A stretch of DNA of 64,000 bases, from positions 124,001 through 188,000 of IMG/VR virus record IMGVR_UViG_3300017971_000001; one strand, 5' to 3'. Each line of letters starts with the position of its first letter. Positions within the stretch are counted from its first letter, which is position 1. This document shows, in pieces, positions 1 to 64,000 of the stretch. Made by a program: the position numbers and the translations under genes. A model generated the notes under the pieces. That model was not told the origin of the DNA. It saw only the letters and a list, made by a program, of their open reading frames with translations, and did not search any database.

Positions 1-162
1 GCTTCAAGAGCCTCTCTGCCCAGGCCTCCCACGCCTCTTCGACCGTGGGGTAGAACTTCGTCGACGGGCTCGCGTTGGGAAACGTTTCCTTTTCCGACTC
101 CTCAAAAGGAACGAAACCCCCGGAGGCGGAATAGGTAATTGCCCAGCGACGGACCTTGCCGC

Positions 163-753
163 TCATGCTCCACCCACTCCACGCTCGATCCGAACGCAGT
201 TCCACTTGATCGAGGTGCGGTCGGAAAACGGGTTCGAGACGAGCTCGCTTCGATACACCCCGTTGTTGTCGAGCACGAGGCACGAGGCACCCGATCGAAC
301 GTTGAGGGCGTCTCGCTCGGCCAGGGTCTTGACGACCATGAAGGGATAGCCGGGGGGAGACGAGGACAGGCGGGCAACCGCATGCCAGCGGTGATCTTCG
401 CCGTAGCGGAACACGCGGCGTTGCTGCTGGGCGTAGATCGTCAGACCCGGCTCGCGGATCTCGCGCGGGACCGTGTGCAAACTGTCCGCGTCCGCGACCT
501 CCCGAAAGAGCGCGCGGAGCGAGGTCAGCTGCTCCTCGCTCAACGACCTTCCCTCCTGGCGCAGCCAGTTGATCTTGTCCCAGACCCCAGGAATGCGCCC
601 GTCCTGCTGAATCGTCAAGACGGCCTCGAGCAAGCGGTCGATCACCTCGCCGCCGTCATTGAGGCGCAGCAGCGACCAGTAGAGCTCTTCGGTGGCCTCG
701 TAGTCGCCCTCCTTGGCGGCGCGCTCGAGTCGCCGAATTCGCTCGTCGCTCAC
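163..753 (-). CDS. Hypothetical protein with N-terminal DERxRxLER module
   Basis: GTG at 753 overlaps the upstream stop; begins MSDERIRRLERAAKEGDYEATEELYWSLLRL. Confidence 0.7.
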   Translation of the reverse strand: MSDERIRRLERAAKEGDYEATEELYWSLLRLNDGGEVIDRLLEAVLTIQQDGRIPGVWDKINWLRQEGRSLSEEQLTSLRALFREVADADSLHTVPREIREPGLTIYAQQQRRVFRYGEDHRWHAVARLSSSPPGYPFMVVKTLAERDALNVRSGASCLVLDNNGVYRSELVSNPFSDRTSIKWNCVRIERGVGGA

Positions 754-1304
754 AGCAAGAGGAACCGCTTGACCGCTTCCGCGGCCTTCGCCCCTAACTC
801 CTGAGGCGTTCCGTCGTTGACGAGGACTTCGTGCCAGGGGTAGTCCTCGGGGATCATGTGATCGAGGGCCTGGGTCGAAGGTGCGTCGGGGCGGACGATC
901 TTCAACAAGAGGCCGCCACGCTCGCGAATGGCCTCGGCTTCGTTCACTCCACGGACGTCGGTGAAGATACAGAGCCCCTTGTCGGGCAGATCGTCGAGGG
1001 CCTGATCGCGCCATACGTGCTCGTGAATCTCGCGCCCCTTGCCGCCAACTTCGATCATGAGCTCGAGCGGCGTCTTACCGATCCCGGGGAGCGGCTTGGA
1101 TCGCTCTTCTCTGTGCTGCTCGTAGTAGTCCGGCGGCTGCATGCCGTAGCACTTGAACATGAGGTAGGTGATGTACTTCAGGTCGTAGGCGAACTTGCGC
1201 ACCTCGACGCTGATCCAGGGGAGGTAGGCGCGGATCCCGCGCGCGGCGGTGTCCTTGCCTACCCCCGTCTGGTGCCCCATTCCGATCAGGACGAGCTTGG
1301 ACAC
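750..1304 (-). CDS. Deoxynucleoside monophosphate kinase (phage T4 gp1-like)
   Basis: N-terminal P-loop GHQTGVGKDT, FAYDLK, TDVRGVNEAEAI and C-terminal NDGT motifs. Confidence 0.85.
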   Translation of the reverse strand: MSKLVLIGMGHQTGVGKDTAARGIRAYLPWISVEVRKFAYDLKYITYLMFKCYGMQPPDYYEQHREERSKPLPGIGKTPLELMIEVGGKGREIHEHVWRDQALDDLPDKGLCIFTDVRGVNEAEAIRERGGLLLKIVRPDAPSTQALDHMIPEDYPWHEVLVNDGTPQELGAKAAEAVKRFLLL

Positions 1305-1305
1305 G

Positions 1306-1743
1306 CTACCGCCGGGGCGTCTTGGGGAGGACGTCCTTCTCGCAGCCAGCGACCCGCTTCTTGGCGGGGTTCGCGACCTCGCACATGTAGTGGTAGCTGT
1401 CGGGGTCGTAGTTGGAGTGCTTCTTGAGCGCCGTCGAGAAGACCCCGTCGTAGTTCTCCTCGCCGTCCTGGAAGTTGTCGTAGACCGCGATCACGTTGGC
1501 GAGCGTCTTGCCGCCCTGACCAGGAATCCAGATCTGGTCGCCGACCTTGTAGAGGGGCTTGGGCTTCACCGGGCGGATCGGCTTGGGGGGCTTCGGAGGG
1601 CTGACCGGCTTCGGCAGATCGGCGACGGTGGGCGTCTCGGCCGCAGGAGCAGGGGCGTCCGCCGGAGCAGGAGGGGAAGCGTCGATCACCTCGCCCTCGA
1701 TCTCCTCGGGGTCAATGGGGGTCGGATCGTTTTCGTTCGTCAT
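1306..1743 (-). CDS. Hypothetical protein, Pro-rich linker plus SH3/KOW-like domain
   Basis: Probable start MTNEND; YKVGDQIWI motif. Confidence 0.55.
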   Translation of the reverse strand: MTNENDPTPIDPEEIEGEVIDASPPAPADAPAPAAETPTVADLPKPVSPPKPPKPIRPVKPKPLYKVGDQIWIPGQGGKTLANVIAVYDNFQDGEENYDGVFSTALKKHSNYDPDSYHYMCEVANPAKKRVAGCEKDVLPKTPRR

Positions 1744-1751
1744 GACGGGTC

Positions 1752-2099
1752 CTAGCAGTTGAATGTGCAGCTGGCACGGTTGGCGTTCCAGAGCATGCAC
1801 TTCTCGCGCACGCAGGGAACCTTGATCGTATCCGCTACGAGCGGCGGATTTGGGTTTTCCTTGGTCGGCTGGGTCTTGGCGTTGTAGCCGAGACCACCCT
1901 GAACCTCGTAGACCGGGACCTCGCGCCCGCCCGCCTGGGGTAGCTGGAGCGCCGACTTGAGATCCGCTGTGTTCAGCTGGGGCCCCATTTGTGCCATGCC
2001 GACGGGAGTAACCCGCACGGCCAGGGTTCTGGGGATCAGCTGCATTCCGGTCATGAAGGGACAGACCTTGACGTCCTCGGACTGATTTTCCTGGGTCAC
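1752..2099 (-). CDS. Hypothetical protein with paired Cys motifs
   Basis: CPFM ... CVREKCMLW; GAGGA RBS upstream. Confidence 0.55.
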   Translation of the reverse strand: MTQENQSEDVKVCPFMTGMQLIPRTLAVRVTPVGMAQMGPQLNTADLKSALQLPQAGGREVPVYEVQGGLGYNAKTQPTKENPNPPLVADTIKVPCVREKCMLWNANRASCTFNC

Positions 2100-2429
2100 G
2101 CGGATTCCTCTCGCACGACCCCTCCTGCTAGAGAACGACGGGGCCGTATCCGTTCATGACTTGGCAGAGCGCGAAGAGGTCTTGCTGGAGTCCGCCGCAG
2201 CGAGCTCGAGCTTGATCCGGCCCCGCATTGAGCTCGCGCTGGAGCTCAGCAAGCCACTTTCGATTGTCCGTCACTTGGTAGAACGGCCCGCCGCGGAAGA
2301 AACCGCTGCCGATCTGCTGTGACTTAGACACTTTGAGAGGCCAGGGCGCTTCTGGCAAGTCCTCGGGACGAAGTGAAAGTGCGTAGGACGCTGCGAGGGC
2401 GACTTGAGGGTCGCCCCAAGCATTGAGGC

Positions 2430-2801
2430 TCATTCCTCGTCCTCGTCGTCGAGGTCTTCGTCGTCGTCGAGATCCTCGTCGTCGTCGAGGTCTTCGTCGT
2501 CGTCGAGGTCTTCGTCGTCGTCGAGGTCTTCGTCGTCGAGGCCTTCGTCGTCGAGGCCCTCGTCCGGCTCGAGTTCCTCGTCCGGCTCGAGTTCCTCGGG
2601 GAAGAGGTCGATCGTGTTCCTGACGAGATCGAAGTCCTCGTCCTCGTCTTCGTCGAGCTCGTCCAGGTCGAGGAGCTCGTCCACGGCCGTCATGACTCGG
2701 TCGAGCAGCATGCGCCCCTTGCGGTCCAAGGACGAGTCCTCGAGAAACGTCTTCACGTCACTCAGGAGCTCAAGGGTCTGGTGCTCTTCAGGGCTCAACA
2801 T
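2430..2801 (-). CDS. Highly acidic protein with DDDEDL tandem repeats
   Basis: C-terminal half almost entirely D/E/L, encoded by 15-18 bp tandem repeats. Confidence 0.75.
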   Translation of the reverse strand: MLSPEEHQTLELLSDVKTFLEDSSLDRKGRMLLDRVMTAVDELLDLDELDEDEDEDFDLVRNTIDLFPEELEPDEELEPDEGLDDEGLDDEDLDDDEDLDDDEDLDDDEDLDDDEDLDDEDEE

Positions 2802-3442
2802 GAGCTCTCCACTCGGCTGTAGCCGCGCTTGGTGCCGTTGAATCGGCTCAGCTTGGCGTAGAAATATTCGCGCTGGTTGGGGTGCGGGTCTTTGATCTTG
2901 CAGCGAGCTCGACCATGGGGGCCGTAGTCTTCTTCGACCTCAATGACTTCGAATGTGCGCTTGCCAAAGGTCTGGCGCGGATCGTTGTCGATCCATACTT
3001 GACCCTTGCTCACTTGGTGCGGATTCTTGCTCACAGCGACCCCGATCGATCTACCCAGTATATGCCTGCCGTCTTGGCTTTGGAGGTCAGCCGATCGCCT
3101 TCAGCAAGATCAAGTGAAAGCGGGCGTCGCCCTTGTGAGCCTTGTCGTGATCTTGGAACGTCTGCAGGAGCCGCTCCGAAGCGTCGCGGAAATCCTTCTC
3201 GCGATCCCTGGCAGCCCAGACGCGGAGGGCGTGCTTGTTGAAGGTCTCGGTCGCGATCTCGAAGGCGCCAGTGGGCACCGAGCGCTTCTTGCAGTTATCG
3301 AGGTAGCGGATAATCTTCCGCGCCTCGCCCAACTGATCGCGCATGTCCCTGCGCCCGCACGTGTCGGCGAGCAGGCGCAGGGACTTGATCGCTGCCTCAA
3401 CGAGATAGCGAGGGACCGCAACCTCGTTCGGCTCCTGACCCA

Positions 3443-3841
3443 CTAGAAGCCAGCGGCAGCGGCGGCGGCCTCCTGCTGAGCCGGAACCGAGGGCTCAGTC
3501 GAGACAGGATCCGACGGAGCGGTCGGAGCGGTCGGGGACTTCGTCGCCTGGGGATCCGAATCGCCGGGAGGAGTCGCGAGCGCCTCCTCGTCCGAGAAGA
3601 CCGCGGCCATGTTGATCTTGTTGCGCCCGCTCGCGATCACGCGACCGACCACGTCGTTGACCGTGGGAGGGTTGACGGTGTCGATCGCCTTGGGGAGTCC
3701 GGTCTCGATCAGATCGATCACGCCAGTGAAGAACTGGACCGAAGCGGTCTTGATCTCAGGGGGCTGGCTGCCCTCCTCGAGAATCTTGATCTGCTTCTGG
3801 AGGTTCTTGATCGCGAGCTTGAAAGGGGGAGTCTTGGCCAT
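3443..3841 (-). CDS. Hypothetical protein
   Basis: AAGGAG RBS; stop abuts the next start. Confidence 0.6.
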   Translation of the reverse strand: MAKTPPFKLAIKNLQKQIKILEEGSQPPEIKTASVQFFTGVIDLIETGLPKAIDTVNPPTVNDVVGRVIASGRNKINMAAVFSDEEALATPPGDSDPQATKSPTAPTAPSDPVSTEPSVPAQQEAAAAAAGF

Positions 3842-3996
3842 GTGTTTGTTCTCCTTGCGCGGCGGAACTGCCGTCGCGAAGAGAAACTAACAAGCCGATC
3901 CGACAACAACCAAAAAGAATCGGCGCGGAGGTCGTGTCCCCGCGCCGATTCAATTCACCCAGATAGCCCAACCCACCGCACCAAGCGGAGAGTCCA

Positions 3997-4068
3997 AGCG
4001 GGCGGCGGGGATCGAACCCGCGACGAACGGGTTGGAAACCCGACGCTCTACCGCTGAGCTACGCCCGC
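3997..4068 (-). tRNA. tRNA-Gly (TCC)
   Basis: GCGGGCG/CGCCCGC acceptor, GCTC/GAGC D arm, loop TT-TCC-AA, TTCGATC T loop, U discriminator; CCA not encoded. Confidence 0.93.
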
Positions 4069-4148
4069 GTTTTCAGCTGCGACACCCCACCCTCCGTGCC
4101 GCCTCACCCCGTGTCGACGAGGTCCCTGTATCTACCACTCCTGGTCAA

Positions 4149-4557
4149 TGGAGGTGCCGGGAGTCGAACCCGGGTCCGCGATAGCCTCCGACCGCGCGCT
4201 CTACGTGTGTATCCGTCTGTTTGATTTCGCTGCCCGAGCTCGAAACGGCACGATCTCGGTCAGCTATCCGTCGATTTTGCTTCGGATCGAGCTAGGCGGA
4301 CTCGCTCGAATTCCTAGTCCGTCTTTTGGCCCCGGACCCCTTCCTCACGGACGGGATGTCAGGCCGGGGTGGTCGAGCTAAGCGACCAGGGCGGGCTTGG
4401 CGGCGCCGTCGATCCACGCGTGGATCTGGGCGTCGGTCAGGCCCTGCTCGTTGCTGTTGGCAAATGAGCTTTTTGATCGGCTTTTAACGCAGCCAACCGA
4501 TCAACTGCGACACGCACGCACGACTTCGTCTAGCACGTCGAAACCAAGGTCACCCCC
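4149..4557 (-). ncRNA. ssrA: tmRNA
   Basis: 5' GGGGGTGACCTTGGTTTCGAC and 3' CCGGGTTCGACTCCCGGCACCTCCA with G3:U pair; tag frame 4461-4378 reads ANSNEQGLTDAQIHAWIDGAAKPALVA*. Confidence 0.95.
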
Positions 4558-4570
4558 TTGTTGTGGAGGA

Positions 4571-4599
4571 AGACTACCAAGGCGGGCCTGCGTGGTCAA
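4571..4599 (-). promoter_or_regulatory. Sigma70-type promoter for tmRNA
   Basis: TTGACC-N17-TAGTCT ending 13 nt before the tmRNA 5' end. Confidence 0.7.
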
Positions 4600-4604
4600 G
4601 AAAA

Positions 4605-5834
4605 TCACAACCCTAGATTTGCCAGGATCATGTTCAGCGCCGACTCGTTTTCGGCGGTCCCGACGAACACGTCCGGCTCGTCCGGGTTGAATGTCGTTCC
4701 CAAGTGGACCGAGTACGGCTCGGCGCCCTGGACCCACTCCTCGGAATCAGCCTGGTTCAACGCCATGCACCGGACGATCACAGCTACCTCCTCGTCCGGC
4801 CAGAGCGGGTTCCCCGCTTCGTCGAGCTCGAAGTTGATCCCGCTCGGATCCCACTCGATCCTCAGGTTCGGAGGCCTCCCGACGGGAAGCACAGCCGTCG
4901 CCCAAGGATCAAGGTTGCTGCTTTCGTCTTCGAACCCGAACTCTCGCAGGAGGTGGGGGAACGGAACCAAGGGCTGGTAGTCGAACCCATGAAGCGGGAG
5001 CACGCTGTGGTCGCGGCCGGGATCGGCCGTTCTCATGCTCGAGTCGACGTAGTCGACCGCTCGACGCTGATCGCGCTCGATAGGGATCCAGGCCCGATAG
5101 AACAGCGGCTGCATGATCTCCTGATAGGCGTAATCCGGATCCTCGTCGACCGCGAACCCCTCCTCGGTTGCGAGGTAGTCAACGAACCAGTTCACCGGAA
5201 ACAGAGCGCGTGGGTAGTGCCCCAGGTCCATGTGCCAGGCCATGACGCCCAGTAGGCGAGGTCCAGGCTCGACGAGCGCTCGGGCCGCGGCGAGCAGGTA
5301 TTCGACCTGATCTTCACCCCGGATCATGCGATTGACCGCGGGTGGCATGCGAAACTCGCCCTCACCGTATAGGTAAACCTTTCCACCGCGGCCGCCGAAG
5401 TTCCACGGCCTCCTTTCCGCAGGAAGATCGAGCCAGGAAGCGTCGAGGGTAGCGAAGCAGGCGACCTGGTCCTCCCCTTCGACGTCCGACCAATCCACCG
5501 GTCGATCGCTCAGCAAATCAGGCCAGCCGATCAGCAGCAGCGCGTCACCAGGCAACAACCTGCCGAGAATGAAGTTCGGGGCCTTGGGGTAGGGAACCAG
5601 GAACCAGTCCGAACCGAGCTCCTGAGCGGCGAGCACGAAAGGTTCGAAGGCCTCGTCGACCTGGCCCGCGCGCAGGAGCGCGGTGGCGTAGGCGAGCACG
5701 TCTTCGCTCGAGCCGGTCTCCTCGGCGCGGCGCTCAAGGTCTCGGAGGCGTCCTGCTGGGTTTCGCTTCACCGAATCGTGTCCGCTGCGCTCACGCCAGC
5801 GCCGGCCCTCGTCGCTGTTGCGTCGGTATCTCAT
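4605..5834 (-). CDS. NP/DER-module protein
   Basis: ATG 5834 overlaps the upstream TGA; KRNPAGRLRDLERRAEETGSSEDVLAYATALLRAG near the N-terminus. Confidence 0.7.
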   Translation of the reverse strand: MRYRRNSDEGRRWRERSGHDSVKRNPAGRLRDLERRAEETGSSEDVLAYATALLRAGQVDEAFEPFVLAAQELGSDWFLVPYPKAPNFILGRLLPGDALLLIGWPDLLSDRPVDWSDVEGEDQVACFATLDASWLDLPAERRPWNFGGRGGKVYLYGEGEFRMPPAVNRMIRGEDQVEYLLAAARALVEPGPRLLGVMAWHMDLGHYPRALFPVNWFVDYLATEEGFAVDEDPDYAYQEIMQPLFYRAWIPIERDQRRAVDYVDSSMRTADPGRDHSVLPLHGFDYQPLVPFPHLLREFGFEDESSNLDPWATAVLPVGRPPNLRIEWDPSGINFELDEAGNPLWPDEEVAVIVRCMALNQADSEEWVQGAEPYSVHLGTTFNPDEPDVFVGTAENESALNMILANLGL

Positions 5835-6325
5835 TCGAACTCCACGTCCCCCTGGAGTCGCCAGGTAGCACCGCAGTCCGAACACGAAAGGAGGTTTGTC
5901 CAACCTCCCGTAATGTCGTGGTCCTCGTAACCGATCGTCGCGCGGTCCTCGTAGATCGTAGGAGAGGAAACGATTCCGTAGTTGTTCTCGAGCGTAAAGT
6001 ATGTATCTCCGCTGGAGTGGTAGTAATCGGGGTCGTCTTCGTCTCGCCAAAACTGAAACGCGGCGTGACCCCTCGGGCAGACGAGGTTGTTCTCCCAGTC
6101 AGGGAACCAGTTTCCGTTGCGGCGCTCCCACCGAATGAGGTGCTCTTCGTCGCTGACGTAATTGGGCAGCGCGTCCATGACCGCCCGGTAAAGCGCGACC
6201 TGGTCTTCGAGCGAGAGCGCTTCGATCATGCCCTGCCGAAGCCGCAGCGCGATCAACGACGTCCGGGCGTCCAGGTCACCCTGGCCGGCGCGGCGCTCGA
6301 GCTCGCGGGCGCGCGGGTCAGTCAC
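5831..6325 (-). CDS. DER-module protein with C-terminal Cys motifs
   Basis: MTDPRARELERRAGQGDLDARTSLIALRLRQG; CPRGH and CSDC. Confidence 0.7.
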   Translation of the reverse strand: MTDPRARELERRAGQGDLDARTSLIALRLRQGMIEALSLEDQVALYRAVMDALPNYVSDEEHLIRWERRNGNWFPDWENNLVCPRGHAAFQFWRDEDDPDYYHSSGDTYFTLENNYGIVSSPTIYEDRATIGYEDHDITGGWTNLLSCSDCGATWRLQGDVEFE

Positions 6326-6711
6326 TCAGACCCTTCGATCCATACACCAGATCGAAGATCCTCCGGCATGAGCTCGCCGCGATCGACCAATTCCTTGGCA
6401 GCTTCAAAGACGTAGCTCGGAGAGGCGTGCCCGCCAGTCAACCGCTTCTCCAAAAGAATCTCGTAGTGGAAGTCATAGAGCTCGTCGTCTGCGTGTTCAA
6501 CCGAAGTGATAAACCCAGCGTCTTCTAGATTATTCAACTCCTCTCTCCACCTCTCGATTGAACCCTCGAACGTGCGAAGGTCGCCGTCATGGTCGTAAAA
6601 CTCAACCCGGACCACAGCTTCGACCCCCAGGCTCGCAAGGAACTCGCGCTGCAGGCCGGGTGTGTTGCGCAGGATAGCTGACGCGCGAGCGAGGATTTCG
6701 TCCGGGCTCAC
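6322..6711 (-). CDS. Hypothetical protein
   Basis: GTGA-coupled on both sides. Confidence 0.6.
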   Translation of the reverse strand: MSPDEILARASAILRNTPGLQREFLASLGVEAVVRVEFYDHDGDLRTFEGSIERWREELNNLEDAGFITSVEHADDELYDFHYEILLEKRLTGGHASPSYVFEAAKELVDRGELMPEDLRSGVWIEGSE

Positions 6712-7046
6712 TCGAGGAACTCCTCGATCTTGTAGCCCACGTAGGTCGAGACCATGTCGGTCAGCACGTTCGCCGCAGACTCAGGGCTCCCCCAGAGCAG
6801 GTCCGGCCGCGTTACCCGCACGCCGAACTCAACCGCCTCGTTGAGCGTGGTCAAGACCAAAACCTCATGCTCCGTGACGCCCATGCGCCGGCCGATCATG
6901 CCCCAGATCACATGCGTCGCCGTCCAGCCGTCCACGGCCTTACCGGGACGCTCTTCCTTCCAGCGCCTCCAGGGGCCGTCGATTGCGTGCAACGCCGCCA
7001 CGTAAGCTGCGTAGAGGGCGCAGTAAGCAATAAGGTTCTTGGACAC
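6708..7046 (-). CDS. Small membrane protein
   Basis: Hydrophobic N-terminus; DGWTATH and E...E-S..N...D pattern. Confidence 0.55.
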   Translation of the reverse strand: MSKNLIAYCALYAAYVAALHAIDGPWRRWKEERPGKAVDGWTATHVIWGMIGRRMGVTEHEVLVLTTLNEAVEFGVRVTRPDLLWGSPESAANVLTDMVSTYVGYKIEEFLE

Positions 7047-7050
7047 AGGA

Positions 7051-7383
7051 CTAGGCGATCTTCTTGATCTTGCGGTAGATGTACGTGCCCGTCAGCCCGA
7101 GCGCCATGCCCGCCACGCCGATCGCAAGGATCCGCGAAAGAGGGCCAGGCTCGCCGTAGGGCGCGACCGTCACCGTGCCCGCGATCGTGTTCACGTCGAA
7201 GGTCGGCTTGAGCGCAGCCAGGAAGAACTCACCGATTCCGGGAGTGCGACTGCTCTGGCCGGTCAGATCGGCTCCGGTGTAGGTGACCGAAGGACTCAAC
7301 GTTGAGCGGAAGGTGACGGAACGGATCGGGTTCGCCGCGGCACCGCTGATCGCGCTCGAGACAACGCGGGTAAGGTCAGACAT
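7051..7383 (-). CDS. C-terminally membrane-anchored protein
   Basis: AGGAG RBS; ILAIGVAGMALGLTGTYIY followed by basic tail. Confidence 0.6.
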   Translation of the reverse strand: MSDLTRVVSSAISGAAANPIRSVTFRSTLSPSVTYTGADLTGQSSRTPGIGEFFLAALKPTFDVNTIAGTVTVAPYGEPGPLSRILAIGVAGMALGLTGTYIYRKIKKIA

Positions 7384-7442
7384 AGCTTGACTCCTCTTTC
7401 CTTCAGTTTAGCGGAGTTACAGGGGCCTGCCGTACAGCAGAC

Positions 7443-7465
7443 GACCCCCGGACGAACCGGGGGTC
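7443..7465. terminator. GC-rich hairpin after 7488-7967, possible terminator
   Basis: GACCCCCGG-ACGAA-CCGGGGGTC; no clear U tract. Confidence 0.4.
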
Positions 7466-7487
7466 TACTGTCGATCCGGGGGCTGCG

Positions 7488-7967
7488 TTACGACGTCGGG
7501 GGGCGGAACTTCTTCTTCTCGCCCTTGGGCTTGGTCCCGCGGACCTGCTCCTTGAAGTTCTCGGCCTGAATGGCGGAGACCTCCTCCTCGAACAGCTGGG
7601 CCTGCGCGGCCTGAAGTTGCTGCTGAGCGGCGAAGAGGTTCTCGGACGCGTCGAGCAAGGCGTCCATGCGCTCCACGATTCCGTCGAAGGCCTCGATCTC
7701 GGGGACGTTGAGGTTTTCGCCCCAGCCGAAGCTACGGACCTCCTTCGAGTCCACCACGACCTTGTTCAGCACGAAGGCCGCGCCGGTCTCCTTGGCCTGG
7801 CAGAACTTCGTGAAGACCTCGTCATGAGTCGGGCCGTCGTCGGGGTGCTCGATCGTCTGAAAGCGACCGTCCTTGAACATGATCGCCCAGAAGTTGTCGT
7901 CCCCGTCGGAGTCGGAGTCGTCTTCGTCAATGTCCGGCAGAGCCGGGTCCAGCACTTCGGTCGTCAT
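7488..7967 (-). CDS. Acidic hypothetical protein with coiled coil
   Basis: GAGGAG RBS; plausible composition. Confidence 0.6.
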   Translation of the reverse strand: MTTEVLDPALPDIDEDDSDSDGDDNFWAIMFKDGRFQTIEHPDDGPTHDEVFTKFCQAKETGAAFVLNKVVVDSKEVRSFGWGENLNVPEIEAFDGIVERMDALLDASENLFAAQQQLQAAQAQLFEEEVSAIQAENFKEQVRGTKPKGEKKKFRPPTS

Positions 7968-7977
7968 TCTCTTCTCC

Positions 7978-9003
7978 TCAGAGATCGGGGGTTTGGGTCG
8001 GACTGCTCAGGTCCGGGGTTTGAGAGGCGCCCAGATCCGAATTGATCGAGACCTGCGGCCGCGCCTTGAATTCCTTCTGGGCCCAGTCAGGCGCCTCGCG
8101 GCGCAGTTCCTCGCCGGCATACTGCAGGACGTGAAGCTTCTGCTGGAGCTCAGGGACCTGGTCGCAGTACTCGAGCATGCGCTGCAGGCCCTCGTAGGTC
8201 AGCTTGAAGCCGATCGTGAATCCTGCCTCGTCTTCCCAGACCAGGTCAGACATTTCCCGGTCGTTGGGGTTGATCGGGCGCTTGTCGAAATACCCCCGCT
8301 CGGCGAGTTCGTGGATCTTGCGCTTGATCTGGAACGCGTTGGCCTCGACGGCCTCGAACTCTTCGGGCTTCCAGTTGGGCTTGCTGCCCTTCCCTCCACA
8401 GACGCCGCAGGTCACCAGAATCGGATTCCCCTTAAACAGAGTCTGGACCTTGCCGCGCCCCTGGCAGTCGGGGCAGGGGATCTCCTTCGGCTTGTAGGCG
8501 AGGGCCTGCCAGTGCTCGAGCTCGTTCCCCCAAGTCTCGCTGTTCTCGTCCATGGGGCACGGCGGCAACCAGGTCGTCGTGGCCGCAGCCAGATCCTCGG
8601 GGGGAATGATCGCGCCCAGGCACAGCTGGGCGCCGCTGACGATCCCACGGCCCGAGGCGAGGTCGTTCGCCGTCTGGGGGAGTCCAGTCCCGGCGTGCAG
8701 GACGCCGGAGAGGTCCGCGTCGGCGGCCACCTGTCCGCGGAGATCGTCCGTGATCCCCTTGTAGTGGTCCTCCTGCTTGCTCGTCGTGAACCAGCGGCTG
8801 ACCTGCTTCTGGACCTTGGACCAGAGTCCGATCTGCTGCTCCTCGCGTTGCCGGAGCTCGTGGCGCTCCTCTTCGCTCAGCGTGTCGCCGGGCTCGGATC
8901 GAATCGGCGCCGTGCGGCGGTCGCGGCTGTGATACAGCTGCCAGTAGAAGGCCCAGACCGCGCGCTCGGCGTCGTCGGGGCTCATATAGCCTTCGCGGCT
9001 CAT
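7978..9003 (-). CDS. Hypothetical protein with DnaJ-type Zn finger
   Basis: CPDCQGRG and CGVCGGKG. Confidence 0.65.
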   Translation of the reverse strand: MSREGYMSPDDAERAVWAFYWQLYHSRDRRTAPIRSEPGDTLSEEERHELRQREEQQIGLWSKVQKQVSRWFTTSKQEDHYKGITDDLRGQVAADADLSGVLHAGTGLPQTANDLASGRGIVSGAQLCLGAIIPPEDLAAATTTWLPPCPMDENSETWGNELEHWQALAYKPKEIPCPDCQGRGKVQTLFKGNPILVTCGVCGGKGSKPNWKPEEFEAVEANAFQIKRKIHELAERGYFDKRPINPNDREMSDLVWEDEAGFTIGFKLTYEGLQRMLEYCDQVPELQQKLHVLQYAGEELRREAPDWAQKEFKARPQVSINSDLGASQTPDLSSPTQTPDL

Positions 9004-9057
9004 AGTGGAACTCCTCGCACTAACAAGTAGTGAAGCACGAGAAGCAAGTCTGTCCAG

Positions 9058-11136
9058 CTATCGGGACTTGCGCTTTTTCAGCGCGCCTCCTGCCAGCGCC
9101 GCGGCTCCCGCCGCCCCGGCCGCGGTTGCGACCGCCGTCGTGACGCAGACTGGGCAGGGGTTGCTGCGAACCCGCCGCTGAGCAAACGCGTGATCGCTCA
9201 AGGTCAGTTGATCGCTGGCAATCTCGCCGTCGGCCCACAGCGTGCTCAGCCACTCCCAGGCGAGATCGGCTTCGATCACTCGCTCGTAGTTGGGTTCGAG
9301 TCCGTTCTCGCCCCCGATCGCCGTTACGGTCGCCAGGTGATTGGCCGTTTGGATCGGCTCGCCCTCGTAGAGGCTCACGACGTAGTAGAAATCTTCGTAG
9401 TTCTCCATGTGCGACAGCGACCAGTCGTATTCAACCCCGAAGACCCAGCCCCTTTCTTCCGCCTCGCGCTCCGCCCAGGCCAGGTCGACCGCGTTGCGCA
9501 CACGGTGCTCGATCTGCTCAATCGCGTCCGCGCCAGCAGGGTGCGACCAGCCTGCCCACTCATACATGTATCGCTCGGCTTCGTTGAGGTTGAAGCGAGC
9601 GAGGACCGTCTCCTCAAGCTTGCCGTGAAGTTCAAGCAGGCGAATGTATTCCTCCTGCTCCTCGGGCGTGCGCTGCTTGCGCTCGAGCTCTCGGATCCGC
9701 TGGTCGCCGCGGGGTGGATTGAAGCCGATCCTCCTCCTGAGAATGGCCTGGCGAATCGACTCGATTCCGATCTTGTCCCAAGGCGACCCGCACCTGCCCT
9801 GCATGACGAACGCATGAAGTTCGTGAGGGGCGTAGTACCTCAGCAGCATGTCGGCTCGGAGCAATCGAGGCTCCTGGGCCTGTGAAGTCGGGGCGTCCCG
9901 CTCAAGGACGATCTGGCCGTCGCGGGTCAGAGCGCAATCAACAAGATCCTCGCTCATGACCTCAACGACTTCGAACTTTATTCCGTGAGCGTCCCCCAGG
10001 GCCTCAGCACATGCCAGCATTTTCGCGTTCTGGATCCGAGCTTCGATTCGAGCCATTTCACCGCGGCGGCGTTCGTCAAAAGCGGACCACCCGTAGCCAG
10101 ATCGCTCGTAGAAGTAACGCTCGGCAGGAGTGAGCGTCTGCGGGATCACGTGCTCCTCCAAGCGCCCGAGCTCGCCATGAAGTTCAAGCAGGCGAATGTA
10201 CTCTTCCTGCTCTTCCGGCGAGCGCTCGATCCGCTCGAGCTCGCGAATCCGCTCGTCCCCGCGAGGCGGGTTGAGCATGACGACGTCGTGCCCCTCGGCC
10301 GCCAACTCCCGCAGGAGTCGCTTCAGACTCGTGAGCGCGTTCTTCCAGGATCGCGGGTCACTGGCCGTCTTGGGAAAACCGATCGTCTTGCCCTTGATCT
10401 TGTAGATCAAGTGCTTCTTGCTGCGAACTAGCTTGGCGTCGTTCTGCTCGAGCAGCCACTTGACCTGGGAGAGCGCGTCACTGGAGCGCCCCTTCTTCTT
10501 GCCCTTCTTCCTCTTCTTCTTGGGATTCCTGCGCACGATCACGCTCCATTGCCGTTCGTTCAATCGCCCCAGGAACTGGTCCAGCGCGAGCTCGAGATCG
10601 TCGGTCGGGGCCGTGCTCCCGTAGCTCATGAGGCCCGGCGTCGCGTCCCGGACCGCCCAGCGCAGCGCAGACGGATCGCCCTGCTCGAGCCAGGCACGCA
10701 GCAACTCCTTGCGCCAGGGCTCGGCGCGCCGCTCGGCGAGCGTCCCCCAGAACGGGGTCAGCGAAATCGTATCAACGCGAAGGAAGTCCCCCGCCGCGGC
10801 CCGCGCCTGAGGCGTCGAGCGGGACAGGCGCCTTATGCGGGCCTCTACGTGATCCAGGAGCTCGTCGTCCAGAACGCGTTCGCCGGACGTAAAGGGCGAG
10901 GCGATCGGGTTGCTCATGACGCCCTCAAACAGAGGTCCTGGGCCCTCGTCTTCACGCGGGTCGTAGATCGGCGGAGGTTCAATTCCGACGCGATCTCGCT
11001 TCTGCTTGGCGTCGAGCCAACTCTGGTAGCTCTTCTCGAGCTCTTCGCGCCGGGCTCGCCGATCTTTGATCGCGCGAATGCGGGCGCGCTCTCGCTCGCT
11101 CGAGATCCACCAGGCCCAGTCTTCCCATTCGCTCAT
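9058..11136 (-). CDS. NP-delimited multi-module protein with HicA-like domain and two DER modules
   Basis: Start MSEWED; five NP motifs; duplicated NPPRGD(E/Q)RIRELER..PEEQEEYIRLLELHG; HicA-like segment ~10290-10490. Confidence 0.7.
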   Translation of the reverse strand: MSEWEDWAWWISSERERARIRAIKDRRARREELEKSYQSWLDAKQKRDRVGIEPPPIYDPREDEGPGPLFEGVMSNPIASPFTSGERVLDDELLDHVEARIRRLSRSTPQARAAAGDFLRVDTISLTPFWGTLAERRAEPWRKELLRAWLEQGDPSALRWAVRDATPGLMSYGSTAPTDDLELALDQFLGRLNERQWSVIVRRNPKKKRKKGKKKGRSSDALSQVKWLLEQNDAKLVRSKKHLIYKIKGKTIGFPKTASDPRSWKNALTSLKRLLRELAAEGHDVVMLNPPRGDERIRELERIERSPEEQEEYIRLLELHGELGRLEEHVIPQTLTPAERYFYERSGYGWSAFDERRRGEMARIEARIQNAKMLACAEALGDAHGIKFEVVEVMSEDLVDCALTRDGQIVLERDAPTSQAQEPRLLRADMLLRYYAPHELHAFVMQGRCGSPWDKIGIESIRQAILRRRIGFNPPRGDQRIRELERKQRTPEEQEEYIRLLELHGKLEETVLARFNLNEAERYMYEWAGWSHPAGADAIEQIEHRVRNAVDLAWAEREAEERGWVFGVEYDWSLSHMENYEDFYYVVSLYEGEPIQTANHLATVTAIGGENGLEPNYERVIEADLAWEWLSTLWADGEIASDQLTLSDHAFAQRRVRSNPCPVCVTTAVATAAGAAGAAALAGGALKKRKSR

Positions 11137-11143
11137 GCTGCCC

Positions 11144-13975
11144 TCAGAACAAGTAGGCCTGGCGGGGATCGTCGAGCAGCCGGCCGCAGCGAACGATAAT
11201 GTTCGCCCCGAGTTTGCTGAGGTAGATCTCACCCCCCTCGTAGAGAGTGCGCAACGCCTCGGCCGCCTCAGCGCCCAGCCTACCCAGCACGAAGTGCTCG
11301 TGACCGAAAGCGTGAACCATGCGGCACCAGGTCCGCAGCAACGCTCGCAGTTCGTTCAGGTCCGAAAAGATCACGTCGTAGAGCACGAGCGACTTACCGA
11401 GCCGGGCGACCAGGCCCCCTCCGCGCTCGCTCGCGCCGCGCCCCCCAAAGCGACCGGCGACGATCGCGCCCGAGAACGGGTCCATGGGCAGGTAGCCGAT
11501 CTCGACAACCGACTCTTGCCCCCAGCCCGACCGCATGCTGATCTCGAGCCCGCTCTCTGCGTCGCGCCAGCTGTACTCCTTCGGATTCTCGACCGGCCGG
11601 AGCACATACTTCCGCCCTTCCTTGCCGAGCTCGGCACGCAAGGCGTCGAAGGAGCGATCGAAGACACGATCAGAGAACAGGACTGGAGGTGCCCCGGCGC
11701 TCAAGGACGCGTCGATCTGCTCCGGGGTCAGATCCGTCGATCGGTCGTTCGCCCGTCCCAAGGCGTCGACAAGGACCTCGCGCGACAAGGCGACGTTGCC
11801 CTCCAAGAGCTCGCGACGGACACCGGGAGCCATGCGGCGGAACGCCGTGACGAGCTCGGCGCGCAGGGCGTTGCTTCGGTCCTGCTTGGTCTCGCGCCGC
11901 TTCTTGGCACGCTTCTTGGTCTTGGCGCGCTTCTCCTCCAGGCGCTCGACGGCTCCGCCGCCCTCGTAGCGCTGCCGAGCGGCAGCGAGGAGTTCCTCGC
12001 CCCGCTTCTTCATGGACCCGCCGCTCGCCTTGTGCCAGTTGCCGGGCTTGCCCTTGAGCAACTCGTAGCTGCGCTTCTTGAACTTGATCCGCCGGTTGCC
12101 GTCGGGGTGGCGCAACCCGCCCCACTGATCGCGCGTCCAGCCTCGGCCCAGGTAGTAGGCAGAGATCAGATCGGCGCCCAGGTCCGTCGTGACCTTCTTC
12201 TTGCGGCCGGCAACCTTGAGCACTTCAGCGTCGCCGGGCTCGAGTCCGAGCGCTAGTCGAGCAACCTCGTCCTTGTTCGCAGCCTGAGTGAGCACGCGAC
12301 CCTTGTCGGCCTCACCGATCCGCAACCGCTCGCGCAGCAAGTTCGCCTCAGCCTCAGGCGTCGGCGATTCCTGGAACTCCCGTTCGGCGCGGGCAAAGCG
12401 ATCGTCGGGGTTCATTTGCCGGGGCGGCCCGGAACGCTGGTAAGGGCGAGGTGGCCAGTTGTCCGCAAACTCTTCGATCGAAGCCATGGCGTAATCGACG
12501 CTGGCCTTCGCTTCTTCGATATGGCCGTTTTCGATTTGGTGGACCGCGGAAACGACCGCGGACAGAGGCCCGCGCAGTTCTTCTTGGTGACCGCTTTGGA
12601 CGTAGAGGTCGTCCGTTCGACTCAAGAGCCTGCGGAGATCGGCGCCTGCGTACTGCGCGTACCGATCCGGATCGGTGTGCAGTCCCTCCCAAACGTCCAG
12701 GAGTCGATCAGAGAGGTTCTTAGCGATCCAGGCCTGGTAATCACTTCGGGCAGGATTTCCGCGCGCAGGCCAAACCGGGCGCCCGTCGCGCGGCGGCGGC
12801 TCGTGCAGGTAGGCCCACATGATCAATCCGAGGTGCTGGCGCGTCGGGATCCAAGCGCCTCGCTTCGCGCTCCACTCCCAAAACGGACGGCCGCTCTCTT
12901 CCATTTGGGTGACGTGCCGGGCAATGAACTCGCCGCGGCGATCCCACCAGGACGTCTTCGCTGTCGCCTTGCGCTTCTTGAGCGCTGACTTCTTTCCTTT
13001 GACCGCCTTGTAGGCCTGAAGGAATCCTTCGCCTGTGACCTTGCTGCTTCCCTTGCGAGCCACCTCGCTGACACCACGCTCCTCAGCCAACGGCTCCCAC
13101 TTCCTGACCTCGGCCAGGGAGAGGTAGGGACGAGCGGCGCCCCACCTCTTCGTACGGCTTGGGTTTGCCTTGACGAGCTTCCGAGCCGCTCCAGCCGCGT
13201 CCCTGGCAGCGCCAACGGCTCCCTCGCCTGCTTTGGTGATCGCGCCCTCGGCGAGGTCGGTCACAGGCTGGGTAATCCACTTGTCGATCCGGTTGGTCAC
13301 GAGCTCGGCAGCAGCACCCGAAGCCGTCCAGCCGATCAATTTGCCCACGAGCTCGGTCCCCGAAAGGCCGAACGGATTGTCTCGATAACGGCGCTGGAGC
13401 GTGCGCTCGTGCTCCGCCTCGTCGAAGTATGCGTCGATCGCGTCCTGGATCTCGCCCAGCGAGACCTCCGAGGGCTCCATGTCGGCACGCAGGTAGCCCA
13501 CGCGCTGCAACTCACGGGCGAGCTCGGTCAGCAGGCGCGCATATCGCTCTCCGCTCGAGGCGTGCAGCTGCCGGTAGAGCAAGCGCATGCGCTCGTCCCG
13601 GCTCGGGTTCCTCTTCGCCTTGGAGGGCTTGTCCTTGGGGGTCATTTCGTTTGCCTCGCGAACGAGCTCGGCGATCTCAGGGGGGTAGGGGACGCGTTGA
13701 CCCTTTTTGGCCTTGACCTTCTTCTTGACCTGCTTGAGCAAGATCGAGCGACCCTGCTTGGTCTTGTTGAGCTCTCTGATTGCGTGAATCGGCAGGCAGA
13801 GCGGCGGGCGATCGCCTGAGAGACGGGTGCCCTTCGCGCCGCACTTGTGCGACCAGTCCAGGTCCTTGTTGTATTGTCCCTTCTTCAGCGGCGTGCTGTC
13901 GCGATTCTTGCGCAGCAAGATCGAGCGCCAGTCTTGCTGGGTCCACTGCCACGACTGGTATCCAGGCGCTCCCAC
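11144..13975 (-). CDS. 943-aa NP-delimited multi-module protein
   Basis: KRNPSRDERMR, RDNPFG, KANPSR, RGNPAR and QMNPDDRF at composition boundaries. Confidence 0.7.
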   Translation of the reverse strand: MGAPGYQSWQWTQQDWRSILLRKNRDSTPLKKGQYNKDLDWSHKCGAKGTRLSGDRPPLCLPIHAIRELNKTKQGRSILLKQVKKKVKAKKGQRVPYPPEIAELVREANEMTPKDKPSKAKRNPSRDERMRLLYRQLHASSGERYARLLTELARELQRVGYLRADMEPSEVSLGEIQDAIDAYFDEAEHERTLQRRYRDNPFGLSGTELVGKLIGWTASGAAAELVTNRIDKWITQPVTDLAEGAITKAGEGAVGAARDAAGAARKLVKANPSRTKRWGAARPYLSLAEVRKWEPLAEERGVSEVARKGSSKVTGEGFLQAYKAVKGKKSALKKRKATAKTSWWDRRGEFIARHVTQMEESGRPFWEWSAKRGAWIPTRQHLGLIMWAYLHEPPPRDGRPVWPARGNPARSDYQAWIAKNLSDRLLDVWEGLHTDPDRYAQYAGADLRRLLSRTDDLYVQSGHQEELRGPLSAVVSAVHQIENGHIEEAKASVDYAMASIEEFADNWPPRPYQRSGPPRQMNPDDRFARAEREFQESPTPEAEANLLRERLRIGEADKGRVLTQAANKDEVARLALGLEPGDAEVLKVAGRKKKVTTDLGADLISAYYLGRGWTRDQWGGLRHPDGNRRIKFKKRSYELLKGKPGNWHKASGGSMKKRGEELLAAARQRYEGGGAVERLEEKRAKTKKRAKKRRETKQDRSNALRAELVTAFRRMAPGVRRELLEGNVALSREVLVDALGRANDRSTDLTPEQIDASLSAGAPPVLFSDRVFDRSFDALRAELGKEGRKYVLRPVENPKEYSWRDAESGLEISMRSGWGQESVVEIGYLPMDPFSGAIVAGRFGGRGASERGGGLVARLGKSLVLYDVIFSDLNELRALLRTWCRMVHAFGHEHFVLGRLGAEAAEALRTLYEGGEIYLSKLGANIIVRCGRLLDDPRQAYLF

Positions 13976-14397
13976 TAGGACGGCTCCTTCGCAAGCACGA
14001 CCGCGCGCTCTCCGAATCCGTCGTAGACCTTGAGGAGGACAACCTCGGCGGCCCCCTCGAACGTCTCCTCGGTGTCACGATAGAAGAAGTGCGGACCGTG
14101 GGTCATGCAGTTGTAGCGAAGCTCGCGCCAGGGGCCCGGCGGGACCTCCTTGACCTCGCCGTCGATCTCTCCGTCCAGGTAAGCGTGAACGTTGCGCTGA
14201 CCCTTCTCGCGAGCCCGCTCCCAGCCCGAGCAAACGACATGAGGCTTGCAGCCCCTCAAGCGCAGCCCGCGGGCGTACCCTTCGACCTTTCCGTCACGCG
14301 TAACCGCAAAGCAGAGGTTGTGCAGGTTGTAGTGGACGCGCGCCTTGCCCGAAAAGTTGGTCAGCGGGCGGTCGATCGGATCGCAGCAGCGGATCAT
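13975..14397 (-). CDS. Phage-type hypothetical protein
   Basis: RVHYNLH, RNVHAY and LRYN motifs; coupled to neighbours. Confidence 0.6.
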   Translation of the reverse strand: MIRCCDPIDRPLTNFSGKARVHYNLHNLCFAVTRDGKVEGYARGLRLRGCKPHVVCSGWERAREKGQRNVHAYLDGEIDGEVKEVPPGPWRELRYNCMTHGPHFFYRDTEETFEGAAEVVLLKVYDGFGERAVVLAKEPS

Positions 14398-16637
14398 GAT
14401 CCCTCCACGGGGTCCGGAAGGCCGTCGAACGGATCCTCCTCCAGGCCGAAGAATCGCTGCATGAACGAACGGTGCTCGAGGGGAACGTGGTTCACGTTAT
14501 AGGGGTCATACTCTTCGACTCGAACCTGAAAGCTCCCAAGGCGGTATACCCAGCCAGGAACGAAGTCAGGGTCGACGCCGTATCCTCCAGAGTTCAGAGG
14601 CCACAGCCGGATTCCCCCCGCCCCGCCCCCTGGGAAGCGAAAGTCGACGTGCGGAATCAAAAAGACCGGAGGGCCCTCGTCTTCACCAGTGAAAGCGAAC
14701 TCGAAATAGACGCGGTCGACGACGACAACAGACCGGTCATTGTCAAGCCACTCTTCGGTCGTGTATCCATGACCGCTCGGAAAATTCCCCGCACGAAAAG
14801 CTCGGCGCGCCTGAACAGGCGACCAACGAAGCGTGATCTTCTCTCCGGGACTGGGCAGAAATCCGAGCTCCTGAAGGATCGCGAGGTCCTCCGCGAGCTC
14901 CCTGCTCGTCGGGATATCAAGTTCCCCCAAAGGACTGGCTCCCTCTGGAACGAAATGGTAGAGCGGGGGGCGTGGCTCGACCCCGCGACGGATACGCTCG
15001 ATCCGAGCGGCGATCGGATCGCGACCGCGCTCGAGCCGCCGCATGCGCTCGTCGGGGTTGTTGCGGACGCGCCCCGGCCAGTCAATTTCAATTTCTTCGC
15101 CAATACGTGGCGCCTTCCAGGCGCCGCCGGCCAGCCTAGCGTCTATGTAAAACCTCGAGCCGCTTACCTCAAAATAGATCGTAGGCCGAAGCCAGTCTCC
15201 AGGGACAACCTCGCAAGGGTCTGGAAATTCATACCTCAGGTCAGCGCACTTCGTGACCACTTCTCCGTTCAAACCGCGGGACCAACGAGGCCTAAACGAC
15301 GGATAGCCCAACGAGGGATCCCAGCTAATCCTGATCTCTGAATCGAACTGAGGAAGCAGGCCGAGCTCCTGCTGAATCGAAATGATCTCTTGGATCTCTT
15401 CCCGAGAGGGGATTCCGCCTCGGCCGAAAGCGTCTATGCCTGGGTAGCAGCGGCGGAGATCAACGTAACTCTCTTCCGCCGGGACGTTGTCGAACTTGAA
15501 CTCGAGCGGAGGCACCGGCTCGACCCCGCGGCGAATTCGCTCGATTCGGGCAGCGATCGGATCGTCGCTGCGCCCGAGTCGGCGCATGCGCTCGTCGGGG
15601 TTGCTGCGGACGCGTCGCTTGAGGTAAGACCGGTAGCTCTTGGTGGTCGGGCGGACGTGCCCGGTCGGGCAAGACCCGTCTTCGAGACAGGCTCCCAGGC
15701 CGACGTCGGTGATCTTGGTCGGCACGGGATCAAAGCGTGCCAGCGCGTCGTTCACCAGGCGGAGGTGGTGGCCCGGCAGCGCCAGGTAGACCTCCTGATA
15801 CTTGGGCGCGACCAGGCAGAACCAGTCCCCAATTCGATCGACGAGCTCAGCACGAGCCGCGCCGCGGAGGTGCTTGGGCGGGAAGTCGTAACCCGTCTGG
15901 GGGTATTCGCGCGACCATGCGTAGGGAACGATTCCGAGCGGCTCGCTGACCACGAACAGGTCGAGCTTCTTGCCCTTGAGCCCCTTGAGGTAGCCGTGCT
16001 TGTGGCTCGGCGCCTCAGGGAAGGGTTTGGTCCCAGCACAGGGGACGAGGACAGCCTTCTTGTGCTTCGGCTTGAAGCGGTGCGCCTTCTTACGGTTCTT
16101 GACGATCAGCGGGTGCTTGATCGCGCGCAGGCCCTGACGCGGCGAGCGGACGCGGAAGTAAGGCGGGTTCTTCCGGAACGACTGACGCGACTTGTAGACC
16201 ACGATCGGGATCATGTATCCGAACGCGCGCTCGAGGTCCACGTAGAGGTCGCCCTGTCGACTCCGGCGCCCCAGGTGTCGCAAACGGAGCTCCCCGGATT
16301 CACCTCCGAAGTCGAACAGGACGTCGATTACCTTGTAGCGCTCGCCGCGGCGATCGACCACGAACACGTCAGCCGTCCCGGCTCCGGCCGCGGCCAGAAG
16401 ATCCTCCCAGGTGTTGGGGTTGGTGATCCCCATGACCGGTCCGACGGTCAGCATGCTCTGCAGCGCCTGGGTGATCGCCGGCTTCTCGTAGGTCCCCTCA
16501 GGCTGATAGATCAGCGGCGCCTCGCCCGAAGCGAGGTCGGCAAAGACGAGGCCGCGAGGCGGAGTCGTCATGGTCTTGGGTGCCGGCATGGGCAGGAACG
16601 CCTCGGCGGACGCCGGCAGGAGCGGCTCTTCGCTCAC
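14394..16637 (-). CDS. NP-delimited multi-module protein with DUF5591/ArcS-TGT-associated-like domain and two DER modules
   Basis: LVPCAGTKPF..APSH, VVSEPLGIVP, YP..GYDFP; duplicated NPDERMRRL...DPIAARIERIRRGVEP. Confidence 0.7.
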   Translation of the reverse strand: MSEEPLLPASAEAFLPMPAPKTMTTPPRGLVFADLASGEAPLIYQPEGTYEKPAITQALQSMLTVGPVMGITNPNTWEDLLAAAGAGTADVFVVDRRGERYKVIDVLFDFGGESGELRLRHLGRRSRQGDLYVDLERAFGYMIPIVVYKSRQSFRKNPPYFRVRSPRQGLRAIKHPLIVKNRKKAHRFKPKHKKAVLVPCAGTKPFPEAPSHKHGYLKGLKGKKLDLFVVSEPLGIVPYAWSREYPQTGYDFPPKHLRGAARAELVDRIGDWFCLVAPKYQEVYLALPGHHLRLVNDALARFDPVPTKITDVGLGACLEDGSCPTGHVRPTTKSYRSYLKRRVRSNPDERMRRLGRSDDPIAARIERIRRGVEPVPPLEFKFDNVPAEESYVDLRRCYPGIDAFGRGGIPSREEIQEIISIQQELGLLPQFDSEIRISWDPSLGYPSFRPRWSRGLNGEVVTKCADLRYEFPDPCEVVPGDWLRPTIYFEVSGSRFYIDARLAGGAWKAPRIGEEIEIDWPGRVRNNPDERMRRLERGRDPIAARIERIRRGVEPRPPLYHFVPEGASPLGELDIPTSRELAEDLAILQELGFLPSPGEKITLRWSPVQARRAFRAGNFPSGHGYTTEEWLDNDRSVVVVDRVYFEFAFTGEDEGPPVFLIPHVDFRFPGGGAGGIRLWPLNSGGYGVDPDFVPGWVYRLGSFQVRVEEYDPYNVNHVPLEHRSFMQRFFGLEEDPFDGLPDPVEGS

Positions 16638-18046
16638 CCTTCACCTCGCAGGTAGCGCGTCAGGAGACCGTCGTCTCCGTAGAGGAGGTCCATACAGAAA
16701 GAGTCAAAGGCCTCCGAGTCCAATTCAAGGCGAACCAGAAAGTCGGCTTCATACGCGTCGCCGGCCGGGTGAACCTCCAAGAAGCCAACGACGCCATGCG
16801 CGCGATCGGCCAAGAGGTCCCAGTAGCCCTCGCGGCTCAGGTGCCCTTCGAGGAACTCGAGCCATATGTCCCACGGCCCAAGCGGCTCCTCGAGCGGAAG
16901 ATCCCACTCAGAACGGAAGGCCGCGGCCGCGGCCGCAATGTCCCCCTGCTTGACCTCCACGAAAGGACTCAAAACGTCCAACAAGAGATTACGAAGCGAA
17001 GCAAGAGGGCTCAGCATTCCGGAGATCTCTTCGTAGTAAAGAGACTCCCCTTCGCTCCGAGACTCCCTTGAATAGACGGCAAGATAGGGCGCGACGCCGT
17101 AGCCGCTCACGCTTGGCCCGAGGGACGGCCAGTCTACGAAGAGACGAGCGTCCTCTCGCTGCGCTTCGTCCCGCGCGTTCTCGACCAACCACTCGGACAG
17201 CGCGCCGACGACCCCCAATCTCGCCGCCTGCAGCCGGCGCTCCAGGCGCTCAGCAGGAATCTCGCGGCCAGCTTGCGACTCGCGCGAAATGTCGTAGCAG
17301 AACAAAGCGACGAACGCCCAGAGCGGCGGGCCAGACAAGTTGTCGACATAGGTCTGCTCGGCCAGCGTGCCGTCGAAGAGCAGTCGGAACGCGTCGTCGT
17401 CCAAGTCCTCGAGCAAAACGAATTCCGCTCGCTGACGGGGCGTCGCGTGGCACCCGCGGTCGACCAGGACCTTTGGGGCCGCCAACAGCCCGAGCAGGTA
17501 GGCGTCCGCCGGGTGGATCACGCCCCGACGTGTTGCCTCACGCGTGTACCGCTCCCAGGCCTCTTGGGTGTTGTCTTCTTGAGCGCGCCTCAGAACTTCG
17601 CGCAGGCGCTCGCGACGGGGGTTCAGCGCCACCTGGAGTCCCTTTGCACGCTTGGTGCTGGGCCAGCGCAGGTCGTAACCGATCTTGACGCCCGTGACTG
17701 CCGACCCCGCTCGATCCGCCCCCGGCTCGTCCGCCTCAGGGTCGGCGACGTGACCGATCTCGTGCGCGAACAGCGCCTTGCGGTTCTTCCTGGGCAGCCA
17801 GCGCGTCTGCTCGGCGAGTTCGAAGATCGGTGGCTCTTCTCCGACGCGAACCTGGGCGTAACGGCGCGCGTTCTCCTCATGCGTCTGCGTGAGCTCTCGC
17901 GGCCAACGGAGCACGAAGGGCCCCTTGAAGCCCGCCTTGCGGTAGAGGGCCTCATACTCCCTGCGGATCTGATCGCGCGATACAGGCCGCTTGAGCTTTG
18001 GGTGCTTATGTCTCCGGCAGAACTCTCGGCCGCTGGACCTGCTCAT
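16634..18046 (-). CDS. HExxH zincin-like domain, NP junction, DER-module domain
   Basis: LFAHEIGHV..E..AD; then ALNPRRERLREVLRRAQEDNTQEAWERYTREATRRG. Confidence 0.65.
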   Translation of the reverse strand: MSRSSGREFCRRHKHPKLKRPVSRDQIRREYEALYRKAGFKGPFVLRWPRELTQTHEENARRYAQVRVGEEPPIFELAEQTRWLPRKNRKALFAHEIGHVADPEADEPGADRAGSAVTGVKIGYDLRWPSTKRAKGLQVALNPRRERLREVLRRAQEDNTQEAWERYTREATRRGVIHPADAYLLGLLAAPKVLVDRGCHATPRQRAEFVLLEDLDDDAFRLLFDGTLAEQTYVDNLSGPPLWAFVALFCYDISRESQAGREIPAERLERRLQAARLGVVGALSEWLVENARDEAQREDARLFVDWPSLGPSVSGYGVAPYLAVYSRESRSEGESLYYEEISGMLSPLASLRNLLLDVLSPFVEVKQGDIAAAAAAFRSEWDLPLEEPLGPWDIWLEFLEGHLSREGYWDLLADRAHGVVGFLEVHPAGDAYEADFLVRLELDSEAFDSFCMDLLYGDDGLLTRYLRGEG

Positions 18047-18555
18047 TCTTCGATCCTAGCGGATTATCCGGCCCCTTCCGCCGCAGCACGAGCCTGCCCA
18101 TGGGGAAGCGGCGCATGTCGTCCTGCTCGAATAGAAAGACCTCGGGGCAGGAGAAGCTCAGCCATTCGACGTACTTGCTGTTGCAGCGCGGACAGGCTCC
18201 GTAGGGACAGCTGGGGTCCTTGGCGAGACAGAGCTCGCAGAACGGATCTCGGCAAGGGTGCTGGGGCGGCTGAACGCCTTCCTTGCGATTCGTCCGCTCG
18301 TGCCACTCGGACCCGCACTTCATGCACTCGTAGGACTCGCGCTTCCCTGGCTTCTTGCAGCGGCTCGAAGCGTCCGAGAAGTCCAGGCGCGCTACCTTCT
18401 TGCAGCGATCGCAGCCGTTGTACCAGCCAAGGTCAAGGCAGCGATCGCACGTCATGGGAAAAGGCCCCTCAAGAACGGGAAGGTGGCGGCGCAGAAGGCG
18501 GCCAGGAAGAGCGCGACGGTAACAAAATCCACCCAGTGATAGGGATCCTTTTCGC

Positions 18556-19194
18556 TCACCGGGTGTGCCGCCTCAGCGCCTGCTGGTAGCTCCGCTGAAT
18601 GCCGGCGCGCACGAGCGCCTTGGCCTGATCGTCACTTAGCTGCCTTGTTGCCTGCTGCAGCTGGCGATTCCCTGCCGTGGCCCGATAGAGCATGGCGCGG
18701 GCCGCACGGGGATTCTTGGCTCGCTCCCGCGCCTGCATAGCCCGATAGCGAATGTAACTCCGCTTCCAGTCGTTGACCTTCTTCTCGGCCTGAGCCGCAG
18801 CGACAGACCCAACAGCCCGAGCAGCCGACACGCCCATACGAAGACGCTGGAGGAGGCTGAGGTCGCGATTCGGCTGCGACGCTGGGGCCGAGCGAGCCCG
18901 CTGATACCGAGCCGGAATCCTCAGCGTCGGTGGCTGACGAGGCTGGGTTCGGAACTGGACTGGGGCCGAGCCCGCAGGCTTTGCGGCGCGAGCCGGCGCA
19001 AACTTGGACGTCGTTCCGACCCTGGAGGGAGCGGTTCGACCGGCAGTCGGGCGATACTGGATCGGGTCCGGCCGAATCGGCATGCGGACCTGGGTCGCCT
19101 GGCGTGCGTACCCTCCAGCTGGGAAGCCCTGGGGGAGCGCTGCCCCGGCGGGCGTAAAGATCGAGGGCGGATTGCCCAGCTGCAGCATGCTCAC
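18556..19194 (-). CDS. Basic Ala/Arg/Pro-rich protein
   Basis: Almost no acidic residues; LGNPP near the N-terminus. Confidence 0.55.
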   Translation of the reverse strand: MSMLQLGNPPSIFTPAGAALPQGFPAGGYARQATQVRMPIRPDPIQYRPTAGRTAPSRVGTTSKFAPARAAKPAGSAPVQFRTQPRQPPTLRIPARYQRARSAPASQPNRDLSLLQRLRMGVSAARAVGSVAAAQAEKKVNDWKRSYIRYRAMQARERAKNPRAARAMLYRATAGNRQLQQATRQLSDDQAKALVRAGIQRSYQQALRRHTR

Positions 19195-19400
19195 GTTTCC
19201 CGCTCCATTGCGTCCTTCATGATCTCCTCGAACTCAACGAGGGCTCTCTCCTTCCATTCTATCTCCTTTCGCAGGCGCTCCTCTTCCATTCGGAGGTCAA
19301 GGAGTCTCCGCTGAGCACGGCCCGCCCCCCCTCCAGGAGATCCAGACGAAGATCGGTAGCAAGATCAGTGAGATCGGACCGAAGACTTCAATGAACACGG

Positions 19401-22400
19401 CTAGATCCGCTCCTCTTCGTCCCACTCGAGCGAATCAAGCAGGCTCTCTTTCTCGCGCAACGTGTCGAGAACCAGCTTGTCGACAACGTGCTTCGCGACG
19501 AAGCGCACAATCAAGATCGAGTCGTGCCCCTCGGCGCCAATGCGGATCAGGCGACTCTCGGCCTGCTGGTTCTTGGCGGGGTTCCAGCTGAGATCGATAA
19601 AGCCGGCGACCTTGGCGCGGGTGAGCGTGATCCCCTCACCGCCGGCACCGATCGAGACCGCGAGCCCGCGCTCGATCTCGCCGGACTGGAAGGCCTCAAC
19701 GATCTTCTGCCGCTTCTTGGCGGCGACGCCGCCGTGGAACACGTCCCAACCCGGCCGCCCGTCGAGGTAGCTCTCGCCTGCGAGCTTCTTGAGGATCGAG
19801 ACGTGCTGGGAGAAGAGGACGACCGGCTCGTTCTCCTCCTCGCACTCTTCGATCCAGGCCTTGACCGCGGCGAACTTCGCCTGACTCAGCATGGACCGAA
19901 TTCGGCTGAGCTCGTCGATTGTCGGCATTTGCGTGCGGCTGAGCAGGGCCTCCTGCACGGCCTCGAGGATCTCTTCGTCCTTGTTCCAGGGCCGCTCCTG
20001 GAAGTAGTACTCGACCCGCTCGTCGTAGATCAGACGGCGGCGATCGCGCTCGTCCGGGCTGAGGTGGGGCTCGAAGGGGCTGAGGATCTTATGGGGGCCA
20101 CTGTCTGCGGTGACGTCCTGCCACGACCGCTTGACCGCGAGCATGTGGTGGACAGCCTCTTCGACCTCCCGGCGCGTCTTGTCATTGATCTCGACCTCAA
20201 TGATCTTCTCGACACGCGGAGGCAGCTGCGAGAGGACGTCCTTGCGGCGACGGTTGATCTGCACTCGGCGCAGACGAGCGTGAAGCTCGTCACGAAGTTC
20301 GGCCGTCGGAGGCCGGCGACTCCCCTTCGGGTTCTCATACCAGTGCCGGAAGATTCGGAAGTAGTTGTCCCAGCTGCCGAATGCCGCCCGCTCGAGCCCG
20401 AGCGACTTCAGCACCTCCCAGAACTCGCTCGGCTTGCCCTCGCACGGCGTGCCCGAGAGCCCGTAGACGAAGCCGTTCATGGCCCAGACGCGATCGCGCA
20501 TGGCGCGCCAGCGCTGCGTGCGGAAACTGCTCGGGTTCTTGAACGCGTGGCATTCGTCAGCCAGCAGAACCATGGGCCCGGTGATCTCGGGGTAAGGGTT
20601 GGCCTGGTGGCAGGTGCGATCGATCGGCTCGCCGTGCTTGTCGTGCCCGCAGATCTTGACGGGGTCCGGATCGTCCACCCACTCTTCGTACTTTCCGCCG
20701 TAGTGATACGGGATCACGCGACGGCGCCCGTCGACGACGAGCTCGAACGTGCGCGGGTGCTGAAAGTCTATGTGCGTGTGCTCGCAGCGCGGCAGGATCA
20801 GATTCCCAATCCGGCGCTCTTTGCGCAGATACCTCAGCAGACCGCGGAGGCGCTTGCAGCCCTTGCAGGGCTCGCCCGGCAAGACGCCGAACGAAGCAAG
20901 CAGGACGTCGCCCGGGGAAAGCGCCTTGAACTTCAAGGCGTAGTTCTTCATGGACGTCGCCATTTTCGGGCGAAGGTCCGGGCGCCACTTCTTGATTTCC
21001 TTCTGCCAGTTGTAGCGGACCGAGCTCGGGCTGAAGACGAGGTTCGGCATGTCGCTGCGCAGGGCGCCGAAACTCGAGATCACGGTGTTGTGGCAGAGGA
21101 TCCCCTCGGCCACATAGTTGTGATCCCTCTCGATCTCGAGATCGTAGACCCAGTCGTCGTAGTCGACCTCTTCGACCGAGACGACGGTGGCGTAGTGGAC
21201 CTCCTGCTCGATCAACCGCCAGGCCCGGTCGCGCGTGACCCGAAGGTCGTCATAGTCAAGTCGACGGAGTGCCTCGTCGATCCTCTCGCGGCGATACTTC
21301 CCGGCGAGATACTCCTCGGCAGCCTGGCCACTCAGCATGTTGTCCATGGCTTCAACGACAACCGCAAGCGACTCGCGCGAAAACTCCTGCTTGCCCTTGA
21401 GGTAAACCGTCGAGAGCTTGTATTTCGGATCCAAGTGCCACCATGAGGCAGGGAGTCCCGCGCGATCGAAGGCGGCCCTTATCAGATCAGAGGCCGGGAG
21501 GCCTTCGGTGTTGCTGTTGACCTTCTTCGCGCAGGCCCTCTCCAACTGCTCAGTCTTGTAGCCAACGGAGAACCCAACCTCGTCTCGATATCGACGAAGA
21601 CTCGCTCCGCTGATCGTTCCTACCCAGTAGTCACGGTAGGGGCAGTTGGGGCTATTCGTTGCGCGGGCTCGCTTGCTGCGAACTCGCACCCAGATACCAA
21701 AGCGACGGAAGAGGTGGACGAGCTCCTTGACGAGCAGCTGACTCGCGCTCGAGAACTCAACAATGCTCCCCCTCTTGGGGCAGGATCCCTCCGCGTCCAT
21801 GTAGGCGCGCAGGAAGGTTCGAACGACCTCTGCATTTCCCTGCATGACCGGGAGCGGAACGCGGCGATCACGGGAGCGTGTGCCCCAGGGGTAGTCGAAG
21901 CGCAGCATGAATTCACGTAGGCCTGGATCAGAAACCAGGTCAAAAGCCAAGTGAGTGGCACGCGGCTCGTTAATAGACGGCTCGAATCCAAGGCGGGCAA
22001 GAATGCCGGCCAGTCGTTCGCAAACCATTCGATCTTTCTGGGTAAAGACCGAGCGACCGGACTCCTCGCGCCCGTCGCCAATCAACCACCCCATGAGCTC
22101 TGCGAGCTCAAGGTCTAGATCGCCGCTCTCATGCAAGAGTCGGGCGGGAACGCAAATCCGGTCGCCAGGCCTGATCTCGTTCGTCCACACCTCAGGCCCG
22201 CGTAGCTTATGGGCCTTAGTGATCGTCGTCTCGCTGCCGTCATTCAGACGGACGCGGACGAGCTTCTCCCTGACCCTCTGGCGGTAGAGGCGCTTGACCG
22301 GGCGGCGAACGATCCTGCCCGTCGCGTCGTCGATCGAGTTGACGAAGAGAGGCTCGGTCGGTTCAGACCAATAACCCTCTCCGTCGAATTCAATGTTAGG

Positions 22401-22778
22401 ACTCGCGTATTCATTCCAGGTGAATTCTGCAGTCTGAAGCTCGCCGTTGATTTGAGCTAAGTCCTTATATGATCGACACTTGCCGCAGCCCATTTGATGC
22501 CCGACCAGTAATGCACGCGTATTGCTAATCCTGCGCGCGTCGGTCTCCTGGAACCCCATGAGCGAGAGGCCGAGGTCAGGCAACTCCCTGAGCCGGCGAT
22601 CAAAGCCGTTGTCGGTGATCCCGTCGACCATGACGCACAAGGCGCAGCACAGCCGTAGCGGCGCCTGGACGAACTCGCCCTCGCCGGGATTAAGCGCCAC
22701 GCCGCAGCGATAGCAGGTGCCCAGGTGCCGGTTGGGAAAGGGCTTGATTCGCTGGTGCAGTCGCTTCTTCTTGGCCAT
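19401..22778 (-). CDS. SNF2-family helicase, intein-containing
   Basis: MGCGK|T Walker A, DECH, SGTP, GEGITLT, WNP...QAESRLIRIG. Confidence 0.92.
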   Translation of the reverse strand: MAKKKRLHQRIKPFPNRHLGTCYRCGVALNPGEGEFVQAPLRLCCALCVMVDGITDNGFDRRLRELPDLGLSLMGFQETDARRISNTRALLVGHQMGCGKCRSYKDLAQINGELQTAEFTWNEYASPNIEFDGEGYWSEPTEPLFVNSIDDATGRIVRRPVKRLYRQRVREKLVRVRLNDGSETTITKAHKLRGPEVWTNEIRPGDRICVPARLLHESGDLDLELAELMGWLIGDGREESGRSVFTQKDRMVCERLAGILARLGFEPSINEPRATHLAFDLVSDPGLREFMLRFDYPWGTRSRDRRVPLPVMQGNAEVVRTFLRAYMDAEGSCPKRGSIVEFSSASQLLVKELVHLFRRFGIWVRVRSKRARATNSPNCPYRDYWVGTISGASLRRYRDEVGFSVGYKTEQLERACAKKVNSNTEGLPASDLIRAAFDRAGLPASWWHLDPKYKLSTVYLKGKQEFSRESLAVVVEAMDNMLSGQAAEEYLAGKYRRERIDEALRRLDYDDLRVTRDRAWRLIEQEVHYATVVSVEEVDYDDWVYDLEIERDHNYVAEGILCHNTVISSFGALRSDMPNLVFSPSSVRYNWQKEIKKWRPDLRPKMATSMKNYALKFKALSPGDVLLASFGVLPGEPCKGCKRLRGLLRYLRKERRIGNLILPRCEHTHIDFQHPRTFELVVDGRRRVIPYHYGGKYEEWVDDPDPVKICGHDKHGEPIDRTCHQANPYPEITGPMVLLADECHAFKNPSSFRTQRWRAMRDRVWAMNGFVYGLSGTPCEGKPSEFWEVLKSLGLERAAFGSWDNYFRIFRHWYENPKGSRRPPTAELRDELHARLRRVQINRRRKDVLSQLPPRVEKIIEVEINDKTRREVEEAVHHMLAVKRSWQDVTADSGPHKILSPFEPHLSPDERDRRRLIYDERVEYYFQERPWNKDEEILEAVQEALLSRTQMPTIDELSRIRSMLSQAKFAAVKAWIEECEEENEPVVLFSQHVSILKKLAGESYLDGRPGWDVFHGGVAAKKRQKIVEAFQSGEIERGLAVSIGAGGEGITLTRAKVAGFIDLSWNPAKNQQAESRLIRIGAEGHDSILIVRFVAKHVVDKLVLDTLREKESLLDSLEWDEEERI
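21087..22478 (-). mobile_element. Intein with LAGLIDADG homing endonuclease (464 aa) in the SNF2 Walker A
   Basis: K|CRSY...ILCHN|T junctions; TITKAHKL block B; LMGWLIGDG and FLRAYMDAEG. Confidence 0.93.
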
Positions 22779-22831
22779 TTGGGCCAAGATACGAACGCCC
22801 TACGACGTCTAGCGGGCCAGAAGGCGCTCGA

Positions 22832-23014
22832 TCACAAGCGGTTGGGAAGGCGGTTGCGCCGGGCCGTGCAACCCACGTAGCTAAGGCTCAAACCTCGAGC
22901 CCTGGACGTCCAGCGCAGGCCGAGTCCCCATAGACCGAGCTCGGAGAACCCGGCTTCCACCAGCAATCCGTAGCCGCACTCATACGACAAACGAAGGCGT
23001 CGGCGCCGCCTCAA
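22832..23014 (-). CDS. Arg/Gly-rich small peptide
   Basis: TTG start overlapping the upstream TGA; MRRRRRLRLSYECGYG. Confidence 0.45.
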   Translation of the reverse strand: MRRRRRLRLSYECGYGLLVEAGFSELGLWGLGLRWTSRARGLSLSYVGCTARRNRLPNRL

Positions 23015-23250
23015 CGAAACAGCCCTTTCCCGAAGCTGCGAGAAGGACCCTCTCCCATGCCCCGGCCGGTGGCCCGGCGGTCGAGGGGCTGCGACCCGGA
23101 TCGAGAGAACCCATACCCCCTGCCGCCGCAGCCAATGCCCATGCTCCCGCAGCCAATGCCCATGCTCCCGTAGAGAGCAGGGCCGCCTAAGCCGATCGCC
23201 CGAAAGCCGCCGCGGTTGTAAGCGGCCCTCCTTTTCCGCTTGCGCCTCAT
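23011..23250 (-). CDS. Arg/Gly-rich small peptide
   Basis: ATGA overlap; MRRKRKRR...GSMGIGCGSMGIGCG. Confidence 0.5.
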   Translation of the reverse strand: MRRKRKRRAAYNRGGFRAIGLGGPALYGSMGIGCGSMGIGCGGRGYGFSRSGSQPLDRRATGRGMGEGPSRSFGKGLFR

Positions 23251-24099
23251 TTCTTCCAGGCGTGGCACGGACAGCGACACGGCCCTTGGAGGAACCGGTT
23301 CTCGCCCCACTGAGAGTTCGAGCACTCGTGGGCCCTTCCGGACGTCGTCGTGCAGCGGAGCAGCGATCCGTCCTGAACTTCGCAGCGAGTGTAGTCGTCG
23401 TCCAGCACCTGAGGCTGATCGTCCTGAAGCTCTTCACCGGACACGCAGCGCCTCCTTGATCTCCGCGAGCTCGCGGCGATAGATCTCGTTCAATAACTGC
23501 TGGCCCTGCCAGCCAGGCCATGCCGCCTTGCAGCCCTGGCAGCGCACATGAAACACGGTCGGCGTCGTCGACTCGATCTTCAGCCAGGCGAGGTAGTGCG
23601 TGCATTCCCCCGCTATCCTCTGCGCGGGCCTCTTGGCTGGCGGCGGGACCGATCTCCCGCCAAGGGACTTCCAGATCGACTCGATCTCGTTACGGAGGCC
23701 TTCATTGACCTGGGCTTGGGCAGACCACGACCCAGACTGCTTCCCGCAAGCCCGGCAGCGAAACGCGAAGGTCGAAGGCGTGCTGCGGAACTCGAGCTCG
23801 AGCAAAGGGCAGCCGTCAGCTTCGCAGTCCTGGGTCAAGACCTTCTCCGATCGATCACACTCTGCAGGCGAGATCGCTTGGCCCTCAAGTCTTCGTAGAC
23901 CTTCCAAGCCGCTTGGTTCGCCTCGGGAATCCCAAGGTCGCCGACGAGCTCCATGCGTTCAATCCCTGAAGCGACGACCTGAACCAATCCGGCGACCTCG
24001 TACGTGCTCATTCCCTCCGTGTACTCATTGATATCGAGAACGAACCAAGCGTCCTCAAGGCGCTCGAGGTCTTCGCCTACAGCGATCGCGCGCAGGTCG

Positions 24100-24900
24100 T
24101 CACGCGTCAGCAACGGACGCCTCCTCCCAGCGGGCTCGAGCCGTGGCCGCGGTATCCGGGTCCACCTCGATTCCGTAAGCGCTCGCGCCCATGCGCTTAG
24201 CGACGCAGGCGACCGTTCCCCCTCCCAAGAAGGGGTCGCAGACCACGCTCCCGGCCATGACCCCGCTGACCTTGAGGCAGCGCTCGGCGAGCTCCTCAGG
24301 AAACTCGTAGGCCTTCTTGTGCCCTGACGTGTACTTCTTGGTCTTGGCGCCAGTGGTCTTGTAAGGAATGAACCACACGTCTCCGGCGCAATGAAGGTCA
24401 CCGTTCTTCCCTCGAGTCCCTCGCTTGAGGTTGCTCTTGTCGGCGAACGGAACGCCGACAGCGAGTCGATCGAGTGACTCGGGCGGCTTGAACCAGGTCC
24501 AGACGAACTCCCAGCCGTAGTTCAGCGTCGGGGAGCGGGGGTGGATCGGCGTGTAGTGGCCGCGGGTCTTGCCGTCGATTGCGAGCGACTTGACCCATAT
24601 GATCGTCTGGCCCGTCTTCAGCCGAGGGGCCTCGCGCTCGATTTCCTCGCGAGCGTCGTAGGGCTTGGAGAATCCCTCGGTTCGCAGCTGGGCAAAGTTG
24701 ACGAACAGGCGACCGCCAGGGCGAAGGACGCGACTCGAGAACCTGCCCAACGCGGCGCAGAGCTCGAGGGTTAGTCCGTCGCGCCTCTTGTAAGGGGGCG
24801 AGGTGACGATCGCGTCAACCGATTCGTCGGGAACGTAATCGCTGTCGTCGTAGATCCCGCGCAGATCGGCCCCACCGATCTTGAGCCAAGGCTTTTCCAT
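24100..24900 (-). CDS. N4-cytosine/N6-adenine DNA methyltransferase (beta class)
   Basis: TSPPY precedes FPEELA and DPFLGGGT. Confidence 0.9.
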   Translation of the reverse strand: MEKPWLKIGGADLRGIYDDSDYVPDESVDAIVTSPPYKRRDGLTLELCAALGRFSSRVLRPGGRLFVNFAQLRTEGFSKPYDAREEIEREAPRLKTGQTIIWVKSLAIDGKTRGHYTPIHPRSPTLNYGWEFVWTWFKPPESLDRLAVGVPFADKSNLKRGTRGKNGDLHCAGDVWFIPYKTTGAKTKKYTSGHKKAYEFPEELAERCLKVSGVMAGSVVCDPFLGGGTVACVAKRMGASAYGIEVDPDTAATARARWEEASVADA

Positions 24901-24963
24901 GCGGGGAAATTATCAGGAAGCCCGGACCACTTTCCAAGATTTTCCAGAGGTTCCCTGGAGTAC

Positions 24964-25413
24964 CTAGGAGGGATCTTCTTCCTTTTCAGGCACTTGCGGA
25001 AAATCTCGTCCCTTGGTCCGCTCGCTATCGAAGGCTCGCTCGATTCCCAGGCGATCGCATTCGACCCGGAGCTCGAGCAGCATGGTCGTCCGATCGACTT
25101 GCTCCCCGTAGCTGGCCAGGTCAACCTTGCGGACCCCGCGCAGGCGGCGCCGGCGCGCCTCCTTCAGCATGGCGAGGTAGTGAGGAGAGGTGTGATCAGC
25201 CCACGTCTGCCTGTACACCTGCTGCGCAGCTTGATCGACGTCGTCATACCCTGAGGCCTGGGTCGCCCGAAGCATGTCGAGGGCCTCGGTTGCTCGTTTG
25301 AGGCTGGCGACCCGGATCAGAAGCCTGATCGTATGAACCAGGTGATCGTCGTCCATGTCCTTGATCGAATGCCGGCGGCCGTCCTTACTGGTCCACGTCT
25401 TGGGCAAGCTCAC
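24964..25413 (-). CDS. Phage-type hypothetical protein
   Basis: GTG overlap start; [23 protein letters not shown]. Confidence 0.55.
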
Positions 25414-25709
25414 TGGATCCCCCAGCAGCAACGCTTGTACTTCTGACCGCTCCCGCAGAGGCATGGATCGTTGCGGCCAATCTTCGGTCCGCGGCGGCGG
25501 AGCATGTAGACGGGAGCCGTCTTCTCTGGGCCGCGGACGCCGTTGACGCCGTCTTCGAGGTCTTCGTCCTCGTCCTCGTCCAACTCGTCAAGCTCGGCTT
25601 CGGTGTAGATCGGCTTCACGCCGACCTGGACGAGCTCAGCCTCCGTGCTCTTGATCTTGTGGCGGTTCGCCGCCTTGCGAAGAAGCGCTCGCCTTCGCTC
25701 TCTGCTCAT
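25410..25709 (-). CDS. SEC-C motif protein
   Basis: [20 protein letters not shown]. Confidence 0.85.
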
Positions 25710-26731
25710 GGTAATCCTCTTGAAACCGAATCTTCTCCACGTCGATCTTGAACGGGAGATCCAGGTCTGCAAGGCGAGTAAACAGAGAATCGGCGCAGCG
25801 TAGCTCCCGGCGAGAGAGCAGCGGCTTGATCCGACGCTGGTATCTCGCCCAGGCCGACGACCAGTCCGTAACCTCCGCGAGCCAGCCAACCACGAAGTGA
25901 TCGCTGATCCCCAGCAGGCTGAACACGATCGCGTCGAGCGTCGAGGTCACCGCCTCCTCTCGGTTGGAGTAAGCGTCCGTAACGACACGCTTGTTGCGCC
26001 ACCTCGGATCGAGCACCCCTTCCCACTTCTGAGCCTGAGCGAGCTCGAACATGTACGGAGCGGCGCCGAGGCCGAACTCGGGCAACTTCCTTCGACTCGG
26101 GGGAGTCACCCTCCAGTGGTTCACGTCATGCGCGAGGTGGAGGCTCCAGTCAAAATGACTGGCGCCGGGAGGCGCGTCCAGCGAGACCGACTTCCCGTCC
26201 CAGCGATACGGGATCGAGCGGAAGCGCCGGCGCGGGATCCCGGACCTGCGAACGTAGGCCAGCACCCGACGCCTGAGGAGGAGGTCCTGCCGCCTCCTCC
26301 TCAGCAGGCGGCAATGCGCGGCCCAGATCGCCTCCGCTCGAATCTCTTGGATCTTCTCTTCGCGAGACTTCACGCCTAGATCAACTCCTCCAGGAGATTG
26401 GGGTCGATCTCGACCTGGACGTCCAGATCCGCCTCCTCCCAGCACCCGACGAGATCGTCCACGACGACGCCGGACTCGGGGTGGAGGCGCCAGCCCTCGC
26501 CGTCGCTCAGGACGAGGTCCGTCTCAGCGGGTTCGGACTCGGTGTAGTCGAAGTCGTGGTACTCCCCCTCGTGGTAGCGGTGGATCGCGTGCTCAGGCGA
26601 GTAGGCCTCGACCTCGACCCGAATCACCCCTTCGAGCTCGAACTCCGCACAGTCAAAGAGAACGAAGTTTCGGGTCAGGCCGGGAATGAAATCCTGCGCA
26701 GGAAGGGCAGGCACACCCTCAGTCGAAACGG

Positions 26732-27649
26732 TCAATGGAGATCCACCAGTTCGCAGAGAATGGGGCTCTGGGACAAGCGACGCCTCTGCTCCGCCGAAAG
26801 TCCGTTTAAGAAACATTGGCCATGCTCGACCTCGAGCCTGGCGTCCGAGTTGCCGCGTGAGAGGTATCCGACCTCACGGGCATGACCGACGAACTCTTCG
26901 ATCTCGTCCGACCAGTCGTAGAGAACGGCGCGTGGATCTCCTTCGTGGTCCTGAATCAACTGCTCGAGCCGGCTGTGCAGATCCCACGAGCGAATGGCGA
27001 GCGAAGGCGACAGGAGCCCGTCCAAAAGCTCGTCCTCGTCTTCGCGCTCCTGCTCCTCGTCGCCCCGGCCTTCACCGCCGAGGTAATCAAGGACGACCTG
27101 AGGCACCTCGCCCTGCAAGAGCTCGGGCTCGTCGCAGGTCTCACGGCACCAGGCGCAGAAGCGAACGCGTCCGATCCACTCGCAGCCCTGATTGACGAGG
27201 ATCTGGCGCTGGCGACACGTCGGCTCCGCGTGATCGTTGTAGAGGTGAAAAGGCGTGTGAGCGATCCGGCAGAACCCGTCGCTGTGCGAGGGGATCTGGA
27301 AGACGTCCACGTTGTCGCTACCCGCCCAATTCTTCCAGTAGCGAAGGCGGGTTTGCTTCACGCGCTTCACGGCCTTGAAGGGATCGCAGTACTTGACGAC
27401 CGCCTCGCCCGAAGGGTCGGTCGAGATCGATTCGACATATCGAGAGGCAGACGCTCCCCAGGGGTAGGTGCAGAACAGGTCGCCCGGCTGAGGGTCCGTG
27501 CGCGGATTACGCCGGCCACTCTGGATCTTCTGCATGGCCGAGAGCGCCGCGTTCTGCAGGGCGTGCAGTTGGTCGAGACCCAGGCCGAAGTCGCCGAGGC
27601 CCTCGGTCAGGATCACATTGATTGCACGGCGGACGTTGAGATCAGCCAC
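26732..27649 (-). CDS. Hypothetical multi-domain protein
   Basis: 305-aa ORF in the leftward gene run; RRNPRTDPQPGD segment. Confidence 0.55.
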   Translation of the reverse strand: MADLNVRRAINVILTEGLGDFGLGLDQLHALQNAALSAMQKIQSGRRNPRTDPQPGDLFCTYPWGASASRYVESISTDPSGEAVVKYCDPFKAVKRVKQTRLRYWKNWAGSDNVDVFQIPSHSDGFCRIAHTPFHLYNDHAEPTCRQRQILVNQGCEWIGRVRFCAWCRETCDEPELLQGEVPQVVLDYLGGEGRGDEEQEREDEDELLDGLLSPSLAIRSWDLHSRLEQLIQDHEGDPRAVLYDWSDEIEEFVGHAREVGYLSRGNSDARLEVEHGQCFLNGLSAEQRRRLSQSPILCELVDLH

Positions 27650-27886
27650 GGCGCCCGACCTCCTCGCTGAGCTTGAGGTAGCGAGCCATGAGTTGATCGT
27701 GCTGCATGTTGACCCGCGCCTGATCCTCGGGGGTTCCGACGTAGTCGGTGCTCTGGATCGCGCGGATTCCGTCCGCGATCTCCTCCATGCGGCGGCGGAG
27801 ATCCTCGCCGCTCATGGAGGACGGGTCCAGGTTGGTCAAGCTCATGTAGGCAGTCGCTCCGTCGCGGAGCCGCCTCTTCTGCTGAC

Positions 27887-29488
27887 TCACTCCCACTCCT
27901 CCTTATCGAACTGGCCCAACTGGTACATCAGCAGGCGACGAAGTTCGCTCAGGTCACCCGCCGCTTCAGCAGGGACCGCCTTGAACTTCTCCGAGATTCG
28001 ATCTACAAGATCGAGGCAGTCCATGGCATTCGCCCGGGTGTGATTAATTCCAACAGAAATGCACTCTGCGCTAAACGCGTCGCTGAGGTGATCGCTGACC
28101 GTCTCGTGAGCGAACTCGTGGATCAGAAGCCGAAGTACTGGATCTGAGTGGGGGTGCTGCTCGAACCACTTCTTCCCCAACCTGGCGACGTTGAACGTGA
28201 CCCGGTGCGGGCCACTCGAGTAGCACGCCCGGTAGCTGCCCGTGAAGTCGTTGACCAGTTCGGCGTGGACGGGAACGTTGAGCAGCTTGGTGCCCAGGCG
28301 CCCAGTGAAGCGAACGATCCGCTTCATTCCGTCGGTCCACTTCTCCAGCGGGTAACTCACGTCCTCGCCGTCAGCACCGAACTGAACCCGGTGGCTCGGC
28401 GTGACCTTCGACGAGCTCTGGATCAGGCCTTCGTCGCGAGCTCGCGCCCAGACCTCCTTCGGGAGGTCTCGGCTGTAGATCAGCGTGTAGCCAGCGGCAA
28501 CGGCGCGCTTGTTCGCCTCCGGGTCCGCCGGGTTCGCGCTGACGTGCTTCGGTCCGTGCCGCACGCCGAGGAACGCCTTGACCGTCTCGGTCGGCGTGTC
28601 CTTGCGCTTCATGGCGTCGAGGATCCACTGCTCCTGCACCGTGTCTTCGGTCAGGTAGTCGTCGTGCTCGACGATCCAGTCGAGCAGCGCGGCGCGCAGC
28701 AGCTTGAGGATCGAGGGGCGGATCGAGCAGCGCTCGAGGTCCACCGGGAGCCGGGCCTGAACGTCGAGGTGATAGGGCTCATTTCCAGGCAGCGGGACGA
28801 CCGGAAGTCCGAGGCAGTAGAGCGTCGGGTCCTCGCTCTCCTCCAGGTCGTGGACGTTGACCTTCACCTTTCGAGGACGCTCGACGAGCGCCTGGCGCTC
28901 CTCGTCCCAGGCCATGATCTTCAGCCGACGCACCTCGAGTTCCGCCCGAGGCTCACGCGAAGAAATCAGCCTCCCGTTGTGGAACGTGCTGACGCCGGGG
29001 GGAGGGATCAAGGACATGAGCCCGAGCTCGACCTCCGCCTGCTCTTCGCGCGTCATGCGCAGGTTGCCGCGGAAGTAGCTGCCGCGGGGCGTCGTGATCG
29101 TGCGGCGCCGACGCGTGTTGCGCTCCAGGTCGAACTCGATCGTTCCGGTCGTGGAGCCGATCACGGCCCGGCCGGACATGCTGGCGAGCACGAGCTTCTC
29201 GCCCAGGTTGAACATGCCGCGCTTCGCCTCGTCCTCGACCTTGGTCGAGCGGGCGAAGAGCGTGTAAGCGTGGCTGAGGTCCATAAAGCCGCCAGGACTG
29301 TCGTCGCTGACGAAGACCTCGACCAACGGGCTGTTGCTCCGCCGGATCAGGTCAACATGGACTTCGCGGACCCCGTCCGCGTCCCACGCGTTCTGCACGA
29401 GCTCGAGCAGGATCCAGAGTCGACTGGGCCGACGGGCTTGAAGCTCGCGCAGGCCCTTCAGGTCCACTTCGAGGGCAGGCTTGCTCAT
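27887..29488 (-). CDS. GHKL (HATPase_c) ATPase with C-terminal HExxH domain
   Basis: ELVQNAWDA, DDSPGG, GMFNLGEK; LIHEFAH near the C-terminus. Confidence 0.8.
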   Translation of the reverse strand: MSKPALEVDLKGLRELQARRPSRLWILLELVQNAWDADGVREVHVDLIRRSNSPLVEVFVSDDSPGGFMDLSHAYTLFARSTKVEDEAKRGMFNLGEKLVLASMSGRAVIGSTTGTIEFDLERNTRRRRTITTPRGSYFRGNLRMTREEQAEVELGLMSLIPPPGVSTFHNGRLISSREPRAELEVRRLKIMAWDEERQALVERPRKVKVNVHDLEESEDPTLYCLGLPVVPLPGNEPYHLDVQARLPVDLERCSIRPSILKLLRAALLDWIVEHDDYLTEDTVQEQWILDAMKRKDTPTETVKAFLGVRHGPKHVSANPADPEANKRAVAAGYTLIYSRDLPKEVWARARDEGLIQSSSKVTPSHRVQFGADGEDVSYPLEKWTDGMKRIVRFTGRLGTKLLNVPVHAELVNDFTGSYRACYSSGPHRVTFNVARLGKKWFEQHPHSDPVLRLLIHEFAHETVSDHLSDAFSAECISVGINHTRANAMDCLDLVDRISEKFKAVPAEAAGDLSELRRLLMYQLGQFDKEEWE

Positions 29489-29829
29489 TGACCGAGCGCC
29501 CGCTTCAGCCAGCCGTCGATCGCGAGTCCGAACTGCTCGACGCTGGAGAGCATGATCGCGGCAGGCTTGCCGTTCCCCATGGTCATGCAGGACCCGGGCT
29601 CAGGTCCCTGACGGCCCCAGTCGCCCACGCGCACGAGCGGGTCGAACCAGAGGGCAGTTCCGTTGCCCGAAGACTGGACGCTGACCAGCTTGCCGACGTA
29701 GTTCATGCGAGCCCCTTCGATATAGATCTCCTCGCCCATGAAAACGTTGCGCAGCGTGCTCTCGAACGCGTCCGGGGCAGTCGGCTCCCTGCTGGGATCA
29801 AACGAATTACTCTTCGCCATTGGTGTCAC
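29485..29829 (-). CDS. Small protein, possible Sm-like fold
   Basis: GEEIYIEGARMNYVGKLVSV. Confidence 0.45.
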   Translation of the reverse strand: MTPMAKSNSFDPSREPTAPDAFESTLRNVFMGEEIYIEGARMNYVGKLVSVQSSGNGTALWFDPLVRVGDWGRQGPEPGSCMTMGNGKPAAIMLSSVEQFGLAIDGWLKRALGQ

Positions 29830-31969
29830 CTTGCTTCCTGGCAGTTCGAGTGAGTCGCAGCGACGAGGCCAGGTCCTCGGCGAGCGACGCCGCCAGCATG
29901 GGCGGCAGGGTGTCGGGAACCTGAGCGTGAACGGTCAGGCTGACCGAGAGGTAGTGCTCTCGGTCGTGTTTGTCGTAGACCTCGATCGCGAAGTCTCCCT
30001 CGGGGCGCTGCCGGAGCACGATCTGCACGGCGCCGTCGCCGGCTGCGACGTCCAGTTCAGACATGCGCTGCCTGTCAAGGCCCTCGCGGAAGTGGGCGTA
30101 GTCGATCCCCATTACGACCCCTCCCTCAGAGGGCGCGTGCGGACCTCGAGTCCCTCGTGCATGGCCCACCACGCCGTCTTGGCGAGGTTCTGGCGCCCGC
30201 TCCGGGTCAAGAAGTCCAAGCGCTTGCGCTGAACCTCGTTCCCCTCACGGTCATGGACCGTGAGATCGATCCACAGGCTCTTGTGCTCGTCGCTCACTCG
30301 CCCTCCCGGTCGTCCCTGGAACGGAGCCCGAGTTCGGCGCCGGCCAGGACGGCTCGCACCATGTTCGAGCTCGACTCCTCCGACTGCCGGAAGCGCTCGG
30401 CGATGTACTGACCCTCGCACTCGGAAAAGGCCCTGTTCAGCGCCTCGCGAACGTTGTGGTCCAGGAAGAGCTCGAGCTCCGGGCCGACCAGCCTCATACC
30501 GGCCGGCCCGAACACGTAGAACGCCTCCTCCCGAAGCTTCTTCAGGATCTCGGTCGGATCGAACGTATCCCGCAGAAGCTTTCCCTCGATCTCGCTCATG
30601 CTGACCTCCTAGATCCGGGCCCCGGGGAACATGGACGAGAGGACGATCTTGCTCGCCTCCTCCTTCGTGAGCCCGAGGCGCTTGTTGAGCGCGGCAGCGA
30701 TCTCCTGCGCCTGCTCGTAGCTCTCGTAGGTGCCGCCGAGGTCGGCCTCGTCCTTGATCGGGCTGTAGCCGGGCCTGTTGCGCTCGGCGACCCCCATGCG
30801 CACGTCGCCGCTCGTATCGATCACAGCCGTGTATGCCATGTCGATCTTCTTCGGCTCGATCTCTTCGGTGATTCCCTCCATGTTCAACTCCGACTCTTTC
30901 AGGCAGGTCGTGCAGACCTGGTGGTGGATCTTGTGCGACGAGCCCGTCCGTCGGGATCGCGCGCGAATGATTACGTCGGCCTCTACAGGGCGACCGTCGC
31001 GCCACTCGCATTGGCTTCTCAGGTGGATCACTCTTCCTTCAGGTGGACCTCGGTGATCGCCTCGAACCTGCGCCCGTCCGGCGTGTCGATCCAGACCTGA
31101 ACCTGAGCCCGCAGGTAGAGCTCGCCCTTCTTGGCGTAGATCGTCGGGGACCCGCACTTCCACTCCAGGCCGGAGACGACGCAGCCCTCGTCCTGGATCT
31201 CAGGAGGCTCCGGCTTGTCGACACGGCGCAGCAGGTGGCAGGCCACCGATCGCTCGTTGCCGTCCTCCTCCAGGTCGAACTCGACTCGAGCGCGCACTCG
31301 GCCCAGTCCGACCACCGTCCCCTCCGACCCGGGGCCTGCGAGCCAGAGCGGCACGCCGACCCCTGAGGCAACCGCGGTCACCCGGTCGCCGACGCGCAGA
31401 GGGAACCCGTCACGGTCCTTGAGCTCGCTCACTTCTTCGCTCCTGCGTTCGTCATGACAATGGGTGAGGCGTAGGGGCACGCCGGGCAGCCCATGTAGAT
31501 CCCGTGCCCCTCGCCACCCTCGAGCAGCTTGTGCCCGACCAGCACCCGGACCTCCATGAGGTCGCAGCCGCAGTTCGGGCAGTCAGTTGGCGTGTCGGAC
31601 TGCCTGGCCTTCGGGCTGCCGATCACCTCGGGGCGGACTCCCTGAGGGCCGCTGAAGTAGCTGCGCAGGTTGCTCACCGAAGCACCGCCTTCTGCCCGTT
31701 GCAGGACTGGCAGGTGACCGCGCTCGGGCAGCGCTGCTGGTGATCGTGCGTCTCGCAGCGCTTGCTGCGCCCGCTGCACTCCCACCCCTCGCCGTCGCAG
31801 TCCCCGCACCGGACGAGCGGGGAAGCGCGGTCGTACTTGATCACGAGGTCGAGCAGCTGCTGCTCGAAGGTCGAGCGGTGGATCGGATCGATCTCGTGGA
31901 GGCGGTAGACGTGGTCCAGGATCACGTCGATCGAGAAGTCGGAGAGGCGGGGCTTGGTCGCGGAATTGC

Positions 31970-32437
31970 TCACTGGGTCTCCTCCAAGCTCACCTCGAAG
32001 GTGAGGCAGTCGGCTGCGTCCAGGGCGACTGGCCTACCGTTCACGTCGCTCACGGCGACGTTGGCACCCTCGTTGTGCTCGATCCCCAAGAGGGTCAGCA
32101 GCGCTGAGACGGGAACGACCGCCTTGCTCGTGCGCTGCACGATCAGCTTCTCCGAAACGTCCAGGTGGACGCCGAGGGACTCGATATCTGGCATGGGACC
32201 TTCCTCTTCTTGGGTCGGTGTCGGCTCCTCCGCCGACTTGAAAGCGCGGACCGCACGGCGCGTGTCTGCGAGTGTGTTTTTCCAGGCACGGGGCTCGCGG
32301 CTGCCGTCCCCCTCTCGGTAGACGACAACGCGCTGGTCCCCGATCGCCCAGAGGTCTCCGTGACGAACCTGACGGACGAACCTCCCGTGCTCCTTGAGCA
32401 GCCGACGCGTCTCGCGCTCTTCCTGGGTCTGGCCCAC
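31970..32437 (-). CDS. HicA-like domain protein
   Basis: LLKEHGRFVRQVRHG...SREPRAWKNTLADTRR, similar to the domain in 9058-11136. Confidence 0.5.
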   Translation of the reverse strand: MGQTQEERETRRLLKEHGRFVRQVRHGDLWAIGDQRVVVYREGDGSREPRAWKNTLADTRRAVRAFKSAEEPTPTQEEEGPMPDIESLGVHLDVSEKLIVQRTSKAVVPVSALLTLLGIEHNEGANVAVSDVNGRPVALDAADCLTFEVSLEETQ

Positions 32438-33041
32438 GTCAATGACCCAGCATGCGGAAGAGTTCACGGATCTCGGCCGCGTCGAGCTCGCCGTCCGCAC
32501 CGAACTTGTTCTCGAGTTCGCAGATCCGATCGTCGTCGTCGCGGATCGACTGGATCAGGCGACCGACCTCTTCGTAGAGCGACTCTGCCGACTTGAGTGA
32601 ACTCTGTGCTCGCTGCGCCGCTTCTACGGCAGCGCGCCGGACCTCGAGCGCGGTCGTGTCGATCTCCATGAGCCGCCGGCGCTGGTGCCTGTTCACGCTT
32701 CCTCCCTCGCGAGTCGATAGCCCTTGCGGGCGCAGGCTGCGCCAAGACGAGCAGCGCAGCGCAACGTGCAGAACGGATACTCGTCGTCGCCGACGCCGCG
32801 GTAGCGCTCGTAGCGACCGAACCAGACCTGGTGCGTCGGGTTAAGCCAGCCGCTGCCCCGCTTGTCGCGCACGAGCCTGACGACCCCCTCACCGCCAAAG
32901 TAGAGCGAGACCCGCTGTCCTACGCGCGGCTCGAAAGTCTCGTGGCGTTCGTAGTGAGCCTGGCCGTCGGTCGCGTCCGCCTTGAGGCGGATCGCGTCCA
33001 ACCACTCTCGGTTGAGCTTCTTGCCACAGCTGCAGCAGATG

Positions 33042-33473
33042 TCACGCCGAATCATTCGGTGCCTTCTCGGGCCAGTCCCAAGGCTGGCTGTGGCAGACGA
33101 AGTGAACGCCGTAGATCACGCGCGTCGAGAGCGCGTCGGGCTCGTGCTCGATCCAACCGGTGTCCATGACCTCGACCGGGCGCGGTAGCGTATCCAGGTC
33201 GCGAGGGCTCGAGATCGCTCCGATCACGGCGCTCTCCCAAGGGACGCCGAAGCGATCGAAGACGGCGATCGCCTGCTCCATGGGCGTCGGGTGAACCGTA
33301 TCTCCGGTCCAGTCGTCCTGACGCGGGTGCAGAACGACCAGGTCGATATCGCTCACGAACCCAGGACGCGCGTCCTCGCCGTGGAGCGCGAAGCTGCCGC
33401 CGAGCCGGGCGCCGGCCTCGTCGCGCAGAGCGCGCAGGAAGGCCTCGAAGGTAGCCTCGTCCATATCGCTCAT
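33042..33473 (-). CDS. Minimal nucleotidyltransferase-like protein
   Basis: GGSFALHG...SDIDLVV (GS...DxD). Confidence 0.55.
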   Translation of the reverse strand: MSDMDEATFEAFLRALRDEAGARLGGSFALHGEDARPGFVSDIDLVVLHPRQDDWTGDTVHPTPMEQAIAVFDRFGVPWESAVIGAISSPRDLDTLPRPVEVMDTGWIEHEPDALSTRVIYGVHFVCHSQPWDWPEKAPNDSA

Positions 33474-34426
33474 ACACGGCTCACGATCTGCTCGCCCAGC
33501 CAGCGCGCGACCGCCGGGACGACCGCGTTGCCCAGCAGCTTGACGCTGGTCGTCACGCTCGGCTCGAGCTCGGAGACGTATCCCTCGGGGAAGCCCATGG
33601 CACGCTCGTATTCCGCCACCGTCCAGGGCCGATACTCGCGCCGGTCCCAGCGCCCGCGACCACGGACCCAGCCCATTTGGTGCTTGGTCGTCACGGTCGG
33701 CGCTGGCCGATCGAGCCCGCGCCCCTTGTGCCCGCTGACGCTCTGGGTGAAGAACGCGCCGGAGTAGCCGCGGGCCTCAATCGACTGGCGCACGCGCCTC
33801 TGCACGCCCGAGCGGCAGCGGCTGACGCGCGACCAGCGCCCGCCCCGATCGTCCATGACGTCAGCGAGGGTCTTGCGGCCCTCGGTCTGAGGGAGCGGGA
33901 GGTCCAGCGGCGTCTCACCCTGGACCGCGACCACGAACAGGCGCTCGCGGTCCTGCGGGACGCCCAGGCCGGCGCTGTTGACGACGTGCTCGCTGAGCGC
34001 GTAGCCGAGCGCCTCCCAGGCTGAGCGCCAGGCCGCGTAGAGCGGCCAGCGACGAAACGAGGTCACGTTCTCGATCACCGCCACCTCGGGCTGGTTCACC
34101 TCGGCCGCGGTCACCGCAGCCCAGGCCGTCGAGCGGAGATAGTCGTGAACCGGCGCCCGGCCACGGCGCTCGTGGCGCCCTCCGCCCGAGGCGGCCTGGC
34201 TGTGGCCCTGGCAGGCCGGCGAGGCCCAGAGCACGTCGTGCAGCGGCAGCGTGCTGAAGTCGGCCTGCTGGAGATCCTGCTGCTCGTGCTCGACGCCCGG
34301 GTGCCGAGCGCTGTGGAGCTTGACGGCCGAGCCCCAGTGGTTCGCCGCCCAGACGACGTCGAGGCCGGCGCGGGTCAGGCCAAGGGTAGCGCCCCCGGCC
34401 CCCGCGAAGAGGTCGACCGCCTTCAC
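33470..34426 (-). CDS. dcm: C5-cytosine DNA methyltransferase
   Basis: DLFAGAGG, SPACQGHS (atypical AC for PC), ENV, PQDRERLF, GNAV. Confidence 0.92.
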   Translation of the reverse strand: MKAVDLFAGAGGATLGLTRAGLDVVWAANHWGSAVKLHSARHPGVEHEQQDLQQADFSTLPLHDVLWASPACQGHSQAASGGGRHERRGRAPVHDYLRSTAWAAVTAAEVNQPEVAVIENVTSFRRWPLYAAWRSAWEALGYALSEHVVNSAGLGVPQDRERLFVVAVQGETPLDLPLPQTEGRKTLADVMDDRGGRWSRVSRCRSGVQRRVRQSIEARGYSGAFFTQSVSGHKGRGLDRPAPTVTTKHQMGWVRGRGRWDRREYRPWTVAEYERAMGFPEGYVSELEPSVTTSVKLLGNAVVPAVARWLGEQIVSRV

Positions 34427-34637
34427 GACGACGCCTCCTGCTCGGGCGGACGCGCGACGGGATCGCGCTGGAACGCCACGATCAGCGCGCGGGTCACGTC
34501 GGCCGCAGCCTCCTGGTGAGTCGGGTAGTAGACAGGGGCCTGCCCGCCGCCCGGCTTGACCAGGTATCCGTTGCTGATCGGGGTCACGCGCACCTGCACG
34601 GACCCGTCCTCGTAGTGCTTGAGGTAGAGCTTGTTGG

Positions 34638-35003
34638 TCACTGGATCACCTCCGGCTCCCGGCCTCCGCCGAGGTCGCGGGCGAGGTCGATCGCGTCCGC
34701 CAGGGCGCGGTGGTAGGCCGAGCGTCGGGTCTTGCCGACGTTGAGTCCGTCCCAGGTCTCGACGACCTCGACGCAGCCGCGAGCGCGGTCCGAGATCATG
34801 GCCGGGACCGGGGCGTCCGGCTCCATGCACATGACGGCCACGCGGTTCCGCCGGCGCCCGTACTTGACGGGCTTGTCGGCGCTGACGCGCACGACGTAGC
34901 GGAAGAGGTCCGCGCGCTGCGCGGCGCGCTCGAGCCGGGACTCAGCCTCGGCGTCTCCCAGCGCCGCGTCGCGGCGCAGGGTCCGGAGATCGCGGTCACT
35001 CAC
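34638..35003 (-). CDS. DER-module protein
   Basis: MSDRDLRTLRRDAALGDAEAESRLERAAQRA. Confidence 0.65.
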   Translation of the reverse strand: MSDRDLRTLRRDAALGDAEAESRLERAAQRADLFRYVVRVSADKPVKYGRRRNRVAVMCMEPDAPVPAMISDRARGCVEVVETWDGLNVGKTRRSAYHRALADAIDLARDLGGGREPEVIQ

Positions 35004-35858
35004 AGACCCACCTCCGTCTCGCTCAACGGGAGCGGCCGGCCCTTCGGGTCGAAGTGCTCGGGCCAGCAGAGGATCGGCCGGACCTCGAAGGTCCCGATCG
35101 CCTGCGCGCCGAACACGGACGCGAGGTCGTTGGACGGGTTGTGGAGCATGGCGAGCATGAACCGCCGAGCCTCAGCCGGGGTCGCGTAGGTGTAGCGACC
35201 CTGGCGCGCCGGAGCGGACATGCGCCGCTCGCCGTGCTGGTTGAGGTGGGTGACCACGTAGCGCGTGACGCTGCTCACTGGATCCACCCCTTCCACTCGA
35301 CCCCCGGGGCCGGGTGATCGCGGATCAACTTCTCGGCCAGCTGCTCGGCGTCGTAGGCCGACCGGCAGGATCCCTGCAGGACGATCCCGCCCTGCCCCCA
35401 GGACCAGCAGCCGTCGCCGCCTTCGAGGGTGTCGCCGAGGCGCGGCCGCGCCCAGCCGCTGAGCCAGCGACCGCTCTCAGGGACGCCGTCCCTGACGACG
35501 AGGAAGCGGTAGACGACACCGCCGGGAGCGTCGCCGCGGTGCGGGCCCTCGTCGGCCCGCTGGCTCTGGAGGTAGACGTGGACCGACTCGCGCTGCTGGA
35601 CAGCGAGCTCCTCGGCGCGCTTCTCCTGCGCTCGGCGCAGGAGGCCGAGCGGGCTGTGGGGGTTGCCGGCGTCGCCGGCCTCGGGGTGGTCCGCGACCAG
35701 CGTCTCCGCGACGCTGAGCGCGGTGTACACGAGCTCGGTCTTGATTCGGTTGCCGGCGCTCTGCACGCCGCCTGGGGTCGTCATGGTTCCTCCGGCGCGT
35801 CCGCGCCAGTTTCGGGACTCTCTACACCTAGGCGGGAACTCCCCCGCAAGGTCCCCAA

Positions 35859-35887
35859 ACGATACAGGTGACCGCCCTGACTGTCAA
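35859..35887 (-). promoter_or_regulatory. Sigma70-type promoter for the leftward small-gene operon
   Basis: TTGACA-N17-TATCGT. Confidence 0.7.
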
Positions 35888-35893
35888 GCACTT

Positions 35894-35922
35894 CGTAAGT
35901 CCTTTGGCTGCAACGACTTACG
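35894..35922. promoter_or_regulatory. Palindromic operator-like site
   Basis: CGTAAGTC-N13-GACTTACG; related copy at 36669-36696. Confidence 0.55.
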
Positions 35923-36592
35923 TCAGCCTCGCTCGAGAGGCTTGCTGGCTCCGTGCCGCAGCAAACGCAGCGCGCCCCCTGCGGCTCTGGGCGGCAGGGG
36001 GCGCGTAGAGGGCGTCGCGCGCCTTAGGACGCGGGCTGGAGCTCGGGGTGGGCCTCGACGTGGCAGCGGTCGCAGCGCCGCGCCTTCGCCTCCCAGACGT
36101 GCCCGCTCGGGACGCGGTGGCGGTGCCCGCACTCGAGCACCTGGATCCTGGTCGACTCGTCGACCGAGACGACCGCCTTCGGCGCGATCGACCGGCGATC
36201 GGCCTCGAGGTTGACGATCGGGCTGTCAGCCCCGTCTTGCCCGATCCAGCGCGCCTGGAGCGTCTTGGCGGCCGGGGAGAGCTCGGGGACGGAGTCGGTG
36301 TGCGTCACGACCTGGCCCTCCTCTTCGTCGAAGCGGTCACGACGCGCGCGGGCCGCCTCCACCTGAGCCACGACCTCGGGGTCTCCGGCCGCGGCCATGG
36401 CCTGCCACTTCTCCTCGACCTCGTGCCCGACCTCGCGGATCAGGACGTAGCTGAGGCGGGAAAGGGTGGCTGCGAGTTCGGCCCGGTTCATGTCGGCGGG
36501 GCACTCGATCACGAGGCCCTCGGCGCGCAGGTAGCGCTTCATTTCGGTCTGGATCTCCACGGCAGTTACTCCTTGCTGGGTGTGGACTGGGG

Positions 36593-36621
36593 ACTCTACG
36601 CACCTCTCTTGCAAGTGTCAA
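36593..36621 (-). promoter_or_regulatory. Sigma70-type promoter at the divergence point
   Basis: TTGACA-N17-TAGAGT. Confidence 0.65.
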
Positions 36622-36746
36622 CGGCCCCTCGGGAAGTCTTCGTGAACCTCCCTGCTAGGTATACCAACGTAAACGCCTTTCGCTGAAAGGACTTACAGCA
36701 CCTGTCGGAGGGCCCTCATACGGTCTGGCCAGCAACGGAGACGCAG

Positions 36747-36950
36747 GTGCCGCGACCGAAGAAGAGCAAGAAACTGAAGCGGGTCCAGAAGCAGGTCTAC
36801 GTCCTGCCGGCCGACCTGGAGCGCGCCGAGAAGAGCCGTCAGCGGCGGTTCGAAGAGCTCAAGACCCTACACGGAATCAACAACTGGACGATCGCCCAAG
36901 AGCTCAACGCCTTGATCGTCGAGTCCCTGAACGCACAGGAGGTGGAGTGA
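36747..36950 (+). CDS. Small basic putative DNA-binding regulator (RHH-like)
   Basis: MPRPKK..KQVYVLP then helices; first gene after the divergence. Confidence 0.5.
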   Translation: MPRPKKSKKLKRVQKQVYVLPADLERAEKSRQRRFEELKTLHGINNWTIAQELNALIVESLNAQEVE

Positions 36951-38584
36951 CGTTCCCGACCCAAGCAAGCAAGCCGACCGCGGGGCCGCCCCCTGCGCCG
37001 GTCTTCCCGACCCCTACGACGCCGCTGGGCATGAAGGACCCCAGCGTCAAGTTCTGGACCGCTCTCCTGAACGCGCAGCAAGCTGCGCAGAAGCTGGCGA
37101 AGAAGCACCCCGGGCCGCCGAACAAGCGCGCCCCCAAGATCGAGGTCACGGACCCGATCACGGGGCAGCGGTCCATGGCTCACCCTCCCATGTGGACCTT
37201 CGTCAGCGCTGAGGACTTCATTGAGGAGGCGCGTCGCGTCCTCCACCCTGAGGGTCTCGTGCTCGTTCCTACTGGGATCATGGGCGAGCTCGACGCGCAG
37301 TTCGGGCGTCGCAACCGAATCGCCCTCTGGTTCCTGCTCGTCCACGCCCCCTCGGGTGAGGGCGCCTTCCTCCCCATGGAGTTCCCCTACCAGACCAACG
37401 ATCGCTCGACGCACGTCCAGGCCGCTGCGAACAGCTACACGCAGGGCCTGGCGTACTTCCTCCGCGGCCTGCTCATGATCCCGCGCGTGTCGCCTCGGGA
37501 CGAGGACTACCACGAGGTCCTCAACAGCGACGCCCCGCCCCCTCGACAGCAGCCGCAGCAAGGTTTCCAGCAGCCTGCGCCGGCCCAGCAGCAGATCTTC
37601 CAGCAGCCTCCGGCTCAGAACTTCCAGCCGCGGCCGGTCACGCCGCTGTATCAAGGGCCCCAGGGAACCATGATCGGGCACTACGCCGGACCTCCTCCCG
37701 GGCCCCAGGGGACGACCGGAGGCCCCGCGAACTTCGCGCCTCAGCCGACGACGGGCCAGCCGCCCATGCAGCGCCCCTCCCAGACGGCGCAGCGCCCTCA
37801 GCCGCAGCAACCGCAGCAGTTCCCGGGCCAGCAGCCCCTCCCTCGGCAGGGAGGTGGCGCGCAGCCCACCTTTCGCCAGGGCGCGCCGGTCCAGTCGAAC
37901 GGAAACGGAAGCTTTCCTGGTGGCGCTCCGCACGCTCACGGACAGGTTCCGCAAGGGAACGGCTTCGGCGGCGGAGGCGGCCCTGGCGGAGGAGCTCAGC
38001 GCATGGTGGGAGCACCGGGAGCGACTGCGGTCGCGCCGCTTCCGCCGCTCATGAACAGCACCCTGGTTCAGGGCATGGTTCAGCAGACGGGCGCCGTGCC
38101 CGCGTCGCCTGCTCAGGACCAGGCCCAGGCTCAGCAGACCTTCCAGGTCGGACCGCCTCCGCCTCAGGCGATCAAGCCCGAAGACCTGACCGAAATGCCC
38201 TCGGCGGTGCCCCCGCCCAAGGAGCAGAAGATCGAAGGTGTGCGCGAGGACGAGCCTCAGACCAGCGACGACTGGTTCGAGGCCCTGCTCGAGAAGGGCT
38301 GGGATCCGATCGTCGCGACCGAGGTCGCCAACCACCCGCCGAACCTCGTGATCAACGACGCCGTCCGCAACGAGATCTCCTCGAGGGCCATGAGCAAGTT
38401 CGCCACGGACGAGATCCTCAAGGCCTGGAAAGACACGGGCTTCGTCCCCGACCCCAAGGCCGGCGCCAACCGGCCCAAGCCGACCGGGCTCCAGTTGCTC
38501 CGGTTCTGCAACAACCTCAACTTCAACGACCCCTCCCCGAAGCCGGAAGGCGAGAAGCCGGCCGCTCAAACCACTAGCTCGTGA
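36947..38584 (+). CDS. ERF-like single-strand annealing protein with long Q/P/G-rich linker
   Basis: FVSAEDFIEEARRVLHPEGL, LVHAPSGE, AANSYTQGLAYFLRGLLMIP. Confidence 0.7.
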   Translation: MTFPTQASKPTAGPPPAPVFPTPTTPLGMKDPSVKFWTALLNAQQAAQKLAKKHPGPPNKRAPKIEVTDPITGQRSMAHPPMWTFVSAEDFIEEARRVLHPEGLVLVPTGIMGELDAQFGRRNRIALWFLLVHAPSGEGAFLPMEFPYQTNDRSTHVQAAANSYTQGLAYFLRGLLMIPRVSPRDEDYHEVLNSDAPPPRQQPQQGFQQPAPAQQQIFQQPPAQNFQPRPVTPLYQGPQGTMIGHYAGPPPGPQGTTGGPANFAPQPTTGQPPMQRPSQTAQRPQPQQPQQFPGQQPLPRQGGGAQPTFRQGAPVQSNGNGSFPGGAPHAHGQVPQGNGFGGGGGPGGGAQRMVGAPGATAVAPLPPLMNSTLVQGMVQQTGAVPASPAQDQAQAQQTFQVGPPPPQAIKPEDLTEMPSAVPPPKEQKIEGVREDEPQTSDDWFEALLEKGWDPIVATEVANHPPNLVINDAVRNEISSRAMSKFATDEILKAWKDTGFVPDPKAGANRPKPTGLQLLRFCNNLNFNDPSPKPEGEKPAAQTTSS

Positions 38585-38601
38585 AAGAAGGACTCTGAAC
38601 C

Positions 38602-39585
38602 ATGAACATGCCTTACCAGCAGCCCGGATACGGCGGGCAGCCCATGCAACCCGCTTACGGACAGCCCATGCAGCAGGGCTACGGACAGCCGCAGCCGGGC
38701 TACGGACAGCCGCAGCCGGGCTACGGACAGCCGCAGCCGGGCTACGGACAACCCATGCAGCCGGGTTACGCGCCCAACCCCTACGGACAGCCCTACCAGG
38801 CCGCTCCCCAGCAGCCCGAGCCGGACGTGAGCAACGCCACGTTCAACATTCCGGTGCCGGGTGAGAACCAGGACGACGTCGATCGCGCCTATTGGGAGAA
38901 CGTGCAGACGACCAACGAGGTCCCCTTCACGCCCGACATGGCCGGCCAGTTCTACAACGCCCAGATCCTGTTCGCCAAGGGCATGGTCGACACGGACAAG
39001 AACGGAGCTCAGCGGGGAACCAAGCTCTTCTTCATTATCGGGCTCAACACGCCCACCGGCCCCCGCAAGGTCCTCGACTCCCTGAACCCCGAGGTCTCCC
39101 ACCAGGCCAAGGTCTTCGCGGCCTTCTGCAAGGCCGCCGTGCCCGAGAAGACCGGCAAGGCGAGCGCCCTCGACTTCCGCGGCCGAAAGATCGTGGTCAA
39201 GGTCGACTACGGCAAGGGCAAGTACGCCGCGGACGGCGAGTCCCCCGACATTCGGATTCGGGGCTACTACCCCGCCGACTACAACCCGCAGGGCGCGCGC
39301 CCGCAGCAGCAGCACCAGCAGGCACGTCCGCAGCAGCCCCAGCAGCCTCAGCAGGGCTACGGCCAGCCGCCCCAGCAGCAGGGCTACCAGCAGCCGCAGC
39401 AGGGCTACCAGCAGCCGCAACAGGTCCAGCAGCAGCCGCAGCAGGGCTTCCAGGGCGGCATGCAGGGCCAGCCTCCCGTCCAGGCGCAGCAGGGCTACGG
39501 CCAGACCTACGGCCAGCCGCCCCAGCAGCAGCCTCAGGGCATGGCCGCGGCCATGGGCGTTCCTGATCAGGACGTTCCCTTCTAG
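38602..39585 (+). CDS. Phage SSB-like protein with Q/G/Y/P low-complexity arms
   Basis: Central beta-rich core; acidic-aromatic tail DQDVPF; lies between ERF and nuclease genes. Confidence 0.65.
   Translation: MNMPYQQPGYGGQPMQPAYGQPMQQGYGQPQPGYGQPQPGYGQPQPGYGQPMQPGYAPNPYGQPYQAAPQQPEPDVSNATFNIPVPGENQDDVDRAYWENVQTTNEVPFTPDMAGQFYNAQILFAKGMVDTDKNGAQRGTKLFFIIGLNTPTGPRKVLDSLNPEVSHQAKVFAAFCKAAVPEKTGKASALDFRGRKIVVKVDYGKGKYAADGESPDIRIRGYYPADYNPQGARPQQQHQQARPQQPQQPQQGYGQPPQQQGYQQPQQGYQQPQQVQQQPQQGFQGGMQGQPPVQAQQGYGQTYGQPPQQQPQGMAAAMGVPDQDVPF
38620..38800 (+). repeat. 21-bp coding tandem repeat (PGYGQPQ)
   Basis: GGCTACGGACAGCCGCAGCCG repeated. Confidence 0.85.
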
Positions 39586-39612
39586 CCCTCCGGCTCGAGG
39601 CCTCTCAACCAC

Positions 39613-39652
39613 GCCCGCACGGCTTGCGAATTTCCTGGCCGTGCGGGCTTCT
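39613..39652 (+). terminator. Hairpin after the SSB-like gene
   Basis: GCCCGCACGGC-N14-GCCGTGCGGGC-TTCT. Confidence 0.5.
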
Positions 39653-39665
39653 ATAAGGCATTTTC

Positions 39666-41021
39666 ATGGACGACGACAACCAGATCGACCCGGCCGTCAT
39701 GGATCAACCCACCGAGGCGGAGGAGTTCCCCTTGGGCGTTGGCACTGCGACCGAGCCGTATCCGACGAACGCTCCATGGCTCAGCCTCCCTCCGCCCAAG
39801 AAGATCAATCGTCTCTCGCGCTGGCCCCGTGGCGCCAAGTCCCCCTCGTGGTTCAAGAAGCTCGCGACCTGTCCCAAGCAGCACGCCGAGCGCTACCGAC
39901 ACCGCAAGAAGGATCCCAGCGGCCTCGACGCGCTGATCGGAAACGCGATCCACGGCGCGTACGAAGACGCCGGTATGATCCGCATGAAGCCGGGTCGACG
40001 AGGCGCCGTCAATCCCGTGGTGACGCCTGAGGAGTTGATCCACCTCCTCGAGTTCCAGGAAGAGATACGCGAGGGCGTCGAGGTCTACAACCGCTCGCGC
40101 GACATTCTCCAGAACACCAAGCCGTTCTCGCTCGACAACATTTACGACGTCGAGCACCTGTGGAACTTCTACGTCACCCCGTCCCTGCAGGTCGCCGGGT
40201 TCGCCGACCTGATCCAAGCGGTCCCCCACCCCACTAACCCCAGCCTCCCGCCGGTCATGATCGTGGTCAGCGACTACAAAACCGGCCTCGGGCAACTCCC
40301 TTCCCCCGAAGAGCTCGAGACGGACCCCCAGTGCCAACTCGAGCTCGCCTGGGCGCGCCGTAAATTCCCCCAGACCCCCAGGATTCGCTTCCGGATCGTC
40401 AACGTTCAGCTGAACAAAGAGGTCTGGTGCGACTGGACGCCGCACCACCACGAGCGCGCGCTTGGCTTTGCTCGCGCCCTCAGCAACCGCTGGCATTCGC
40501 GGGACGAAACCGCGGTCGTCGGCAATCACTGCAAGTGGTGCCCTTACCGAGCCGGCTGCAGCGCGTTCGAGAAATCGCTCAAGAAGATCACCTTCACGCC
40601 GCTGTCCGAGCTCGACGACCTGTCGCTCGAGGACATGATCCGCGAGTGGAAGACCATGAAGCTCGCTCAAGACCTGACCGAGCGGCGCAGGATCGATCTC
40701 GGCAACAAGATCATGGAGCAGATCCCCTCCGACCAGCGCAGCTACCGCGTCAATCACCTGCTCGCCATGAAGAAGAGCCGCAAGGTCACCAACTACGCGA
40801 GCACGGCCGAGCTCGTCAACGACCTCACCAGCCTTACGGGCACCGTCCCTGACGCGCTGATCGACAGCGTGACCAAGATCCGCAAAAAGCAACTCGAGAA
40901 TTGGATCAAGACCCTTCCGGACCACCTCCAGAAGCCCGCCATGATCATTCTTGAGAAGCACGCAATCGAGAGCGAGACCTCGCCCTGGCTCGAGGTTCAC
41001 GATCGGAAGCCGTTATGGTAG
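39666..41021 (+). CDS. PD-(D/E)XK nuclease (RecB/Cas4-like, Fe-S type)
   Basis: CPK, GNAIH, GFADLI, DYKTG, QLELAW, CKWCPYRAGC. Confidence 0.85.
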   Translation: MDDDNQIDPAVMDQPTEAEEFPLGVGTATEPYPTNAPWLSLPPPKKINRLSRWPRGAKSPSWFKKLATCPKQHAERYRHRKKDPSGLDALIGNAIHGAYEDAGMIRMKPGRRGAVNPVVTPEELIHLLEFQEEIREGVEVYNRSRDILQNTKPFSLDNIYDVEHLWNFYVTPSLQVAGFADLIQAVPHPTNPSLPPVMIVVSDYKTGLGQLPSPEELETDPQCQLELAWARRKFPQTPRIRFRIVNVQLNKEVWCDWTPHHHERALGFARALSNRWHSRDETAVVGNHCKWCPYRAGCSAFEKSLKKITFTPLSELDDLSLEDMIREWKTMKLAQDLTERRRIDLGNKIMEQIPSDQRSYRVNHLLAMKKSRKVTNYASTAELVNDLTSLTGTVPDALIDSVTKIRKKQLENWIKTLPDHLQKPAMIILEKHAIESETSPWLEVHDRKPLW

Positions 41022-41668
41022 CCGAGACCCCGCCCCTGGTCGCCGACCTCGTCCCGCTGACCGTCCTGGACTTCGGCTGGAAGCTCGGCGTCACGCAGCA
41101 CGACGAAGAACTCGAGCGCGAGCTATCGGTCTGCGAGCTCAGCGAACGCGAGGCGCGAGAGCTCCGCGACGGGCTCACGCTCTGGCTGCAGCAGAAGGTC
41201 GCTGATCGAGTTGGCCTGCAGCCGGTCGAGTTCACGATCCCCGGCAAGCCCAAGCCCAAGGGAAACGCGAAGCGGATCGCGAAGCTCTTCGGCAGCAAGA
41301 CGCCGACGATCATTAACGACCGAGACGTGCAGCGAAAGCAGCGCGACTTCTCGGTCGCGGCCATGAAGTTTCGGCCCGAGGTGAACGGGATCTGGGAGTG
41401 CCCGATCCGGCTCGAGGTCACCTTCGTGTTCAAGGCGCCGCAGAAGCCCAAGTGGAAATGGGCCGCTGCGCTCAAGGGGATCTTGCTTCACGTCGTGCGG
41501 CCCGACACCGACAATCTGACGAAGTTCGTCAAGGACGCCCTCGAAGAGATCTTCTACGTGGACGACAAGCAGGTCTGCGAAGAATACGTGCGCAAGATCT
41601 ATGGACCTCAGGCGGAGACGAGGATCAAGCTGATCCCGCTCGAGCAGGCTACGAAGGACATGGTTTGA
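41015..41668 (+). CDS. rusA: RusA Holliday junction resolvase
   Basis: IPGKPKPK, RPDTDNLTKFVKDAL, DDKQV. Confidence 0.9.
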   Translation: MVAETPPLVADLVPLTVLDFGWKLGVTQHDEELERELSVCELSEREARELRDGLTLWLQQKVADRVGLQPVEFTIPGKPKPKGNAKRIAKLFGSKTPTIINDRDVQRKQRDFSVAAMKFRPEVNGIWECPIRLEVTFVFKAPQKPKWKWAAALKGILLHVVRPDTDNLTKFVKDALEEIFYVDDKQVCEEYVRKIYGPQAETRIKLIPLEQATKDMV

Positions 41669-42252
41669 CCCGGAAGAAAGCGATCCCGAAGACGCTCGTC
41701 CAAGACCCCCTCCCCTACGACAGCCCGAACGAACTCCTTGACGTCATGTCGTTCGACCAACTGCTCGCTCACTACGAAGGCAATCACGCCGACTACGTTC
41801 GACGCGGCAACGAACTACTCAAGAAGAAGGCCAAGCGCCGGCTCGGCAACTACGACAACGCGCGCCTGACCTTTGAGATCAACGGCGCCCAGCTGCACAA
41901 CCTGTGGTGGGAAAACCTCAAGAGCCCCTACGATCAAAGCAATCCGCCCGCTGCGGTGACGGATCTGTTTGGGGGGTCCGCCGCGGCCCTCCGCAAGGAA
42001 ATCCTCAGCGAGGGCTCCAAGCTCATGGGGAGCGGCTGGGTCGCGCTCAGCCAACTGAAGCGCAAGCCGAAGCAAGCTGACGTTCACGTCGTCACGAACC
42101 ACGACTACAACTGGTCGCTCTACCGACCGCTCCTGCTGATCGACCTGTGGGAACACGCCTTCTACCTCGACTACGAACACGAGCGCGACGAATACGCCCA
42201 GAGGATCTACGAATGCGTCAACTGGGACGTGGTCGGGGAGCGCATTCAATGA
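41665..42252 (+). CDS. sod: Fe/Mn superoxide dismutase
   Basis: TTG overlap start; LPY, HYEGNHADYV, LHNLWW, GSGW, DLWEHAFYLDY, VNWD. Confidence 0.9.
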   Translation: MTRKKAIPKTLVQDPLPYDSPNELLDVMSFDQLLAHYEGNHADYVRRGNELLKKKAKRRLGNYDNARLTFEINGAQLHNLWWENLKSPYDQSNPPAAVTDLFGGSAAALRKEILSEGSKLMGSGWVALSQLKRKPKQADVHVVTNHDYNWSLYRPLLLIDLWEHAFYLDYEHERDEYAQRIYECVNWDVVGERIQ

Positions 42253-43222
42253 GCAAGCTCAGGTGTCCGCTCTGTAACCGAGTCCGCGGGAAGCCGGTGC
42301 TCGAGGTGAAGCGCGAATGTGGCGAGCAGGTTTTCGTCGGGTGCGCGGACTGCTTGATCCACCTGATCGACCAATACAACCGCCGGGTCCTCGATTCAAC
42401 GTGCTACCTGTGCGGGTCCAAGAAAGAGCAAACGATCTTCGCGGGAGGGAGCCAGCGCCTCGAGTGCTCGCTTCACTATCAGGCGCGCTTCCTCCTCGGG
42501 CAGGCGCTCCAGCACATGAGTAAAGCCCTGGGTGAACAGGAGCTCGATCGGCGCCAGGTCGAAAACTGGTGCCTCAACGCCGCCGCCGCGCTCGGCGCAA
42601 CGGAGATCTAATGAACGAGATCGAACGCAAGCAGAAGTTGTGGATCGAGTCCAAGCCTCAAACCCCGAACCTCTATGAAGCCTTCGAGGCGGGCTGGAAA
42701 GCTGCCCAGGAAGCTACGAGCGCGGAAAACCGCAAGGGCTCGTCCCTGCGTGGCCGGGTGATCGTTCAGTTCCGCACGCTCTTCTCCAACGAGCTCGCGA
42801 ACGAGAATCCGAAGTTCTCGTCTCAAGTCGCCTGGCCCTGCCTCGAGCTCGACGACGGAACGCTCGTCTACGCGGGCAAGAAGCTGCCCGACGGGCTGCA
42901 CGGACCGGCGAGACTGCTCGGCGTCCAGGGCGATCAGAAGGTCATGTTCACGGCGAGTCATGCCACGATCGCCAAGAAGGTGTAGTGGACTTCCACCGCT
43001 CAGAGAGTTTACGCGAAGTCGTCGGACTCAAGGTGTATCGTCACCGCGTCGAGTGCGAGGAGTTCGGGCAACGCGAATTCACGTTCATGGTCAAGGACGG
43101 ACTCGTTCGCGTGATCGAGTCCTACGGGAACACGTCCCGGGAACTCGGCAGCAACATTCCCCTGGACGGCCTGATCGCCTGCGCGGTCAGCTGGCTCAGC
43201 GAACCCACGGCAAGCAGCAAGC

Positions 43223-46200
43223 ATGAAGCCAACCGTCGAGCAGCAAGCGGTCATTGAGCACGGCACGGGTCCGGCGCTCGTCCTCGCTGACGCCGGCAGC
43301 GGCAAGACGACCACGATCCTGCTGCGGATCAAGAACCTGATCCGGCGCGGCGTTCCTGCCAACCAGATCCTTATGATCACGTTCAGCCGCGCCGGCACCG
43401 AGGACATGATCCGCCGCGCCCGCGAATTGGGCGTCCCTCGAGGCGTGCAGTACCGAACGCTGCACAGCGTCGGTAAGGAAATGATCAAACGAGGATTCCC
43501 GCTGCAGGAGGAACGGACCTTCCGCTGGCCGCGCGAGGACTCGTCGGAAGACGAAGGCGGGAGCATGACTTTCTCGATCCCGACCGAGGGCGAGGAGGCG
43601 AAGAAGGAACCGGCCTTCGGTCAGCGGGTCGGGCGGAAGCAGTCGCTCGATATCGATATCGAAAAGCTCATGAAGGCCACGCTGCTCAACTACAAGGACG
43701 AGCTCGAAGCGAAAGGCCCCGTCAGCCGCGCGCACCTCGCCCCCAAGGTCAGTGAGGTCATGAAGCTGATCGACTTCAGCAAGTCCAATCTGATCTTTCC
43801 GGACCTGATCGACGAAACGACCGGCGAGCTCTTCTGCGAAGGGGCCTGGAGCAGCAGCGACGGAACGAAGTTCCCCTGTTTCATGGACTGGGCCTGGGAG
43901 AACCTGAGGATCTCTGAGGACGAGAACGAGCCCGGCCGGATCCCGGTCGTGATCGAGGCCGTGCAGCGCTGCTACATGAAGCTGCAAATGGCCTCGGCCT
44001 GCCCAGAGTATCACTCGTCGAACGAGTACTACGCTCTGCACGCCCACCGCTGGATCACGTTTTCCGACATGATCGCGCTGCCGGCGCAGGCGATCCTCAT
44101 GGGCCTTCCCTGGGTCTCGCCGTGGTGGGGCAGGTTCTCGTTCGTGATCGTGGACGAGGTCCAGGACAACAACCTTGGCCAATGGGCCATGGTCCGTCAC
44201 CTCGCCCGAGACAACAACCTCATGGCGGTCGGCGACGACTCGCAATCCATTTTCAGCTTCCGCGGCGCCCGGCCTGAACTCATGGGCTTCTTCAGGCAGG
44301 AGCTCATGAACTCGCAGGTCTACGGGCTCTCGGTGAACTTCAGGTGTCCGCACGAGGTCGTCAATCAGGCGAACAACCTGCTCAGCCACGCGCCGAACAA
44401 GCTAAAGGAAAAGCCCGCCCAGGCGCTCGAGTCTGCCTTGCCGGGACGGATCACGGTCACGTCTTACGCCGAACCCCTGAGGGAGGCGCGCGGCGTCGTC
44501 AAGAAGATCCAGGGCTATCAGGCGGCTGGGTTCCCCTCGCATGAGATCGCTGTGATCTACCGCACGCATGCCAGCGCTGGCGCGGTCGAGATCGAACTGA
44601 TCCGCAACCGAATCCCCTACCGCGTTCAGGGCTCTCCGTTCTTCAGCAAACCGATCGTCGCGGCCACGATCGGTTACCTCGGTCTCGCACTCGAACCCGG
44701 AGATCGGGAGTGGCTCAAGGCCTGCTACTGCAAGCCGCTGAGGAGTCTCAACCGAGCCTTCTTGAACACGTACGACAACTACGCTGCAGCGGTCAACGCC
44801 TTCGAGAACGACGAGGTCAAGCAGTGGCGCTGGAAGCGAGGTATTCCCAACCTTCGCAAGGCGGTCACCGAAACCCGGAAGGCGCTCAAGGAAAAGGGGG
44901 TGGGGGACGCGATCCGCCATGTGCTGTGGAAGCTTGAACTCGTCAAGTTCTTCGTCAATCGAGCCTCGGGCGACGGGAAGATCGAGATCGAGGACTACGC
45001 AAGAAACCTGGAGGACCTAGGGGATTGCTACGACAGCGCAGAGGATCTCCTGCGATACGTCCGGCTCATGCGCGACGACGATATCGCCGAGGCCGACCAC
45101 GACAACACCTACCTGAACAAGAAGTCCGCTCCGGGTCGCGTGGTGTTGAGCACCATTCACCGCTGCGTCCACCCGGACACTCTTATCGAAACAGGCGAGG
45201 GCCTGATTCCGATCAAGCTAGCCTCGAAATCCGGTCTTATCGGAACCCCGAAAGGGCCCCTCCGCTACAAAAACCTTGTTCGCAATCCGAGCAGAATTGG
45301 GATAAAGGTCACGACCGAAAGAGGGTACGAGCTCACCATGACGCCGGACCACGGAATCCAGGCATGGGGAGGAAATGGATACCGACGGCACCGCGCAGAC
45401 GAATTAAAGGAAGGCCAATTCGTTCGCTTGAAGCTGGGCGTGAATTGCCCTGCTGGAGAGGTTCCTAGCCTTCCAAGTCCAGGAGTCGGTGATATCCGTG
45501 AGCACGTCTGCAAAATTCCGCAGCGAATGAGCAGCGAGCTAGCTGAATTCCTGGGTTTGATAGTTGGCGACGGAACTTGCTACAAGCGAGGCGTCAGGCT
45601 GAAGAAGCGCCACGAAGAGGTTGTAAACCGCTTCTGCGCGCTAGGGAAATCGCTTTTTGGGCTAAACGCTATCCGAAAGAAAGAACAGGCGAAGAAGCCC
45701 GGCTACAACCTGACTGGAGAATTCGTCCACTACGCAGAAATCAACAGCACCAAGCTTTGCAGGTGGCTTGAAATCCTCGGAGGCACCTCCCCTCAGGAGA
45801 AGTCGATCCCCGAGTGCGTCCTGAGGAGCCCGGCAATCATTCAGGCCTCATTTCTCAGAGGACTGTTTGAAGACGGAACTGTAAATGTGAAAAAGGGGAA
45901 ACTCGATCATATCGACTGGTCCAACAAAAGCGAAGAAATGGCCAAGCAGGTTCAGGTCATGCTTCTGAGATTTGGGGTCGCCTGCAAGCGCAGGAGGGTC
46001 GAACACCAAGGAAGGAATAATACGCACATTTACATTTACGGAGAATTTGCCTCCAAGTTCGGAAGGTCGATCGGAATGATCAGCAAGGTCAAACAAGACC
46101 GCCTTTCGTGCGCCCCTGGCCGCCAAATGTATCCGGTCCCTATAGCCAAAAACGAACTTCGCTTCCTGAGGAACCAGGACAGAGCAAACGCCAGCCACAG

Positions 46201-46627
46201 AGGGAGGGTAAGCCGTTGGAAAGCAGCCCTCGTCCCCGATTTGATCGGGAAGCTGGGTTTCTTTCACGACCCGATTAAGAGTATTGAAATCGTAGAGTGC
46301 GAGTCCATGTGCGTCGAGGTTCCTGAAATGGGGAGGTTCCTTCAGAACGGATTCGACGGGCATAATTGCAAAGGCCTAGAGTACGGAACCGTTTTTTTGA
46401 TTCGGGCGAACGAGGGGGTCGTTCCGCACCGCCTGGCGGACCTGTCCGAAGAGCGCCGCCTGTTCTACGTCGCGGTCACCCGGACCAAATCGACCTGCGA
46501 GATCAGCTACGTGCAGGAGACCACCTTAGGCCCGGCGTTCCAGAGCCAGTTCATTCAGGAGCTCAAGCAGCGAAAGGAGGTGCGGATTGGACGAAAAGCT
46601 GACGAAAGCTTGGCGAGCTTGGCGTAG
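43223..46627 (+). CDS. uvrD: UvrD/PcrA-like SF1 helicase, intein-containing
   Basis: AGSGKTT, DEVQD, VGDDSQSIFSFRGA, NFRC, TIHR|CKGLE, EERRLFYVAVTR. Confidence 0.93.
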   Translation: MKPTVEQQAVIEHGTGPALVLADAGSGKTTTILLRIKNLIRRGVPANQILMITFSRAGTEDMIRRARELGVPRGVQYRTLHSVGKEMIKRGFPLQEERTFRWPREDSSEDEGGSMTFSIPTEGEEAKKEPAFGQRVGRKQSLDIDIEKLMKATLLNYKDELEAKGPVSRAHLAPKVSEVMKLIDFSKSNLIFPDLIDETTGELFCEGAWSSSDGTKFPCFMDWAWENLRISEDENEPGRIPVVIEAVQRCYMKLQMASACPEYHSSNEYYALHAHRWITFSDMIALPAQAILMGLPWVSPWWGRFSFVIVDEVQDNNLGQWAMVRHLARDNNLMAVGDDSQSIFSFRGARPELMGFFRQELMNSQVYGLSVNFRCPHEVVNQANNLLSHAPNKLKEKPAQALESALPGRITVTSYAEPLREARGVVKKIQGYQAAGFPSHEIAVIYRTHASAGAVEIELIRNRIPYRVQGSPFFSKPIVAATIGYLGLALEPGDREWLKACYCKPLRSLNRAFLNTYDNYAAAVNAFENDEVKQWRWKRGIPNLRKAVTETRKALKEKGVGDAIRHVLWKLELVKFFVNRASGDGKIEIEDYARNLEDLGDCYDSAEDLLRYVRLMRDDDIAEADHDNTYLNKKSAPGRVVLSTIHRCVHPDTLIETGEGLIPIKLASKSGLIGTPKGPLRYKNLVRNPSRIGIKVTTERGYELTMTPDHGIQAWGGNGYRRHRADELKEGQFVRLKLGVNCPAGEVPSLPSPGVGDIREHVCKIPQRMSSELAEFLGLIVGDGTCYKRGVRLKKRHEEVVNRFCALGKSLFGLNAIRKKEQAKKPGYNLTGEFVHYAEINSTKLCRWLEILGGTSPQEKSIPECVLRSPAIIQASFLRGLFEDGTVNVKKGKLDHIDWSNKSEEMAKQVQVMLLRFGVACKRRRVEHQGRNNTHIYIYGEFASKFGRSIGMISKVKQDRLSCAPGRQMYPVPIAKNELRFLRNQDRANASHRGRVSRWKAALVPDLIGKLGFFHDPIKSIEIVECESMCVEVPEMGRFLQNGFDGHNCKGLEYGTVFLIRANEGVVPHRLADLSEERRLFYVAVTRTKSTCEISYVQETTLGPAFQSQFIQELKQRKEVRIGRKADESLASLA
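45164..46366 (+). mobile_element. Intein with LAGLIDADG endonuclease (401 aa) in UvrD motif V
   Basis: R|CVHPDT...DGHN|C; TPDH; LGLIVGDG and FLRGLFEDG; visibly more AT-rich than flanks. Confidence 0.93.
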
Positions 46628-47312
46628 TGACCCTACGCCCGAGAACGCCATGGAGTGGGCCGTGCTCCAGGCCCGCACGCAGAGCGTAGGACCGTCGGAG
46701 ACGCCGCTCCATGAAGTTCAATGGGTCAAATACAGACCCACTAGCGGAAGTCACATACTGCGGGATCACGTCGAAGCCGCGGTCAACGTCTACTTCGGTC
46801 GGGACATGGAGGACGTTGTCGTCGGAGAGCTCAGCTGGTTGACCCAGTGCCACTACTGGCTGCTCGGAACTCGGCCTGGGCCCGCTGCGATCTCACTGCT
46901 CGGAAAGTTCTATCAAGACCACGACATGGAACTCGTGGTCGGCGACGAGGACCGAGCCAACAAGGACTACGAGCAGGCGACCGAGGAGGGATCCGTCGCT
47001 CAGCTGAGGCGGGAGATCGCTCGCCTTCGCCAGGACCTCAATAAAGCTCGGGCCGAAAGCGCTCAGGGCGCCCGCGCTCAGCTGAAGAAGTCTCAAGCAG
47101 AAGTCGCCAAGCTGAAAACGGAACTCGAAAACAAGAAGTCGTTTCTCGACCTGAGGAATTCTGAACTCAAGCGCCTGCGGAAAGAGGTTCAGGAGAGCAA
47201 GGAGCTCAAGGCCGACCTGTGCAAGCTCGCCAACCTGGAAAAGAGCAACAGCATTCTGCGGGAAGAGAACAACCGCCTGGCGAAACTGCTGCAGGCGAAG
47301 GCGAAGCCGTGA
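46587..47312 (+). CDS. Protein with DER-like N-terminus and long coiled coil
   Basis: MDEKLTKAWRAWRSDPTPENAMEWAVLQAR; heptad-rich C-terminus. Confidence 0.6.
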   Translation: MDEKLTKAWRAWRSDPTPENAMEWAVLQARTQSVGPSETPLHEVQWVKYRPTSGSHILRDHVEAAVNVYFGRDMEDVVVGELSWLTQCHYWLLGTRPGPAAISLLGKFYQDHDMELVVGDEDRANKDYEQATEEGSVAQLRREIARLRQDLNKARAESAQGARAQLKKSQAEVAKLKTELENKKSFLDLRNSELKRLRKEVQESKELKADLCKLANLEKSNSILREENNRLAKLLQAKAKP

Positions 47313-47640
47313 AGCGCTGGGAGTTCCTCGAAAAGGGCGATATGGTCGTCGACCCCACGGGGCGAGTCGGGACCGTGGTCTACGGGCCGGTCAAGGAGAA
47401 CTGGTTGTTCACCAAGATCCCGACGGGTCGAGCGACCTACTACGTCGAGTTCAGCCGAGAGGCGACTGACCTACGCGGGATCCGCCGCGCCAAGAAGGCG
47501 CGCGAAAAGGGGAAGTGGGTCACGGGCGAGGTCTGGAAGAGTCAGGAGCTTAGGCGATTGAGTCGCGAGCTCCAGCAAATGGCCGATAAGCTCCAGCGAA
47601 TGGCGGGGGAGAGCGACGACTACCCCTACGGGAGAGGCGC

Positions 47641-48078
47641 ATGAAGAAGACCGAAGAACATGACCCGCGCACTCACCCCCGCCTCCTCGACAAGGTCTCC
47701 AAGAGCGGGCGCGAGCGCTGCGTCGAGTTCGTGAGCGCCATGGGCACGATCGTCTACTCGACCGGGACGAGCGAAAAGAAGTGCTCGCTCGAGTCCTGGC
47801 GACGCTGGGCCAAGGGGGCCGAAATCGTCCGCCGCGGCCGCGCGGACGGGAAGAGGGCGCTTGAAAACCAACTGTCCCGGGAGATCAACTTGATCCGAAA
47901 CCGACTGGGAGAGATCGGCCAAGGCACCGAGCCCAAGTTTGCGAACGAGGACGAGATCGAGCTCGCGCTGATCGATCTTTCGCTGGCGCTGTACGAACAC
48001 CACTCGACGCATTACCTGCCGACCTCGATCGGAATCGAGTCGATTCGCCAGGCCATTCTCAGGAGGAGGCTGGCGTGA
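47641..48078 (+). CDS. Hypothetical protein
   Basis: Coupled ORF; C-terminus IGIESIRQAILRRR shared with 9058-11136. Confidence 0.6.
   Translation: MKKTEEHDPRTHPRLLDKVSKSGRERCVEFVSAMGTIVYSTGTSEKKCSLESWRRWAKGAEIVRRGRADGKRALENQLSREINLIRNRLGEIGQGTEPKFANEDEIELALIDLSLALYEHHSTHYLPTSIGIESIRQAILRRRLA
48027..48069. repeat. Perfect 43-bp repeat, inverted copy of 9730-9772
   Basis: GATCGGAATCGAGTCGATTCGCCAGGCCATTCTCAGGAGGAGG. Confidence 0.9.
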
Positions 48079-48254
48079 ACTGGCTCCTCGCGTTTGGGGT
48101 CTACTACCTCACCTTCCTCCTCCTGATCTTCTCTGCGCGCTGGGCTGCTGAAGAGGACGCGAAGAAGCGGCGGGAGACGTGGCTCCTCTGCACCGGCGGC
48201 GCGGTCGTGGCCTTCTACCTGGTCGTCAAAGCCCTAACGAAAAGACAAGCATGA
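48075..48254 (+). CDS. Small two-TM membrane protein (absent from the ORF track)
   Basis: AGGAGG RBS, GTGA overlap; MNWLLAFGVYYLTFLLLIFSA...GGAVVAFYLVVKALTKRQA*. Confidence 0.6.
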   Translation: MNWLLAFGVYYLTFLLLIFSARWAAEEDAKKRRETWLLCTGGAVVAFYLVVKALTKRQA

Positions 48255-49006
48255 AGACCCACGCTCGCCTCAACGAAGACGCCAAGATCACCTTCTGCGG
48301 ACGAGAAATCGGAAGGAAGTTCCAAGGCGCCGCCGAGTCCACGCACGATCTCTGCGGATACCTCAAACTCCCGGTCGAAGAAGTGTGCGGAAACTGCCGG
48401 CCGAAGGTCGTCGTCTGGAACGACAGGGGGTACGTGCCCATGCCGGACGGAAAGCAGCAGCCGACGATCACGACGGTCTCCGGGATCCGGTTCACGCCCT
48501 TCGACCCCCAGTTGGACCAGATCAACATTCGCGATATCGCGACGGCGCTGAGTCACCTCTGTCGCTGGTCGGGCCACGTTGAGCGCTTTATATCGGTTGG
48601 AGAGCACTCGATCTGGGTCTGCAAGCTGATCGAAGAGCAAGGCCACGGTACCCGGGCCGCGCTCACGGGGCTGCTCCACGACGCCAGCGAGGCCTACCTG
48701 GCCGACCTGCCACGTCCGATCAAGTACCACAAGGGCCTCAAGGCCTACCGGACCACGGAAGACCGGATCCACGCGGCGATCGCGCGCAAGTACGACCTCG
48801 AGTGGCCCCACCCGCCCGAGGTCAAGGCGGCTGACAACAGCCTGTTGATCACGGAGGCCGTGACCCTCAAGGGGTTGGATCTTTCGATCGAGGGTTCCTC
48901 TTGTATCCCCTGGATTCAAGCTCACCTCAACGCACCGGCCCCTTCGTTCAGCGCCGTTCAAGAGGATTTCATTCAGCACTTCCGCAGGCTGAGGAACATG
49001 CTGTGA
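48251..49006 (+). CDS. HD-domain 5'-deoxynucleotidase (YfbR/YfdR-like)
   Basis: DIATALSHLCRWSGH, SVGEHS, LLHDASEAYLADLPRPIK, VKAAD. Confidence 0.88.
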   Translation: MKTHARLNEDAKITFCGREIGRKFQGAAESTHDLCGYLKLPVEEVCGNCRPKVVVWNDRGYVPMPDGKQQPTITTVSGIRFTPFDPQLDQINIRDIATALSHLCRWSGHVERFISVGEHSIWVCKLIEEQGHGTRAALTGLLHDASEAYLADLPRPIKYHKGLKAYRTTEDRIHAAIARKYDLEWPHPPEVKAADNSLLITEAVTLKGLDLSIEGSSCIPWIQAHLNAPAPSFSAVQEDFIQHFRRLRNML

Positions 49007-49704
49007 GCGACGAGCGACTTCGAAAGCTGAAGGTCGCGGCGCGGTTCGATCCCGAAGCCGATATCGACTACCTTCGCGAGCGGATCCGCGCAGGAGAGCT
49101 CAGCCCCGACCGAGTCGAGGCCGCGGCGTTGCTGGGCAGCGAGCGAGCCCAAAAGGCCCTCGGTTGGAACTTGATCGCCGAGGGTGAGGACGTACTCACC
49201 TTCGAGCGGGGAGTTCAGGAGATCTTTGTTCCGCTCGGCCCGCGCGCGCGAATCATGGGCATGAAGAAGTTCGGCTTAGAGTATGTCTTCCTCGCTTCGC
49301 GTGCCGCCTCTCGCTTCCTGCACGGAATCTGGTCGCGGGACGCCGTGAGCGCTGGGCTGTCCGCTGAACTCGTCACGCTGGGCGACGAGGTCCTCATTGC
49401 CTGCGGACCTGAAACGGTCGGCAGGTTTCCTGATTTCGACTACGACGCCTGCTCTTGGGCGAGTAGCGACGCGATTGAGCGATTCAAGGCCAGGATTGAC
49501 CACTCCTTGCTCCGGTCGGTCAATATGTGGCCCGGCCACCTGATCAGCATTTCCCGAGGAGCGTGGCTCATGAGCCGGGGTCGCGAGAGCGTTGCCTACT
49601 CGACGCTTTCTGAAGCAAACTTCCGCAACCACGGCGAAGAAAGCGCTTGCCGTGAGGCCATGAAAAGAGATACCGTCCCTGTCCTGCTAGGAGAAGACTC
49701 ATGA
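49003..49704 (+). CDS. DER-module protein
   Basis: GTGA overlap; MSDERLRKLKVAARFDPEADIDYLRERIRAGELSPDRVEAAALLG. Confidence 0.7.
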   Translation: MSDERLRKLKVAARFDPEADIDYLRERIRAGELSPDRVEAAALLGSERAQKALGWNLIAEGEDVLTFERGVQEIFVPLGPRARIMGMKKFGLEYVFLASRAASRFLHGIWSRDAVSAGLSAELVTLGDEVLIACGPETVGRFPDFDYDACSWASSDAIERFKARIDHSLLRSVNMWPGHLISISRGAWLMSRGRESVAYSTLSEANFRNHGEESACREAMKRDTVPVLLGEDS

Positions 49705-50447
49705 TCGGTGAGTTCGTCCGCGCCGTACTTTCGACGAAGAACGACAAGATCGTCTTCCGGGATCTGTGTTCGACCTGCGACGACTTTCGCGCCCACCGAC
49801 TCGGAGGCAAGCCTGGATCGGCGCTGGGTATCTGCCTGCGCTGCAAGGGCGAGACTCCGTGCAGCACTCGCAGGATCGACGAGTCGAACGTAGGCAAGGC
49901 GAAAGCGTTCATGAAGCGTTGGAGCGACGCGACCGAAACGGCGAAGCGCAAGAAGGCCGCGATCGATTCGGCTCGCCCTTCCCCGCCTAGCGCCCGCGGC
50001 TCTTGGCCGCCCGCAAAGAAGAAGGCGAATTACGGAACGGAGGCGCGCAGAAGGGCCGCTGCGTCAGCCTACGACGCGCACCCTCCGAGGACCGTCGACT
50101 GCTCGTTCTGCGGCAAGGCCTTCGAAACCCGGCACCCCAAGAAGATCAACTGCTCGCGCAGTTGCACCGTGAAGCGGGCCAGCAAGAACCGAAAGGAGCG
50201 CAGAGGAAAGAAGGAGGCCGGCAACGAGGAGCGAATCGGCGTCACGGTCACCTTGAGCAAGCTCCCCTTTGCCAAGGGGGCAAACTACGGCACCCACAAA
50301 CTCGAGGAAGACTGCTCGAAAAAGAACGCCGAACTCCCCTGGCTTCTCTCGTGCCTCCAATGCGGGACCCTGAGCTACGCCAAGGGCCGAAACGTGATCG
50401 CCCGCCAAATTCCTGCCTGCACCTGCAACGAGAAGAGCGAAGCATGA
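49701..50447 (+). CDS. Multi-Zn-finger protein
   Basis: CSTC, CLRC, CSFCGKAF..CSRSC, CLQC. Confidence 0.65.
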   Translation: MIGEFVRAVLSTKNDKIVFRDLCSTCDDFRAHRLGGKPGSALGICLRCKGETPCSTRRIDESNVGKAKAFMKRWSDATETAKRKKAAIDSARPSPPSARGSWPPAKKKANYGTEARRRAAASAYDAHPPRTVDCSFCGKAFETRHPKKINCSRSCTVKRASKNRKERRGKKEAGNEERIGVTVTLSKLPFAKGANYGTHKLEEDCSKKNAELPWLLSCLQCGTLSYAKGRNVIARQIPACTCNEKSEA

Positions 50448-51190
50448 ACCGGACCCTGGACGCGCGCCCGGACGAAGCGGACTTCCGCGACTTCAAGTAT
50501 GAGCCCGGCTTGATCAACGTCTACCCGGAGATCCCGATCCGCTCATGGGAGCGACGCGGGATTGAAGTCCTGGATCAGGGCAGTGAAGGCGCCTGCACGG
50601 GCTTTGCGCTGGCGACGGTGGCGCACTACCTGTTGCGCACCCGAGCCGGGACGCTGCCGGACGACACGCCGATCAGCGCGCGGGCGTTCTACGAGAACGC
50701 TAAGGATTTCGACGCCTGGCCGGGCGACGAATACGACTGGAGTTCGTGCCGAGGCGCGGTCAAGGGCTGGTATCACCGCGGCGCTTGTTCGCGGCGCGTG
50801 TGGCCCAACAACGCCAAAGGAGAAAGCATGACGCCGGCTCGTGCGGCCGACGCCGCCAGGCGACCCCTGGGCAGCTACTACCGAGTCAACAGCAAGAACC
50901 TGAACCACATGTTCGCGGCGCTGAGCGAGGTCGGCGTGCTCTACGCCTCGGCGTGGCTGCACCCCGGCTGGAACGATCCGGGCGCCATAATCGAGGACGA
51001 CTCCATGCACGAGCGCAGCGGAGGGCACGCCTTCGCGATCGTGGGCTACGACGCGGACGGCCTCTGGATCCAGAACAGCTGGGGCAAGGACTGGGGCCGC
51101 GGCGGCTGTGCGCAGATCGGATACAGCGACTGGCTCGCCAACGGGAAAGACGTCTGGGCCCTGCGGCTCGGCGTTACGGTGAACGTGTGA
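50444..51190 (+). CDS. Papain-like C1 cysteine peptidase
   Basis: DQGSEGACTGFA, GGHAFAIVGY, QNSWG. Confidence 0.92.
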   Translation: MNRTLDARPDEADFRDFKYEPGLINVYPEIPIRSWERRGIEVLDQGSEGACTGFALATVAHYLLRTRAGTLPDDTPISARAFYENAKDFDAWPGDEYDWSSCRGAVKGWYHRGACSRRVWPNNAKGESMTPARAADAARRPLGSYYRVNSKNLNHMFAALSEVGVLYASAWLHPGWNDPGAIIEDDSMHERSGGHAFAIVGYDADGLWIQNSWGKDWGRGGCAQIGYSDWLANGKDVWALRLGVTVNV

Positions 51191-51329
51191 GCACGATCCC
51201 GGACACTTGGATCCTGAGCGGAATGACGAACCTCGTCTGCAGCCACCCTGAGAACACGGCGAACTGCCCTGGCTGCGACCCGGAGTGCGCCGATCCGATC
51301 GAGCCTGTCGAGGGGGAGTGGTGGCAGGA

Positions 51330-51758
51330 ATGAATCAAACGAACCGGCAGGTCAACTGGACCACGATCGGACTCCTTGGCGTCCTGGTGGCCTCCCTGCT
51401 GCTCTGCTCCTGCGCGCCCGTGCAGACCGAGCCGGCGGCCAAGGATCCGTTGCCTGCGAAGACCGAGGCGAGTGAGCTCGAGTACACGACCACCTACACG
51501 GCCCGCGGCGTCGAGGTCGAGGTGCCCCTTCTCCTCGCGGAGGATCAGGCGCTGCTGATCGTCGCGCTCCAGGAGATCGACAACAACGGCGTCCACGTCC
51601 ACCTACCGGGCTGGCGGGTTCGGATCCTTCCCTCCGACAGCGACAAGGAGGGGCTGCGCGAGAAGCACAAGCTGATCAAGGTCCGCTGGCGCTATGACGA
51701 CGACCCGCTCAAAAGCCTCCTGCCGGGTCTGTGGGATCTGGTCCAGGGAGTTCGGTGA
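51330..51758 (+). CDS. Putative lipoprotein
   Basis: Hydrophobic signal ending LLCSC. Confidence 0.55.
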   Translation: MNQTNRQVNWTTIGLLGVLVASLLLCSCAPVQTEPAAKDPLPAKTEASELEYTTTYTARGVEVEVPLLLAEDQALLIVALQEIDNNGVHVHLPGWRVRILPSDSDKEGLREKHKLIKVRWRYDDDPLKSLLPGLWDLVQGVR

Positions 51759-52397
51759 AGAAGCCCCGTCGAAAGGGAGGCTGGCGACCGGACTGGATCA
51801 TGCACGGGCGCGCGTGGGCGATCGGAACGCCTGGCTCGAATCACATGAGACGGTCGTGCATGGGACACGGCACGGGAGAACTTCGAGCCTGGGGTGGAAT
51901 GAAGATCCCGTTCTTGGGGTCCCGCGTCCGATACGCGTGGGACTGCGCCGGCATGGGACTCAGGAAATCGACCGGAGCAGGAGCGTGAGGCGGCGTCGAG
52001 GAGGGCCTGGTTTTTGGATCCGAGGAATCGCAGGAAGAGGGCTATTCAAGGCTGCCCGCGGCTCCGGGAAGGGGCTTGGGCGCGCTATCGGTTGCGTTTG
52101 GGTAGTCCGCGACGTCAGGTCATTCATGGGCTGGAGCGGAAGGGGGATCTCCTGGTCGCACGGCATGGGCTGTCCGAATCGGTGGAGAGGAAGGGGCGTG
52201 TGAGGCGCCGGCGTCGCCACAGCTTTTGCCACTGGATCCAGGGATACATAGGGCTCGGATCAATCCCTGGTCCCCGAGTCGGAGAAAGAAAGCACTTCTC
52301 GAGGGGTATGGGGCACTCTCACGGCATGTCGACCATGATCTGGTTTTCACGGTCCGCAGGGTCCGGACAGCGCCTCGCCTGCTCGATCGGAATCTAA
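51755..52397 (+). CDS. Three GTGA-coupled Arg/Gly-rich small peptides (51755-51988, 51985-52203, 52200-52397)
   Basis: Start MKKPRRK, MRRRRGG and MRRRRRH; each start overlaps the previous stop. Confidence 0.55.
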
Positions 52398-52674
52398 TGG
52401 CCAAGCTCCAGCAATACCTCTCCGACAAGCTCAAGCTCGCCAAGACGCAGCCCGTCTGGCTAACCTATCGCAAATACCGCTACAAGGTCGAATTGCCGGA
52501 AGATATCGACGCCCTGATCCCGGACGAGGGAGCCGAGGCGTTCGCGAAGTCGAAGTTCGGGATCACGCTACTGCGCGGCCTGCACCGACACAACAACCGC
52601 CTGCGGGCCGGCTGCCGCTACCTCAACGATCAGGAGATCCTTGGGATCGTGACCGAGAAGCACGACGCATGAGC

Positions 52675-53496
52675 CTACCAAGGCCCCGATCGCTTCTTCC
52701 CGTGGACCCAAAGGCCGCCCCCGCCAATTCGGGCGAGCTCCTTGAGCTTCTCCCGGTGGTAGTCGCCAGCCCCCCAGACCATGAAGTTCACGGGCGGGAG
52801 CTTCTTCTCCTTGCGCCAGGCCAAGCCCTTCTTGTAGGCCTCTTCGGCCTCCTTGACGTTGACGTCGCCGTCCGTCACCAGGGCGACGGTCAAGCGATCA
52901 CACGGATCGCGCATGGCGACCCGGATCGCTCGAGCGAGATCCGTGCTCCCGTCGGCCGAGCAGGTCAGCAGGTATCGCATGAGCGAAGGGTAGTGGCTCG
53001 GCATGGACGCCCAGCCCTGGCGGACGCAATGGTCGCCGCACTTCTCCTTGGGATCGTGCTTGTGCTCGGGCTTGCCCTTCCAGCGGATCGCGTACGCGCT
53101 GTAGGTGATCAGACCCGCCTGGAATCCGTCCACGGGAGACATGAGGATCAACTGCACCGAGGCGACAGCCTGCTGGAGCAAGCCCTCCATGCTGCCGGAA
53201 GTGTCGACCACGAAGATCACGCGATCGGTCAGGCGGAAGCTCTTCTTCGCGCGCACGAGCTCGAGCGGCATGACGCTCGGCGGGGGAGGGATCTCGATCT
53301 TCTTCCTCGGTTTGGGGAGAGCCTCCTCGAACCATTCCTCCTCGAAGACATGCGGGACCGGCATGGGCGGCGGCGTGATCTTCGGCTTCGGCTGAACGAC
53401 CGGGGGCTGGGTCGGCTTGACGTTGCCCTGGGGCTTCTGCTGCGCGAGCGCAGGCGCGGCAACGAGGAGGAGAAGGGGCAGGATCAAACGCCTCAT
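52675..53496 (-). CDS. Secreted von Willebrand factor A domain protein
   Basis: Signal peptide; VVDTSGSM MIDAS, GSTD, VTDG, LARIGGG. Confidence 0.85.
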   Translation of the reverse strand: MRRLILPLLLLVAAPALAQQKPQGNVKPTQPPVVQPKPKITPPPMPVPHVFEEEWFEEALPKPRKKIEIPPPPSVMPLELVRAKKSFRLTDRVIFVVDTSGSMEGLLQQAVASVQLILMSPVDGFQAGLITYSAYAIRWKGKPEHKHDPKEKCGDHCVRQGWASMPSHYPSLMRYLLTCSADGSTDLARAIRVAMRDPCDRLTVALVTDGDVNVKEAEEAYKKGLAWRKEKKLPPVNFMVWGAGDYHREKLKELARIGGGGLWVHGKKRSGPW

Positions 53497-53554
53497 AAGC
53501 TAGAGCTCCATACCTCCAGCCTAGCAGCGTGCCGCGGTTCCGTCTGGAAACACG

Positions 53555-53932
53555 AAGAGCCAGGGGGTGACCCTGGCTCCTCGCGTCGCTTATACAGCCT
53601 CTGCGCAAGTAGGGACTCGGCGCAGAAGACGCACTTGAAAGTGCGACTCCGGACATTGGCTGTTGCTTCTACGCTACCTCAGGACTTGGGGCCTGCAACT
53701 CGCCCAGTCGGTGGACAGGCCGGCTGGCTGTGGTGTAGAACGGAAGGTCCGTGCAGTCGCACTTCGAACTGCACTCGAACGAGGAGATCGATCACCCGTA
53801 CATGCCAACGCCTCGCAGAGCCAACTGCGAGGCGTCGTGAGTCAGAGCAACAGCTAAGACTAAGGGTCACCAACGCCCTGAATGTAGCTCGTTGCTCTGA
53901 CTCCTGGCAAGTCCAACTTGTCTGGGAGAGTC
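53555..53932. ncRNA. Candidate structured non-coding RNA
   Basis: At least eight hairpins in an interval lacking a credible ORF. Confidence 0.5.
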
Positions 53933-54528
53933 ATGGAAGCCGAGTACGGCAGTAGTAAACACTTGGGACGCAATAACTTGCCTGTTCCCGAGTTTTCCGA
54001 AAAAAAGTTTCAAGAACCTCCAGGGAAGGTCGGAAAACCTCCCGAAAGGCCGCGCATGGACTCCGAATGGTACGAATTTCAACGACCCGGCTTCAGCAAT
54101 AAGAACGCGAAGCGAAGGAAGAAGGCCTGGAGAAAGCGCGCTGAGAGGCTCATGGAACACTTCGGACGGGGCGTGGAACCGGGCTGGACGATCTGCTCCA
54201 AGTGCAAAGGTGTGGGAGTCCTTCCTGACGATCTCAACTTCGACAAGCACGGCCTGAGTCTGAAGGAATCTCGATCGATTGCGGATTCAATCTTCGAGCG
54301 AGAGAAAGAGGAAATGGACAAGAGTCTGAGTAAGGAGGAGCAGAAAAGGCTCGAGCTTTCGTTCGGACCGACTTCAGGTGATTTCGTCGTCTGCCCGGAG
54401 TGCAAAAAGCTTCTCGTTTGCATTTTCGAAGAGCTCCGCGACGGCGCCTGGGCCGGCGAGAGCATTGAATTCAACTTTGCTGACGGAAAGACCTACCAAC
54501 AATCCACGTTCACTCGAGAGACGACCTC

Positions 54529-57500
54529 ATGAGCAACACCGAAGAGAAAAGCGATAGCTGGTCGTACTGGCACCTCCCCTTCCCCCAGCAGGTCCCGCTG
54601 CTCACGCGGCAGGGGCTGTTCCACTACGGGCCGCGCAACGAGCCGGCGCCGCTGCGTCAGCTGTTCAAGCGGGCGCAGGCCCAGGCAATCCGCCTGTTCG
54701 ACAACGGGGTCTACGCGGTCCCGCGGGTGCTCGTCACCCGCAAGAAGGGGCAGCTGGACAAGCACGTGCTTAAGCAGAAGGTGCCGTACAAGAAGCGCGC
54801 GCGCTCCTGCGGGCACCCGCACTGCCGCGCTGGTGTCGACGGCGAAGGTAAGCACGTCCCGGCTCCGGAGCAGCACGCTGCCTTTGTCCGGAAGGACACC
54901 TTCCTGCGCTCCGTGCGGGTCGGCATGCCCCGCAAGGAAGCCTTGCTCGAGGCCTCGCTCGCGGCGACCGACTGCCTCCGGCGTCACCAGGACCAGCAGG
55001 GAACGCGACAGTCCTGGTACGACCACGTCCGCGGCTTCGCCAAGGGCTGGGGCTGGGAGGAGGGCCAGAGCCCCAAGCGGGGCGAAGGGCGGAGTGGGTG
55101 GTGGGAATACCACCGCGGTGCTTACTCGTACTCGCTCTACGGCGAGCGGCGGTTCGAAGTCAACTTCTTCGGAATCGACCACGACGGTGGCGTCTGGAAG
55201 AAAGGCAAGGTTAACACCGAGATCGTCAAGACCCCCGAGGAAGACCGGCGCGCGCTGGCTCAGTTCTTTCAGAGCCACGGACTGCGTGGCTACTTCGCCA
55301 ACACTTCGCACAGCGGCGGGCTCCTGCGCGACAAGGGGATCGGCGTCCACGATCGCTGCTTGATCGACGGCGGACTCCCGTCATGGTTTGCGCACAAGCT
55401 CGGCAAGGAGATCACTCGCCACGTTCTGCGCGATCGCCCCTACGTCGACGACATTGAGGTGTTCCCCAAGAGCCACGAGTTCAGCGACAACTGGGCGATC
55501 GACAGGAAGACGGCCAAGGTCAAGGCCCCTTCCGGCGACAGTCACCTCCTCAACGCGCCGCTCGCCGCTCACCTGCACCACCTCGGCAAGGCGAGCCTGA
55601 TTGACCCCTCGACCGGGCGCCCCTTCGTCTACTACGACGACTCGGTCGCCTACGCCGAATCCATTCAGGGCGACTCGGTCGAGAAGCTGTGCATGATCGC
55701 GAACATGCTCGGCTTCGATATCAACGACCCCTGGAACGCGCTCAAGGACGAGCCGAACGTCGATCTCGAGCGACTGTGGGAGACGCGACCCGTTCACGAG
55801 ATCCAGGGCAAGGAGAACCCTTACCTGGGATCGCGGCTGAAGCAGAAGACGCTGACCGTGCCCCTCAAGGGGGAGAAGCGCAGCGGTCAGAAGCGCGTGA
55901 TCGACATGGGGCAGGAGGACCCGCTCGCCCAGGCGCTCCACGAAGCCGGCGTCGACGCCCTCGAGGTCTGCAAGGCGGCGGGAACCGAGCTCAAGAAGGT
56001 CGGCGAGCGCTGGACGGGCTGCTGCCCGGTCCACAAGGGCACCAACCCGACCCAGTTCAACGTGTTTCCGGCGCGAGACGGCGTGCTCGCCGCCAAGTGC
56101 CTGAGTCCGGACTGCGCGGACGAGCACCCCCACGGCTGGAAGAACCCGATCGCGTTGCACCAGGCGGTCCACGGCTGCTCGTGGGGCGAGTCGCGCGACG
56201 CGGTCGCGGCCATGGCGGGAATCGAGAACCCCCGCGACGAGAAGTGGCAGCGGAAGAGTCGCTTCCAGGAGAAGTACGCCAGCCAGTGGAAGAACGTCTA
56301 CGAGTGGGTCGGCAAGCGGGTCGGTGAACTGCCGCGCGGCAAGTACCACAAGTTCCTGCAGGCCATGGTCAACGCGCTCGACCGACTCAACCAAGAGGAG
56401 CAGGTAATCGACCCCGAGGAGATCGCGGTTTCGATCTTTCACCACGACACCCAGCTGCTCGACGTCAAGGCCTTCTTCGACGAGACGGTCCTTCCGACGC
56501 TCAAGAAGCTGGACAAGCAGCGAGAGGACCGCAAGAAGGGCCTCAGCAAGAGCAGCGGCGTATCGGGGATCGGTTACCTGCGCCGGGAGTTCGGCGCCGT
56601 CTGCATGAACGAACTGGTGAGCGCGATCATGGCCGACACCCAGTTCAAGCTCGAGTGGGGCCGCGTCGGCCGGGCGATCACCGGCTGCGCGCCGCTCAAG
56701 TACGACCGAAAGGGCCAAGACCTCGTCTGGGACATGCACAACGACGCCAGGCACCGCGAAGAGGACCTGCTGAACTTCACGACGGTCCCGACCTCGGACC
56801 AGGCGAAACCGCTGGACGACGTCCAGATCGAGGAGCTCCAGGAGATCGTCAAGATCGATCGATATATCAGCAGGCAGGCAGGGCGCCTCGTCGGCTGCTC
56901 GATCACCAAGGAAGAGGCCTGGAACGATCTCACGGGCAAGAAGCTCTGGAGCACCTGGAAGCGCTGCGGGTCGCGCCATTGCACCAAGTGCGGCCTGCTG
57001 CACTACTCGACCATGTACAAGGCCTTGATCCGCAAGTGGCAATACCACAAGGGCCCGATCTGGGTCGCGGAGACCCGGGGCCTGACTCGAGCCCAGGTCG
57101 ACGAGGCCCGCGCCGGGCTCAGCGACATGGGCAGCATTGCCCAGCGCGTCATGTTCACGGGCTACAGGGAGGACGGGCACGTCGTCACGACCTACTCGGC
57201 CACCCAGGATCAGGCGGGATTCTGCGCCTCGGGCAAGGTGGTCGGCGGCGTAGACCGCGACCAGGAGTTCGAGTTCAAGTTCGACACGATCGAGGAAGCT
57301 GCAGCCCACGCGGTCTCTTCCATGTTCGGCCTGACGGCTTACGTCTCTGATCTGATCAAGGGCCAGGACGTCCAGGAGCTCGAGGCCGAGCTCGGGTTCC
57401 TCAAGCACCGGCGTCTGGTCGGCAAGACCCGCGAGTCCCTTGGAGGCGCGACGGTCGAGGACGTCAAGGCGATCCGCAAGGAAGAGGTCGAGGCGCTGCA

Positions 57501-57831
57501 CGAAGGCGACGGGGTCGACGAGAACGTCCTCGTCGGGGCGGGCAGCAAGGACAGCGACATGGCCGCGGCCGACGAGGAAGCCGCTGGGCTCCGACTCGAC
57601 CACGACGGCGACGTGTTCGAGATCGGCGCGCAGATCAGCTACCGGCTGATCACGCCGTTGGGCAACACGATCGCGGTCTCCGAACGGCCCTTTTCGATCG
57701 ATCGAGTCGTCAGTTTCATGCGCTTCAACCACGTCTTGAAGAACGACCTGGCGCTGCTCCGCGAGCAGGAAAACCAGGTCAGGAGCGCGGTCAACCAGAC
57801 CTTTAGCTGGTCTACGAAGGCGGCTGCCTAG
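54529..57831 (+). CDS. Putative primase/replication protein: AEP-like domain, CHC2 Zn finger, Cys-rich C-terminal domain
   Basis: GIDHD, SHSGG..GVH, IEVFPK; GCCPVH...KCLSPDC; CGSRHCTKC. Confidence 0.65.
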   Translation: MSNTEEKSDSWSYWHLPFPQQVPLLTRQGLFHYGPRNEPAPLRQLFKRAQAQAIRLFDNGVYAVPRVLVTRKKGQLDKHVLKQKVPYKKRARSCGHPHCRAGVDGEGKHVPAPEQHAAFVRKDTFLRSVRVGMPRKEALLEASLAATDCLRRHQDQQGTRQSWYDHVRGFAKGWGWEEGQSPKRGEGRSGWWEYHRGAYSYSLYGERRFEVNFFGIDHDGGVWKKGKVNTEIVKTPEEDRRALAQFFQSHGLRGYFANTSHSGGLLRDKGIGVHDRCLIDGGLPSWFAHKLGKEITRHVLRDRPYVDDIEVFPKSHEFSDNWAIDRKTAKVKAPSGDSHLLNAPLAAHLHHLGKASLIDPSTGRPFVYYDDSVAYAESIQGDSVEKLCMIANMLGFDINDPWNALKDEPNVDLERLWETRPVHEIQGKENPYLGSRLKQKTLTVPLKGEKRSGQKRVIDMGQEDPLAQALHEAGVDALEVCKAAGTELKKVGERWTGCCPVHKGTNPTQFNVFPARDGVLAAKCLSPDCADEHPHGWKNPIALHQAVHGCSWGESRDAVAAMAGIENPRDEKWQRKSRFQEKYASQWKNVYEWVGKRVGELPRGKYHKFLQAMVNALDRLNQEEQVIDPEEIAVSIFHHDTQLLDVKAFFDETVLPTLKKLDKQREDRKKGLSKSSGVSGIGYLRREFGAVCMNELVSAIMADTQFKLEWGRVGRAITGCAPLKYDRKGQDLVWDMHNDARHREEDLLNFTTVPTSDQAKPLDDVQIEELQEIVKIDRYISRQAGRLVGCSITKEEAWNDLTGKKLWSTWKRCGSRHCTKCGLLHYSTMYKALIRKWQYHKGPIWVAETRGLTRAQVDEARAGLSDMGSIAQRVMFTGYREDGHVVTTYSATQDQAGFCASGKVVGGVDRDQEFEFKFDTIEEAAAHAVSSMFGLTAYVSDLIKGQDVQELEAELGFLKHRRLVGKTRESLGGATVEDVKAIRKEEVEALHEGDGVDENVLVGAGSKDSDMAAADEEAAGLRLDHDGDVFEIGAQISYRLITPLGNTIAVSERPFSIDRVVSFMRFNHVLKNDLALLREQENQVRSAVNQTFSWSTKAAA

Positions 57832-58180
57832 CGGCGGGAAGCGGCCAGCGCGGACGATCGACGCGCTTGTCTGAGCTACGGAAAACGGTGCTCACCCGCC
57901 CAAGATTGCCACGGCCGAGAGCGAGATCGGCCACCTGAGAGGCCCAAAAATTCGTCCGAAAATTTGATCCCGCGAGCAAGCTCGGCGCAAAACGCGTTGA
58001 GCTCAAGGTATGTACTTTCACCTATGGAATAAATTACATAAGCCCATACCCGGACTCCATTTGACTCCGAGACTTTTCGTATATAGACAAACAAAAACCA
58101 CGGAGCCTGCCCGCCAGTTGTCCTACCCCCTTGATATCAATGCTTTTCGAACCAAAGAGCCCTCAACGGGGCCCGGAAGA

Positions 58181-58861
58181 ATGAGCGGAAAGCACGCCAT
58201 GACCTACGCCGCGCAGCGGATTGCCTGGATCGATTTCGAGACAACTGGACTGGTCGACGTGCCCGATCAGCCGGCCTGGCCGCTCGTTTTGGAGGTCGCT
58301 CTCGTCGTCACCTGCTCGCGCTTGAAGGTCCTCGACGCGCGCGAATTTGTGATCAAGACGCCTCCCGAAAAGCTGTTTGGGGAGTGCGACGGCAAGTCCT
58401 ACCTGAACGATTTCACGCGGGAAATGCACACCAAGAACGGGCTGATCAGGGAACTCGAGGCGGGCGCCGGGAAAGGGATCGCGGAGGTCGACGTGATCCT
58501 CTACTCGATCCTGGCTGAGCACGAGGTCGAGATCGAAGTTGAGCGTGACGGGAAAACCGAGCTCAAGCCCTACAAGCCCGTCCTCGGCGGCGCCTCCCCG
58601 GGCGCGCTGGATCGGCCGATCCTCCGCAAGTATTTTCCGCTCACGAACAGCGCTCTCAGCCACCGAAGCCTGGACGTCAGCACGCTCAAGCTTGCCTTTC
58701 GCAACTGGTTCGACGGCCCTCTGGGCGAAGTCGATAGCAAGGACGAAGCTGAGCACCGGGCCATGGCGGACACGCTCGCGGCGATCCGGTTCGCCTCGAT
58801 CTACCGGGACGCGATCGGCCGGATTCCGCTGCCGGAAAGCAGCAAAGTCGCTCCGGTGTGA
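58181..58861 (+). CDS. orn: Oligoribonuclease (DEDDh)
   Basis: WIDFETTGL, MHTKNGL, HRSLDVSTLK, HRAMAD. Confidence 0.88.
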   Translation: MSGKHAMTYAAQRIAWIDFETTGLVDVPDQPAWPLVLEVALVVTCSRLKVLDAREFVIKTPPEKLFGECDGKSYLNDFTREMHTKNGLIRELEAGAGKGIAEVDVILYSILAEHEVEIEVERDGKTELKPYKPVLGGASPGALDRPILRKYFPLTNSALSHRSLDVSTLKLAFRNWFDGPLGEVDSKDEAEHRAMADTLAAIRFASIYRDAIGRIPLPESSKVAPV

Positions 58862-59721
58862 AGGACCCAGAGGTCTACGAGGTCTGCCAGAAGCGAGCCT
58901 ACCGGAGCGCTTCTTCTGCCCGAGCGGCCACGCGAAAGATCAAGAACCGCGTGGCCGTTTACCTCTGCAGCGAGTGCCATTACTACCACGTCACCAACCG
59001 AGACACCTCTCGCCGCAAGCGCTTTCGCAAGCGGCCGAAGAGTCGGAGGACGGAGCGGCAGCGCGCCGATCGTCAGCGCCGGCGCGACGGCTGAAACGAA
59101 TTTGCTCCTCAACGCTGGGATTATTTGCAGCAGCTGATCAGAATAGAATCCAGCATGGACGAACTGGCTTACCTGGGGTCGCAGCGCCGCGAAAAGCGTC
59201 GCTGCCAGCGCGCACCGCGCGAAGGGCACCACAGTGGGTCAGGACGGAAGGAGCAGCGCTGGGGCGCTGCTCGATCAGACCGAGTGGGAACGAAGTAACA
59301 CCTGCCGACGCATGTTCTTGGCGCTCATTGACGCCGGGGAGGACATGCAGAAAATCGTTGAGGAGCTCCTGTCTCTCGCCGATCTCTATCGGCCAGAGAG
59401 TCAGAACTCCCTCACAGCGCATTACTATTGGCGCAACGGCTTGCGAGACGGGAAGAACCCAGACAAGGAGGTCGCAGACCGAACCTACCTGGTGTTCCGC
59501 TACGTGAGCCAGGCCTTCAGTGAGCCAGTCCCCCCTGTCGTCATGGGCGGCGGCGAGCCGATCATTTGCACGGTGATCCGAAAGCACGTCCCTCAAGCGC
59601 CCCGGGGGTTCTCAAGTCTGGCCCGCCGAGTCGGCGATCCAAAGAACCCGCCTGCAGCCTCCGCGCTTAGCACCCCCTTCAAGAGCTTGGTCAGCGTCAG
59701 CGACCCAACAGAGGATTCCTG

Positions 59722-60189
59722 GTGAGCGAGCCAACCCTCCTCATGACCCATGCCTCCGGTGGCGAGCTCCACCAGGGCGGCCGGCTCGAGGCGACGCGGG
59801 CTGCGGACGGGCGTCTGAAGTGCGATTTCTTGGTCCTGGCGGCCAAAGAGATTCGATTTTCAGGCGAAGGTCAGCTGAACGGAGTCGTTATTCCGCTCAC
59901 GGACGGGACTCCGCTCTCAGCGCAGGACTGGTGCTCGATCTACAAGCACGCACTCGAGACTGCGAAGGAATGCGCCGACCAGGTCTTGAACGGAAAGATC
60001 GTCTACGTGACCTGTGCTCAGGGTTGGAACCGCAGCGGCCTGATCGCCGGCATGACGCTTTGCTTGCTGGGCTGGGACGACAAGGAGGCGATCGATCGGA
60101 TCCGTGAGGTTCGTAGCTGGGGCGCACTCAGCAACCGCGCGTTCACAAGTATGGTCAGCGGAAATCGGACTGGAGTCGGCTTCGTCTGA
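59722..60189 (+). CDS. Dual-specificity/tyrosine phosphatase-like protein
   Basis: VTCAQGWNRSG (CX5R); ALSNRAF. Confidence 0.85.
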   Translation: MSEPTLLMTHASGGELHQGGRLEATRAADGRLKCDFLVLAAKEIRFSGEGQLNGVVIPLTDGTPLSAQDWCSIYKHALETAKECADQVLNGKIVYVTCAQGWNRSGLIAGMTLCLLGWDDKEAIDRIREVRSWGALSNRAFTSMVSGNRTGVGFV

Positions 60190-60239
60190 GCTTCAGGTTC
60201 TTTTCGTTGCTTGACTTGTGGCAAATTTCGACTTTCTGA

Positions 60240-60268
60240 TTGACCCGGGCGATCCGGTCCTCTATCTT
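60240..60268 (+). promoter_or_regulatory. Sigma70-type promoter upstream of the Pth2/tRNA-like/array region
   Basis: TTGACC-N17-TATCTT, with ATG 7 nt downstream. Confidence 0.7.
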
Positions 60269-60384
60269 TCCGTCCATGCAGAACCGAGCTTGACAGTCAG
60301 GGACGCGCCCCAACCCAGAGGGGCAAGACGAGCGACCGCAAGGCACTCTCCACTTCGGATCGAGGGCCTCGTTTCACGCACTAC

Positions 60385-60804
60385 TTGATCGTTCGTCGCG
60401 ACCTGCCGCTCGGAGTCATTGCTGCCCAGCTTGCTCATGCCGCTCGTGAGAGTTCGCGCACGCGCTGGACGCTCCCCGAAAAGCACCTCCACTTCAAGCG
60501 CTGCAAGCGCGACCCGGACGAAGTCGTCTACGTGGTCGTGCTCTCCGTTGACTCGGGGCCCGAGCTCCGCGAGCTCGCGTCCAAGCTCGAGCGCCGGCGG
60601 ATCCCCACTTACTTGATCGAGGAGCCCGACCTGGACGGTCAGGCGACCGCGGTCGGCGTCGGCCCGGTCGATACCGGTCGAGCCTGGAAGGCTGTCCGTC
60701 GTGTGCTCGGCCAGCTTCCCCTATTCGGTCCGTCGGATCGATCAACGCTCAAGCGAGCCCATTTCAGCAAGGTGAATCGGTGGCCGAGTTCCGCAAGCTC
60801 ATGA
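60385..60804 (+). CDS. Peptidyl-tRNA hydrolase 2 (Pth2)-like protein, true start uncertain
   Basis: YLIVRRDL..GVIAAQLAHAA, VVVL, EPD, TAVGVGP. Confidence 0.8.
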   Translation: MIVRRDLPLGVIAAQLAHAARESSRTRWTLPEKHLHFKRCKRDPDEVVYVVVLSVDSGPELRELASKLERRRIPTYLIEEPDLDGQATAVGVGPVDTGRAWKAVRRVLGQLPLFGPSDRSTLKRAHFSKVNRWPSSASS

Positions 60805-61086
60805 CCCAGGACCGCCTACTCGCGTTCGAGCGCCTGCTCGAAGACGGGATCGACGAGACCCTCTTCGGCCACCCGCCGGACTCCAAAGACAAGGAGGCAT
60901 GGAACCGTTACGCCCAGGGCGTGGACTTGCTCGAGCCGGCCCTCGAAGCGTTCAAGAGTTCGGTCTGCGAGGCGCTCGGCTGCGCGCCTGTGATCAACGA
61001 CTACTGCATGAGGCCGAAGTGCGATCACTGTGCATTCTGCGGCAAGTCTATGCCCGGAGAGGCGCCTAGAGAACAAGATTAAACAA

Positions 61087-61161
61087 GCGCGGGTAGCTCA
61101 ACGAGGAGAGCGGCCAGTGAAATACCTGGAAGGGAGCGGCGTGCAAGTCCCGCCCCGCGCA
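61087..61161 (+). tRNA. Aberrant tRNA-like element
   Basis: GCGCGGG/CCCGCGC acceptor and GCTC/GAGC D arm; irregular anticodon loop; T loop GTGCAAG. Confidence 0.55.
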
Positions 61162-61165
61162 ACAC

Positions 61166-61232
61166 GGTCCGGTAGCTCAATGAAGAGCGTAGCCTTCGGG
61201 CTGAGGTGGTAGGTCACACCTGCCCCGGACCA
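61166..61232 (+). tRNA. tRNA-like element with anticodon loop replaced by a C(UUCG)G tetraloop
   Basis: GGTCCGG/CCGGACC acceptor; TAGCC-TTCG-GGCTG arm. Confidence 0.6.
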
Positions 61233-61240
61233 ACAACAAG

Positions 61241-61406
61241 AGCCTGTAGCTCAGAGGGCTCATGGGATACCCGCGACGGAGTGCGCACGAAGTCGTCGGT
61301 AGAGCATGGGGGCAAGGATCGTCGGTCGGGCTAGCTACCCAATCGTCTCTTTGCTGGAGCACCTGCCTAAAAAGCAGGAGGTCGCGAGGTTCGAATCCCG
61401 CCAAGC
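61241..61406 (+). tRNA. Interrupted or degenerate tRNA-like element
   Basis: TAGCTCAG 5' part ~100 nt from CCTGC-CTAAAAA-GCAGG-AGGTC..GTTCGAATC. Confidence 0.4.
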
Positions 61407-61480
61407 AGGAGTAGCTCAGCTACGAGAGAGCGTTCGGCCTCGAGTCGAAAGGTCGCGGCGTGCAATCCCCGCCTCCTGCA
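61405..61480 (+). tRNA. Aberrant tRNA-like element (nominal TCG, lacks U33)
   Basis: GCAGGAG/CTCCTGC acceptor; loop CCTCGAG; T loop GTGCAAT. Confidence 0.55.
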
Positions 61481-61613
61481 TTCTTCGGATCCAAGTTTCC
61501 ACGCCTCGGCGTGAGGAAAGACCGTAGCTCGTGCAAGGCGGGCTGGATCCATGTCGGTGGTCTTTGATAATCTTTCCCGCGAACTAGACCTCCGGTCTTT
61601 GAAATCTGATCAA

Positions 61614-61688
61614 CCGCCAGTAGCTCAGTTGGTAGAGCGTCGCGTCTAAGCAGCGCGAAGGTCAAGGGTTCGAGTCCCTTCCGGCGGA
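61614..61688 (+). tRNA. tRNA-like gene with enlarged anticodon loop, directly before the array
   Basis: Canonical D and T arms; TCGCG-TCTAAGCAG-CGCGA; one acceptor mismatch. Confidence 0.7.
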
Positions 61689-61692
61689 ACAC

Positions 61693-62690
61693 GAGCGAGT
61701 CCAGCAGACCGACCCGAACAGAGATCACGAGCGAGCCGACGAGCAAGACACGAACAGCGACTTCGAGCGAGCCGCTACCGACGACACGAGCATGGTATGC
61801 GAACGAGCAATGAGTTCGAATTCGATCGAAGGTGAAGAGCGAGTCGACTTTGCGGAATCGACCGTAGCAGATCAACGAGCCACCAGGTAAGAACCGACCC
61901 TAAGCAGCGAACGAGCCGCTAGAAGCGAATCGATCATGGCGAGCTAGCGAGCCATTGCCCCAGACACGAGCACCAAGGATAAGCGAGCTAAGGAACTCCG
62001 AGTCGAACATAGCCCATGAGCGAGCCCCTCATGCAGACACGATCAGAGATCGGGACCGAGCGCTCTGCGACGACACGATCAAAGCCCGCGACCGACCGAA
62101 TCTTGAGGTGAGAATCGATCCAGCATTGCGAGTGAGCCATGGACCGGGAAACGAGAAGCAAGCACAAGCGAGTCTCAGAACACGATCCGAACAACGACGA
62201 GGAACGAGCCTTAGCGCTCGACGCGAACGTCAAGAACAAGCGAGCCTCAGATCCACGACCTGACCGAAGAGGTAAAGCGAACCATGCGCCGGGAATCGAT
62301 CGCTACGAACAAGTGATCCGTAGCCTTCGAATCGAACGAAGAGAACGTGAGAGCCCCAGTTAGGGACCCGATCTAGACGAACGAGCGAGCCTTAATGTCC
62401 GACACGAGCAGCAGGAGCGGGAGCGAGTCCTGGTAGTCGAACCGACCAGACAGCCACGAACGAGCCTTTCACGTCGACGCGAGCATAGACGTGGATCGAG
62501 TCCTCAGCACAACGAATCGAGCATGGCGGAAGAGCGAGCCCTCGGCGTCGAAATGATTCATGAATCAAGAGCGAGTCGAACCCGATAACTCGAGCAGGGT
62601 TCCCGACCGAGCAGCCACTATCACCTAGACAAGATCGTGAAGAAGGAGCGAGCCTAAGCTCTGGACTTCAGCGTGACCGACAAGCGAGCC
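61693..62690 (+). repeat. Dual-repeat ~36-nt array, TIGR-like guide RNA array (27 units plus terminal repeat)
   Basis: Unit = GAGCGAGCC-N9-GA(C/A)NCGANC-N9 with nearly all spacers different. Confidence 0.85.
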
Positions 62691-62725
62691 CGCCCGCCGG
62701 ACCCCGGCAGGCGGGCTTCTTTTTT
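62687..62725 (+). terminator. Rho-independent terminator closing the array
   Basis: AGCCCGCCCGCCGG-ACC-CCGGCAGGCGGGCT-TCTTTTTT. Confidence 0.85.
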
Positions 62726-62739
62726 GCGAGAATGAAACC

Positions 62740-63813
62740 ATGACCTACCGAATCAATGCCCGCGGTGACCGCGGGCGGCGCGAGCTCGAGCGGGCAGGCG
62801 ACGTCGAGGCTCAGGCTTCCGCGCTGAACGAGCGCCGTAGGACCGGAGAGATCAGCGAGGGTGCCCTCTCTGCGCTCGTAGACCTTGGCTACGAACCTGC
62901 GTCCCTGCTCGTTGGTCGCGAAGGTGGAACGGCGCCGATCTACCGCTGGTCGAGCTTGCGCTACCCCGACCGTGAGATCTTCGACGTCGAGCGCCGGATC
63001 CATGACTACGGGAAGAAGGTGATCGCTCACTTCGCCTTCGAGTCGATCGCAACGTTGATCGGCCTGGCGAATCAGCGCGGAATGCTGGTCCACGACAGCA
63101 ACCGAGACACCGAGCTCTTCAAGTCTGGCATGCGCGCGGTCCCCTTCGGTGAGATCGGTGTCGACGAGATCGTGGTCGAATACGGACTCGCGCCGCTGGC
63201 CTATATCGACCTCTGCGCCGAGGTGCTCGAGGACCCGTCCACCATGCTTCCCAACGCAGCTGAGATTCGAGAGATCGAGACCCAACTGCGCGATATGCAG
63301 GCCCAAGAGGAAGAGGGTCGCCAGGTCGACGACGAGATCAACGAGCTCGAGGGCCGCCTCTACTACGCCCAGAACCCAGGTCAGTACGCCCGGGACATGA
63401 GGGACGCGGCTCACGTTGCCTCTGAGCACGCTCGCGACGAAGCCGAAGGGGCCGCTTTTCATTTCTCGGATCAGAGCTTGTCGCTTCCGCTGCTCTGGTA
63501 CGCGCTGGCGGAGGCGTGTGCCTCGCTGATCGATATCTTCTTCGGGTTTCGAATGCTGGAAGGAGAGAGTTTCTCGTTCACCCAGTCCGGCACGACCTAC
63601 CTGCCCAACGAGGACCTCAGCCCACGCAGTCTGCTCGAGGTCATGGCGAACTGCGCCTACGGCTACGGCTACACGAACGACCCTACGAACTTTCACCGTC
63701 CGTTCGGGGTTGCGATCGGCGGTTTCGACAGCATGTCCAAGCACTTCTGGCCGAGATTCGTCTCGGACTTTTCTCCGGACATGATCGAAACCATTCTTGA
63801 GGAGGGGTTGTGA
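62740..63813 (+). CDS. DER-module protein
   Basis: INARGDRGRRELERAGDVEAQASALNERRRTGEISEGALSALVDLGYEPA. Confidence 0.7.
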   Translation: MTYRINARGDRGRRELERAGDVEAQASALNERRRTGEISEGALSALVDLGYEPASLLVGREGGTAPIYRWSSLRYPDREIFDVERRIHDYGKKVIAHFAFESIATLIGLANQRGMLVHDSNRDTELFKSGMRAVPFGEIGVDEIVVEYGLAPLAYIDLCAEVLEDPSTMLPNAAEIREIETQLRDMQAQEEEGRQVDDEINELEGRLYYAQNPGQYARDMRDAAHVASEHARDEAEGAAFHFSDQSLSLPLLWYALAEACASLIDIFFGFRMLEGESFSFTQSGTTYLPNEDLSPRSLLEVMANCAYGYGYTNDPTNFHRPFGVAIGGFDSMSKHFWPRFVSDFSPDMIETILEEGL

Positions 63814-64000
63814 GCGACCGGAGGGAGAGGCAGGCAGAGCGGGTAGGGGACGAGGTCGGTCGACTCAAGGCCCTGCACCGCCGCGGCGTCCTGCCGTTCT
63901 GGAAGCTCGAACTCCTCGCCTGGCTCGACTATGAGCCTGCGAAGGAACTGGCAGAAGCGCCGGGCGAAGTGCGACTCCTCGACGCGGCGGACCTCGTCGC
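63810..64000 (+). CDS. DER-module protein, truncated by the window end
   Basis: GGAGG RBS, GTGA overlap; MSDRRERQAERVGDEVGRLKALHRRGVLPFWKLELLAWLDYEPA. Confidence 0.65.
   Translation, partial: MSDRRERQAERVGDEVGRLKALHRRGVLPFWKLELLAWLDYEPAKELAEAPGEVRLLDAADLV

What the first reader, a model, noticed from the sequence alone, without database searches (positions are those of the whole stretch)
61693..62690. 36-nt dual-repeat, dual-spacer array: TIGR-like guide RNA locus with no effector nearby
Seen: 27 consecutive units, most exactly 36 nt, e.g. GAGCGAGTC CAGCAGACC GACCCGAAC AGAGATCAC / GAGCGAGCC GACGAGCAA GACACGAAC AGCGACTTC / GAGCGAGCC GCTACCGAC GACACGAGC ATGGTATGC. Two short degenerate repeats alternate with ~9-nt variable segments. 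A final repeat runs into a strong terminator. Repeats this short would be missed by CRISPR finders. Known: this geometry (edge and loop repeats, two 9-nt spacers, 36-nt units) is that of TIGR arrays, whose RNAs guide Nop-domain Tas proteins related to IS110 and box C/D proteins. Inference: an RNA-guided DNA-targeting system encoding ~27 guides. I find no Nop-domain gene in these 64 kb, so the effector is encoded elsewhere or is a new type. A few units have 10-14 nt spacers.
Basis: partly seen in the sequence, partly recalled or inferred. Interest (0 to 1): 0.95.

Follow-up and report, generated by a model that had tools for sequence, protein, structure and literature searches.

The report
Orphan TIGR-type guide array in jumbo phage
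A 1-kb array of 27 36-base units in a 245-kb uncultivated phage has the build and one repeat of known TIGR guide-RNA arrays, and its variable parts are conserved, but no partner (Tas) protein gene was found in the 86% of the genome that could be read.

Summary
Positions 61693-62690 (+) hold 27 units (19 of exactly 36 nt) plus a terminal repeat. Two 9-nt repeats alternate with about 9-nt unique segments. The array starts 4 nt after a tRNA-Leu gene and ends in a strong terminator. It is not coding and not self-structured.

Repeat 1 (GAGCGAGCC) is the edge repeat of TIGR arrays that sit beside real Tas genes. Repeat 2 (GA-C/A-N-CGA-N-C) and the missing CCA "box C" are not canonical.

A diverged sister phage has the same array at the same place. 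Shared units are 91-92% identical in the spacers, while synonymous sites of flanking genes are near saturation (45-61%). Whole units are gained, lost, duplicated or replaced. So the spacers are under selection.

No Tas or Nop-type gene appears in about 210 of about 245 kb (HMM and HH profiles, with positive controls). A confident model of one neighbouring gene product matches no Tas or Nop structure. No spacer pair matches the phage's own genome.

Best reading: a functional TIGR-family array whose effector is remote, supplied in trans, or new. It is a new variant of a known kind. About 35 kb of the genome stay unread.

The parts
61093..61688 (+). Cluster of tRNA and tRNA-like genes directly upstream, ending with tRNA-Leu(AAG) at 61614-61688. 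It is the likely source of transcription, and its 3' processing would free the array's 5' end.
   Evidence: ARAGORN finds tRNA-Leu. Rfam tRNA hits lie at 61166-61232 (41 bits), 61405-61480 (39 bits), 61353-61401 (partial) and 61614-61688 (55 bits). The same order is seen in sister phage L029. Co-transcription is inferred.
61693..62681 (+). 27 dual-repeat, dual-spacer units. Each has edge repeat (G/A)A(G/A)CGAG(C/T)C, spacer A of about 9 nt, loop repeat GA(C/A)NCGANC, and spacer B of about 9 nt.
   Evidence: The array is A-rich and T-poor (A 30.5%, T 12.2%, against 18.9% and 17.6% in the window). It has no stable fold (z = +1.26) and no complementarity between spacers A and B.
62682..62690 (+). 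Terminal edge repeat AAGCGAGCC. Its 3' part enters the terminator stem.
   Evidence: The same ending is seen in L029. It matches the TIGR array ending described in PMC12045711.
62686..62724 (+). Intrinsic terminator: a 13-pair bulged G+C stem followed by UUCUUUUUU.
   Evidence: -29.3 kcal/mol, z = -3.64. It is conserved in L029 with changes in the stem.

Best explanation
This is a TIGR-family dual-repeat guide-RNA array carried by an uncultivated jumbo phage of about 245 kb.

Shown:
- It has the architecture of dual-repeat TIGR arrays and their edge repeat.
- It lies at the 3' end of a tRNA gene cluster and ends in a terminator.
- It is non-coding and unstructured.
- Its spacers are kept by purifying selection, while whole units are gained, lost, duplicated and replaced.
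- No Tas-type gene lies within 61 kb upstream or 148 kb downstream.

Inferred:
- The array is transcribed with the tRNAs. tRNA 3' processing frees its 5' end, and it is cut within the edge repeats into dual-spacer RNAs of about 36 nt.
- Each RNA guides a dimeric Nop-domain (Tas-like) protein to DNA that reads spacer A followed by the reverse complement of spacer B.
- The protein comes from somewhere other than the array's neighbourhood: the unread 35 kb of the phage, or the host, or a co-resident element.
- The targets lie outside the phage's own genome.
- The non-canonical loop repeat and box C suggest a partner whose RNA recognition differs from characterised TasA, TasH and TasR.
For: Architecture and statistics.

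Edge repeat:
- It is identical to arrays next to real Tas genes. TasH loci found by protein similarity carry AAGCGAGCCA at a 36-nt period.
- L091 and L095 carry GAGCGAGCCA arrays with an adjacent Tas (E = 1.8e-26 and 6e-14).
- The published SpTIGR, TaTIGR and ParTIGR arrays also contain GCGAGCC.

Expression signals:
- The terminal repeat plus terminator matches the published description.
- The + strand is supported by tRNA orientation, terminator, base skew and repeat orientation.

Selection, from sister phage L029/L030, which has the array at the same place:
- In 16 shared units, identity is 91% in repeat 1, 91% in spacer A, 83% in repeat 2 and 92% in spacer B.
- Four-fold synonymous sites of six flanking genes are 45-61% identical.
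- Indels are whole units of 36, 37 and 72 nt. Five units are replaced. L029 has three extra 5' units and a pair of duplicated, diverging units.

RNA properties: unstructured, with no A/B pairing, as expected for dual-repeat rather than stem-loop arrays.
Against: - No Tas: TasH, TasH+ and TasA profile HMMs on six-frame translations give nothing better than E = 0.5 over window-equivalent positions 1-210,089.
- HH comparison of 158 ORFs gives at most 4.7% probability.
- Pfam finds no PF02371 or Nop domain in about 40 window ORFs.
- Known TIGR arrays were all described next to tas genes.
- Box C (CCA) is absent. Position 10 is unconserved, and edge and loop share only GA...C, so the published edge/loop covariation rule is poorly met (rule).
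- The repeats are more degenerate than in canonical arrays, and 8 of 27 units have odd lengths.
- No target was found in 210 kb of the phage, in 0.34 Mb of Tas-phage loci or in 2 Mb of other loci. Counts equal those of shuffled pairings.
- There are no expression data.
Confidence: 0.55

Rival explanations
1. The array has a TIGR origin but a new partner. It works with a phage-encoded effector that is not a recognisable Tas or Nop protein, or is one diverged beyond profile detection, and that reads the altered repeats (GA...CGA...C).
For: - No Tas in 86% of the genome despite sensitive controls.
- Both repeats have lost CCA and share an internal CGA that canonical loop repeats lack.
- These altered positions (C23, G24, A25, C27) are the best conserved, which argues for specific recognition.
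Against: - No candidate gene was identified.
- The three genes just downstream are fast-evolving paralogs (46-69% identity between the two phages).
- A confident model of one of them (pLDDT 85.6) matches no Tas or Nop structure in the PDB. Its best viral match is an Imm-5-like protein.
- 35 kb remain unread.
Confidence: 0.17
2. The array is a decoy or hijack RNA. The phage makes TIGR-like RNA without owning a Tas, either to load or to titrate the Tas proteins of its host or of competing phages. This would be analogous to phage-borne CRISPR repeat mimics and mini-arrays.
For: - The array is an orphan.
- The edge repeat is identical to that of TasH and TasA phage arrays.
- Tas proteins from the same metagenome (3300017971) are listed in Table S1 of PMC12045711.
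- Conserved spacers would fit hijacking with fixed targets.
Against: - A pure decoy needs repeats, not conserved spacers.
- The missing CCA should weaken binding to canonical Tas.
- No spacer pair matches the 45 Tas-phage loci in hand.
- The host is unknown.
Confidence: 0.13
3. The array is a decaying relic of a TIGR array whose tas gene was lost, and it has no present function.
For: - The repeats are degenerate, several units have odd lengths, and box C is lost.
- No Tas gene was found.
Against: - Spacers and repeats are about 90% conserved between phages whose neighbouring genes have saturated synonymous sites.
- The terminator and the position after tRNA-Leu are kept.
- Indels respect unit boundaries.
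Confidence: 0.08
4. The array is not an RNA guide at all. It is either a translated 12-aa repeat or an array of DNA binding sites (iterons or a centromere).
For: 36 is a multiple of 3, and short repeats can be protein-binding sites.
Against: - All six frames have 5-12 stops, and unit lengths of 37-41 nt break the frame.
- Strong A-over-T strand skew, the tRNA-operon position and the terminator point to an RNA product.
- The 18-nt half-period is out of phase with the DNA helix (inference).
Confidence: 0.03

Closest known systems
Dual-repeat TIGR arrays of TasH and TasA systems, for example SpTIGR of Salicola phage CGphi29 (PMC12045711) and the arrays in loci L091, L095, L068 and L047
   Same: - 36-nt unit with two alternating short repeats, two short unique spacers and no RNA self-structure.
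- Edge repeat (G/A)AGCGAG(C/T)C, including the C/T variation.
- Long arrays of 27 to over 35 units.
- The last edge repeat runs into a terminator.
- Carried by phages.
   Different: - No adjacent tas gene here.
- Spacers are 9 nt rather than 8 nt, because the conserved 3' A of CCA is missing.
- The loop repeat is GA(C/A)NCGANC instead of (A/G)AGA-NAN-CCCA.
- Edge and loop share only GA...C.
- The array is fused to a tRNA gene cluster.
- The repeats are more degenerate.
Archaeal box C/D sRNAs and plant dicistronic tRNA-snoRNA genes
   Same: - Tandem dual-guide RNAs used by Nop-domain proteins.
- The plant genes show a guide RNA released from a tRNA precursor by tRNA 3' processing (cited in PMC12045711).
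   Different: - No RUGAUGA or CUGA boxes.
- Guides are 9 nt, not about 12 nt.
- No k-turn motif is evident.
- The phage carries a tmRNA gene, which points to a bacterial host.
Orphan CRISPR arrays and phage-borne CRISPR mini-arrays or repeat mimics
   Same: A guide array carried by a mobile element without its effector genes, possibly using or disturbing an effector supplied in trans.
   Different: Repeats are 9 nt and of two kinds, each unit has two spacers, and there is no cas gene. No evidence for trans use was obtained here.

Membership tests
TIGR dual-repeat array | Two distinct alternating 8-12-nt repeats separated by spacers of about 9 nt, giving units of about 36 nt repeated many times | tested here: met
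   27 units, 19 of exactly 36 nt. Repeats of 9 nt and spacers of about 9 nt. 13 motif matches against 0.07 expected.
TIGR dual-repeat array | Edge repeat of the canonical type: box D, a 4-nt interior with complementary ends (CGAG), then box C | tested here: inconclusive
   A2-G3, C4-G5-A6-G7 and C8-C9 match AG-CGAG-CC of the arrays beside TasH and TasA genes. The third base of box C (A of CCA) is not conserved: at position 10, A5 C4 G6 T4.
TIGR dual-repeat array | Box D and box C motifs are the same, or covary, in edge and loop repeats, as needed for a symmetric protein dimer | tested here: not met
   Only G1/G19, A2/A20 and C9/C27 are shared. The edge has AG...CC(N) and the loop has A(C/A)...NC(A/G). 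Positions 21 and 26 show no Watson-Crick covariation (and unit list). The rule is quoted.
TIGR dual-repeat array | The array ends with an edge repeat followed by a rho-independent terminator | tested here: met
   Conserved in L029.
TIGR dual-repeat array | Unique spacers, no complementarity between spacers A and B, and no stable stem-loops | tested here: met
   54 unique spacers. A/B pairing is 4.2 against 4.2 for the null. Fold z = +1.26.
TIGR-Tas system | A tas gene (Nop domain; Pfam PF02371 or NCBIfam NF052498) next to the array | tested here: not met
   No hit in window-equivalent positions 1-210,089 with three profile HMMs and HH profiles. Controls: 9MTY TasR at 1.6e-22, L091 and L095 Tas, and SpTasH against PF02371 at 2.5e-5 and NF052498 at 2.9e-34. 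About 35 kb (14%) are unread.
TIGR-Tas system | Array RNA is processed into tigRNAs of about 36 nt bound by Tas | not testable with these tools
   No expression data are available.
TIGR-Tas system | Spacer A and spacer B match opposite strands of adjacent DNA (one strand reads A then the reverse complement of B, with a gap of 0-2) | tested here: inconclusive
   Geometry was derived from the 8-nt 3' overhang rule. Hits with at most 2 mismatches equal the shuffled-pair null in 210 kb of the phage, 0.34 Mb of Tas-phage loci and 2 Mb of other loci. Host sequences are unknown.
Box C/D sRNA | RUGAUGA and CUGA boxes with guides of about 12 nt | tested here: not met
   The sequence shows no such boxes. 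No Rfam snoRNA or sRNA hit with E up to 1.
CRISPR array | One repeat of at least about 23 nt alternating with one spacer | tested here: not met
   Two 9-nt repeats per 36-nt unit.

The most novel reading that the evidence does not exclude
A TIGR-type guide array that functions without any Tas gene in its own genome. It would either load a Tas protein made by the host or by a competing phage (guide-RNA hijacking), or serve a new, non-Nop effector that reads the altered GA...CGA...C repeats. In both cases the array is expressed as the tail of a tRNA operon.
Probability: 0.3. Interest if true: 0.85.

Novelty: new variant of a known kind. Interest (0 to 1): 0.62.

Why it matters
- TIGR arrays have so far been catalogued only around tas genes. 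TIGRFinder was run on 20,096 tas loci.
- A selected, long array with no tas gene for at least 60-150 kb would show that arrays and effectors can be uncoupled. The closest parallel is orphan or hijacking CRISPR arrays.
- Tas-independent searches for arrays are therefore needed.
- The altered box C and loop repeat give a natural variant for testing what Tas proteins really need to recognise.
- The tRNA fusion suggests a simple way of expressing and releasing guide arrays.
- Conserved spacers imply fixed targets worth finding, since no natural TIGR targets are known (PMC12045711 discussion).

Tried and rejected
- Coding repeat: rejected, with 5-12 stops in every frame.
- Stem-loop TIGR architecture or a structured RNA: rejected.
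- Rfam: only tRNAs, nothing in the array.
- Downstream paralogs (357, 279 and 263 aa) as effector:
  - No Pfam, NCBIfam or PDB sequence hit.
  - Only four full-length relatives among 1.8 billion representatives. The rest share a 55-aa N-terminal module.
  - The 357-aa model was poor (pLDDT 50), so its fold search is meaningless.
  - The 263-aa model is good (pLDDT 85.6) and does not match Tas or Nop structures.
- Other arrays of this subtype:
  - The exact and the relaxed repeat patterns found only this phage in IMG/VR, plus two canonical arrays, L091 and L095.
- Finding the phage's Tas by protein search:
  - The search for related loci with a TasH alignment returned 44 other phages, not this one.
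  - The top 120 hits of each of two Tas searches contain no protein from a 245-kb contig.
- GenBank phages: no DNA or protein relative.
- Self-targeting and targeting of Tas phages: at chance level.
- A 14-nt identity between unit 21 and position 4974 is within chance expectation.

Full report
**1. What is there**

- Positions 61693-62690 on the + strand hold 27 head-to-tail units and a final repeat.
- Unit lengths are 36 nt (19 units), 37 (4), 38 (2), 40 (1) and 41 (1).
- Each unit has four parts:
  - a first repeat, (G/A)A(G/A)CGAG(C/T)C;
  - about 9 variable bases;
  - a second repeat, GA(C/A)NCGANC;
  - about 9 more variable bases.
- In the 19 exact units the informative positions are A2, C4-C9, G19, A20, C23-A25 and C27. 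Positions 10-18 and 29-34 are essentially random. Weak signals appear at 28 (A/G), 31 (purine), 35 (A) and 36 (C).
- The pattern RCGAGYC-N9-GANNCGANC occurs 13 times in the window, all inside the array and all on +. Shuffles give 0.07.
- Tandem Repeats Finder reports only 2.2 copies, so ordinary repeat finders would miss the array.
- All six frames carry 5-12 stops. The array is not a translated repeat.
- The + strand is A-rich and T-poor: A 30.5% and T 12.2%, against 18.9% and 17.6% in the window.
- The RNA folds no better than shuffles (z = +1.26).
- Spacers A and B of a unit are not complementary (4.2 pairs against 4.2 for mismatched pairs), and all 54 spacers are unique.

**2. Setting**

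- The array begins 4 nt after tRNA-Leu(AAG) at 61614-61688.
- With laxer filters, Rfam finds more tRNAs just upstream: 61166-61232, 61405-61480 and a partial one at 61353-61401. The array is therefore the tail of a tRNA gene cluster on the same strand.
- The last repeat runs into a bulged G+C hairpin followed by UUCUUUUUU (-29.3 kcal/mol, z = -3.6).
- Upstream lie a PTH2 peptidyl-tRNA hydrolase, a phosphatase-like protein, an RNase T-like exonuclease and a primase-like protein of 1100 aa.
- The rest of the window holds phage replication and recombination genes and DNA methylases, plus a tmRNA gene.
- The window is part of IMGVR_UViG_3300017971_000001 (245,276 bp). Contigs of the same phage, 245.0-245.3 kb long, occur in several assemblies.
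- It has no relative among GenBank phages.

**3. Comparison with known TIGR arrays**

PMC12045711 defines TIGR arrays as follows:
- two alternating 8-12-nt repeats (edge and loop) with 9-nt spacers;
- units usually of 36 nt;
- box D at the 5' end and box C (CCA) at the 3' end of both repeats, covarying between edge and loop.

I fetched real examples for comparison:
- The TasH gene of Salicola phage CGphi29 (L031:14395-15321) scores against PF02371 (2.5e-5) and against NCBIfam NF052498 'TIGR-Tas system RNA-guided endonuclease' (2.9e-34).
- 44 IMG/VR loci encode TasH relatives. Twenty of them carry GCGAGCC at a 36-nt period on the strand of the gene.
- These arrays read AAGCGAG(C/T)CA - 8 nt - AAGA-NAN-CCCA - 8 nt.
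- Two further arrays, L091 and L095, read GAGCGAGCCA - 8 nt - GAGA-NAN-CCCA - 8-9 nt. They have more than 35 units, and each has a Tas gene beside it.

Against these, the window's array shows:
- The first repeat is the canonical edge repeat, down to the C/T alternative at its eighth base.
- The A of CCA is not conserved.
- The second repeat is not a canonical loop repeat. It carries an internal CGA, as the edge repeat does, and ends in NC(A/G).
- Edge and loop share only GA at the 5' end and C at the 3' end.

By architecture and by edge-repeat homology the array belongs with TIGR arrays. By the box C and covariation rule it does not fit them.

**4. Evidence for function**

- A diverged sister phage was found through the protein downstream of the array (69% identical). 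It is represented by L029 and L030.
- It has the same gene order and an array of about 26 units in the same place, after tRNA-Leu and before the terminator.
- In six flanking genes, four-fold synonymous sites are only 45-61% identical, which is close to saturation.
- In the 16 units the two arrays share, identity is 91% in repeat 1, 91% in spacer A, 83% in repeat 2 and 92% in spacer B.
- The variable segments are thus as constrained as the repeats. The least constrained part is the loop repeat, which in the TasR structure makes few base-specific contacts.
- Differences between the two arrays are mostly whole units:
  - deletions or insertions of 36, 37 and 72 nt;
  - five units with replaced spacers;
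  - three extra units at the 5' end of L029;
  - two adjacent L029 units whose spacers are diverging duplicates.
- This is how a modular array of independent, sequence-specific units should evolve. It is not how a neutral relic should.

**5. The effector**

Nothing Tas-like was found.
- About 40 window ORFs were scanned with Pfam. None hit PF02371 or a Nop domain.
- I built profile HMMs from 120 TasH relatives, from those plus the L091 and L095 Tas proteins, and from 120 TasA-type relatives of the L095 protein.
- Controls show that these profiles cross clades:
  - the TasH profile finds archaeal TasR (PDB 9MTY) at 1.6e-22;
  - it finds the L091 and L095 proteins at 1.8e-26 and 6e-14;
  - the TasA profile finds TasH at 1e-19.
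- I then walked along the phage genome piece by piece, using 11 successful contig look-ups and 5 viral-contig scans.
- The pieces overlap and chain to window-equivalent positions 1-210,089 (extended).
- Six-frame translations of every piece give no hit better than E = 0.5.
- HH comparison of 158 ORFs of 150-750 aa with the TasH and TasA profiles gives at most 4.7% probability, against 96.5% for the cross-clade control.
- There is no second array either.

The three genes right after the terminator are fast-evolving paralogs of one another.
- Homology is confined to these phages, apart from a 55-aa N-terminal module.
- A confident model of the 263-aa paralog (pLDDT 85.6, pTM 0.84) has no significant match in the PDB, which contains TasR, TasH and Nop5-type structures.
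- Its best match among viral models is an Imm-5-like protein (probability 0.99, E = 0.22).

**6. Targets**

- The published cleavage rule (8-nt 3' overhangs, cuts set by the fifth spacer base) implies that a target strand reads spacer A followed by the reverse complement of spacer B. Gaps of 0-2 bp are tolerated.
- With at most 2 mismatches, the 27 pairs hit the phage's own 210 kb, 0.34 Mb of Tas-phage loci and 2 Mb of unrelated loci no more often than shuffled A/B pairings do.
- The array therefore does not regulate or target its own genome, as far as that genome was read. The targets are unknown.

**7. Verdict**

This is a TIGR-family array by descent and build, and its spacers are under selection.
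- It lacks an adjacent effector, and probably a phage-encoded one, and it departs from the canonical box C and loop repeat.
- My estimates for the competing readings:

| Reading | Estimate |
|---|---|
| Functional guide array served by a Tas-type protein encoded elsewhere | 0.55 |
| New or unrecognisable effector | 0.17 |
| Decoy or hijack RNA | 0.13 |
| Relic | 0.08 |
| Non-RNA readings | 0.03 |

- Novelty: a new variant of a known kind.
- The main weaknesses are the unread 35 kb, the unknown host, and the absence of expression data.

Noticed in passing
window 61093-61613 (+): There are several tRNA-like genes that ARAGORN misses. Rfam, with lax filters only, finds tRNAs at 61166-61232 and 61405-61480, and a 3' half at 61353-61401 whose 5' half seems to lie near 61240, about 100 nt away (an interrupted tRNA?). 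Their T-loops read GTGCAAGTCC or GTGCAATCC rather than TTCGAATCC.
   Followed up: partly
window 61481-61613 (+); L029 8718-8853: A stretch between two tRNAs is about 88% conserved between the two phages, although nearby synonymous sites are saturated. It can form hairpins, one with a compensatory A-U to G-C change. This may be an unknown small RNA. The fold z-score alone is unremarkable (-0.9).
   Followed up: partly
window 3997-4557 (-): A phage-borne tmRNA gene (Rfam 149 bits) with the unusual predicted tag ADQKAHLPTATSRA lies next to a tRNA-Gly(UCC). It points to a bacterial host.
   Followed up: no
window 62740-63813 (+) and L007 6762-7601, 7601-8392: Three tandem paralogs follow the array. 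They are fast-evolving (46-69% identity between the two phages) and share a roughly 55-aa N-terminal module with many otherwise unrelated proteins. The 263-aa member folds with confidence into an all-helical protein whose best viral match is an Imm-5-like protein.
   Followed up: yes
window 43223-46627 (+): A UvrD-type helicase gene is interrupted by an intein carrying a LAGLIDADG endonuclease domain.
   Followed up: no
L029 9138-9209: Two adjacent array units have near-duplicate spacers (TACCGCCCC and CACCGCCCC; GTAGTGTTT and GTAGCACTC). This suggests that new units arise by duplication and divergence rather than by acquisition.
   Followed up: partly
L029 8926-8993: The sister phage has an extra hairpin of about 60 nt (GAGAGCG...CGCTCTC) between tRNA-Leu and its array. 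The window lacks it.
   Followed up: no
window 2419-2700 (-) and 38640-39540 (+): Two genes contain long low-complexity coding repeats: an acidic Asp/Glu-rich run and Gln/Pro/Gly/Tyr-rich heptad-like repeats.
   Followed up: no
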